In this document: positions 1-64,000 of the stretch, piece by piece
How the letters are laid out: the number at the start of each line of letters is the position of its first letter
Numbering within the stretch: the first letter of the stretch is position 1
Assembly: GCA_904063045.1 (NCBI GenBank)
Contig: CAJFCJ010000006.1
Coordinates: 186,001-250,000, forward strand
Direction: 5' to 3'
Origin: Dimorphilus gyrociliatus
Taxonomy: Eukaryota > Animalia > Annelida
DNA length: 64,000 bases
Translations under genes and position numbers: made by a program
Notes under the pieces: model-generated
Seen by the model: the letters and a program-made list of their open reading frames with translations, nothing else
Database searches by the model: none
What the model was told of the DNA's origin: nothing

Positions 1-1539
1 AAAGACTTTGGACAATTTTCGTCAACTGTACAAAAATCACCTAGCTTGCGCAAAACGCAATTAGACGCCGTAACGTTTTTATAGCTGATATTGCATTGGC
101 ATTTACCAAATTGACAGACAGTATCATTCATAACTGAATCGCAATCAATATTCGAAGAACAATTGTCATTCAATTGCCTTCTATGACAGATAGTTAGGAG
201 GGTATTTTCGTAATGACCTATATTACATTTACATTTGTTCGATTCGCAACTGGAAAATTGTACAGATGTGGAGCAATCTATACTTTGATCACAAGAATCT
301 TTTATCCTGTAAGGAACGCATTCCGTATGATCCAGAGATGAATAAAATCCGATTAAACAATCACATTTTGATGTATTGCAGAAGCTATGTGAAACAGCGA
401 AACTGCAGTCCGTATTCAAAGTACAGGAATCCCTTACTTTTCCTGAAATGGTAAACTATATGCTAACAAGCATAATAACTTATCAAAAATGTGCTCAAAA
501 GCTCTTTTCCACTTTTTGGGGGATTTGTGACTCAAAACAGGAAATAAAAATAAAAAGAACCCACACACATCTATGTAAAAAAGTAATTGACATGAACTTA
601 TAAAACGTATAAGAACTTACGTTTTATGCAAGTGTCCAAGGCAGCATTAACGTAGAATCCGGGGTTACAAGTACATTTTGAGCTTGTACAATTGCTGTTG
701 TTGAACGCAGCACTGCAATCGATGTTTTCAACACAAGCGTCGCCATACTTTCCTGAAGGAAAGTTATAGAAATTTTTTAAACGTCTTCTCAATTGTGTTT
801 ATAAATTATTAAACTTTACTTTTAATACAACTGTTTCCGTCTGAGCCAACATAAAAACCAGCCTTACATTGACAAGTTGACGTTTTGCAGAAAGAATTAT
901 CGACAGCGTCTCCACAGTCAGAATTGATGGAGCAGGGATCTCCCAGACGTCCTATATAATTAGTTATTAGTATTAAAGTGATTATATAATTGCTTAAAAC
1001 TTACTTAGAGTACAAACAGTATTCTTATCATTCACCATATAGCCAGATAAGCATTCGCATTTATTATTCTTACAAACAGAGTTTGATACAAATTCAGGAC
1101 AATCACAACACCAACTTGATCTACACTCTGTACCTATCCACTTTTCTGAGGAAAATATTAATAGAATATTTTTCATTATCATACGATTAAACCTACTTTC
1201 GTCGTCTTTTGAGCCACCACAATCCGAAAAGCCATCGAGTACATATGATAGAGTTGTACATCCTCCACTTGAACAGGAAAATCTACCTGGAGCTGTACAG
1301 GGACTTGAAACTTCATCGTTGTTATTAATACAATCTCTTACTCCATCATTTCTCTTAGAAGAAGCAATACAAACATTTGTTTCGCACTCGAATTCATCAG
1401 CTTGACACGCGCATTTTATCGTTGGAAGGAGGATGACTAAGGAAATAAATGATAAGAAATTAAGTTAAGTTATCTTATAGAAAACAAAATCAACTTAATA
1501 ACCTTTTACAAGTAAGATAAAGAGAAAATTCTGAAACAT
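1..1539 (-). CDS. Secreted/cell-surface protein with 2 LDL-receptor class A-like repeats followed by tandem EB/EGF-like Cys-rich repeats (3' end runs off window)
   Basis: Exons approx 1539-1503, 1436-1197, ~1149-1003, ~952-820, ~760-615, 444-<1 with GT-AG ends. Signal-like MFQNFLFILLVKVILLPT; CQADEFECETNVCI..DGVRDC..DE; at least 6 repeats of type GD.C....DC......S.C....C.C..GFY. Confidence 0.8.
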
Positions 1540-2973
1540 AGTCGACGGCGACGTCGCAAAGAAGTTCTTTAAAAGTCCAAACACCTCCTTCTAAGATAAT
1601 GTTGTCTGAATAAAAACTCAATGAGAAATAATTGGTGAAAGCTCTTTGAATAAATCACATAAAATTGTTGAATAATAGACACCAATTATTGAAATCATCA
1701 ACGACACGAAACGTTCAGCGTCGCTTAAGCGACTGACGTTTCTTTTTCTATTATTTCCTTTTCAAAACGCCGACTTTTACCTAAGCGTATAAAACACTCG
1801 ATAAGTTCTTGTTCAGCCCGATGAACATTTGCTTCTTTGTTCTTTTTTTTTTGTTTTACTGTTCGATTTATAAGTAGGCTTATAAACTTCTATAAATCTT
1901 CATAACGTTTTTAGAGGGCTTATTAATTAGGAATATAGCTTGTCAAAGAATGAAAGAAATTACTTTTGTATATGAGCTTCTATTTGTTACTAAAGGTACT
2001 AAAGCCAAAAATCTTATCATTCATTAATTTACTTATCAGAATAGGTTAAATAGAATTCAAAAAATGGGATTTAATGATGAATATTCTGTAAGTAATTCAT
2101 AAGACACAAGCATAGTGATATTACAGTATAATAAATGCAACTTAAATTTGGGACACAGTGCAGTCAAATATTCTTAATCTTCTATCTTTTGTATTTTGTT
2201 TTATTGTTTTTGTTCAAAAAAACAAAATATTACCACATGAGTCAGTTGTACACCATGACAACCGTTAGAAAACTTATAACGAATCATGACTGTGACCCAC
2301 AAATTTATGATTTTAAATTATTCATTTCAACTCTGTTTTTTTTTCTTTCTTTTGAATCTTATCGTAAGCTTGAATTAAAACATTATTTTATAAGCCTATA
2401 ATGGACCCATAATTTAGATAAAATATGATTTCGTTAAATTTAAGTTATCGTGATTAACGAACGTAATTTTTAAATCATTAATTTCGTGTATTCAATCTCC
2501 TTGACTGAGGAATTCAACAAACTGTCTTGCGAATTATCTTGATAAGATAGAGTGAAAGATATGAAACATTATGCTTGGCCTTAATTATTTTTAATCCAAT
2601 CATGTAATATTGTCTTGTAGGTTGGCAAAAAAGTAAAGTTCCAGCACTGGTATCTAATTTCTCTATTTCAAAAGGCATGCATCTATTAACAAGACAATTA
2701 ATATTTAATTATCATTTCTTAATTATTAAAAATAGAAGGCATTTGAAATAGGACCATCTCCCTTTGAGATTATGGAATTCTTTACAGTGTAATCGACCTG
2801 TACTATGCTATCATTGATAAACGTCATACCCTCAAAACATTTGTTATCTTCAAATCTTATCATCGATAACGAAAGAAAAGCAAAATATAAGCGAAAACTT
2901 TTACTCAGACATTTGACCGACGAGAAAAGAAGTTGCACAGGTTTAAACAGAAGATAATCTAAAAAAATTATCT

Positions 2974-5225
2974 ATGTCGGGTAGCTCTGGTATTTCGTGG
3001 GAGTCCCTCTCCTTGAGTTTTCGGAGTGGGGTGGAGACATTTGCATCGGCTGGAGGATCGGGAGTTAAATCCGTAAAAATCGGTGCGGCGGATATTACGA
3101 CAATTGTCGCCTACTTCGTTTTTGTAATGGGAGTCGGGCTTGTAGTAAGTAGAGCATGAGTGCAAATAATAATAATAAAGAACAATAAATAAAAGGAAAA
3201 GTCGAGCCTAATTAAATTTCTCATTTTTGATCTTTTCAGTCAATGATCGGAGTCGATACATCGTCGGAAGAAGGCTATTTCCTTGCTGGTAGATTTATGA
3301 CGTGGCTGCCCGTTGGTGCTTCTCTCTTCGCAACAAATATAGGTTCTGAACATTATGTTGGCTTGTCGGGCTCTGGGGCTGAAGCTGGTATCGGTGTTGG
3401 TGCATTCGAATTGAATGCTCTCCTTTTACTGCCACTATTGGGTTGGGTATTTATTCCAGTCTATATGGCATCGGGAGTGGGTACTCTACCAGAGTATATG
3501 ACCAAAAGATACGGTGGACAAAGAATCAGAATGATGTTATCAGTTGTATCTTTAGTTATGTACATATTCACAAAGAATTCAGTAGATATGTACTCTGGTG
3601 CTTTATTTATTCAACAAGCGATTGGTTGGAATCTTTACCTTTCGGTTGCACTCCTTCTGGCTATGACAATCCTCTCAACTCTCACTGGAGGATTGGCTGC
3701 GGTTATCTACACGGATACCCTCCAATGCGTAATTATGATTTTAGGAGCCCTGGTTCTATTCATTTTGGGTATTGTTAAAGTTGGAGGATTTGAGGCCCTG
3801 TATTACAAATATCCGAGAGCTGTTGCGGAAGAAACCGCTCAGTCTATCGCGAAGGGTTACACTAATCTCACCTGCGGCCTTCCACCTAAAGATTCTTGGC
3901 AAATGATGAGAAGACCTGGCGATCATGAAATGCCATGGGCTGGTTTTGTATTTGGTCAAACAACATCTTCTTTATGGTATTGGTGCGCAGATCAAATGAT
4001 GGTACAAAGAGTTCTCGCCGCTAAAAATTTGTCACACGCTCAAGGTGGTTGTCTATTTTGCGCTATTATCAAGATAATCCCCATGTTTGCCATGGTTATG
4101 CCTGGTATGATTGCCAGAGTTTTATATCCGGAAGAGATAGCTTGCGCATCGAAAGAAGCTTGTCAAGAGTTTTGTGAGAACGATTACAGTTGCTCCAACA
4201 TTGCTTATCCTAAATTGGTTTTGGGACTTATGCCAGCAGGTTTACGAGGTTTCATGATTGCGGTTATGCTTTCAGCCACAATGAGTGACTTGAGTTCAAC
4301 ATTCAATTCGGCCAGTACTTTATTCACAATGGATCTCTACAAACACCTCAGGAAGAAGGCCGGTATCAAGGAACTTATGATTGTCGGTCGTATTTCTGTT
4401 GTTTTAGTCGTAGGTGTTGGTATTGCTACGATTCCTCTTATTCAAAAGTTGCAAGGACCTCAATTATTTACATATATCCAGTCAATTACAAATTATATCT
4501 CTCCATCAATCGCCGCCATTTACCTTGTAGCAATTCTATGGCCGAGGTCAAATGAAAAGGGAACATTTTGGTCATTGACTATTGGTTTTGTTATTGGCGT
4601 AATTAGAATGATTCTGGGTTTCGTTTTCCGGGCACCAAATTGCGCTGAAGACGATACCAGAAATCCATTTTTCAAAATACATTACATGTACAATGCCATT
4701 GGTATATTTTGGATTGTAATCATTATAAATGTGGTACTAAGTCTGGCTACTGAAGCACAAGACAAAGAAAGAACGATTAGAACTATGTTCTTCACAAGAT
4801 ACGATAGAACATTGAGATCGGATGAAATCCCTGAAGACGATGAACCAGTATCTAATGTGGTCGAAAGTAGCGGAATCGTTGATAAAAGTAAGTGATTCAT
4901 TTTTGTTACCCTATAACTATAATAAGTGGGAATATTTACTTCCTTTACAGTCGAAATTGATGTCAAACCAGAGAAATCTGTAGGCAAACGAATTTATGAT
5001 TTCCTGTGCGGTATTCAAGATGAATCGGAGATTGTAAAAAGAACCGCAAAGGAAAAATTAACAACGTTGTTAGAAAGTACATCAATCAATCAGAAGAGAC
5101 ACGAAAGAGTCCTATTAAGTATAGGAATGATATTCACTGCTGTGATCGGAGTCTTCCTCCTTCTATTTTTCACAGTCCCTTTCGATACAGAAGGAAGAGA
5201 TCCAACATATTATGCCTGGACTTAA
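2974..5225 (+). CDS. Sodium:solute symporter, SGLT/SMIT (SLC5A1/3/9/11-like) subfamily
   Basis: Exons 2974-3144, 3240-~4889, 4951-5225. Motifs GYFLAGR, GASLFATNIGSEHYVGL, WYWCADQMMVQRVLAAK, C-terminal TM helix. Confidence 0.93.
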
Positions 5226-6057
5226 AACAAACAAACAAACAAACTGTCTTTTAATGTCAACGGTAAAAAAAATTTATTTGTTTCTTCTTCTCTACATATA
5301 CCAAAAAACACTGTTTAAATAAGAATCGCATAATATATACGCATATATACAGATATTATATACTGTATATACTAATTAGAATGATATATATTAGTATATA
5401 TAGATTATAAAGAACCTTTTTTTACTAAAAGAAGAGTAATTTTGAAATGACTATCTGTTATATTTTATGCTTAACCTAAAAAACGTCCTCTTTTTTTATC
5501 CCTCCCTCCTCTTTCTTCTTTGTACATATGTACTGGATATATAATTTTAAAAGAGTAATGTTATGTGTTATGTAATAAAAGCAAAAAAAAGATGAAAGAA
5601 TGTGATTAATTTGTACGATTTCAGGAATACCATTTTTTTTTTGATAAAAAATGTTACTTCTGAAAAAAGTGACATCAATTTACCTAGAAAATGTTCTAAT
5701 TAGTTGGAATGTTATCAATAATTATCAATTTATCTTTATATAATAGAGCTTGTATATATAATATGCATTTATATATGTATGTACGAACATATATTTGATA
5801 TAAATTCATTATTGTAGTAAAATTCATGAACTTTGTTTTCTAGACCTTAAGATTAAAATGTAAAAGAATGATGGTTAATCTAAAACATTGAAGGAATGCT
5901 AATTAATAGTTTGCAATCTGTAACATAGATAAACATCTTTATGGGAAATTTTTATCAAATGCTTTGAAAAGTGTTAGTAATTGGGACGAAACTGTATTCA
6001 TTTTTTTATTTAAACATAATTACACTTGAAAAAACTGCGATAATTAACCCAAGCTGG

Positions 6058-6069
6058 CGCCAGATGGCG
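6058..6069 (+). promoter_or_regulatory. CTCF-like motif CGCCAGATGGCG upstream of NQO-like gene
   Basis: Near-consensus; CACGTG E-box about 70 nt downstream. Confidence 0.4.
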
Positions 6070-6502
6070 ATTTAGTCGCATCTGTCAATGAATCGAAAAT
6101 TATGATGGTGAATTTATAGTTAATTACAAAAATTTCCGTCACGTGGGATGTCAGTGTAAAAGCGAAGAATGTGTTCGTTTAAACAATAACGTCCCATTTT
6201 TATATAATATATATAAATATATATTTTATACTCTCTTTATCAAATTATTAAATATATAAATAGATATTAAAATGCTATTAAGATATCTAATTTCAAGTTT
6301 AATATTCCCTAAATATTATTATAACCAATAGTTTCATAAAAATACCATATAATAACTTCCTGTTGTTTAAAGAACTTCTCATAGAAACAAAACTTTAAGG
6401 TAAGTAATCATGACATTGTGAAAAATCGGCAACACCGATGGGTTTAACGTTAATCAATAATATCGCTAAAATCAGAGCTGTTTGAACGTTTCCATAGTCG
6501 CG

Positions 6503-7510
6503 ATGAGGGTGCTTGTGGTATACGCTCATAATGAAAAGAAGAGTTTTAACCATGCCCTTCTCGATTCGGCTATTAGGACACTTGAAGAAGAAGGTCATAA
6601 TGTTACAGTGTCTGATTTATATGAGCAAGAATTTGATCCGGTGATATCAAGGAAGGATTTTACTCCAGAATACGAGATAGATCGAAGAGAACATGTAAAT
6701 TACGCTCTAGAATATGGAAAGGCCTGGAAAGAAGGTAGGATTGACAAAAAAATTGTGAGAGAGCAAGAGAAATTAGATGAAGCCGATTTGGTCATTTTTC
6801 AATTTCCTATGTTCTGGATGTCAATGCCTGCAATATTAAAAGGGTGGTTTGATAGGGTTTTTATTGAGAATTACGCTTTTGGAGAAGGTGGAAAATATTA
6901 CGACACTGCCCGATTTTCGGGTAAAAAGGCTTTAATCAGTATAACAACTGGAGGAGGGAGAGGATGGTTCACGGATCACAGTCCAAATGGAGACATTAAT
7001 GTTATCTTATGGCCTATACAAGTAGGTATAATTGACGTATGTCTCAAATCTATAATATTTTATCTCCTTTAAAGAGTATTACCTAAATGATAAGAGATAT
7101 AGTATATCACCTGATCTTAAGGAGATTTAGGTTAGAATAATATATATATATCTATATTTATGCGTATAATTAATTAACAGAATGGAATTTTACGTTTCGT
7201 CGGCTTTGACGTATTGGCCGCCCAAGTTCACTACGCAGTTGAAACAGCAACTGAAAAAGAGAGGCAATTAATACTATCGGGTTGGACGAAAAGATTAAAG
7301 AGGCTAAGCGAAGAAAAACCAATTGAATTCGTATCTCTGTCACAATACGAATACGAAGACGCATCAAAACCAATACAAGGAATGCGATTAAAGGAAAAAA
7401 CACTTGACCAGAACGCAGACTCTGGTTTCGGTTTAACTGTTGGCCAGCATTTAGGCAAGCCCATACCGCCAAATTCATTGATATATAACAATAAAGTTAT
7501 TGAAAGCTAA
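6503..7510 (+). CDS. NAD(P)H:quinone oxidoreductase (flavodoxin-2 fold) with NQO1-type C-terminal extension
   Basis: Exons 6503-7021, 7181-7510. VLVVYAH, VSDLY, FQFPMFW...PAILKGWFDRVF, GDINVILWPIQ|NGILRFVGF, FGLTVGQHLGKPIP. Confidence 0.92.
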
Positions 7511-8736
7511 TATGCAACCCCAACTATACAACTAAACATTTTATAATATTCCTAAAATATTCGTACAAAAAAATGTCTAATCTCTTAAAACTTATCTATA
7601 TAAATAATCACATGATAAAAAAATGTAGCTGTTAAAAAATTATTGTCAAAGGTAGAGAAGTAGAGAGAGAGTTTAAAAATAATCATCTACTCTTATTATT
7701 AGATTATTGGCTATATTGTTTATATAGGAAAAATATTGTTGTGCATATTGTATAAATATATATATATATATATTAGATATATTTTTATTCAATAATAAAC
7801 TAACTCCATCTATAATACAAATTGAAAAATAAATAGAAAATATTGGTGATAAAAAGGAAAGATATTTTAATTAGACTTAGTAGAATATCTTGTAATATAA
7901 AGGGAAAATAAAATTAACATGTCACATGATTTTGATGAACTTGCACTATTTTAATTAACAACAGGAAATTATTGACAAAATCCCAACCGACTTACTTAGA
8001 CCTTTAAGTGCATGAAATTATTGCTTTTTTAGCATAAAAAACACTTATTTAATGTCACCAAATCTTAATAAGTGTCAATATCTACATTTAAATTTAAAAA
8101 AAAAAGAAAAAAAGGAAAGAACTTCGTGTTTTATCTAATTTGGGTAAACAGTTTACTTTCTTAGTGACAATTACTCAATTTTCAATAGTTTAATTGATGT
8201 CTAGACAATTGTTCCTCTGTCAAAAATATTCTTTACTACTGTAAATACATAGTCAAATGTTAATAGTTGTTTGTCTTCGATTACGTAATTATCTTTGTTA
8301 ATTATTTTATCCAACCACAGAGCAGATTTTTAGTTCAATCTATTGCGTATATACATATATAGACGGTTAGAAAGAGTTCAGATTGATAGTATGAGAGTTT
8401 CAATTAAGTGAGATAACAAGAAAGTTCATTCTCTGATTTAAAGAGCTCCCTTCAAATCAAAAGATAGTATAGAAAACTGGTAATTCTTCTTCATAAAAGC
8501 CACGTCGCTATAGAGATAACAGAAAAAAAAAGACGCCTATCCTCCGTCTGAGGGCGCTGTTTTAGATGAGGATAGTGTTCATCAAATAGAACGACAAATG
8601 ATAGATAAAGTGGAAAATTACTCAAAGCCAAAAGACGTATAAACGAGGAACTTAGATTTTAATTTAAGAGATTGATTTGCAACTCAGAATTATGCAACCG
8701 TTTGTTATTGTTAGAAGACATAATATTCAAAACTCA

Positions 8737-8997
8737 ATGGTGGATTTTGTTCTCAAAGAAGTGTCTTTACGGTTAAATGGTACCGAAATAAATGGCCGAC
8801 TTCCTTCATTCGTTTGTAGAGAAACCGAAGGTCAAGTTTGGGAGAGAATAAGGCAAAAGTATGGATTTGATTGGGATGTGTATTTAAGGAAAGCGGATGA
8901 TGATCAATTTTGGGATTTAGAAGTACGACCGCCAAATAGTTTTAATAGTTATTTAGAATTGCACTTAAAAGACTACGTAATCATAGTTACGGCCTAA
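8737..8997 (+). CDS. Small orphan ORF (86 aa), possible PB1/ubiquitin-like beta-grasp domain
   Basis: Single open frame in AT-rich intergenic DNA, globular composition, YLRKADDDQFWDL acidic loop; no homologue recognised. Confidence 0.45.
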   Translation: MVDFVLKEVSLRLNGTEINGRLPSFVCRETEGQVWERIRQKYGFDWDVYLRKADDDQFWDLEVRPPNSFNSYLELHLKDYVIIVTA

Positions 8998-9603
8998 ACA
9001 AAACATACTTGAATACTCGTGTGGAAGAGTATTTGATTTTTACTTGAAATAAGAGAAATGATCTTCAAGATGAGGATAAATCAACGACGATTGGTATTTT
9101 CCCAAGATTATTTCAACTATAAATGTTTAACTCTCATTTGCATACATTCAGGATATTTACCTTTTATTTATCATTCTCATGTTCTTCTCATTATGTCTTT
9201 TCAATATTTTGTATAATAATAAATTATTCAAGTTTAATAGAAAAATTACAATTGTTCTTAATCTTTCACCATAAAAAAATGAGAATCTTCACTTTCCGCG
9301 TCTTCCAATATTTTTTAAAAAAAAAAAAAAGACGCCAAAAATCATTAATACTATATATATATATACATTAGTGTGCGAACTGTTGTAGTAAATGCTTTAC
9401 GGAAGAATACTCAAAAGAGAGACAAAATCTGAGCTTTTTTTTTGTTTTTGTCTCTTTTTTTTTCTTTCACTCTCTACACCTCTTTTTCTCCTTCTTTCTT
9501 TCTTTCTCTCTTTCTCATTTTATCTCTTTCTCCCTCTCTTCAGTAATTACTAAAAGAAAACAAAGAAATCTCTCATTAACTTAAGATATAATTTTAATTA
9601 TTA

Positions 9604-13457
<3,854 letters not shown>

Positions 13458-14094
13458 TTCTAAGATTATATAATGTCAAATAAGTTTAAGAGGAACTCTT
13501 TTCCGTTTCAGATCTGAACTTGCACTTGTATACTTTAAAGAATGATATATCCAAATGTAAGTTTTTATACTGTGCTCTACACGATTGCTTCTTAGATAAT
13601 TAATGATAAGAAAATTAAAACTCTTATAAACAGTTTCTCAAGAATTGCATAACCTCGGTAAATTACGTAATAATTAATAATTACACTTTTTCATCGCTAT
13701 CCAATGTATGCATCAAGCTAGTAACACAAGAATGGAAAAGCTGCTCTGTGCTGTACTTTTTTTTGGAATGCGGTCATTTAGGCCTATTATTAGATAATCC
13801 CTCAACAGATTAGATATTACGAGTTTTTTCAATGATATAGTTAGTTTTAGTTCTTCTTAATTGGATAATAAACAAAAACTTCAATCGTCTAAACATTCTT
13901 AGTATAATATTCTAAATTATTTTTCCAAATGAAACCATGTCAACTGATTATTTAAGAAGATAGATAGTAAATTTTTATTAATATATTTTAATGTTATTAT
14001 CAGTTATGCTTCATTTATACCATCTAAAAATAATTATTAATATAACCTCTATCTATTAAGATATATATATATATATAAATATATTATATATTAG

Positions 14095-14095
<1 letters not shown>

Positions 14096-14124
<29 letters not shown>
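14096..14124. repeat. (TA)n microsatellite
   Basis: About 14 uninterrupted TA units. Confidence 0.9.
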
Positions 14125-14130
<6 letters not shown>

Positions 14131-15007
14131 GTATAGGAATTTAATCGTTAAGACCAGCTTCAGGCACGCAGTTTTTTTTTTACTGAAGTGTCCTAGACGG
14201 AGACAGATTTAAAGGCTTTCAGTTACCTTTAGATAATAGATTACCTATAGCAAAGTAATATAAATTCAAGTATATACAGTATATAAAATATAACATATAA
14301 TATGTTTATCATTTTCAGAGAATAAACGCCGTATTATTAAATAATAAATTGAGAAAATTTTCTTTTCTTATTCTAAACGAAAAAAATCTAGCAATAAAAA
14401 TGTTACGTAACACTTTCTATATCTCTCTTACTTTTTTTAAGTTGTAGACCATAAAAATATTTATGAATCTATAAATAGTCGTTTAAGTATGAAAAACAAA
14501 TATATAAGATAGGAAATATATATAAACTCCTCGACAGTCTGTTAAGAGTATCTCTATTCGCCATCCTCTTTTTTTTTATTATTATCATCTAAGTATACTA
14601 CTTATTCTCCATCTCTATTGGAGGATAGAACTAAAAAGGTTTAACTGAGAGAATGTTGTTTCTTGAAAATATTATTTACAAACTTTTCTCAGTAAGATTT
14701 AATTACTATATTAGAATTCTATGAATGAGCCTTAAAGAGCAAATAGACTTGTAAGTCTTTCCACATTTAACCGAATAATGCAACGAAATCGAGTAATAAT
14801 TAGATTAATTACACCGTTAATCTATTTAATTTAAATATACTATTGAATATAATTTACATATTAATAAAGCTTATTTAAAAAACAAAAAGAGGCAATCGTG
14901 CATTTTAAAAAATGTTTTCATATTTATATGTATATATGTTTATTAATCAGTTTCCCTATAGTTTACAACAGAGATTACCTGCTTTTTTGGATTATGACCT
15001 AAGCGGG

Positions 15008-15597
15008 ATGACACTTATTCCTAGTCATAGCGGGAGAATATGTATATACGAGATAACTTACTGTAAGGATTGCATTGAAAATAATAGAAAATTTTACACC
15101 TTAGCCAATCAAGTACCGTTAGGTAGATTATTCACACTTTGCATTATCTAATAAATTAAACAATTCCAAGTATTATTTAATAAGATACGAATTTGGATGA
15201 ATTTCAACAGTATTCTAGTGGAAGTTATACATATTTAAATTGCTCAAATGATGTTTTGGAGTCAACTACTAGAAAGAATTTTTGCTGTATTACTGCAAAA
15301 AGTTGTTGTTCACCCCCAACCAGAGCAATAGCTTCTATAATTATCTGTATAATGATATTAATATCTTTTGCATTTTCTACTTGTTTATTTATAAAATTCA
15401 TAAAATACATGAAAAGTATAAAAAGAAAGCAAAAACGAAATTTCTGTAATAAGACTAGAATATCAAATAAAGATTTAAAGTGTTTAGAAGAGATTATTCA
15501 AGATGATCAACATCAACTGGTACAATTTTATTATTTATCCCTTTCACTTATCTAATTTATTCTATTTATTTATTAGATGAATGAAATTTCGCAATAA
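15008..15597 (+). CDS. Small single-pass membrane protein with Cys-rich (C..CC..CC) ectodomain, Shisa/VOPP1-like pattern
   Basis: Exons 15008-15124, 15185-~15519, 15577-15597 splice in frame; LNC..FCCITAKSCC then hydrophobic AIASIIICIMILISFAFSTCLFI and basic tail. True start may lie upstream. Confidence 0.55.
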
Positions 15598-15906
15598 AAG
15601 AAAACTATATTAATTAAAGATAAAAATTCATTAAATATCTTATTATCTATTTGTTGTTTATAGTGTTTTAATTAATATATATTCCTTCTAGTTGGCTTTT
15701 ATACTTTGATAAAATGTTTACTTCTTTATTATTATTGACATATGAATTTTCATTTAAGAATATATAATATTAACTATTTAATATTATTACTAACTATCCA
15801 ACTTTTGCATTTTATTAGTTTTTAAATACGAACTAACAAAGACAGCATTCTTTTTTTAACGCTTTTTATACGTAAAGCCGGTATAAACAACCACGAATCT
15901 CATAAA

Positions 15907-16387
15907 ATGGCTGCTGTAAGTCTATTTTTAAAACCTTATATAGTTTAATTAATTCGTTTAGGTATTAATTTTATATGCAAAATATATATTTAAGTTGGCG
16001 ATTATCTTTTATTTTTACGTTTTGAAAGAAATAAACCCCGATTTTCGTTCAACTCTTTATTTCGTGCGCTAGGTTATGCCGGTAAATCCGAAACCCTTTC
16101 TAAATAATTTGACTGGGAAGCCCGTGATCGTAAGATTGAAATGGGGAATGGAGTATAAAGGATACCTTGTTGCTGTTGATGGATATATGAATTTACAGGT
16201 AAAAGTACGAAAATGCTTTGCTAAAGCAACGAGTTTTATAAAAGTTTTCCTATAGCTCGATAACACCGAAGAGTACATTGATGGCGTTCTTTCTGGTAAT
16301 TTAGGCGAAATACTAATTCGATGCAACAATGTCTTGCATATTCGAGGAACAGATGAAGAGAACGAAGATGGGGAAATGAAAGATTGA
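15907..16387 (+). CDS. SNRPF: Small nuclear ribonucleoprotein SmF
   Basis: 3 exons: MAA|[42 protein letters not shown]|[23 protein letters not shown]. Confidence 0.97.
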
Positions 16388-16487
16388 AGCTACTTATTTT
16401 TTGTCAAAAATTTTGACCATGTTGTTCATTTGATGTATTAGGATTTAACACAAGCATAACTATTTCTTTATTTGGAAATTAAAATGT

Positions 16488-16728
16488 CTAAGGTGAAGCT
16501 GATTGCATAATTGCTTGGGCAGAAGATTCAGCATCCTGTACGGCGATTGCTAATTCTCTTGTAACAATAATTGCTGCTGCAAATAATCCGATGCTCTTGA
16601 CAATTTGCCTGTGTAAATTTATATTTAATGTCGAACAAATAAATTACATATTTGCCTTACCATCTGAATGGATCTGTATATAGAGATGATACGGAAGAAA
16701 TTATACTATTTCGCGATTTACCGGCCAT
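16488..16728 (-). CDS. 62-aa micropeptide resembling mitochondrial import subunit TOM6
   Basis: Two exons join in phase (TG|G=Trp): MAGKSRNSIISSVSSLYTDPFRWQIVKSIGLFAAAIIVTRELA...; GLFAA-centred TM recalls TOMM6 LGLFAAGVWLARNL. Confidence 0.7.
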
Positions 16729-17073
16729 TATAAACTTGAGAGTGAATATTTATAAAAAAAAAAGAAAGGACTTAAATTGCACGCTGTCCTTCAGTTGCAG
16801 AAAACTTTTACGTCACTTCCTCTAAAAAATATTTATTTCGGCTAATAGATGGCACTAGGGACGCCATCGATTTTATTAAGGCCTAATAATTTTTAAACTA
16901 GATGTAAGCGTTATCTAAAATATGTTGTCTAGATTATTTGTAGATAAAACAATAAATGCACACCTTCTGAGACCATGTTTACAACGTCAAGTTCCTGAAT
17001 CCTTTATTGTAAAGTCGAATTTTTCTGAGGAAAAACTTAGGCCTACAATTTGTCTATAATTGCTAGTGATAAA

Positions 17074-19071
17074 ATGAGCGTATTTAAAGCTGTTATAAAA
17101 TCGATAGAAGAAAATGACTCGAAAAAGTTACATAAATTGCTTCAAAGGAAATCGACATTAAATTTACAGGATTTAAATGAGGCACTTCTTTTTGCCGCAT
17201 CTAATGGAAAAGAAGCTTGCATAATAGAATTATTGGACGTGCAAGTTGATCCAAATTCTACCGACTTAAACAACAAAACTGCCTTGCAATTATTATTAGA
17301 AAAAAGTTTTAGTCCTTCTGCCAAGTGCGTTCGCTATCTGATTAGAGCTGGTTGTAACGCACCGTCAGTTTTACAACTGGCCTTACATATTTCATCGAGA
17401 CGGGGATTCTCTGCTTGTGTTCAAACTTTACTGGATAATAGCGCACCCATAGACTGGCCTGATGAAGTTGGCAACACCCCTTTAATTTGCGCTGCTAAGG
17501 AAGGAAGAACAGCCATTGTTGATATTTTGTTAGACGCTGGGTGTGACGCCAACGCAGTGAATAATGAAGGCCAAACCGCTTTACATGTGGCTAGTAAGCG
17601 CGGTCACATAAGTACTGTTAGAGCCTTGTTGGATTTAGCTTCGCCGGATGTTTTGGATGTTCGTTGTGAAACACCTTTTCTTTTGGCGGCTAAATATAGT
17701 CATGCTGCTATCGTCGAAGAATTATTGGCTTCGGGAGTTGATTTGCAAGTGCAAGACAAGCGGATGAAGAGGACACCTATCATGTGGGCTTGTGTTGCAG
17801 ATGATTTAGCTACGATTCAAATCCTTTTATCTTCAAATGTTAATCTGGAATCAAGAGATGTTGATTGGAAGACTGCTTTACTCTTGTCAGCAGAATATGG
17901 TAATGGTACATCGACTAATCTATTACTGCCTGTAACTGATATATCGGCGGTTGATGTTAGAAATGAGGGGGTATTGCACAAAGCCAGTAAAAACAAATAT
18001 TTTAAATTACAACCATATTTCACCAAACTAGTTAAAAGGACGGAAGTAGATGTAAAAGCTGAGGGTGGTAGGTCACCCCTGATGTTCGCTTCTTTTTATT
18101 GCCAAATTGGTAAAATAGAATCTTTAATAGTCGAGGGAGCAAATCCAAACTTAACAGATAGGTATGGGGCCAATTCTCTAATGTATTCAGTTCTCTCTGG
18201 TGGTTACCGAGTTGAAGATGTGGTTAAAATGTTAATTAGGGCTAATTCTAATCTTGATATCCGATCGAATGTTCGAGGCTTAGCAAAAGCGTTGAATTTA
18301 AAAATGAATCTTCCACTTCGAACATTAACTATTGGAGAATTAGCTTTGTTGAGAGAAGAGTATTATGTGATACAATTGCTCTTGACATCTGGTGCTAATG
18401 TATGGAAGATATCTACTGATGATTTAATACATTACAATCCGAACTTAGGTAATGGTTTAAAGTATATTAAGTTGGTTGAGTGGTTTAAAAGAAAAGCTCC
18501 CGAATTAAAGGTACTATGTAGAAAAGTTGTTCTTCAATCATTAAAAAATACAACAATGATAAGAGAACTACCTGTTTCCGAACAAACTAAACGTTTCCTC
18601 AAATATCAAGAGCTTGATTCGGTCGTTTCCTTGGAGGAAAAAGAGAGCGGAAAACAAAATTACATTGTTCAGAAACGTTCTTCGCCACGTGTATCTATTA
18701 ACAAGCCTTTATATGCTTCATCTATTATGAAATTATCCAAGAATAAACACTCAAGACCAGTTAGCATGCTGGAATTTCGATCACCCACAGCTAAACCTCA
18801 AGCACCACTAAGATCGTGGTCAACTTCAGCTGTTCCATCAAAAATGTCAAATCAATCCTCAAAACTGGCCGCAAATTATGTTAGTCCTTATTCAAAGGAA
18901 GTATTAATGAAATCTAAAAACAATCTATCACCGACGACGAAGAGCGTAAAGTTTAATTTACAGGTTCAGGAGGCAGGTGAACGAGAAAGAAGATTTACTA
19001 CTGGATTTGGTAAATATTTGACAAAGACGATTTTCAATCTGACAAAGGCGGTAGGACACGGAAAGAAATAA
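17074..19071 (+). CDS. Ankyrin repeat and SOCS box protein (ASB-like) with basic Ser-rich C-terminal extension
   Basis: Intronless ORF; about 11 ankyrin repeats (GNTPLICAA, GQTALHVAS, RTPIMWAC); SOCS box APELKVLCRKVV..IRELPVSEQTKRFL. Confidence 0.88.
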   Translation: MSVFKAVIKSIEENDSKKLHKLLQRKSTLNLQDLNEALLFAASNGKEACIIELLDVQVDPNSTDLNNKTALQLLLEKSFSPSAKCVRYLIRAGCNAPSVLQLALHISSRRGFSACVQTLLDNSAPIDWPDEVGNTPLICAAKEGRTAIVDILLDAGCDANAVNNEGQTALHVASKRGHISTVRALLDLASPDVLDVRCETPFLLAAKYSHAAIVEELLASGVDLQVQDKRMKRTPIMWACVADDLATIQILLSSNVNLESRDVDWKTALLLSAEYGNGTSTNLLLPVTDISAVDVRNEGVLHKASKNKYFKLQPYFTKLVKRTEVDVKAEGGRSPLMFASFYCQIGKIESLIVEGANPNLTDRYGANSLMYSVLSGGYRVEDVVKMLIRANSNLDIRSNVRGLAKALNLKMNLPLRTLTIGELALLREEYYVIQLLLTSGANVWKISTDDLIHYNPNLGNGLKYIKLVEWFKRKAPELKVLCRKVVLQSLKNTTMIRELPVSEQTKRFLKYQELDSVVSLEEKESGKQNYIVQKRSSPRVSINKPLYASSIMKLSKNKHSRPVSMLEFRSPTAKPQAPLRSWSTSAVPSKMSNQSSKLAANYVSPYSKEVLMKSKNNLSPTTKSVKFNLQVQEAGERERRFTTGFGKYLTKTIFNLTKAVGHGKK

Positions 19072-19850
19072 ATGATTTTGACAGCCTTAATAGCATAAAT
19101 GTTTATTAATAATAGATAAATACATTACGCTGGTTCTTTTTCCATTTAATCAGCGACTATCTCAGCTTTATCAATCAGTGCATTTAAAAGAGAAAAAAAC
19201 TAAAAAAATTTTTTTTTTCGTTCTGTCGCCATCATGTAGTGAGACTATATATATATACTGTATATATATATAGTATATATAGTATTTTTCACTCTGGATA
19301 TTCGCCTTCTGTATTCAGTTCCTGCATCCGAATCGATTTTGGCCAATTATCAGATAACAAGCGGAATAATTCTGGTATATCTATATCTTCTACCCGTCCA
19401 GTCAAACTCTGGAATGATTTACTAAGAATTAATATTAAAAACAAATCCAATTTCATAATTAATCTGCTGGTGAAAGCTTTTTATAGTTTGATGAAAACGC
19501 CTTAAAACCTTACGAACTATGTACTTAATTAAACCCTTAGCCTGTCACGCAATATCGAAATATGACAGGAGTGTATAATCTGTTAAACGCCTAATTGTCC
19601 ATCAATTCAGTTGAAAAATACAATACAGCTAGAGCAGATATAAAACAAACGCAGAGTAAAAAAACGATAGAAGCGTTCCTCTTACCATATTTAGCAAACT
19701 TTAAAAATATTTATACAGTATAATATATTTTTATCACCACTTGTGAGTGAATGGTTTGTTGAATCAAAGAAAATGTATAATAAATAATATCATATTTGAT
19801 TCTACTAGTCAAACAAAAGGGTGCTTAATTAAAAGAAATTCGTTATGTGT

Positions 19851-20246
19851 CTACTTTGCTGCTGATTTGTAAATACTTGCCAAATCCCTGCCACAAAATT
19901 TACCAATTCCATTTATGTATACTGGCTCAAGTCCCCCGCAGCAAAACTGCTCTGGTTTACAAAATAATTCAACATGCTTTACTCCAAAATTGTCATGATG
20001 TTCTCTAGAAAAAAATCCTTTTTGGCAGCAAGAAGATATTTTATTAGCCAAGGGTTGAAAGTGTGTTTTGAAGTTTTCTCTTCCAGGTCCTCCTCTTGGT
20101 AAGATATAAGGACCCCATGGTAGTCGAAACTTTAGATTGAAGACATTTCAATTAAAAATCGATTACTTGTTTAAAATACTTACAGCCATCGACGTAGCAC
20201 TAAACATTGCAGAAAGAGTTACAAGTTGAAACGCTGCCGTCATCAT
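19851..20246 (-). CDS. Small secreted 6-Cys orphan protein (113 aa)
   Basis: Exons 20246-20184 (signal-like MMTAAFQLVTLSAMFSATSMA, GTAAGT donor) and 20129-19851 in phase 0; Cys pattern CC..C..CC..C. Confidence 0.65.
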
Positions 20247-20275
20247 TTGCCTTCAAGTGAGCTTCCTCACAACCC

Positions 20276-20287
20276 CAGCGCCATCTA
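20276..20287 (-). promoter_or_regulatory. CTCF-like motif TAGATGGCGCTG upstream of the small secreted gene
   Basis: 30 nt upstream of ATG 20246, between it and the MRPL47 3' end. Confidence 0.4.
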
Positions 20288-20418
20288 TATTTTCCTAATT
20301 CGACGAGTAAAAATGAAAAGCGAGAAAAAAACTCGTATTTAAAGAAAACTCGATTTAGAAGTGACATGACTTTTAATATTAAATTTTATTGTATGAATTT
20401 CAAATTATAAACAGTCTA

Positions 20419-21465
20419 TTATCCTTCTAAGTCTGATTGTGAAGGAAATCTTTTACGAATATCTTCTTTCTTTTTTTCTTTCAATTTTTTCTCCCTATAT
20501 GCTTTTTTAAATTTTCTCTCTTTAAGTAGTCTAATCAAAGGGGCAGACCAATGCTTTTCCAATCTCCATCGACGCAAATGTAAAGGCCTATAATTTTCTA
20601 CTTTATATCTCCAATCCACTATTCCTAATTCATTAGGATAACAGCGTTTTCCAGGATCACCTATATAGTAGTATAATGCATTATTAATACTGATACAATA
20701 TCAGAAATCCCAACCTGTCTCCCCAGTATTCAAGACATTTACAGCTCTGTCTCTTTCACGAATAACCGTAAGTAGATTTTCCATACTTTCTTCTACCTAT
20801 ACAGGAAGTTATTTTAATGATTAATATAATAAATATATTTATATTCATTAAAAATATTACTTTTTCTTGTCTTTCCGGAGCAGGCATAAGGTTAGCTGTT
20901 CTTTTATATTCCTCTGCCATCGTCATAATCATATTCCTTTCTTTCAAAAGTATGTACCTTTAATTAGAAATATATATATATATTACAAATTTATGAGTAA
21001 TATACTTCAAAAGTGGTGTTGTTTACCATAATTTGTGTAAATCTTCATTACTCTTTAATCTGAGTTCATCTTCTAACCATGGTCTGCCTTTCAATTATAA
21101 GAAATTAGGCCTTTGTATTCAATCGAAGCAAAATATTAATTTGACAACTTACCCACTTTGATTGTCGACTCATTCCAATTTTCTTTCGCATCAAAGAATT
21201 CATCTAAACCGGGAGGAGATTTTGCCTTTTCTAAAGCTTGGGAACTTGTAGAAAAGTACACCGAATTGTTCCTATATTATCGTTACGTTTAAAGCTTTTT
21301 GTAAAAATTATTCTTTAGGACAAACCTTAAATATGTTTTGTTTACAAATGTTCGAACTTTTGGTGAACTATTAATTATATGCGACGAAAATATTGTAAAA
21401 TTATTGACAATACGACTTGAAAATGACGAAAGAACAGTTTTCGCGCACTTCATGGAAGCCGCCAT
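20419..21465 (-). CDS. MRPL47: Mitochondrial ribosomal protein L47 (uL29m)
   Basis: Mito-targeting-like N-terminus; GLDEFFD..NW....KVG|RPW..ELRLKSNEDLHKLW|YILLKERNM..ERQEK|VEESMENL. Confidence 0.93.
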
Positions 21466-21666
21466 CTTTATTTATAACGTGAAAGTACGATAGTTCGAGT
21501 CTCGTAAAAATTTATAAAACAAGTTTCATATAATTATAATTTTTACTATTATAAACTAAATATTTATAAAATTATTTACGAAAATACTTAAAATCGAGAT
21601 ATTCTTCACGTGTGTTTTTGCATCAGCCGGCGAGGTCAAAAACTTTTCCCTCTGTTTAGCGTCAGA

Positions 21667-23225
21667 ATGGATCCAAAAAAGATGAATGAATTTGCTGGAA
21701 GGGTAAGGGCAGGTGGAAAGGGTGCAGGAATTGGTTTAGGCTTTCTAGCAGCCGCTGGAGGTCTTGCCTATACTTTATATCAATCAATGTACACAGGTTA
21801 GCTTAAGATATTATGGCCTTGTTCGTATTATGTTTTATTGCAACGTGCTTAAATGTTTTCAGTCGAAGGTGGTCATCGAGCCATTATTTTCAGCCGTCTT
21901 GGTGGTATTCAGAAGGATATCTATACCGAAGGTCTTCACTTTAGGTAAGTTAATCCATTTGCAGATAGTTTTCAAAGTCACGTAACAAAAAATTTTAGAA
22001 TTCCCTGGTTCCAATATCCAATAATATACGACATCCGAACAAGACCAAAGAAGATTTCTTCTCCTACTGGCAGCAAAGGTAATACTAATTAACAATTTTA
22101 AATACCCTTATCTGATGTAACGCCTCGCAACAGATTTGCAAATCGTCAATATAAGTCTGCGTGTCCTCTCTCGTCCGGATGCAGCATTTTTACCCCAAAT
22201 GTACAGACAACTGGGTATTGACTTTGACGAAAGAGTATTGCCGTCAATTTGTAATGAAGTATGTTTAAAAAATTGTTCAATTAATAGCCACGGCGTTGAA
22301 TTATTGGATTTTTTTAAATTTCCTAGGTTCTTAAAAGTGTCGTAGCAAAATTTAATGCTTCCCAATTGATCACTCAGAGACAACAGGTAAAATTTGAAAG
22401 AACAATGGCTTATGTTTTGTTAATTTGAAAATAATATGAAAACAGGTTTCTCTAATGGTCAGGCGCGAATTGACTGAGCGTGCCAAAGATTTTAATATTA
22501 TTATGGATGACGTTGCCATTACGGAATTAGCTTTCAGCAGAGAATATGCTGGAGCTGTTGAAGCCAAGCAGATCGCTCAGCAAGAAGCTCAAAGAGCTCA
22601 ATATGTCGTTGAGATGGCTAAACAAGAACGACAGCAGAAAATCGTTCAAGCTGAGGGTGAAGCTCAGGCAGCATTGATGGTAAATTGCTTTTGTTACTAT
22701 TTTACCCATTAATTTTCCTTATCTGATGATAAAAAGGCGAAGTTGATTAGAAGGCAATTCGGAACAAGTCTGTTCCAAACTATTGTGTTGAATGTTGGTA
22801 GAACTTTTCGAGAGAAAGGCTTTTACTGTAAGGCGGCACATAGAATAAACCACAGTCATTTGGCTCGCTTTTTATAGTTTGAAAGGGTGCTTTGACAAAG
22901 TGATACACTTTTTAAAAATAATGCTTTCTTCAATGATATTAATTTTAGTAATCTGATTCAATCTTCCTCTTGTTATTACGAAATACTTACGGTTAATTGA
23001 AATTAATTCTCATATTTTTTAAAACAGATTGGTGAAGCCATATCGCAAAATCCTGGATATTTGAAGTTGAGAAAAATCCGAGCATCACAAAATATTGCCA
23101 GAACAATTGCGCAATCAAAGAATCGTGTATATTTGAACGCACAAAGTCTAATGTTAAATGTTGGAGAAAAAGATTTTGACGAACAAGTGGATTCTTTAAC
23201 AGCTAAGAAGAAGAGTCGTTATTAA
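21667..23225 (+). CDS. PHB2: Prohibitin-2
   Basis: [61 protein letters not shown]; several short introns. Confidence 0.97.
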
Positions 23226-23408
23226 TTATTTGTTCGTGTTATGAATAGATATGTCACTGTCATAATTGACTAAATAAAAAAACATATTTAATAATTAAAT
23301 ATATTGACACAACGAATCAATATTAATAAATGAACAATGCGTACTTTACTTATTGTAATAATACCAGCGGGTCTCTATTGACGAGATTATTTACCGAATT
23401 ATATATCA

Positions 23409-23420
23409 CCACTAGATGGC
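23409..23420 (+). promoter_or_regulatory. CTCF-like core motif CCACTAGATGGC
   Basis: Matches consensus CCASYAGRKGGC; between PHB2 3' end and the PAC-like gene start. Confidence 0.5.
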
Positions 23421-23622
23421 TTATTCAACTTAATGCACTATTGTACGAAAGTTGTCTATTATTGATGTTATTTGAATTTATAAATTGAAAATTTTGTATA
23501 TTTGGATCTTGGGATTCAGAGATTACGTCAACAATAACAAATACACTTTCGACGGAGATCTACAACTAAATTTTTAATTTCATATTAAATTCACTTTATA
23601 TCGCTCAGAAACTCGCGCGGTC

Positions 23623-24658
23623 ATGCAGGAACGACTTGATGTAGAACCGTTGTCCTCGGAGGCTGGTGAACTTGTCTTTAAACGTCATGTTTATATTTCT
23701 TATAACGATATATCTGGTGCAGGAAGGTAAAGAGTAACAATTGAAATATGACTGTAATTTGTTATCGTTCTTTCATCCATACAGCCGAGCACTCTTAGGA
23801 ATTGACATGAAAGTAGATAGCTACGATTTATCGGTTATCGAATTAAAGAACATGAAACCAGCAACAGTCGAGGGACAGTTAAAATGTCAATTCGATATTC
23901 TCCCTTTACAAGTACTTAATTGCAAATATGAGGAGGTATATCTGAGAGGATACTAATAAAATTCAAAACTTATTCTCTTGTCTGTTTTTTTAGTTCACAC
24001 TTATTATCATAAACACTGTCTTACCCTCTGATAAAGTTCAATTTGTGGCAAACAAAATTTTTGATTACTGCGTCGAAGGGTAAAATAATCGATTATGTGT
24101 TGGAAGGCTTAAACTGACGTTTTTTATTTGTTAAATCGAACAGAAAAGTTGAGAAAATAGTCTTGCTAAATGTTCAACATTTGGATTTAAGTGAAAAGGC
24201 CAGGAGAGATATGTATGAGAATTGTTTCAGAGGAGCCAATACTAGTGAGTTTATTTTACTGGAGAATAATTACATTTGAAATTAAATACTACTCCATAGT
24301 GACCGGAATGAAACCTATGCCTATGAATACTCCTATATACGATCAATTCCTTAGTACTTTCCTACAAATGACATCCATTGAAAATATTCCTACTGTACTG
24401 TTAACGATACCAGGTTTCAAAGCCTATCCTGGTGGCTGTGCGTGTGATGAGGACGGTTCAAAACACGCCATTTCTCTTTTCCAAGAGACTATTACGAAGT
24501 GTACTAGTCTCAAATTCAATTTGAAGTTATCCTGTTCTCTGGTAAAATTTCTGTTTGTTTCACCCAATTATTGTATAATGAATTTTATTTGACCATTTAA
24601 GATCTACAAGGAACGAAATGATCCAGACGGTAACCTGGCAGAAATGATGTACGCTTAA
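23623..24658 (+). CDS. Divergent proteasome assembly chaperone PAC1/PAC2-fold-like protein ending in HbYX (..MMYA)
   Basis: Six exons 23623-23726, 23785-23935, 23994-24079, 24144-24244, 24300-24541, 24602-24658, all phase-consistent, 246 aa. Gene existence is well supported; family call is inference. Confidence 0.6.
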
Positions 24659-24748
24659 GAAAACAACTACTTTAAATATCCAAGTTATTTATTTTTTAAA
24701 AGAGTTTAAATGTTTGCGACGATTAATACATGTTGAAAAACTGCTCTC

Positions 24749-26555
24749 CTAATCTCTTTTATTGTTAATCGTTTCGAGTGTTTCGTATATAGCTTTTTCT
24801 ACTTTTTTATACCTTGGGTCTTCTCCAAATGCATATATTTTGCAATCATTATTTAAAAAAGCCCAGCCTAAATTAGCCTTTGGGTCAGCATAAACCATTT
24901 GACCTCCTGCTCCCGGTGTTCCAAATATGTAATTTCCCTATTAAAAAAGGAACTGTAACATTTCACCCTAACTTAAACTATACAAGTTTGCTCACTTGTG
25001 GTGATTTTAATAGCTTGGTTCCTAATCCCATTGTTTGTTGGAAGAAAACGCATTGATCCTCCCCGCTAACTTCTGGTATATTCAATTTATTGATGATATT
25101 TGCTGAAATTATTTTCTTGCCATTCCACATTCCCCCGTTTGCCAATATTCCAAAAAGTTTAGCAGCAGATGTCGCAGTTCCGTAACCGTGTGTTGATGGA
25201 TTCGGCGTAGAGGCAAAAGTTGGATTATTGACAAGATTATCCTTTAATGGGAAAATTTTCATTAAGTCCTACCAAATATTATTGTCAAATATTACAAACA
25301 TCCTCATATTCCTTTGGGTTGATAATCGCTTTATAGGCCCAATGATCTTGATTAGTGATATATATGTAAATAAATTTCCAGTAATGGGAAACCTTGAATA
25401 AATCAAGATTGAACAATCGTATTTTCCCCATCTTTGCCACTCTATAGTATTCCTTATTAGGAAGTCCTATACCCGCATCCAATTCTGGTGGACAATAAAT
25501 TTATCTATATAAAAGTAAATGCAAATAAGTTCTATACCGAGGGGAAGGGCAATTTCATCATGAAAAAACTCTGCTAAATTACGATGATCTGGATCCACCC
25601 TCCTCACTATTTGATCTAAATATAACCCAAGAGTGATTCCGTGATAACCAAATTTACTTCCAGGATTCCATTGTGGTTTTTGCTTAGCAAGTATATCGCC
25701 CACCTTTCCTGGTCGTTCAATTATATCGTAAATAGAGAATAATTCATCTATGGCAGCCAATCCAGCCTGAAGCAAAAGCTCATATTAACAGTTACCGGTT
25801 TCAAATAAACTCCTGAGTCACCTGATGACTGATTAACTGCCTCAATGTGATTTGATCTTTTCCATTTTGCGCAAATTCGGGCCAATATTTTGCGACACGT
25901 TCATCATAGTTTAATAGGCCTCTAATCAGCAATATACAAGAAGTTAGAAATAGTAATTAACCCATCATGTGACTTGCAACTTAATACCTATCTACTAGAA
26001 ATGCAATTGTTACAGCAGCAAAAGCTTTAGTGGAGGAGAATAGACGACCTAAAGTTTGTTTTTTCCATTCTACCCTATTTTCTTCATCTAAAAAGTATTT
26101 AAATGCTAATAGAAATACTGCAGCATTTGATTGAGCTTACCGGCGTAACCTCCATAAACTTCAACTACAAGCTCCCCTTGGTGATATAGAGCAAAGCTTC
26201 CCCCGCGCAATTCACCAGACTTTAATAATTCTCTGAAACATAATGTAATCAATAATTGCATACACATCTGGAAATAAGCGTTTCATTTTCTCTCTATCTA
26301 ACAAGCGCTTGTTTTATGTGGGGGTTTTTTTTATAATATTTAAAGTCTCGAGGGGGAGTTCTATGACAAAATACAATTGAAAGTTCGAAATAAAAGAATA
26401 CAATGAATTTGATACCCGAATACATTTGAAACCCTTTTCCATTTAGGTGAAGAAAAACCTTCTCCCACTAACGGTACCGTATTGGTTGTCCAGAACCGAA
26501 AGAAAAAGAAGGATATGCATAGAACAATAAAGCTTATAACGTATACATAGGGCAT
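24749..26555 (-). CDS. Beta-lactamase-fold serine hydrolase (lact-2/beta-lactamase domain-containing protein-like)
   Basis: N-terminal hydrophobic anchor, GELRGGSFAL, SxxK motif FSSTK, W.PGSKFGYHGITLG, FGTPGAGGQMVYADP. Confidence 0.9.
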
Positions 26556-26641
26556 CTTCTATACCCACGCCGATGCTCAACTTTCCGAATATGCCCAGCG
26601 CCAACTACAGTTGATCGAAGTAACTACAAGCCTAAACAAAG

Positions 26642-29600
26642 ATGGCGAACGAAGGAGAAAACTACGCCAAATTAAAATATTTTACTTTTCCGCTCGAGTT
26701 TGATCCAAAGTAAATTAATTTCAAAATAATGTTATTATTTAGTAATAAATCATTATAATTGATGTTATAGAAATTTTCCAAATGATAAAATTTGTGTTGT
26801 ATCGGTACTTGGTAAAAGTAAGAACGGAGTGGTTAACAGTAAAGCAATGTGTCTTCAGGAATTACTTAATCGTTGCAATGAAGGGGTTTGTGTAATCTAT
26901 AAAATACAACTAGTTAATGAACTGACAACCCTAAATATTGTTTAATCAGTTGACATCTACACGTCTCGACTCATCTTTTAAGGTTGGTATTACATAGTGT
27001 TATTAAAGTTTCAGTATTAATTTACATTACTATAAATAGAGTCAAATATCTGCATTTTTCGATGAAAAATCAAATGTTATGTATGTGCATTTGCACTCTC
27101 CATTGGACGCTGATAAATTACAACTGATACTAAAGGATAATAAAGAAATGGTAAGTATTATGTTGGCACTTTAAGAGGTTTTAATTACGTAATTCATTAA
27201 CGGGTGAATCGTTCCATCAAAGACTATTCGCGGTGATAGGCTGTAATTATTTTGTCGCAATTAGAAAGGTTGTTGCCAGACAGTGAAAGTATTAACTCAG
27301 TTTGATTTCATGTCGAGGCTGTTTAAGACTGGTAGCGCAGTCTGTGGTCTGTATTTCAGTCAGAAAGGTCCTGCGGTAAAAACATTACTAACATGGCGCC
27401 ATTTCATCGTAACAAAAGAAAAGCGTCACGTAACAAGCAAGATTTCAAATGGGACTTGAAGTTAGATCCCGATCTTATCAAATGGTTTGGAGCAGATGAA
27501 GAATTGGAGAAGATCAAACGGGCGAGAAAATTGAGCAAAAGTAAACAGAATATCGCTATGAATCTTCATCTTCCACTCGGTGTTCAAAATAGACCATATT
27601 CAATGACGATTGCTTATTCGGAACTTAATAATGTGCTAATCGATGGTAAGGAGGTAACTTTGGAAACATCTAATAGAGGAAATAGCAATGATATTGACAG
27701 TATTTACGATGAAAATTTGAAACCTTCGAATATTCCCAATGATGAAACAACTCTATTTTGTCCGCTTCTAAAAGAGCTAATGAAAAGTGAAAAGATTAGC
27801 GAATTAGTGTCAAAGTGTAAGGAGGATATAACAAGATACGAAAGCTTGTTAATCAGTTTGAATAAAGATATACGAACATTAGAATTAGAACTTCGAACAA
27901 CTAATATAACAAAAATGACAAGTCAAGCGTCGAAACTTTTACATTTGTCAAATACTCGTTTGTCATTTGTTTCAAAAGTTCGTCTCCACTATATATGGCC
28001 AATGTTAGATTGGCTTCGTTTAAAATCACCCGAAAACTATGAAACTATTCACAATTATGCTTTTGAATTTTTTAAGTAAAAATACTATTAAAAATATCTT
28101 TTTTAATTGAAATACTTTTTATAGCCGTTTGTCAAAATATGGGAAAAGGCGGAATATGAATTTTCTAAGGCCGCATTATGGTTGTTTTCTATTAGTCATA
28201 TACTTTTAGTAAGTTCTTTGTTCGACATTTTTTTTGGATGAACAGTTTTATAATGTTTTGAATACAGCTTACACAAGCGGCTTCAACGTTTGATATGTCT
28301 TACGTAAGAACTTTTCGGATTGTCGACTCTTTAAGGTGTGAATTAATTGTTAAGAATTTATACTTTTAAAAGAATCAAATAATCACTTTATACAATTGTA
28401 CTTAAATCCTTTTTTTATTATCTAAAATCTGTTTTATTCTCTTTTTGAACGTTAATAAATTTGTTAAAATAAATACAGGAGAAAATTGGGGTCAATAGTA
28501 TCAGACGAATTGAGTTCAAAGGATATTAGCAAAGAATGGGCAAGTTCTGGTAGACTTTGTTCTCCTCGTGTTTTATTTACATTCGAAACTTGCAACATCG
28601 ACCAATCGAATTGGGATATAAACAAGGCTAGACACGTACGTCAACACCTAGTTTTAACTCCTAAAGCTTTTTTATCCTTTTCTAAATATGTAGAAAGTTC
28701 CACCCTTGACACGACTTCAGCATAAAATGGAGGATTATATTTATGGACTACTTAGAAAATCTCGAGTTATAACGGACATCAGCTCAAACTCTTTATTCGC
28801 TGTGCCTATCAATCAAGAATTCGTTTATATTCACGAATACGGCGTAAAAGAGTCACCGCTTACAAATCTATCAAACCGTAGGCAGTCCTCTAGGAAAAAA
28901 TCTCAGAATTCATTTGCGTCAGAGATCAGCAGTGATGAGAATTGTATTCACAAGAGTTTAGCGGATTTCGTAACAGAGCACGTCCACGTAGCTTCAACAA
29001 CTGGTTTTAATGATAATGCTAGGAAGTATCAGGGAAATAGCTACTTTGAACTACCAGAATGTTCAAAGTGGCTTGAGATAAGCCAGTTATTGTACAATAT
29101 TTTTATCAATGAAGAGGTAGCCAATATGCATAAAAACTATTTTGAAATAGAGATGAGAAAACCCCTCTCTATGTTTAGTTCATTTAGTAAAAATAATTGC
29201 GAAAGTGCTTATCCGTCGGCCGTAAATATTTATAAAGAAAAGCTACCCAAATACTACACAAAGCAAACACATGAGAGCAAACTAAATACTGCTATAGAAT
29301 ATATGAAGAAGACATGTCGTGGACCGGAACTAAACACTTTCTTACAGTAATTAAATTAAACTCAATGAAAAGAAATAAATTTTGTTTGTATTTGTTTTTT
29401 TTATTAGACGTTTAACTGACGAATGTACTGGTATGTGGCAAAAGGAAAGGAGGCTTTGCGAAGCCGTGAGTATTAGTGGAAGAGCGTGCAATAAGAAAGC
29501 TCATAGAAGCCCTGCAGATAAGATAACGGAAGAAAACAAACAATGGCCTGTTTCGGATCATTCAAACGATGTTCATACAAGAGCTTTTTGTAATTGTGGT

Positions 29601-30920
29601 AACACTTGTGCTGACAAACCAGATCCTTTTGATATTAAAGTAAAATAATATTTTATACTTTTTTCAAAATTGAATAATTGTTAATTAATTTTTTAATAGT
29701 TCGCTAACAAGCTATTTTATGATAATTTGGAGAAGAATTGCTGTCAGAGTATGGTTCATCTTAATCTACCCGTATTTCAACCATCAGTCACAGAGCCAAA
29801 AGTTTTTAAGCTAAGTAAGGCTGATGAAGGTGGGGAACCGCAACAAAATTTAAGCGAAGTTGATGCTTCTACAACCTATAATCTCGATTTGTCTCAACCG
29901 TCTTTATCAAGAATGGATGAACACTCTGATTTAGCGGAAAATCAGAACGCTGAAAGCGAAAATCAGAACGCTGAAGGCGAAAATCAAGAAACTGAATTTT
30001 TTAAAGAACCATCTACCAAAGAGGTTGAAAGGCAACATTCAACTACGGAATATCTCAATGGAATGTTACATACTAAATCCCCCGGGTCTCTACTTCCATT
30101 GTTTCCGAGCTTTTCTCTATTAAAAGTTGGTAATTACTCTTGGTACGATCCTAATGTCGGACTTCGGCAAACAGGATTTATTCAGAATTCTTTCCTTTGC
30201 TTTTGGGATGTTAGAAATCCCAGAGGGGCAGACCAAGCAAATCGGTCAACCGTTTGGAAAAATTATGGATCTTCCAATACGCATGAAGTTAAGCTTTTTT
30301 TAGGCAACGAATATGAATGCGCATTAGGTCATCGATTTTTTGCTCATCACCCGGAAAAGATATTCAAATCGCAAACTCTCAGGAAAGACAACGCTCGAAA
30401 AATATTAAATTCTGATGTTCCTTTATACTTTCCCTGCCCTTGCAAGTAAGTTTATACTGTCGTGCAAGACAATTATTAAAAAAAAACACCGTGATTATGA
30501 TTAAATAACCTACATCAAATTCTAGGACTGAGGATTCCGGTAATGTTGCAGTAGCTCAATTAATGAGAGTTTGGGTTGCTATACCAAAAGCTCCCGTGCA
30601 TGTCTCATTAAACCCAAGAATACGTCCAGGGCCTGAAGATGGAACACCTACTTTTGTTTTATCAAGAGACGGTCCAATTGATTTAACTCATGATGCAGTT
30701 TGGGTTCTTAGATTACCGTATCCTTTTTTTAATGGGCACTTTAGATATATTAAATTTATATTGACTATCTATTTTTTGCTAATTATTACATATTTTCCTT
30801 AACAAGTTTTTTCCTAGGCATTTATATAGTAGCGACGACGTGAATTATTTGTGCTCTTCGTCTACAATGAATTCATGCAGAGTATTGAAGGGAATGTTTA
30901 ATATTTCAAGAATAGCGTAG
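26642..30920 (+). CDS. SMG8: Nonsense-mediated decay factor SMG8
   Basis: KICVVSVLGK, ISHILL, FDMSYVRTFR, GRLCSPRVLF, RLQHKMEDYIY..RKSRV, LCEAVSISGRAC..K.H, FCNCG, KLFLGNEYEC.LGHRF, AQLMRVWVAIPK, CRVLKGMF; about 12 exons. Confidence 0.93.
27393..28079 (+). CDS. Intronless 228-aa orphan ORF nested in an SMG8 intron (same strand)
   Basis: Open frame inside the ~970-nt intron 27151-28123; basic N-terminus, coiled-coil-like C-terminal half; no SMG8 motifs. Confidence 0.6.
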   Translation: MAPFHRNKRKASRNKQDFKWDLKLDPDLIKWFGADEELEKIKRARKLSKSKQNIAMNLHLPLGVQNRPYSMTIAYSELNNVLIDGKEVTLETSNRGNSNDIDSIYDENLKPSNIPNDETTLFCPLLKELMKSEKISELVSKCKEDITRYESLLISLNKDIRTLELELRTTNITKMTSQASKLLHLSNTRLSFVSKVRLHYIWPMLDWLRLKSPENYETIHNYAFEFFK

Positions 30921-31001
30921 TTAAATATTTTTCTTTACAGCTCATGTATTTCTTATCAATAAATTTTTCCAAGTTTTTGTTGCCACTTATCTATTGACCA
31001 G

Positions 31002-32529
31002 TTAGTAGATAGACATGCTAATTTTCTTGAATGTTCTATCTCCAAGGTTCTTCCATTGGGCGCAAGTGTATTGACAATTTGGTCCAGATGACCAAAGACC
31101 ATTCAAGTTAGCAGCCCAGCAGTAGTTGAACCACCATCCGGACTTATATTGTTTGGCGCATGGGAAGCTGCTTGCATCATTGTCTTGGTCATATGTACTA
31201 AATTTCATGTTGTTATGATTCAAGTTGCCCTGTGGGTGCAAAAGAGCATCACCAGCATCTCCACCTGCATAGGAACCAATGGTCAATTTGTATTTCTCGG
31301 CTTCAGTATCAACGTTGAAGTCATTATATTCAGCAGTGTAGGTTCTATCGGTGTGATCAGTTAAAGAAACGCTCAATTTGTAGGTTCCTCTGGAAGTCCA
31401 GTAGTGGATGTTTTCTAAGCCAGCCCAGAAAGACATATAGTTTCCGAATCCATTTTTGTATTCTGCCCAAGTTCTGTTAAAGCTAATTGATCCATCCATT
31501 CTTTGTTGGATAACGGTTTGTCCCATATCAAGATAACATGTAACTGTGACCACTCTTCGATCAGGGGTGCTCAATCTGATTTTGTACCGTCCATCGGCAG
31601 ATGAACCTTTGGCTTTTAGGTCTTTGCAATCATTAGCATCGATGGCTTCACCTTCTCTCAATCTTATGTCGTCAAGGCCTAAATCACCTTCAGTAATGCC
31701 GGTGGTTTGAGTATTGCCTTCAAATTCAATTTGGTAACCTCCCGTCAGGCCACCAGGTACAGCAATTTTAGCATAACGCCAGCCTGGTCCTTGGTCTCCA
31801 GTCTTAGACCACAGCTTTCTACGGACAGCTCCGTGTTTAATCCAAATGCTAAGTTCGTAAACTTTTGAACCGTACATATTGTAGTAGAATTCTAAAGCAG
31901 ATGGCTTCAAACAATAAAGAAGTTAAAGAGAAGTTCTCAAAGAAATTTTTTCTTAAAACTTACCTCCATAACACTGATCATAGGGGTTGTGGCCACAGTG
32001 GTTTTACTGCTTCCAAAAGCGTAATCAGCATCAGCAGTCAAATAAAATCCCGAACCAGTTGTATGATCAACAGGTGTACCAGTACCTGGTGTGGAAGCTG
32101 GTGCTGACACATTTCGCCAACTGTAATATCCATCAGCATTTACTGTCATATCACATAAGCCGTTTTCGAAGTTACATTCAAATCCAACGGGCGGAGCCAT
32201 TGTTACATCTGGTACAACTGTATTAATAATTAAAAACAAGTTAACTATCGTAAAAAAAGTACTTTTCTCTACTTACGCAAGTTATCGCAGTGTTCAGTGC
32301 ATGGAGCAACACCGTCTTGAGCTCCGAAACCAGGTCTGACACAAGTTCCTTTTCCGCATCTAAGTCTGTCCAAATTGCCACTTCTAAATCCCCAACATCT
32401 GTAAAAGTATTTAACATCAGCATCATCTTCAATGTACCAATCTCCACCTGAACAAGAATTTTTGACTGGACCTCCATATGTCGCCGAAAAGCAAGCGAAA
32501 GCTAAACACAACACTGAAGTTAACTTCAT
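31002..32529 (-). CDS. Secreted protein: CBM14-like Cys domain + MAM domain + fibrinogen C-terminal (FReD) domain
   Basis: Signal MKLTSVLCLAFACFSATYG; MAM CNFENGLC..DHTTGSGFY..LEFYYNMYG..GDLGLDDI; FReD VIQQRMDGSISFNRTWAEYKNGFG, MKFSTYDQDND, GWWFNYC. Confidence 0.9.
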
Positions 32530-33103
32530 CTTTTGTATTCCTAGTCCACTCCTCAATGATCGAGACTGCCAATAATACTGCTTTTATATACTGTTGCGGA
32601 AGTTCTCGCGTGCAACGTGTCTTTGCTCAGGGCGTTTAAAAATTTTCCCATCTTTGAAAGCGACTTTGTCAGTATTAGCATTCTAGTGATATTATTTTAT
32701 GCTTATTGGAGGAGTTTTTAGCACTGAAAGACCTTCAGCGTTTTGAACTGAAGGTGTTAAATACTTTGTAAACTAAAATTTGTACTTTGTGTAACCGAAA
32801 AAAGAAATAATTTAGATATTCGTTTGTGCAAGAGTGCTTTATGATAATTCATGTCATACAGTAAATCTCGTTTTTTTTTATCTATACATGATTAGTCTAA
32901 TTATATACTTTTTCACATATTACCATAAAAATGTCAAATATCGCCCCAAAAAATATACAACAGTATATGCATAAACACAAATAACACTGCTAGAACAAAG
33001 AAAACTTAAGACATAACACTAATTTGTACATGATGCAAAGTTGAACGAAACTTTTCAAGTCAAAATCTCTTTTTTATTATTATTAAGTAGAGCCTGAAGA
33101 GAA

Positions 33104-36100
33104 TTATTCTGTACCGTCTACTTTGATCTTCTTAACCTGCACACCTCCTACCGTTGTAGCTTTTCTAAAAAAGATAAACAAAGTTATTTTTAATATGGGT
33201 ATTTTTATTATTTATCGAAATACTAACGAATCAGCGACAGCGATAGTTCGCTTAAAAGTTGGTTTATTTGCGGCAGGTGACGACGCAAGCATTGAATCTA
33301 TAAAGTAAGAATTTTTTTAATTAAAATAATGAAAACAAAAAGTAAATTATGCTAACCTTGCAACCATCTAACTTGGGTGGCTGGACCATAGCCCTTTTCG
33401 TTCCTTGCAGCAATGCGGAATATTATTGCTGGTTTTGTGCTGCAATCAACGTGAGCGGTTGATAAATTACTCTGATTAACTATACAAGTTGGCTGCGGTC
33501 CGCAATACACTCTTACAAAAGCCAGCTGCTGTCCGGCAGCACCGGGAGTTGATGGCGTGGTTCGGTCAGGTTGATTTCTGACAGCTAAGTAAACAGAATA
33601 TTCTGTAATTTTTCCTGCGGTATTTTGTGGGGGCTCCCAAGATAAGTGGGCACCCTCCGTTGATTTAGAGATTTTGATGGCGCTTGGGGCTCCAGGGAAA
33701 CCTGGCAGACAGGTCTTAAATGCTGAAACTTCACTAAAAGGTCCTCGTCCACACGAGTTCATGGCTGCTACTCTAAATTTGTAAGCCGTTCCTGGCGTTA
33801 GAGTTTCCTTTTTCATTTGCGAATGATCTGGCAAATTCACAACGTCAATGTCAAGTTGAGGTTTCTGCTCTACCCCATCTTCTTCGTTGCTGGCAGTTGA
33901 GGACTCTTTGTCGTTTGGAATGTAATAGGAAGACACAACGCAATTGGTTGCCTTAATGACACATACATCGTACCACTTCGGACCGTCCTCTTCTTTTTTC
34001 TTGTCACCATCTTCATCTTCCGTTTTATCATCAGCTTCTTCTTTCACTTTCTCCTCTTTCTTTATTTGAACACCATCGGCGGCTGACACAGCAGCTGAGG
34101 CAAGTGTCGCTAGAGCATCAGCTCCACTTAAATCGTCAGCATTTGCTGCTTCATCTGTTTCTTGCTTTATATCCATAGAGCTTTTGTTCCTTTCTTCGGC
34201 TGCTTGGTTTTGATCAAGGTTTTCTGCTAGCTGAGGCATAGGTACTGGTTCTTCGGCGTCTTCGGCAGAACCTTCAAGGAATTGTTCGGGTAGACCATCT
34301 GAGGCGGGTGCAACATCTTGATTATTTGAATCTAATTGACCATCTTCATTACTACCGTTTGCATCACCGTCAAACATCCCGTCTAACTGTGGTATCCTCA
34401 AGTCCCCGCTACCGTCGACTTGAGGAAGTTCGTCAAGAGCTTGACTTTCAGCTGCAGCGTCAACTGCTGCTTGCTCAACAGCTGACATAGTTGGAGCAGT
34501 TCCACCGCTCCCTGAAACAAGTGTTATGATAGGTTTAGAGCTTCCTTGTTGAGGCGATTGTCCTGGTCGAGAGGTTACTACATAAAATTGGGTCGATGAA
34601 GGTGTCGCTGAATTTCCAGATTTCGGCAATGCGGTGATAATTTTTGTACCCTGCGGTGTATTCTGAGCACTTTTGGGTGAGGCTATAACAACTGTTTGCT
34701 TGCCACCTGGTTTACCTGCTAGCAAGTTCGATGGAACAGTTTTAATTATTGTCTTTTGTTGACCACTTGCTATACCTCCTACAACAGTTTGTCCACCGGA
34801 TCCCGACGCTTGCGATGTGATAATAGTCGTTGGCTTTCCTACTTGATTTGCTTGAGTTGTCACAAGCTTTACAATTGTTGCACCTTGGGGAAGAGACTTT
34901 TGGCTTACCCCTCCTGTCTGATTAACAGTCATACCAGACTTATTAGAAAGTAACGTTACTTTAGGTACTTGACCCATCGATACACCCTGAGTAGTTTTTA
35001 CTAAAGTTACTTGACCTCCTTTGTGAACTGTTATAATCTGCTTTTGTTGACCGGAGGCCGTGGTGGGTGTGCCACTCTTAATTATTGTTGGAGATGTCAT
35101 CCTGACAGTTTGTTGTCCAGCAGTCACAACCTGTCTACTTACCGGAGTGACTTTGATGCTGGACGGACCCATTATTGTTGGGGTAACTACCTTAATACCA
35201 GCTGCTGAATTAGATGAAGATCTGTTGCTCTGAGATATAATGCCACTAACATTAGACACTGTTCTTACTCCTGACTGGCCACTAGTATTAACAACAGTTT
35301 TAGTAGGAACTGTCATTATTTGTTGTCCACCAGGACCACTAACAACCTTAATAGTTGTTGTATTGCCAGGAGATTTTCCAGGGCGAACGATAGGTGTAGT
35401 TACCCTAGGGGAAACGGTTCGTATCTGAGGTGACTGCAAAGGAGCAACAGATCGCATTTGTGCTGTTCCCGGAGAGACTTGACGCAGTGTTGGAGTTTTT
35501 GCTTGAGCAGTTGAAGCTAACGGCGAAGCTGGAGCTTGCGAAGCCGGTATTTCGTATTTTTGCAATTGTAATATATATGCATCGGCATTGGGAACATTTC
35601 CCCAACAAACTTCCAAAGTATTCGTACTTGCACGAACCAATTGAACTCTTCCCGGGGCAGCGGGTTTTTCTATATCGAATATTAAAGTTAATTAAAAATA
35701 TTAAAATTATAAACTTAACATATTTACCAGTTTCCAAGAACCATAAATCTTTAAAACAAACTTGATTATTCCATGCCTTTCTGTATCCATCTCTACCGCT
35801 CCAAATGTATAATCTATTATGAATTGTAACTGCGCAATGACCAGCTCTCGGTCTTGGTAAAGCATCTTCGAAAACTTCCATAGCCAACGGTTCCCAAGAC
35901 ATTGTTTCTGTAATTGAAAGTTTGTTTTAACCCGCAAATACAACACTATTCGGTAAATATCAAGTTATAATAGATATAACTTTTGAAACAGTATCATGTG
36001 AAAAAGTTAAATAAATTCAATATACGACAGACTAAAACCGAAAAAACTTCTTTTCTGTGAAGAGTCGGGGAACTCCGTCGTTTCTAATAATAATTAACTA

Positions 36101-38169
36101 AAGAACATTGAGACACACATACCTAAATCGAGGGAAGCCAAGGTATTTGTACATTTCCATTCTTTTTCATGTGAAGCAACTTTAACATCATCCATAACAA
36201 GCGGAACCCAACCGCCAAATACAAACATTCTATTAAGAAATAGCACAATAAAAAGCTAACTTAACGAACAGAACAACAATTTTACCTATGTCCAATAACA
36301 GTTGCTGAATGTAAGCTACGCGGTAAAGGTGCAACGCCTGTGTAAGTTGGTTTTGTCCAAGCATTTGTATCTGAAAAATAAGTACGTGTATATTAATATA
36401 CGTTTCTTTTTTAATAACATTATTCAATTAATTTAATTACTTATGTCGAACTGCCATAGATCTCCTAATCTACAACCACTCATACCACCGTATATAAGCA
36501 ATCTAGGATTCTGACCAAATTTATCAACGTATGCCACACAAGTGTGGCTTTCTCGGGGTGGTGGAGCTTGACCATTTGTGATAGGCTTATCCCAAGCAAC
36601 GGTATTTGTTCCTTGTCTTAGCTCAAGTGTGTACAAATCATTTAGATATCTATTCAAAGAATTGATAATTAGTCAAAAAAACAAGAAGCAAGTGTAAAGA
36701 CGATTATTGTTATCAGTACGAACCTGGGAATATTATTTTTTGGGTCTTCGCTATCATTGGCTAAACCTCCAAATAGATAAACTTTATTTGCGTGTAGAGT
36801 AAAACTATGTCCTAAACAAAAGAAAAAACAAAGTCTGATTAAATAATCCTAATATACTCTATTGTTTTCTCTATACCTAATCTTGGACATGGCGGTTGAC
36901 CGCCTTTTGGCGGTTTCGGTCGTAATCTCCTCCATTCCCATCTGCTGGCTTGCAATTCATATAATTCATTTGAGTACTTTCCATATTCGACCATTCCACC
37001 AAAGACAAGAACTCTTGTCCCATCGCATACAAAGCCATATGCAGCGCATCCCGGTGGTATATCACCTCGAACAGCAGGTACAAACCATTGATTAGTAGCT
37101 GTAAACACATATAATTAATTTAGAAATAAGATTAAATTTCACATATTTATTATCTGATTTATATATCATATTTACTATTATTTTTTTAAACAATAAACAA
37201 ACACTGCATGTGCATTTTACACTGTTCTCTATAAAATTCTCCAAACCTTTCACATTTAAAATTGTTTTAAAATAATTAGATTTATGACGACATAATTTAA
37301 TTTTAAAATGCTTTTATGCGAATATTTAAATCAAAAAGAAACAATCAAGCTAGAAATTCTCTTGTTTATCTTTTAAACAGGATAGCCTAATCTTTTACCA
37401 ATTCGAACTGCTTGTCACTATTTATAGTTTATTAGCAATCAATGTTAAAATCAAAGTATTAGGGTATGACTTAAAACAAAAGAATTGAGTTTAGATGCGA
37501 TCACATTTACTTTTTTAGCAAACAGGAGATATTTTACTGTTTACATGGAAACTACTACTCTTAACGCTCATGTTATGCCGTGGGCGCTGCCATCTTGAAG
37601 CTAACGCTCAACTTAACACCGTAGTCAAATTTTGATATGAAATACATCTTTTAACCAAACCAAAAGCCCAAGTTATTGATATAATTAATTATAACACCTT
37701 AAAAGAACGCTTTTAAGATGATTCCCTTGTGTACTTTGTTAAAAACATAAATATTTACAAAATGTTTGCCTCCATTGGACGCGGCCATATTGGAAACTGC
37801 AGAAACGCCGGTAGTTTTTAAAACACTTAAAGCTGTTAATCAGACTTCAAAGTAGGCAATAAATTTAGTATTCGATTAGGGAAAACGTTTAGTTACTTGT
37901 GATTTACTTGAGAGATACAAATGACTTGAAAAATTTAAAAGTTTGATACACAACAAAGAGAGCCATGTTGAATCGAATTACAGCAATGTCTACAGAACTA
38001 AAATCTCACCGGTATTGAAAACGTGTAACTCGTCGACGATTCCTTCATTACCACCACCAAATACAACCATTAAATCTCTGATTGCAACCGCTCGATGGCC
38101 GTGACGAGGCCTAGGACAAGGGCCAGAGGTATTAGAAATTCGTTTCCACTTTAATGTGGACGCCGCCAT
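33104..38169 (-). CDS. HCFC1: Host cell factor 1 (kelch, basic, acidic, Fn3 domains)
   Basis: LKWKRI...[76 protein letters not shown]. Confidence 0.96.
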
Positions 38170-40303
38170 TTTGTCGTAGTTGCGATAGCCCGGATGAAAC
38201 TGTTAGGGCATGGTTCCGCTTAGTAAATGTAGCTGAAATATGGAGACCGCTGAGGTACCAGGCTTCTATTTTAGCGTGGGTCAGTATTCCAATTTGTTTT
38301 ATGCGCGCGCTTTTTGACTTGGGAATGTAAAACCGTTTTTCATACTTTATAGAAGTTAGTCTATAAACTTTGAGCAAATCAAATTTGAATCGCTAAGTTT
38401 TACTTGAAACTTAATGTTTCTGTTTGAAATCAAAACCCCCCAATGTCAAATACTATTAAATAGGCATTATCAATAATTGACCTAATTTCTAAATATTACA
38501 GATGATCTATTTTCCATATTTTTTGATAATATTCCTTAATTTTTAACGGTTACAATTTAGAACACGTAAGTAACTTATTAAGAAGAAACTATAATAGAAC
38601 AATAAGATAAGAGAGCACTCTTCTTGTTCAAACTACATTGTATAAAAAAAAAAAGAAAAAGCTTGTTTAGAAAAATTTGCGGAATGTTTCCTTAAAAATT
38701 GTTTATTAAAAATAGTAACAATTATCACAGTGTTTCCCTCATACGAAATGGCATAGTTTTATATATTGCAAAAAAAACAAAAAACCAAGTAGAACAAACA
38801 ACTAAAAACATATATTCTGTTAATGTTTTTACTCAGTATTTCTTTTATAAGAAACAAAATCTATTTTAATAAGAGGAGACTAGCTTTTTATTATTAATTC
38901 CGTTTTATTCTTAGTGAATTGAGTTTTTATAAAAGAGAACATTTAAATAAGTCTTCACCGAGATCGATAAATGCAATATAAACAGAGCTTGAAAAAAATT
39001 CCTTTATTACTGCCTTTAGCTAGGGGAAAATTGTAACTGAAGAAAGACAATATAATAACTTGGCATTTTTTTCTTTTCCCTACGCCTCCTCAACAGTTCA
39101 CCTTGCCACCCCGCTTCGCTCTTCCCCTCTCTGGGGATAAAAAGACGAGAAATTCCATTATATACTCTTATTTACTCATTGCTTTATAGTAAATATTATA
39201 GCATTTTCTATTTTTTCTTGTTACAGTTTCCATTCAACAGCTTATTATTTATTAATAATACCCGACTAAATATAATGAATATATCCAAAAAAAATGCTAG
39301 ATATTGTTTTCCAGACTAATATATACAATATACAGTATATTGCATAATATTAATTAACTTGGCGCTCTAGTCTCTCAATTAGATATCTGTAGTATAAAAA
39401 TACACTAATATTCATCCATGTTCGTGCTCTATTGATCTCTTTATTTCATAAATGTTGTCAGGTAACTGAAGCTTTGAAAGGAGAAATTTGGCTTTCAGTC
39501 TATAAATTAATTAGGATAAATATTTATTTTTTTCGCTTAAAAAGCGGCCATTGTGCTATATATGCCTATCAAAAGAAACTGACTACACTTAATTAGATCT
39601 GGTAATTATCTTGTTTAAGACATTAATTCTATCAATATATAAATATGGCAAAAAAATAGGTCAATGTAATTATTAATGGTTACAAAATACTACGGAATGA
39701 TAAAAAAAATACAGTATTCTTAATTATAGTTATTTATCTATTGAACAAAAAGGCAAATATTCCCAATTTATAATAGTGTTTATCTCATTTAGTTTCTTTA
39801 ACCTATCTGAGTCTTAGCGCTTTTTGGGTCAGTAAAGCTTAGATAAAATTTATCTTAAGCTGTCCTGTAGCGAAAAAAGAGGTTAATAAATCATCACTAA
39901 TTCTTCGACTTGGAATCCTGTATTCTATACTAACAGCAGAATGAGGAATTTAATGAAAGCTTTTAACTAGTGAAAAGCTTACAAGAGTGTAACGATCTCA
40001 AAGAGTTTGTTACTAAAATATTAATTGCTTTCAAATAATCAAGCATCGTTTTTCAGTTTTATTCAAATATTGTAACAATTGGTTACTTTTAAAATTTTTC
40101 TTAATAAGAGATTTTATACTCAATTAATGCTTTTTTTAAATGCCTTAACTTCACTTTTAACTGCTCTAAAAGAAATAACTAAAGTGAAATTTCTGTTCAT
40201 AATACAAGTTTTGTCTAAGGTTTCTAGAAGAAACCGTCCCACAATTCATTGTGTTAAATTTTAGACACAGTTTAAGTGTTCCGTTTGAGCAAACAAGAAA
40301 CCA

Positions 40304-40350
40304 GTCACGTGATCAGATCGAGTAATCAAGCTTGCCGGTCCGCCATCTTG
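40304..40350 (+). promoter_or_regulatory. E-box GTCACGTGAT plus YY1-like CCGCCATCTTG in ALYREF promoter
   Basis: Consensus matches 70-115 nt upstream of the ALYREF ATG. Confidence 0.45.
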
Positions 40351-40419
40351 ATATACGTTCCCATTTAACATTTGTACATTTTAACTTATCAATTTTTATC
40401 GCGGTATACCTCTAAGAAC

Positions 40420-41665
40420 ATGGAAACGGAACAAAAATTAGACATGAGTTTAGATGAAATCATCAAGCTAAAAGGAAAGCCAAAAGGAAAAGGCCGTGGA
40501 GGAAAAGTTAATAGGGGACAAAATTCTTTTCGTAGAGGAACTGGACGAAGCCCAAGAGGCAGAGGTATTCAGAAACGCCAAGCCGCCTTCAACAAACAGG
40601 TTCGTAAGCCAGTACGTAGACCTTTTTTTTATCTCAACTCTATGTAAACTATGAAAATAAAAATAAAAATAAATAGAGAGATTTGCCGGACGTTTGGGAA
40701 CATGATATGTTTGATGGTAATCAGGTTAAAGGAAAGGCGGCGTTTTCACTTGGACAAGGCTCTAATGGGAAGATTCTGGTGTCGAACTTGGACTATGGCG
40801 TTAACGACTCTGATATTCAGGTATATCCAGTTTTACTTTCACTATGAATAACCTATTTAAACACCTCGTTGCTTTTTTTATTTTAGGAATTATTCGCTGA
40901 ATTTGGACCCTTGAAGAAGGCAGCAGTACATTACGACCGATCGGGTCGTTCTCTAGGAACAGCAGAAGTAATCTTCGAGAGATATGGGGATGCTGTAAGA
41001 GGGATGAAGCAGTATAATAACGTTCCACTTGATGGTAGGCAAAAAATTTAAAATAAACCAAAAAGCATAGAGCGCGAGCGAGAAGGACAGCACAGAAAAA
41101 ATCATATTTCACTCGAGGTGAAGAGTTGTTAAATTTTAACTCAGCGCCTAAAGTGAGAAAGTAAAAGTGGGGGAGAATTTCCGCTACATTGCTGCGTATG
41201 TGCCTCTTATTCGTGTGAATATTGTTCTGAACGAACTTCTCTTCTCCTCTGTGTGTTTGACTCTTCTTTTTTGGACGCATCCAACAAATCATTTGTTGTG
41301 TTGGTCTGTTATTTACAACGATTTTCAGGGAGGCCAATGAATATTCAATTAATTGGAGCGACAGAAGGTACAGGAGGAGGAAAATTGGGAGGGTAAGCTA
41401 CAATTTACTGCGAAGAAAGTTTTTTAATCATTTCCATGATTTAAAGACGACTTGGAGGGAGAGCCGCACGCGGAGCGCCAAGTACACGAAGAGGTAATAC
41501 AGGCAGAGGAGGTGGACGTCGAGGACGTGGTGGCACAAGAAATGTTCCAACAGCAGCTGAACTGGACGCCGAACTGGATGCTTACAACTCAAAAGTAATT
41601 CTTTGATTTTCATATAAATTTGTGGTTTGCTAATCAGAATAAATATGTTACAGATGGAAACGTAA
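40420..41665 (+). CDS. ALYREF: THO complex subunit 4 / ALY/REF mRNA export adaptor
   Basis: [49 protein letters not shown] region, [12 protein letters not shown]. Confidence 0.96.
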
Positions 41666-41893
41666 ACAACTACAAAGTACTGCGAAAGGGTGTTTGTTGT
41701 ATAAACGTTAGTGCTGCGTTGTTTTCATTTTTAAACATTGTTACCACTTTTGGACTAAGTAAAGCTGTGAAAGAAGTTTTTGTAAAATACATATATTTCA
41801 GAAATTAGTTAAATTTAATGAATAATGCATGTGATTTATTTCAACTCAAAATGAGTCCAAAACACATAATATATAGTATAGAAGACTGTAGTC

Positions 41894-44800
41894 TTAGCTT
41901 AAAAGAGACGCATCATTAATATGGAAGAGAAGATAAGACTAACGCCAGCAAATACAGCCGATGCACCTGAAAACGAGTAAACGTCAAATTAAACAAACAG
42001 CTATCGAAAACTTACCGTTTGGTTGCTCAGTTGTCGAATTGTAAGGCAAACCGAGAATCTTCAATTGATCCTTGGATAGATCCTTCCTTGCTTTTTCAGA
42101 AATAGCAAGTGCTTGCTGTCTGCTGAAGAAGCCTAATTGGGAATTAGTGAGTGTCTTCAACACAGATCCAGGCAGATGTTGAACACCGCTCTCAGTCCAG
42201 CTCTCTATGTGTTTGCCTTCAACCTGTTTAAAGAAAGCGATATAATATATATTTTACTTTTGAAAACTTAATAACTGACTGATTTCATGTCGTCGCTCTC
42301 CAATCCTCCAATGATAACGCCTGCTTGTGCATGCTTTCCAGCGTTCCAATCTTTAACTTGTCCGAAAGCATTAGCTGTCTTCAATACATCTGCAAGGGCC
42401 TTCAATTGATCGTAAGGTACCCATTTGAGATCACCGATTGTTGGAGTCTCCTTCAAGGCGCTTCCTTTAATTTTTGAGATCTGAGCAGTGGTCAATCCAC
42501 CAACAATATGTGCCATTGTTGTTAAGAGAGTGGAGTCTAAGGTGGAAGTGTCTGTAATTTGTCTCTTGTTCAAAAATGCTTTTGCTAAAGCTTGAAGTTG
42601 TTCTGGAGAGAATTTAGAAAGACTTCCCAACTCTTGAACAACGGCATCAACATCCATTTTCAGACAGCTCAATTTATCAACACTTAGACCATATGAAATT
42701 GATCCTATTCTTGCTTGATCTTCAGCGTCCTTGCTGCAAGGATCTCCTAATTTGTTAACCAAGGCTTTCAACTGATCTTCACTCCATCTTCTGGCGTTTC
42801 CACCCAAAAAGTCTAAGCAATCGGAGAAGACTGCATCATCCAATTGGGACAATTTATCGGAGCTCAATTGTTCCACAGCTGAACCCATAGCTCTAAGATT
42901 ATCGCAAGTTAAAGATGGAGTTGCTCTCTTCTTTCTCGCGATAGTGGTGGAAATTTCAGTTTCAACACTTGTTACAACCATAGTTCTGACCTACATTTTA
43001 AGTTTTAAATAATATTTTAGTGAGAAATTGAAAAGGAAATGCAAAAAAATAAACCTTTAATTTGAATGAAGTCATATAAGTTCGGTCTTCAGCATCAAAA
43101 TCTCTTTCGCAACAGACCATGTCGTTCTCTTCGTCATCTGATGAATCTGTTTCGATATCTGAAAGAGTTTGTTGAACGTTGTCTACAAGACTCGATCTTA
43201 TATTTTTGATGAGTCCTGGATCGAATTCGGCCAAAAATGAGCCATATTTAGTGATATCGCTCTCAGTGAATAGTTTGGATCCTCTTTTGCTGATTAATTT
43301 CTTGATAATATAACTTCTAGCTTTCTTATTCAAGCAGCTCTTTCTGAACAATTGAGCTTTATTGTCAATGACTGTTTCATCAAGCTTTTCCAAGAGATCT
43401 TGACTGTAGGGCAAGAGGGAACCTAAAAATGAGGCTTCCTCATCAGAGATTTTTCCATCGTCATCAGCATCTAAATAATTGAAGCAGGTGTTTGCAATTG
43501 CTGCTCGTTGTTCTGCAGACAAGCAACATTGAAGTCTTGTCGTCGATCCTATCTTTTTACAGACAGCTTTCCTAACATTAGAATGCATGTCTTCCAAGTC
43601 TGAGGTAGCAAAGAAAGCCAAGCATATAGGGCTAAATTTTTCAACATCCGTCAATGTCAGTGAACTCCATGGGTTATCTTTATTCTGTTGTTGTAAAGCC
43701 TCCATCAAAGTTGTTCTGATGGCTTTGGCCTGCTTACAGTTCCATCCCGCTTCATTGCATAATTCGATAATAACCTTTAAGCGCTTAGATTTATCAAGTA
43801 ATGATATTGAAGTAGAATCAATTCCCAGCAGAAGTTTAATGTTTTTCCTAGGAAGTAATAGAGATATAAGCGATAACGTTGAATAATATAAATAAACAAT
43901 AATATATATTACTTGACATCTTCGTAGTTTAGAACTGGCTTATATTTAAACAATTTTTCGGTTACATATCGTCTCTGAAATGATAAATGATATCAAATTA
44001 GGTCTATAGCGAATGACTAGAGAGATTTTCATATTTGTACTTACTAAATGGAACGATTTGATCGTTTGTTTAAGAGTTCGTAATTTTGAAAAACTAGCTT
44101 CCGTATTGGTGAAAACTGAATCGAAATCTCTAATATTAATATTCCTTGATATATGACGGCTAGAAAGGAATTTTACAACTGTTGTTGCGTCACTTGACTG
44201 AGTAAATCGGCTTGTAAATGCTTTAATTGAACCCCGATTTCCGTACGAAGATGCAACGATTAATTGATCAATTCTTTGAACTAGAACAGTTTTACTAGTG
44301 GATATGAAGGTCTTGGGACTGACATCGAAAGCCGCATTTCCGATTCTAGCGAGAATTGTATCGTCGTATGTAGTGACATCACTGTAACACTTTCGTGCTA
44401 TATAATTTTCGTATGGTTCAGAAAACTTTCCTAGTTTACTGAAAATTGGTTTGAAATGATCTAACACGCCACTATCGCAGATAACATTCTTCTTTATCTT
44501 CTTAAATTGAGTGAAAGATATAGCAATAATGGCGTAATTCAATTCTTTAACTTCGATTATTGTAAATTCGCTGGTTATCTTTCTCTTGCCATTGAATTTT
44601 GGCCAACATTTAGAGAGTATATTAGCCATATAAGTCCATCCAACGGAGAAAGGATCAACATTTGCGCAAGTGATATGCTTAATGATTTGTTTAGATTTAA
44701 TGCAATATTTCAAAGATCCAATACTGAAAGGAAAATTATCGTTTTATTAAAAAACATTACTTTAATGAATGTTAAACGAAAATTAATTAATTAATCAATT

Positions 44801-45945
44801 ACTTGTCATAGATAGAATTGAAGTTGTTAAGGGCAGCTATTCGCAAGCCAAGCTCCATTCCGCAGCCTCTTTCACAAATTGGACTATATATGGCTGTATC
44901 ATAGTAAGAACCAGGCATAGAACTTTGACCAGGTTTACATTGAAAATCAACATGACCAAATTTTAAAGATACTCTATTGGTTATAATTTGTAGAATCTAT
45001 AATTTGGAAAAGGAAGAAGAAAGGATTTAAAGAAAAAAAGACAGTTATTAAATGATTCAATATGTTTATCTTACGTTTGCATTACTCAATTTATTCGATT
45101 TGCAGTAGTTTCTATGCATATACGGAAAGAATAGATAGGCTAATTTAGCTTCATCCCAATCATTTAAATTCAAATATTCCGCTATTTTATCAGCGATAAA
45201 ATATTTAATTCGACAAGGCATAGTTTTGAATAATCGCCATGAAATCTGCAATTTATAATCAACTGTCTCCTCAACAAGTACTCTAATGATTATCTTCAAG
45301 CTAAAATTCAAAAAATATTCATATTTAATTCATGCATTTATCATGTTGATAAATTAATTTATTGTTATTTATCTTCTTACTATTGGATAATGGTGGTTTT
45401 ACTCTTAATCAAGATAAATAGCTCGTATTTGGTGAATATTAATAATTCATTGCCAGGAATATCTCCAAAACCACACTTTCCAGAATATAATTTAGTAATT
45501 TGTGATGGAACATCGCACTAAATAAAAAAGTAGCGGAGAATGCATTAATAACAGTTGCTCAGGTTGCTATTTTGTTTACGAACATCAGCTTCCTCTTTTA
45601 ATTTTTGTAAGAATGTACATTCATCCTTTTCAGGTACAGAGCATTTGAGGAGGACCATAACGAACGGTTGTAGAAAAGTGTAGGATGACATATGACACGC
45701 TTGGGTAACCGCAGCAGCAAGAGGTAATGGTTTCTCGGTGAGTAGGGAACACTATTTGGGATACATATATTTATTTATCTATTCTTACGTAAGAGTATTA
45801 ATTAAAATATTATCATACATCATACTCCAACTTCAAGAAACAATCGTAAGGTAAATAAGCAGCATTCAATAACTTGATCAAATTTGGACCGTTCTTTAGT
45901 CCTTTTTCTTTAAGGAAAAGCTTCCATGCTTCCTTCAATTCAGTG
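41894..45945 (-). CDS. GPI-anchored otoancorin/mesothelin/stereocilin-superfamily protein (5' end unresolved)
   Basis: Helical Leu/Cys repeats (W....L..LG.L), RKKR furin-like site before TPSLTCDNL, C-terminal GPI-type hydrophobic tail. Exon structure ambiguous at ~44800-45000. Confidence 0.72.
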
Positions 45946-46147
45946 CTACAGAACAATGTATAAGTGAGGCATCATTGAATGAAATATGAATTGAAAAATA
46001 GAAATTATGAATAAAATTATCGATCCAAAACTTTTTGAACAGATAAATTGAAATATTTCACAAAGGAATTTTTTAAATCAGTAATACAGTATCATAGGGA
46101 ATACTATGCCTAACTATTTTCTCCTTGCTTATTTAATAGTAAACAAT

Positions 46148-46672
46148 CTAACTCGATATTAAATCACTATGCAAGATTTTTAAACAAAGTATTAATACTG
46201 TTAGTTTTTTAACTTACGATAATTTTGAAGCTGGGCAATTACAAACAGTTTTGTAGCGTCCTGTAGGTCCCTTTCCTTTACCCGTGTTACCTTTTCCTTT
46301 TCCTTTGGCGGTATGACCCTTTCCTTTTCCAGTTGGGCCCTTGCAGTAGTCTCCCGTAGGACCCTTGGCAGTTGGACCTTTGGCAGTTGGGCCTTTGGCA
46401 GTTGGGCCTTTGGCAGTTGGACCTTTGGCAGTTGGACCTTTTCCTTTTCCAGTCGGACCTTTTCCTTTACCAGTTGGACCTTTTCCTTTACCAGTTGGAC
46501 CCTTAGATTTACCTAATAAGAAGAGTATGACGAACAAGCAACTGTTAAATCTTTCAGCTAACAAAAATAATAAATACAACTAACCCTTTCTAGGTTTGGC
46601 TACATTGTCATCAGCATACAATGTAGCAACGAGAATGATTAGAACAAGGAAACACAGAAGATACAACCTCAT
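46148..46672 (-). CDS. Signal peptide + (GPTGKGK)n/(GPTAK)n Gly/Lys-rich repeat; short secreted peptide or N-terminus of the otoancorin-like protein
   Basis: Exon 1 MRLYLLCFLVLIILVATLYA.., exon 2 repeat ending at GTAAGT donor 46217, short terminal exon 46166-46148. Confidence 0.7.
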
Positions 46673-48251
46673 CTCTGAAGTTCGTCTCGAAGGCAAATGA
46701 AAACGTAATAGCTCAGTTAGTCGTCAAACAAAGGTGTGACTATATGAGAATATGATATTGAATAGATTTCTGTTAAAGCTACAAGATAAAGAAACCAGCG
46801 CCCTAACGCCCAGTTTTAAAATATTCAAACCTGGATCGCGCCATATACGTAAGCAAGAAAATATATGCATATGTATGACTAATAGTAGAATGTTTATTCT
46901 ATTAACATTGACAAAAAGATGTTTGCAAAGTTTATTAACAAAACTTTTGGTAACAAATTCTTTAAATGTTCAAAATGAGAATATTTTTCCCTTTGTAAGG
47001 TCAAACTAAAGAATATAAGAGAAAATAATAAAGTTTTCAGTACGAAAATTCACTTTCAGATGATAATTTTTGTGGCAAAACTGAAGACTAAGAAGGGATT
47101 ATCTTTTGTTTAATCTTAATGTAAAATATTGAAAATTTATAAGATTTAAGCAAAACCATGTGAACCAGTGTTATACTGTATACTATACTAATATATTAGA
47201 GAATATGGGTAATCTAGTTGAGTTCGTGGGGTGGGGCACATAGACTGACAAAAATAGTAATACGTAACAAGCTATAATTGAGTTGATTCAATGTTGATTT
47301 AGTGATGATTGTAATATGTTTAGAAGACTTATGTATATTATTATATACAGTATACAGTATATACTGTTTATATACAAGTATATACTTCATTCTTTCTTAC
47401 TATCATTAGATTTTGCAACAGTCTCTTTAAAAACAATATTATTTATTAGCGTTTAATAAATGTTTATTAAACTCTCCTATCATCAGCCATTCATTCATAG
47501 TACAATTACTTATGATTTTTCGAATAATTGAATATCTTTTTTTAGCCGATATCTTACGTCATCGATCAATATTTTGAAATAATTCTATGCAATAGGTAAA
47601 AAAAGGGACTGGCCAAGTACTTTATATATTATTATATTTCATTCGAAAACTATTTATCCTTTCTTTATTCTTTATAATTTGCATACTGAAAAAGTTTCAT
47701 TTTCTGTTTTTTTTCTTCTATTTGTTTAACTAGAACCAACCATGCTTCGTTGGTTCTAAGAGTATAGGAGTAGGTTACGCCCTTCTACGTCTCCTTGTAG
47801 TTATAGCAAAGATAATCGCTAATTCCCCACCCACGCCGCCCTTATATTTATTTAAAGAAGAGATATATGTAAACAACCGCCTATATATCATTAAAAAATA
47901 ATACCGTCGATATTTTCTGTTAATAGTAAAAAAATTAAAAAGTGACCTGCTCCCATTCCCTCATTTCCACGTTAAATGGTAGGCAGGATATACTGATGTA
48001 AATAACTTATGTTACTCAAGATTTTTTTTATATTTCATATTTCATTGAAAATATGATGAATCATCTTTTACATCAGTAAAAAAGAAATACTTTTTAGTTT
48101 TACTACTTTACCATGAGACCAGTGGTATCTCTAAATTCGTATTACAATTATTACAATTTAACAATTTAACAAATATAAAGTTTTCACAACTTTACAATGA
48201 ATAGGAAAACGATTTTGAACAAAAATAAGTCTATATAATATTTAATCTATA

Positions 48252-51200
48252 CTATCGTCTATATTCCTGATGGCTAGGTGCTGCAATCTCCGAGTTTGTA
48301 TGATGTTTCTCGTCTTTTCGTTTATAATCGCCTATTGGCGCAACAGCTTTAGTTTTTATGTTTTGAAATGTTGCGTTTCGTTGTAAATCCCTAGAGTGTT
48401 TCGAGTCTTCTAAATGAACAGTAGAGTTCCAAATGGACGGGGGACCAGGTAGTCTTCGTCGTTTTGCGGGTACCACGTCTGGAGGTGGGGATTCTCTTTG
48501 CTTTTTTGTAAAGCTTAGCTTTTGAGGAGGGATACGTATAGTTGGCTCAATTTTACTTGGTTGGTCAGTCGGAGGTGATTCAATGGCTTGCCTTTGCTCA
48601 ACGCTTTCTGGTTCCTTCTCATTTCTCCTTGTAATATCAGCATTTGCTTTTATTATATATTTTTTCTTCCAATTTGCAATTTTCTTATTTGAATAATTGA
48701 CATCTTTAAGACTGTCATGAACTTTTTCTTTTGTGACTATTTTGGACCCTACTATTGTTGGAATTGGCGATTGAACTTGATTATTTACTTCCAGTGCCAT
48801 TTCTACTGCTTTTAAAGAGCTTTGTACAATATTCTATAAAAGGAAAGTCTTGTCAGATTTACACTTTAATTGAAACACCACACAAACCTCCAAGGTTGCC
48901 TGATTTCCTCTTTTAACTATATGATGATATTTTGTAAATAAATATTTATATTTATCATATTTCTTTTATAATGAAACAAATTTATAATTACCCGAACAAA
49001 CTTTGTCTCCCGTTTCATCAGGCTAGATGGACAGTTTAAGTTTCATAAATTAACGAGTCATTGCTATATACTGTATTTATAATATAGAGACTTACGTTTA
49101 AAAAATCATTTAATGCATCATGATAATTTACGTAGGCGTAGAGTTGATGGAAAACCATAGTTTTCCTGAATTTACTTACATCTTCATCATCATCAATGAA
49201 AAAACTTCTGAAACAGCTATACTCCATTTTATCCAATGCTTTTTGTACAGATCTATCCAATATAGAAAATAAATTAATAAAAACATTCAATTTACCCATT
49301 TCAAATTTACATATAATATATCAGAGTTTCTTTGATGCTTTCCATAATCTTTTTAGCATTCGTGGTCTTGTCACAATATTTTTCGAGTATGATTTTTCGC
49401 TCAGTTCTTAACTTTTCAACATTATGCGACTTTTGACTAATAGCTAAGCTAAGATATCTACGAATTTCAATTAGTTTGCTCATGTCACTCTCAGGAATTC
49501 TAAAACGAGAGTACAACATGAACGTCGAATCATAGGTGGTCACTGCTTCTCTCTCACTCTCAAGAAGTGCATCATCCTTAAGCCTAGAATACATGTTAGT
49601 TATTTTCATTGGATCAATTTTCTTCAATTCATCTTGTAGCTGTTGAATTCGCAAAAATAAATTACAATTTATTTCTTTTTCTTCACTCTTACCAATGCTA
49701 TCCTTTTATCAAGATTGCAAATTTCTAATATCAACTCACTGCTTTGGGAGGTTATTAGACTCCTCGACTTTTCAAGCAAAGAAGCAAGATTAACTTGCTT
49801 CTTGGCAATTTTTTCCTATTGGAATGTATAATATCTTAGTTAACTACTTTCATTTGTATGTTAAAATTATTACCAATGTAAAATATGAACAGTAATTGAG
49901 TGGAGATATAGTTTTCTGAAAGAAGGAATTAAAATGTTAGTTTAAATTACTAAATTAAGTCTGTTGTGGTAATGTATTTTGTACTGATCTAATGGGATTT
50001 TATAAGAATTTCTAACACTAAAATAATGTACTGTGTTTTTTCTCAATTTGAAATTGGGCTCAGATTTTGAATCAGGTGTTCTGTACTTGAGAATGTGCAG
50101 AGTAAGTACTGTTAATATTTCAATATACTGTATAGCTGAGCAGTGTCAACTGATAGTACTCGCTTCATATTCTGTGACTACTCAGATATTATATATATGC
50201 TGTTTGTGTACATATACAGCAGTTTTAGAATGATTTTTTAGTTTCATAGGCTTAATTTTGTAAACTTGTGGGAAATATGTTTAGGCATTATTTGTAAATA
50301 TCTTCCACCAATTTTCCTATTGAAATACTCTACTAGGTATAAGCATTTGAATATGACAACAATTTCAATTACTTGACGATTTATAAAATCTTCAGCCGAC
50401 TCATCATCTTCTGATATATCCATATCTGTTATGTCATAATTTTCCTCTCCCTGTTTAAATTTGGTCGCCTGAAATTTCTTCCAGACGTTTCTAGCTGCCT
50501 CGTTTTCTTCTTTATTCTCATAATTTTTTTGTTTTGCTTTCAACTCAACCCAATCATTTGATGTACCTTGGGATATTTCATCTGAAGAAACGGGTAATTC
50601 AATAGATAATCGAGGACTATCATCATCGCTGGACTCTTGACTATTTCCCAACCAATCTCCATTATGAGAATTCAAGAAATTTTTCACTGGCTTAGCATTT
50701 TCATGTAACGTATTGCATACGTCATTAGTATCTTGACTTTTGATCACTTGAAAGCCAAACAAATGATTGTCTGGATTTTTCGAACGTAGGCTTTGTTTGA
50801 ACTTTTCTATTGTGTTCGACTTGTTGGATTTGCTTTCGGACATTTTTTCGGAGTCAGCTTCAGGTAGCTCATCTCGTTTTCCTAACAACTCCTGAGCTAA
50901 AGTTCTCTGAGCTTGTAAAACTTTCATTTTATTTTGGTTATCGGCACATTCTTCTTTCTCATCTTTGTTATCATTGGAAAATTTACTACTTTCTATGTGT
51001 GAATAACGAGTAGGTGGTTGTATTTTCGGTTGCCCCAAACCGCTAACGTTGTTTACATCAAGCCAGTCAAAAGCTTCGATTGTAGTATCATTATCAATCT
51101 CAACTGTTTGAGGTTTTAAAACATCCGGTTCGGGTAGCTTTTTATTTTTATCACCTTCGCCGAATAGAACATATTTATAAAAAATTTGAATGGTATCATT

Positions 51201-54027
51201 TTGACGAACAAGAATAGGTTGAACCATTAAATTTCCATTTTCATGCGAATCTTCTAATACAATTTCATTTGATTTTTCGATGTCTCTAATTTCTGGCTTT
51301 TTCTCACAATCGTTTTTAAGAGAAAGACTTCCAGACAGCTTTCTCTGTTTGTCCACCTGATTACTTTTCCAGTCGTTTTTTCTCTTTGGTCTGCTTATAT
51401 CGTTTCTGTATGACTTGGATTTTGAGCTACGGGGGCTTCGACTAGAATGACGTCTTGGCGAACTAGAGTATTTGTCACGATGATATCTTCTATACTTATC
51501 TTCATAGTAAGATCTTCTTTTACCCAATTGATTAAATCGGTTTTTATCGAAGTAATATTGTGAATGATAAGTTTTTTCATCTCTACGACTGCTGTAATCA
51601 CCATCCCTTCTACTTCTCCACGTTGAAGTTGACAATTTCTTTCCGTTATCAGTTGATCTGTACCCTCTTTCTTTCATATTTTCTTGTGTATCCATTTCTG
51701 AAATAATCTTGTTAGTTGAATCTGTATAATTAATATGCCTGTTGCTCATTGCTTGATCGTGATCTAGGTTTTGAAAGTCTTTATTTTCTGCTTGACAATT
51801 GGTACTTTCGTTTTTTTCTTTATTTGACTCAATGAATCTCCTAATCCGAGGATCTCGAGGGAGATTGCTTGAAAATTGTTGATGGTCAGCCTGAATTTTA
51901 AAAGCCAATAATTGCCAAAAATAAGAAGGTATTCCCAAATTACTAACTTCGTTTAAAGTATCCTCCCAAAGAGAAGCAGACTCTACATCATTGCTTAAAG
52001 AATTCTGATTTTGCAAAGTCAGCTTGACAACATACAGAGGCAAAATTTGACGGGGCCAGTCACACGGAATGACGTCAGTCGATTCCTTTAAATCGTAAAC
52101 ATAAACTAATGAGTTTACGATGTCTTTTTGTTCTGTTTTTTTCAAACACAACGAATCAAACTTCGTCGACAACTCTTGTTTTGATTCGTCTAAATCTTCA
52201 ACGTATCGCCTCTTTCCTGTAGCAATCTGCCGATAATATTTAGATAATAATTAAGCTTTGGAAAACATATTGTGCTTGTTAAAGTTGGAGAAATATCGCA
52301 AATAGACAGAAGGGAAGAAATTATGTCGAACAATAAAAGTAACAAAACGAAAGCTAAAATAAAATAGAATCAGTAAAAGCATAGTCTAAAACTGATACAA
52401 TTCCTTTCTGACCTATTTTTGAACCTTAAATCAGCTCGCCCTTTTTATATTAGAAATTGTAGCAGAAAAAAAATTATCTTTCTTCCTACTCTGATCTTTG
52501 AGACTTAAAACAGAAGAAATTTTTATCAGACAAATTTCAGCTTTGAATATAGTCCATGGTTTGTATATACAAACTTTGACGAACGCCAAGATATGCCCAC
52601 TAGACGTAAACTACATGTAGCACAATAGCTTGTGTTAACAGTTACACATTGGAAATATTACATAATCGTACTCAATGTGGAAAGTATCAAATGTTCACCA
52701 AAATTCTATGAATGCCTTGATCAAAAGATATTATAAATTTGAAAACATGTCTTTTCCTCAAAAGAATCTAGCTATAAAGACATTTTTAACCTATTCTATT
52801 TTGTATTTTGTTTAAAGAAACAGAGCCAATAGTCCTTTTCAGAGGTAATATATAACAAAGGTGGATAACAAAGATAGTAAAGTATGAATTTTGTAACAGA
52901 ATTTCGCTACATGTTGAATAAGCAATTAATTTTAAAATGGTTTCTAAAATTTCTAAAAAATAGAAAAGTTAATGATTGCTTCTCCCATTAAACAATTCAT
53001 TCTAAATTACTTAAACTCTCTTTTTGTCAATATAGTTAACAATATGTTCCAACACTATGCAATACCATTCCGTTTTGATTGAGCCCTCAAATACATCTTC
53101 TGTATGGTTTTCCTCAAAGTTTATGATCAAACTTTAAAAGATATTTACATACAGTATATGTCACTTAAAGAAAGATCATATTTTTTTAAATATAAAAGTC
53201 AAGCATAAGTGTCTCTACGATACTAACTTAACTATTTGCTAATATGAGTGTAATAGAAGAAACAGGATGTTTTACAGAATGCAACGAAATAGAATTATTT
53301 ACCTTGCATACCAATACATAACATTCACGGTTTGAGGTAGCTTTTAAAGCCGACTCTAAAGATCTTAACATCGAAATGCCGTTTTCCGCTTTGCCTGGAA
53401 AGAGAAACGAAACGTCGCAAAAATTTAACTGTCTAGTTATCATTTTCAAAAAACAAGATGTGCTGCTATGTTTTTTTTCTTATTGTCTTTTTTATGCTCT
53501 TTACGAATAAAAACAGAGAATAACAAAAACTACATATTTAAATATGAAAAATACCCAGTTTGTTGGCGAAACCACCCAGTTGTTTTTTAGAGTCTTGTAA
53601 CGATACACCCCAATAACAGATTGCTTCTACAAGAGGCTCTGAGTCAGAGAGGTAAAATGTTATTTCTTGATTAACTATTCCAAATAATTTTTTCAGTGAT
53701 TGAGACTTCTGCCTGCATTTAAAAAACTTGTCAGAACCTCCAGTTAAAATGAAAATATTTCACCTGAAACGCTGTTCTATTACAGCATTCTTGCTGGACT
53801 TTATATAATCAACATTCCATTTATTCTCTAACCAATTTTCAAATTCCTTGCTCTTAGAATCGTCTTCAGTTCTCACTATCATTTTCCATACTTTCAGCCA
53901 TTCACTATCACTTTTTTCCAAATTTCTCATTTGATTTATTTTATTGTATTCTTTGTATTAAAAGAAAAGTTAGCTCTGGAAAGTCATATTTAACATAGTT
54001 GTTACCTTTACTTTGGGTTTCCGTCAT
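48252..54027 (-). CDS. DUF3715 pseudo-PARP domain protein (TEX15/TASOR-like) with long disordered region and helical C-terminal part
   Basis: Phase-consistent 5' exons from ATG 54027 through 53394-53303 to large exon ~52230-50373: VEAICYWGV..KLG|KAENGISMLR..VLVCK|IATGK..KFDS..LVYVYD..PRQILPLYVV. Linkage to exons at 50130-48252 less certain. Confidence 0.68.
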
Positions 54028-55499
54028 GTTGTTGTTTAGTTAAAGAATCTAAAACTTTTAAATTGTCTCATGTTAAGATTTCATCTCGTAATAAAACTAC
54101 GCTTTTACAAGACCCCGCAAGACCAGAAACGGAAATAACAAAGTAATATAGTGGGACAGTAATCATCTTCGCAACAATTATTAAAAATAGGTCTCAGAAC
54201 TGGGAACCCTATAGTTTGCCGCATGCTATGTAACAAACTATTCCAAAGGTCATTAATTTTACATTGAATGGCTTATTGAGAGTAGATAAGAAAAGTATTA
54301 CAATCAATATTGATAAATTTGTTAGTAAAACAGTTTGCATAAAAAAATAGAAAACTTTAACATTGATATTAGCGTGCTCTATTCCTCAGTGATATAGGAG
54401 CTGCAGTTACTTCTCTAACTGTTAGTACCATCCTGCTCATTTTCCCTATGTCCAACGCACAAGTAGAACAAAAATTCTTCCACAATACACAATATCTATC
54501 TTCACAGAAATATTAACCAAAGGAATCATATACCTAGTATTTGCCAATAGAGTATATTGAAAAAAAGTCGAAATGTAACAGCCAACTGAATAGTTACTAA
54601 GATGTAGCCATATAAACTGAACAGTTACTGCTACTGACTACGAGTTGCTTTATATAGGTTTGGATATAACAAAGAATAATTTATCTTCTTGTAACATATT
54701 TACTGCCTTTATATCTTATTTGGGCGCTTGAACAGCAAGGTATATTTCGCGGTGCACGTTCGCTAATGAGTATAGTATAGTTGTTCTTAGTTTGCAATGG
54801 ACATTGATGGCATATACCGGAAAATGGCAAAGTGCGTGAACACTATTGTTACAGGGAAGCTTAGTGTGTGCATTGAAGCTGACTTCATGTATCTATCTAT
54901 CCACACTCCAGGCGTAATAAGAATATGATGTTTACTCAGGAGACTTAAACACCAATAAATACCCTAATGGGCAATGTCTCAATGAGATATGGTACTAACA
55001 ACAAAGGACATCAAGCTACAGATGTGTGAACCGGGTGAGTATTCTTGCAGACTAATGAGTCTACTCAAGAGATCTGCATACCAATAAACACCTTAACGTA
55101 CAACTTGTTCAAACAAGACAAGCGTTCTTTTGATAACTAAAACATATATAAAGATGTAGGTATTCGTTGTCAGGGTAGTTGTAACTAGTGTCCTGATGTA
55201 CCGTTCACAACTTAGTAATATTCTTTTTGATGTTGTACTTATTGAATATACCTTATTTGGAGAATATCAGTGTTTCGTTTATACTCTTCGGCGAATATAC
55301 ACTATGTAGGGAAACTGTGGAAAAAGAGCCTAGTTCTACTTGAATAAGAACTCTAGAACGTTGGTAAACGAACGAGATGGATGATATTCTTATATCGTAA
55401 AAAGAAAAGATATCATAACCATTGCTGTTGATCCAGAACGGAGCTTACCCTTTGCGTTTCCTCACAAAACAAATATGGACTAGTATAAAACTACACTCA

Positions 55500-56240
55500 C
55501 GTATAAACATATGAGAGTCAAACTACGAACACGTGCACAATTAGAAGCAATTATAGTACGAATTACAAGTCTACAATTTTTGAAAGGTTAATGCCTAAAC
55601 TTTCTACATTGAATTTATAAACGCTGCATACCTTAACAGATCCAAAAGTATATAGCACGAGTTGCACAGTCAAATGTATGCTTGAGTATGAAGTATTTCG
55701 AGAGGCCATTAGTATGAAAGTACTCAAGCAGTAAGACTATGAAATATATTGAAAAAAAAACTGTACAGAGAGTATTGATACATTTTAGCAATTAATACCT
55801 ATTGTTCTCATAACAAATGGATTAATTACTAAAAAAATAATTGTACTTGGGGGTATTCGGAGAGGAGAATTTGTGATATCATTCCACATTGGATCCTCAA
55901 CTAAAATTATTTTTTCAATGGTCCAAAATACTTGTCCAAGTAAAATTGTTCATTCAGAAATAATGATATAGTAATATTTAGACTTTAGATATAAAATGAA
56001 CTTTGAAAGGCTTTTATTTTATAGGAATTGGAATTATGGAATTTTAGAAAGACTTTCAATTAGTAGAATTGGAATGACAGAACTTTCTATAATAGATAGT
56101 GTTATTATAGAATTGGTAAAAGAACAAAGAACTTTAAAAAAGATAGGTCCAAAATTATTTTTACTTACCACCAGATGTTGACAAGACAGGTGTGCTGTGT
56201 GGCAATACATGTTCACCATGTAGCCTTTGTTTAGGGATTA
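55500..56240 (+). pseudogene. Degenerate LRR-like coding relic, copy 1
   Basis: Stop-interrupted frames with FERLMPKLSTLNL and LERLSISRIGMTEL; 55800-55920 is paralogous to 58656-58775. Confidence 0.3.
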
Positions 56241-56253
56241 TATTTTGGATATA

Positions 56254-57586
56254 CAGTCGCGATAATAAGTAATTATAACAAGAGCGAAAGTGTCTAAAAA
56301 TCTAAACATTTTGATTTACATATAAAGTGTATGGTTGTGAATATTTTTATCTGTAGGATAGATGACTTGCGAAACATCTAGCACAATTTCTGATGAAAAT
56401 CTATATTTGAAGCATTAGTTTTTCACTCTTTTTTACAATACTATGAATTTTGACCGCCATTAAGTAATTATAACACCGTCACTATGACCTCATAATTATG
56501 AGTAGTGTCATTGAAAAAAAAAATTGGCCTACAAATATTGTTCCCTTCTCACTAGAGAGATTTCACGATCTAGTGTGAAAAAAATTCTTTGTAAATACAA
56601 GTTAAATGGGAGAATTTCAGCAAAAAAGCCAGCTCTAAATAAGAAGCAAATCAAAAAACGGATACAGTTTTGCAATCAAAAACTGAAATGGAGCTCAAAT
56701 ATGCAGAGAAAAGTAATATTCAGTGATGAGAGCAAGGTTGAACTCCATCCTCATCGAAGGGAATATGTCAGGAGGTCAGTTGGGACAAGAAATGATCCAA
56801 AGTACACAACTAAAGCTGTGAAGTTCGGTGGTGGTAATATTATGGTATTCGGTTATATAAAATATGGTGGAGAGAGAGGACTCTGCAAAGTCCCTCCTAG
56901 GATGAATACCAAAGGTTATATTGATATACTTTCAGAAAATGTATTACCTAACTATAAAAAGGGAGAAATTTTCCAACAAGATGGGGCGAGCTGCCTTACA
57001 GCAAAAACAACCATTGCATTTATAAAAAAAGAGATGAAATTGCTACAAAACTGGCCTGCAAATAGCCCAGATATTAATATTATTGAGCCCATTTGGGGTA
57101 TTTGCAAGAAAGAAACAATACTTAGGCAACCCAGAAATATAAAACAGCTGTGGGAAATTTTTGAGGAGGAATTCTTCAAAATTTCGAATTTTGAAATTCA
57201 AATATTGTATGCCTCCATTGAAAGAAGGTTGAACGCAATAAAAAAGGCAAGGGGTATATGCATACAAAATATTAAATACTATAATTTTGTCATATACAAC
57301 TGTATACCTATCTGAAAATGTATAAATAAAATAAAATGAGTACTTTTCATGGACTCGGTCAATTTGTTATAATTACTTAATGGCGGTCAAAATTCATAGT
57401 ATTGTAATAAAGAGTGAAAAACTGATGCTTAAAATATAGATATTCATCTGAAATTTCGCCTGATGTTTCACAAGTCATCTATCCTACAGAAAAAAATATT
57501 CACAACCATACACTTTATTTGTAAATCAAGATATTTGGATTTTTAGACATTTTTACTCTTCTTATAATTACTTAATATCGCGACTG
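56254..57586 (+). mobile_element. Tc1/mariner DNA transposon, IR/DR type, internally deleted
   Basis: About 220-bp imperfect TIRs (CAGTCGCGAT..; ..ATCGCGACTG), each with two TAAGTAATTATAA direct repeats; TA at left end, CA at right (mutated TSD). Confidence 0.93.
56524..57315 (+). pseudogene. Tc1 DD34E transposase, N-terminally truncated
   Basis: IFSDES, VKFGGGNIMVFG, FQQDGASC, WPANSPDINIIE with 34 residues between D and E; first HTH missing, upstream ATG 56498 out of frame. Confidence 0.88.
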
Positions 57587-57765
57587 CATAATGTATTGTT
57601 TTTATGTTTTGTGACATATGTAATCCTTTGACAAAATGAACCCAAGATTTGGAAAATGTATAAAAGGAAATATATTTCCAAAGCTTGTTAGTTTCTAATC
57701 ACCAAGTGTAGACTAAACTGCTCTTTTATATGATAATTAAGATATTAATAGATTGAGACATTTTA

Positions 57766-58280
57766 ATGATGAAACCTGTTCAAAGTTTTGTTAGAAGAAG
57801 TAAAGAACTTGTAGAAAAATTCCTACCATTCAAAACTACTGAAATGGCTTGTGTTACTGAAAGAGTTAGAGAACTTCAACTCATAAGTGTATTCAGGAAT
57901 GGTCTTAAAAAAGGAAAAATTGTAAACCATTTAGAAAAAGATGGAAAGATCAGCTCAGTGGATCAGTATATTAAACTGGTAAAATGAGCAGAAATATTTT
58001 TTAACAATGCAAGAAACGAAGATAATAAAGAATTCAAACAATTTAAAAGAAGACTTGGCAATAATCCAATTAATGCAAATCAGAATGAAAATGAAGAAAA
58101 AGGCACTATTAACAGACTAATACACGCCGAACCTGATGAATCTAACGAAAGGGAGACTTCTAAAGGAACAATGGCAATATATTGAGTAAAACTAGTTCTA
58201 AACACCTTAAGGCTGAACGAGTAATGCTAATGCTACGTTTTCTGGTTTTCCTTTTTATAACAATCTTCATCAGTTATTAA
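57766..58280 (+). mobile_element. LTR-retrotransposon gag-like relic
   Basis: PVQSFVRRSKEL...LISVFRNGLK resembles retrotransposon capsid C-terminal motif; frame stays open about 97 codons past a single TGA (57985-57987). No LTRs or pol seen. Confidence 0.4.
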
Positions 58281-58559
58281 GGGATTGCTTATATCTGGCC
58301 CTTAGTAAAAGGTGTCAAGTGTAGGAAACATGAATTGTTTATAAGTTATTCACCCCTGATTTTTATTCATTTATTCAAGGAACTTAGGACAATCGGGCAA
58401 ACCCTGTAATTATTCTGGTTGAAAGTATTGGCAAATGAATACTCTTATTAAATAGGATTTTGACGAACCAACAACTCCTGTAACTCGTATGATTACAACA
58501 CAGCAAAGCAAAACTTCCGTAAATATTTTGGATGATAGCTATTGTTAATGATTTGTCCC

Positions 58560-58800
58560 TGACGAACATTAAATAGTGCTACTTGAATTTCGACGAATGA
58601 GTACATCACACAAACTGGATTTGACTGATCCGATTGCAATACAACAAAGTGCAAATATTATCCTCATAACAAACGCATTACTTACTAAAAAACAAATATA
58701 CTTGGAAATGTTCTGAGTTGAGGATTTGTGATATTATTCCATATTAGATTGTCAGCTACAATCATTTGCCAATGCCCCAACAATAAGTTCTTCAACGGTC
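58560..58800 (+). pseudogene. Degenerate LRR-like coding relic, copy 2
   Basis: FRRMSTSHKLDLTDP and TWKCSELRICDIIPY*I; paralogous to 55800-55920. Confidence 0.3.
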
Positions 58801-59363
58801 AAATCCGTTTACAGTAAACATTGGTACACAAATACTTTTGACGCTTTGACGTTGAAATGCATAATTAACCCAGGTGTGCCGAGCTTCCCGTCATAAAAAA
58901 AAGTTCGTGACATTGGCAAATGTTAAATTTAGCATATATTTGCAGCGTTTTATGTTTAAAAATGGAGGATCAAGTAATTGCTGGATTTAAAAAAGTCTTT
59001 ATTTTTATTTTTTTGTCAGAATATACAATCTGATATCAAAGAGAGAGTCACATAAAACAAGTAATGCAACAATTTCAGATAAAAGTCTCATATAACAAAG
59101 ATTTTATAGGCATATACTATCTTTTCAAGTTTCTGCCGTTTAAAAGTACTTGACGATATATCCTAAAAAACGCTTGTTTTTGAAGAGGAGTATTGAATAA
59201 CGATAGAAATTCACTTTTTATTTAACTATTTATTACATACTTTACAAAAGAACAATCCTTTAAAATAAAAATTAACTAACACAACAAAAATACAATAAAA
59301 CATGATGGAAAAATACTAAACATAATTGCAAGTTCTCTCGCTTAGCACAAATTTGTTAAATAA

Positions 59364-64000
<4,637 letters not shown>

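What the first reader, a model, noticed from the sequence alone, without database searches (positions are those of the whole stretch)
48252..54027. Hidden TEX15/TASOR-type pseudo-PARP (DUF3715) gene with TEX15-like layout
Seen: short 5' exons missed by the ORF track assemble into a PARP-like domain lacking the catalytic His and Tyr (ITFYLSD, GISM), with segments matching my recollection of TASOR/TEX15 (VQTICEKGL..LGSPSMGVYLSR; FKVLFGK; VYFYEY..PRQCLPYAIV). Then a ~1.9-kb disordered RS/acidic exon and a helical C-terminal region; no SPOC or PIN recognised. Established: DUF3715 serves HUSH (TASOR) and piRNA-directed (TEX15) transposon silencing, and TEX15 is regarded as vertebrate-specific. Inference: an invertebrate TEX15-like or novel DUF3715 silencing factor, next to TE relics and Mi-2/CHD.
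Basis: partly seen in the sequence, partly recalled or inferred. Interest (0 to 1): 0.8.

Follow-up and report, generated by a model that had tools for sequence, protein, structure and literature searches.

The report
Divergent dead-PARP (DUF3715) gene in annelid

Summary
Window 54027-48252 (minus strand) is one 13-exon gene. Transcript contigs give 11 GT..AG joints. It is already in public annotation as uncharacterised DgyrCDS4212-4215 of Dimorphilus gyrociliatus (P0002, 1182 aa), so it is unnamed, not hidden.

Pfam's DUF3715 model does not hit it, even full length. More sensitive tests do link the N-terminal domain (residues ~49-227) to DUF3715:
- HH-suite against bona fide invertebrate DUF3715 domains gives 90-92% probability, P~1e-6, over 170 collinear columns. 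Shuffled controls never exceed score 21, against 46-48 for the real alignment.
- Against this genome's own active PARP domains the score is at noise level.
- A phase-0 intron sits at the same aligned position as in a bona fide DUF3715 gene of the same genome.
- The catalytic His, Tyr and Glu positions are Leu, Ser and Leu.

No TEX15, SPOC or PIN domain is found. The helical C-terminal domain matches nothing known. The family has a paralog on another contig and a syntenic, fast-evolving ortholog in one other species. A silencing role is inferred only. The scan holds notes on two sibling DUF3715-type loci in this genome.

The parts
54006..54027 (-). Exon 0: start codon 54027-54025, residues 1-7 (MTETQSK) plus the first base of codon 8
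   Evidence: P0002 N-terminus. Donor G|gtaac and acceptor ag|AATAC define a 55-nt GT..AG intron at 54005-53951. The transcript joints listed do not cover this junction. An in-frame alternative ATG lies at 53930.
53763..53950 (-). Exon 1: residues 8-70, N-terminal helices of the domain
   Evidence: Joint 53711/53763; frame; conserved in ortholog L010 and paralog L009.
53554..53711 (-). Exon 2: residues 71-122. Holds ITFYLSD, with Leu91 (53651-53649) at the position of the PARP catalytic His (human TASOR L184)
   Evidence: Joints; HH alignment; Douse et al. 2020 for the TASOR reference positions.
53303..53393 (-). Exon 3: residues 124-153. Holds GISM, with Ser130 (53374-53372) at the position of the PARP Tyr (human TASOR Y217). 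The exon ends ...VLVCK153
   Evidence: Joints; HH alignment. An alternative start at about 53443 inside the upstream intron gives isoforms P0016 and P0018, which lack E1-E2.
52227..53302 (-). 1,076-nt phase-0 intron splitting the domain after K153. It is single copy in the genome
   Evidence: Joint 52226/53303 with no transcript depth inside. Same position and phase as the ~1.15-kb intron of the bona fide DUF3715 gene L001/L002. No other copy in the genome.
51947..52226 (-). Exon 4: residues 154-246, C-half of the DUF3715-like domain. Strand ...LVYVY, extended loop Y196-Q212, then PRQ ILPLYVVKL
   Evidence: Joints; 51% identical to ortholog P0005; paralog hit E 9.7e-8; HH C-half score 32.3, P 1e-4.
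50373..51889 (-). Exon 5: residues 248-752, mostly disordered. Contains the R/S/Y/K-rich core (residues 330-430, 51641-51339), a conserved island (residues 462-529, 51245-51042) and an acidic Ser-rich part
   Evidence: Joints; composition; the island is conserved in ortholog and paralog at 36%. The 57-nt intron 51890-51946 is retained in frame in isoform P0017.
49096..49915 (-). Exons 6-9 (49915-49873, 49814-49693, 49639-49311, 49252-49096): residues ~753-969, conserved all-helical C-terminal domain (includes FRKTMVFHQLYAY)
   Evidence: Joints; 37-60% identical in the ortholog and 28-31% in the paralog. AF2 predicts long helices at pLDDT 54.7. No Pfam, PDB or Atlas match.
48252..49022 (-). Exons 10-12 (49022-48992, 48916-48888, 48833-48252): basic, Pro-rich tail. 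Contains the conserved motif at residues 1092-1140 (48527-48381; ...KRRRLPGPPSIWNSTVHLED, NLS-like). Stop codon at 48254-48252
   Evidence: Joints; frame; tail motif 59% identical in the ortholog. The transcript contig runs about 269 nt past 48252, consistent with a 3' UTR.

Best explanation
Window 54027-48252 (minus strand) is DgyrCDS4212, an expressed 13-exon gene of the annelid Dimorphilus gyrociliatus. Residues ~49-227 form a strongly diverged DUF3715 (RDTS) pseudo-PARP domain. It has a PARP fold with Leu, Ser and Leu at the His, Tyr and Glu positions, so it cannot use NAD+. It keeps the DUF3715-type extended loop before the last strand and the PRQ..P..V motif.

After the domain come a basic R/S/Y-rich then acidic disordered region with one short conserved island, a lineage-specific all-helical domain, and a basic tail with an NLS-like KRRR motif.

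The gene belongs to a small, fast-evolving family seen so far only in this worm (two paralogs) and one related species (a syntenic ortholog next to CHD/Mi-2).

Shown: gene structure, expression, conservation pattern, PARP-superfamily fold, and specific profile-level kinship to DUF3715.

Inferred only, by analogy with TASOR and TEX15: it is a nuclear, non-enzymatic adaptor in RNA-linked transcriptional repression. The pseudo-PARP would be the effector or RNA-contact module, the disordered region would mediate RNA or condensate interactions, and the helical domain would mediate self-association or partner binding.
For: Gene and expression:
- 11 GT..AG joints, with one contig bridging E3-E12.
- A continuous ORF.
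- Identical to public protein P0002, which has four isoforms.

Kinship to DUF3715:
- hhalign of P0002:1-250 against four Pfam-verified DUF3715 domains (A3) gives Prob 92%, P 6.7e-7, 170 columns, residues 49-227 against profile 10-197.
- The family profile A5 gives 90.5%, P 1.4e-6.
- A3 hits TASOR 6TL1 at 3e-22, and its members score 1e-17 to 1e-35 on PF12509.
- 300 column shuffles give mean 13.0, max 20.9, against 45.6-48 for the real alignment; the reversed profile scores 17.1.
- The N-half alone scores 27.4, P 0.0015, in the correct register; 0 of 120 shuffles reach it.
- The C-half alone scores 32.3, and ortholog-only rows score 26.8 over 164 columns.
- A5 against this genome's own PARP catalytic profile scores 16.0, Prob 0.3%, which is noise.

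Fold:
- The Foldseek and VIA second-look lists agree.
- Language-model neighbours are PARP clusters, 0.95 with 173 shared features.

Other lines:
- A shared phase-0 intron falls after the aligned Lys in the window gene, its ortholog, its paralog and the bona fide DUF3715 gene L001/L002.
- Triad and loop positions follow Douse et al. 2020.
- The paralog matches at E 9.7e-8 and 4.2e-7.
- The ortholog is syntenic with CHD.
- CHD is 85% identical between the two species, against 40-60% in this gene's domains.
Against: - Pfam PF12509 gives no hit on the full-length protein or on any exon at E<=10. The six-frame genome search with PF12509 found three exon-level matches at two other loci, but not this locus.
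- HMM-to-sequence searches of PDB with the domain or its family profile find nothing.
- The DUF3715 reference set (A3) was retrieved with a profile that included the window's E4. This could inflate the C-half score. The N-half test addresses this, but only at P~1e-3.
- No functional datum exists. Tissue of expression is unknown, and no partner (Periphilin, MPP8, PIWI) was linked.
Confidence: 0.75

Rival explanations
1. The domain is a degenerate PARP-fold domain of some other origin, for example a decayed mono-ART PARP paralog, and its resemblance to DUF3715 is convergent or superficial. The protein then has no relation to TASOR/TEX15-type silencing.
For: Pfam DUF3715 fails. Language-model neighbours are labelled PARP (PF00644), not DUF3715. 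In the structure lists, TASOR, ZAP, RCD1, PARP10 and PARP12 are tied within 1 Z unit. The genome holds many PARP genes, including a tandem cluster on C19.
Against: The profile comparison is specific: score 46-48 against DUF3715 versus 16 against the genome's own PARP catalytic domains. The PRQ..P motif after an extended loop, and the phase-0 intron position, are shared with a bona fide DUF3715 gene. TASOR is the top hit, with the highest identity, in the unbiased structural search.
Confidence: 0.12
2. It is a true invertebrate TEX15 ortholog. That means a DUF3715 of the TEX15 clade plus a diverged TEX15 C-terminal domain, acting downstream of nuclear PIWI in the germline.
For: The layout resembles TEX15: an N-terminal DUF3715, a very long disordered middle and a helical C-terminal domain. 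Fast evolution is typical of germline genome-defence genes.
Against: PF15326 (TEX15) does not hit the protein. Its only weak genome hit (E 0.06) is on another contig. The helical domain has no detectable relatives. The literature finds the TEX15-specific domains only in vertebrates. The domain's detectable kin here are TASOR-like stand-alone DUF3715 proteins. I could not place it against TEX15 sequences, because none was reachable by reference.
Confidence: 0.05
3. The similarity to PARP/DUF3715 is a chance or compositional artefact, and the N-terminal region is an unrelated alpha/beta domain.
For: All single-sequence searches fail. The AF2 confidence is poor. The structural Z stays below 8.
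Against: Four independent kinds of evidence converge: the HH profile with empirical null, structure search, language-model features, and intron position. The same blocks are conserved in the ortholog and the paralog.
Confidence: 0.05

Closest known systems
TASOR pseudo-PARP / DUF3715 (RDTS) domain (PF12509; PDB 6TL1)
   Same: - PARP fold with a degenerate active site: Leu at the His position, as in human TASOR L184.
- An extended loop between the last two strands, followed by P-R-[QH]-x-x-P-x-x-V.
- N-terminal position in a long, largely disordered nuclear-type protein.
   Different: - Scores below Pfam's threshold.
- Also lacks the one triad residue TASOR keeps (TASOR Y217 aligns with Ser130).
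- The loop is 17 rather than 14 residues, and the essential TASOR Tyr305 position is Leu.
- No SPOC, DomI, DomII or PIN follows the domain.
Stand-alone invertebrate DUF3715 proteins (Helobdella robusta 'TASOR pseudo-PARP domain-containing protein' P0003; D. gyrociliatus gene at C6:1.956 Mb, L001/L002)
   Same: Same phylum. An N-terminal DUF3715 followed by low-complexity sequence. The phase-0 intron sits at the identical aligned position.
   Different: Those proteins hit PF12509 at 1e-17 to 1e-35, are 430-660 aa long, and have Q/P/G-rich tails. The window protein is about 20% identical in the domain, is 1182 aa long, and has its own conserved island, helical domain and tail motif.
TEX15
   Same: N-terminal DUF3715, a very long disordered middle and a helical C-terminal part. 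Rapid evolution.
   Different: No TEX15 domain (PF15326) is detected. The protein is about a third of TEX15's length. The literature holds TEX15's extra domains to be vertebrate-specific. Any germline or piRNA link is untested.
Inactive PARPs ZAP/PARP13 and plant RCD1/SRO
   Different: No sequence-profile similarity was found to a profile of five active-type PARP catalytic domains (PF00644) from this genome (score 16, noise). ZAP and RCD1 sequences themselves were not compared. The domain context differs: no zinc fingers, WWE or RST.

Membership tests
DUF3715 / RDTS pseudo-PARP (PF12509) | Scores above Pfam's gathering threshold (28.5 bits) on PF12509 | tested here: not met
   No hit at E<=10 on exon pieces or on full-length P0002 and P0005. 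The six-frame genome search hit other loci only.
DUF3715 / RDTS pseudo-PARP (PF12509) | Significant, collinear profile-profile homology to verified DUF3715 domains, and not to active PARPs | tested here: met
   Prob 90-92%, P 0.7-1.4e-6, 170 columns. Shuffles reach at most 20.9 against 45.6-48. The N-half alone gives P 0.0015, with 0 of 120 shuffles reaching it. Against the PARP profile the score is 16.0, Prob 0.3%.
DUF3715 / RDTS pseudo-PARP (PF12509) | PARP (ADP-ribosyltransferase) fold | tested here: met
DUF3715 / RDTS pseudo-PARP (PF12509) | Degenerate H-Y-E triad (no NAD+ site) | tested here: met
   By the HH alignment, the His position is Leu91, the Tyr position is Ser130, and the Glu position is Leu192. 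The TASOR reference positions come from Douse et al.. This rests on alignment only; there is no binding assay.
DUF3715 / RDTS pseudo-PARP (PF12509) | Extended loop between the last two strands, followed by the PR[HQ]..P..V motif | tested here: met
   Y196-Q212 (17 aa) followed by ILPLYVV. TASOR has Y303-H316 (14 aa) followed by VCPYAVV. The essential TASOR Y305 is not conserved here, nor in the other invertebrate members.
DUF3715 / RDTS pseudo-PARP (PF12509) | Role in RNA-directed transposon or transgene silencing | not testable with these tools
   Needs knock-down or a domain-swap assay.
TEX15 | TEX15 domain(s) (PF15326) C-terminal to DUF3715 | tested here: not met
   No hit on P0002. The genome's only weak hit (E 0.06, 18 bits) is on contig C11.
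TEX15 | DUF3715 domain groups with the TEX15 clade | not tested
TASOR / TASOR-like | DUF3715 followed by SPOC and DomI (and PIN in vertebrates) | tested here: not met
   No SPOC or other Pfam domain on P0002. The genome's SPOC hits are on C2, C10 and C5:2.67 Mb, not at this locus. Residues 236-460 are disordered by composition. Caveat: TASOR's own SPOC is divergent and may escape PF07744.
Active PARP (PF00644) | PF00644 match and H-Y-[EILV] NAD+ site | tested here: not met
   No PF00644 hit on P0002. The locus is absent from the 21 genome hits. HH against the PARP profile is at noise level.

The most novel reading that the evidence does not exclude
The protein is a single-chain 'mini-HUSH'. 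In this reading, a TASOR-type pseudo-PARP effector domain is fused to a Periphilin-like module. That module would consist of a basic Arg/Ser/Tyr-rich disordered region for RNA binding or self-association, plus a helical dimerisation domain. It would have evolved in a compact genome (4.87% TEs) where no Periphilin (Lge1) is recognisable.

The resemblance of the disordered region to Periphilin's rests on my recollection of Periphilin, not on a test. The absence of Lge1 rests on one exon-wise Pfam search.
Probability: 0.08. Interest if true: 0.75.

Novelty: new variant of a known kind. Interest (0 to 1): 0.4.

Why it matters
DUF3715 is the shared effector domain of the two mammalian RNA-directed transposon-silencing pathways: HUSH (through TASOR) and the nuclear piRNA pathway (through TEX15). 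What the domain actually does is still unknown.

This gene is a member so diverged that Pfam misses it, yet it keeps the fold, the loop and the C-terminal motif. It has lost even the last triad residue and TASOR's essential loop tyrosine. That narrows which features are truly conserved in the domain.

It also shows that surveys based on the Pfam HMM undercount the family outside vertebrates. This worm has at least four DUF3715-type genes where Pfam finds two. The different C-terminal architecture suggests the pseudo-PARP has been plugged into other complexes.

The practical value is modest: a new domain annotation for an unnamed annelid gene family, and a natural variant for domain-swap experiments.

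Tried and rejected
- Pfam on exon pieces and on the full-length protein: nothing.
- Rfam on the window: nothing.
- Word search with the 668-aa open frame: nothing. The true product (1182 aa) lay just outside the length filter.
- Language-model search with the 93-aa E4 piece: returned viral RdRp fragments, which is a short-fragment artefact. Discarded.
- phmmer and hmmsearch of PDB with E4, the whole domain, and the family profile: nothing relevant.
- Pairwise BLAST between this genome's bona fide DUF3715 exons and the window exons: only 26 bits on E4.
- Word searches restricted to the N-domain and to the helical domain of P0002: found only P0002 itself.
- The exhaustive profile search found 15 proteins at E<=0.001. 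Only P0005 is of the window's own type.
- TEX15 (PF15326), Periphilin Lge1 (PF11488) and SPOC (PF07744) six-frame searches: nothing at this locus. The best Lge1 candidate is a FYVE coiled-coil protein.
- C-terminal helical model (pLDDT 54.7): only generic long-helix matches in PDB (E>0.4) and in the Atlas (TM<0.45). Uninformative.
- The 1,076-nt intron is not a repeat or TE relic.
- The paralog-only HH test failed technically.
- MAFFT repeatedly mis-placed short exon fragments. Those rows were dropped rather than forced.


Full report
**What is there**

The window is G000:C6:186001-250000 of a 78-Mb assembly. The word search and cluster look-up identify the organism as the miniature annelid Dimorphilus gyrociliatus.

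On the minus strand, transcript contigs of the one public run that holds the stretch (X1) give 11 joints. All are CT..AC on the plus strand, which is GT..AG for a minus-strand gene. One 3452-nt contig bridges exon 3 to the last exon and runs about 269 nt past the stop. Tracking phases exon by exon gives an uninterrupted reading frame from ATG 53930 to the stop at 48254-48252.

The exhaustive profile search returned P0002 (1182 aa, DgyrCDS4212, CAD5115219.1). It equals this model plus a short start exon beginning at ATG 54027. That exon's 55-nt intron has canonical splice signals, but the listed joints do not cover it.

The gene is not hidden from public annotation. It is annotated with four isoforms but has no name and no domain:
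- P0017 retains the in-frame 57-nt intron 51890-51946.
- P0016 and P0018 start inside the E2-E3 intron and lack the first half of the N-terminal domain.

**A note on method**

The window gene was searched exon by exon until the public product P0002 gave a reference. The paralog and the ortholog were used only as separate exon pieces, as separate rows in alignments. Searches with their joined models were left out.

**Is the N-terminal domain DUF3715?**

Standard tests say no:
- Pfam gives no family at E<=10 for any exon piece or for full-length P0002.
- A six-frame PF12509 search of the genome finds two other genes, at C6:1.956 Mb (two exon-level matches, 44.5 and 32.2 bits) and C5:1.455 Mb (29.7 bits), but not this locus.
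- Single-sequence and HMM-to-sequence searches of PDB also fail.

More sensitive tests say yes.

1. Profile-profile comparison. I used four proteins that Pfam verifies as DUF3715 (1e-17 to 1e-35). One is named 'TASOR pseudo-PARP domain-containing protein' in Helobdella. Their alignment hits the TASOR crystal structure 6TL1 at 3e-22.
   - Against this reference, HH-suite aligns P0002 residues 49-227 to profile columns 10-197 with 92% probability and P 6.7e-7.
   - The family profile gives 90.5% and P 1.4e-6.
   - 300 column-shuffled controls score 13.0 +/- 2.4 (max 20.9) and the reversed profile 17.1, against 45.6-48 for the real one.
   - The reference proteins were retrieved with a profile that contained the window's exon 4, so I tested the N-half separately. 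It scores 27.4, P 0.0015, in the correct register, and 0 of 120 shuffles reach it.
   - The C-half gives 32.3. Ortholog-only rows give 26.8 over 164 collinear columns.

2. Specificity. The same family profile against a profile of this genome's own active PARP catalytic domains scores 16.0 (0.3% probability), which is the noise level.

3. Fold. An AlphaFold2 model was made from an alignment that held only the window protein and pieces of its ortholog and paralog. It is poor (pLDDT 47.8).
   - Foldseek and the second-look list agree.

4. Language-model features of residues 40-235 find PARP catalytic-domain clusters (0.95, 173 shared features, 20 of 30 hits).

5. Gene structure. The intron after ...VLVCK153 | I154ATGKRR is phase 0. 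In the bona fide DUF3715 gene of the same genome the domain is split at the same aligned position and phase (...LIIFK | YTMGRLTTAIPR). The same holds in the ortholog and the paralog.

I take the domain to be a diverged DUF3715, at about 0.8.

**Active site**

Douse et al. 2020 (read) place human TASOR L184 at the PARP His position. They report Y217 as the only retained triad residue, and describe an extended 14-residue loop (Y303-H316) before the last strand as unique to TASOR, with Y305 essential. Through the HH alignment:
- the window protein has Leu91 (TFYL) at the His position;
- it has Ser130 (GISM) at the Tyr position;
- it has Leu192 where PARPs have the Glu;
- it has a 17-residue loop (Y196-Q212) ending in PRQ before ILPLYVV.

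The Y305 position is Leu here. It is also not Tyr in the other invertebrate members.

**The rest of the protein**

- Residues 236-460 and 531-750 have 15% and 21% hydrophobic residues.
- The 330-430 core is S 19%, R 19%, K 14%, Y 10%, with net charge +22.
- A 68-residue island (462-529), the helical region (about 753-969) and a tail motif (1092-1140, with an NLS-like KRRR) are conserved.
- The helical region is predicted as long helices at low confidence. It matches nothing in Pfam, PDB or the Atlas beyond generic coiled coils.
- The TEX15 domain PF15326, SPOC and Periphilin's Lge1 do not hit this locus.

'TEX15-like' therefore describes only a loose similarity of layout.

**Family and evolution**

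- A paralog lies at C1:~1.2819-1.2854 Mb. It has the same exon layout and shares the N-domain, the island and the helical exon (E 9.7e-8 and 4.2e-7 in genome searches; sum E 3e-20).
- A syntenic ortholog sits next to CHD/Mi-2, as in the window. It is in Logan assemblies of SRR23372228-31 from another species, presumably a related dinophilid; that assignment is my inference.
- Between the two species CHD is 85% identical over 878 aa. This gene is 40-60% identical in its domains and about 27% in the middle. It evolves fast, as genome-defence genes often do, but that pattern is not specific to them.
- Apart from these, neither the exhaustive profile search (which used only the C-half) nor two word searches found relatives.

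**Literature**

- Schopp et al. 2023 (PMC10578480) report that DUF3715 arose early, that TASOR-like proteins occur across Metazoa, and that TEX15 is vertebrate-specific.
- A 2026 preprint finds DUF3715-only proteins in cnidarians.
- The genome paper gives 73.8 Mb, 4.87% TEs and a median intron of 66 bp.

A DUF3715 protein in an invertebrate is therefore not new in kind. What is new is this sub-threshold subfamily and its architecture.

**Mechanism**

This part is inferred, not shown. By analogy with TASOR, whose pseudo-PARP is required for silencing independently of complex assembly and binds ssRNA weakly, the protein most likely acts as a nuclear, non-enzymatic adaptor in RNA-linked repression. 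The disordered R/S/Y region and the helical domain would provide RNA contacts, self-association or partner contacts. I put about 0.4 on this functional reading.

**Earlier scan notes**

The scan holds first-reader notes on two sibling loci in this genome:
- One note covers the stand-alone DUF3715 gene 1.70 Mb away, which I confirmed by Pfam.
- The other covers a 'dead PARP-like domain' on another contig. Its follow-up could not link that domain to TASOR/TEX15. This prompted my extra controls on the HH result.

Noticed in passing
L009 3898-7394 (G000:C1:1281898-1285394, + strand): A paralog of the window gene with the same exon layout. It has E1-, E2-, E3- and E4-like pieces, a long low-complexity exon (N/S/D-rich), the conserved island (L009 6075-6248) and the helical exon (7101-7394). 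It is about 30-36% identical to P0002 in the conserved parts.
   Followed up: partly
L001/L002 (G000:C6:1956306-1958400, + strand): A bona fide stand-alone DUF3715 gene (PF12509 44.5 + 32.2 bits). It is the ortholog of Helobdella's 532-aa 'TASOR pseudo-PARP domain-containing protein'. Its domain is split by a ~1.15-kb phase-0 intron at the same position as the window gene's 1,076-nt intron.
   Followed up: partly
L003 (G000:C5:1455057-1455242, + strand): A third PF12509 hit (29.7 bits, profile 25-87; ...LGSSSKGVLLSRHADL...). The gene was not characterised, and no SPOC hit lies nearby.
   Followed up: no
window 52227-53302: A 1,076-nt single-copy intron in a genome with a 66-bp median intron, with no transcript depth inside. 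The genome paper reports that unusually large introns tend to carry open-chromatin peaks, so it may hold a regulatory element.
   Followed up: partly
window 49967-50389 and 53366-53583: Low-depth unspliced contigs of run X1 overlap the 457-nt intron and the E2-E3 intron. This suggests intron retention or pre-mRNA. The second one matches the annotated isoforms that start at about 53443 and lack half of the pseudo-PARP domain.
   Followed up: partly
window 60306-62921 (minus strand) and L010 1-4441: The CHD/Mi-2 gene lies immediately upstream on the same strand. It is 85% identical over 878 aa to the neighbour of the ortholog in the other species, so synteny is conserved.
   Followed up: partly
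G000:C19:1852312-1868075: A tandem cluster of at least five PARP catalytic-domain hits (PF00644) within about 16 kb, plus further PARP genes on C5, C7, C8, C14 and C15. This looks like a local expansion of mono-ART-type PARPs.
   Followed up: no
L004 (G000:C11:202476-202688, minus strand): The only PF15326 (TEX15 domain) signal in the genome: sub-threshold, E 0.06, 18.2 bits, profile 144-213, in an 85-aa open frame. Probably chance.
   Followed up: no
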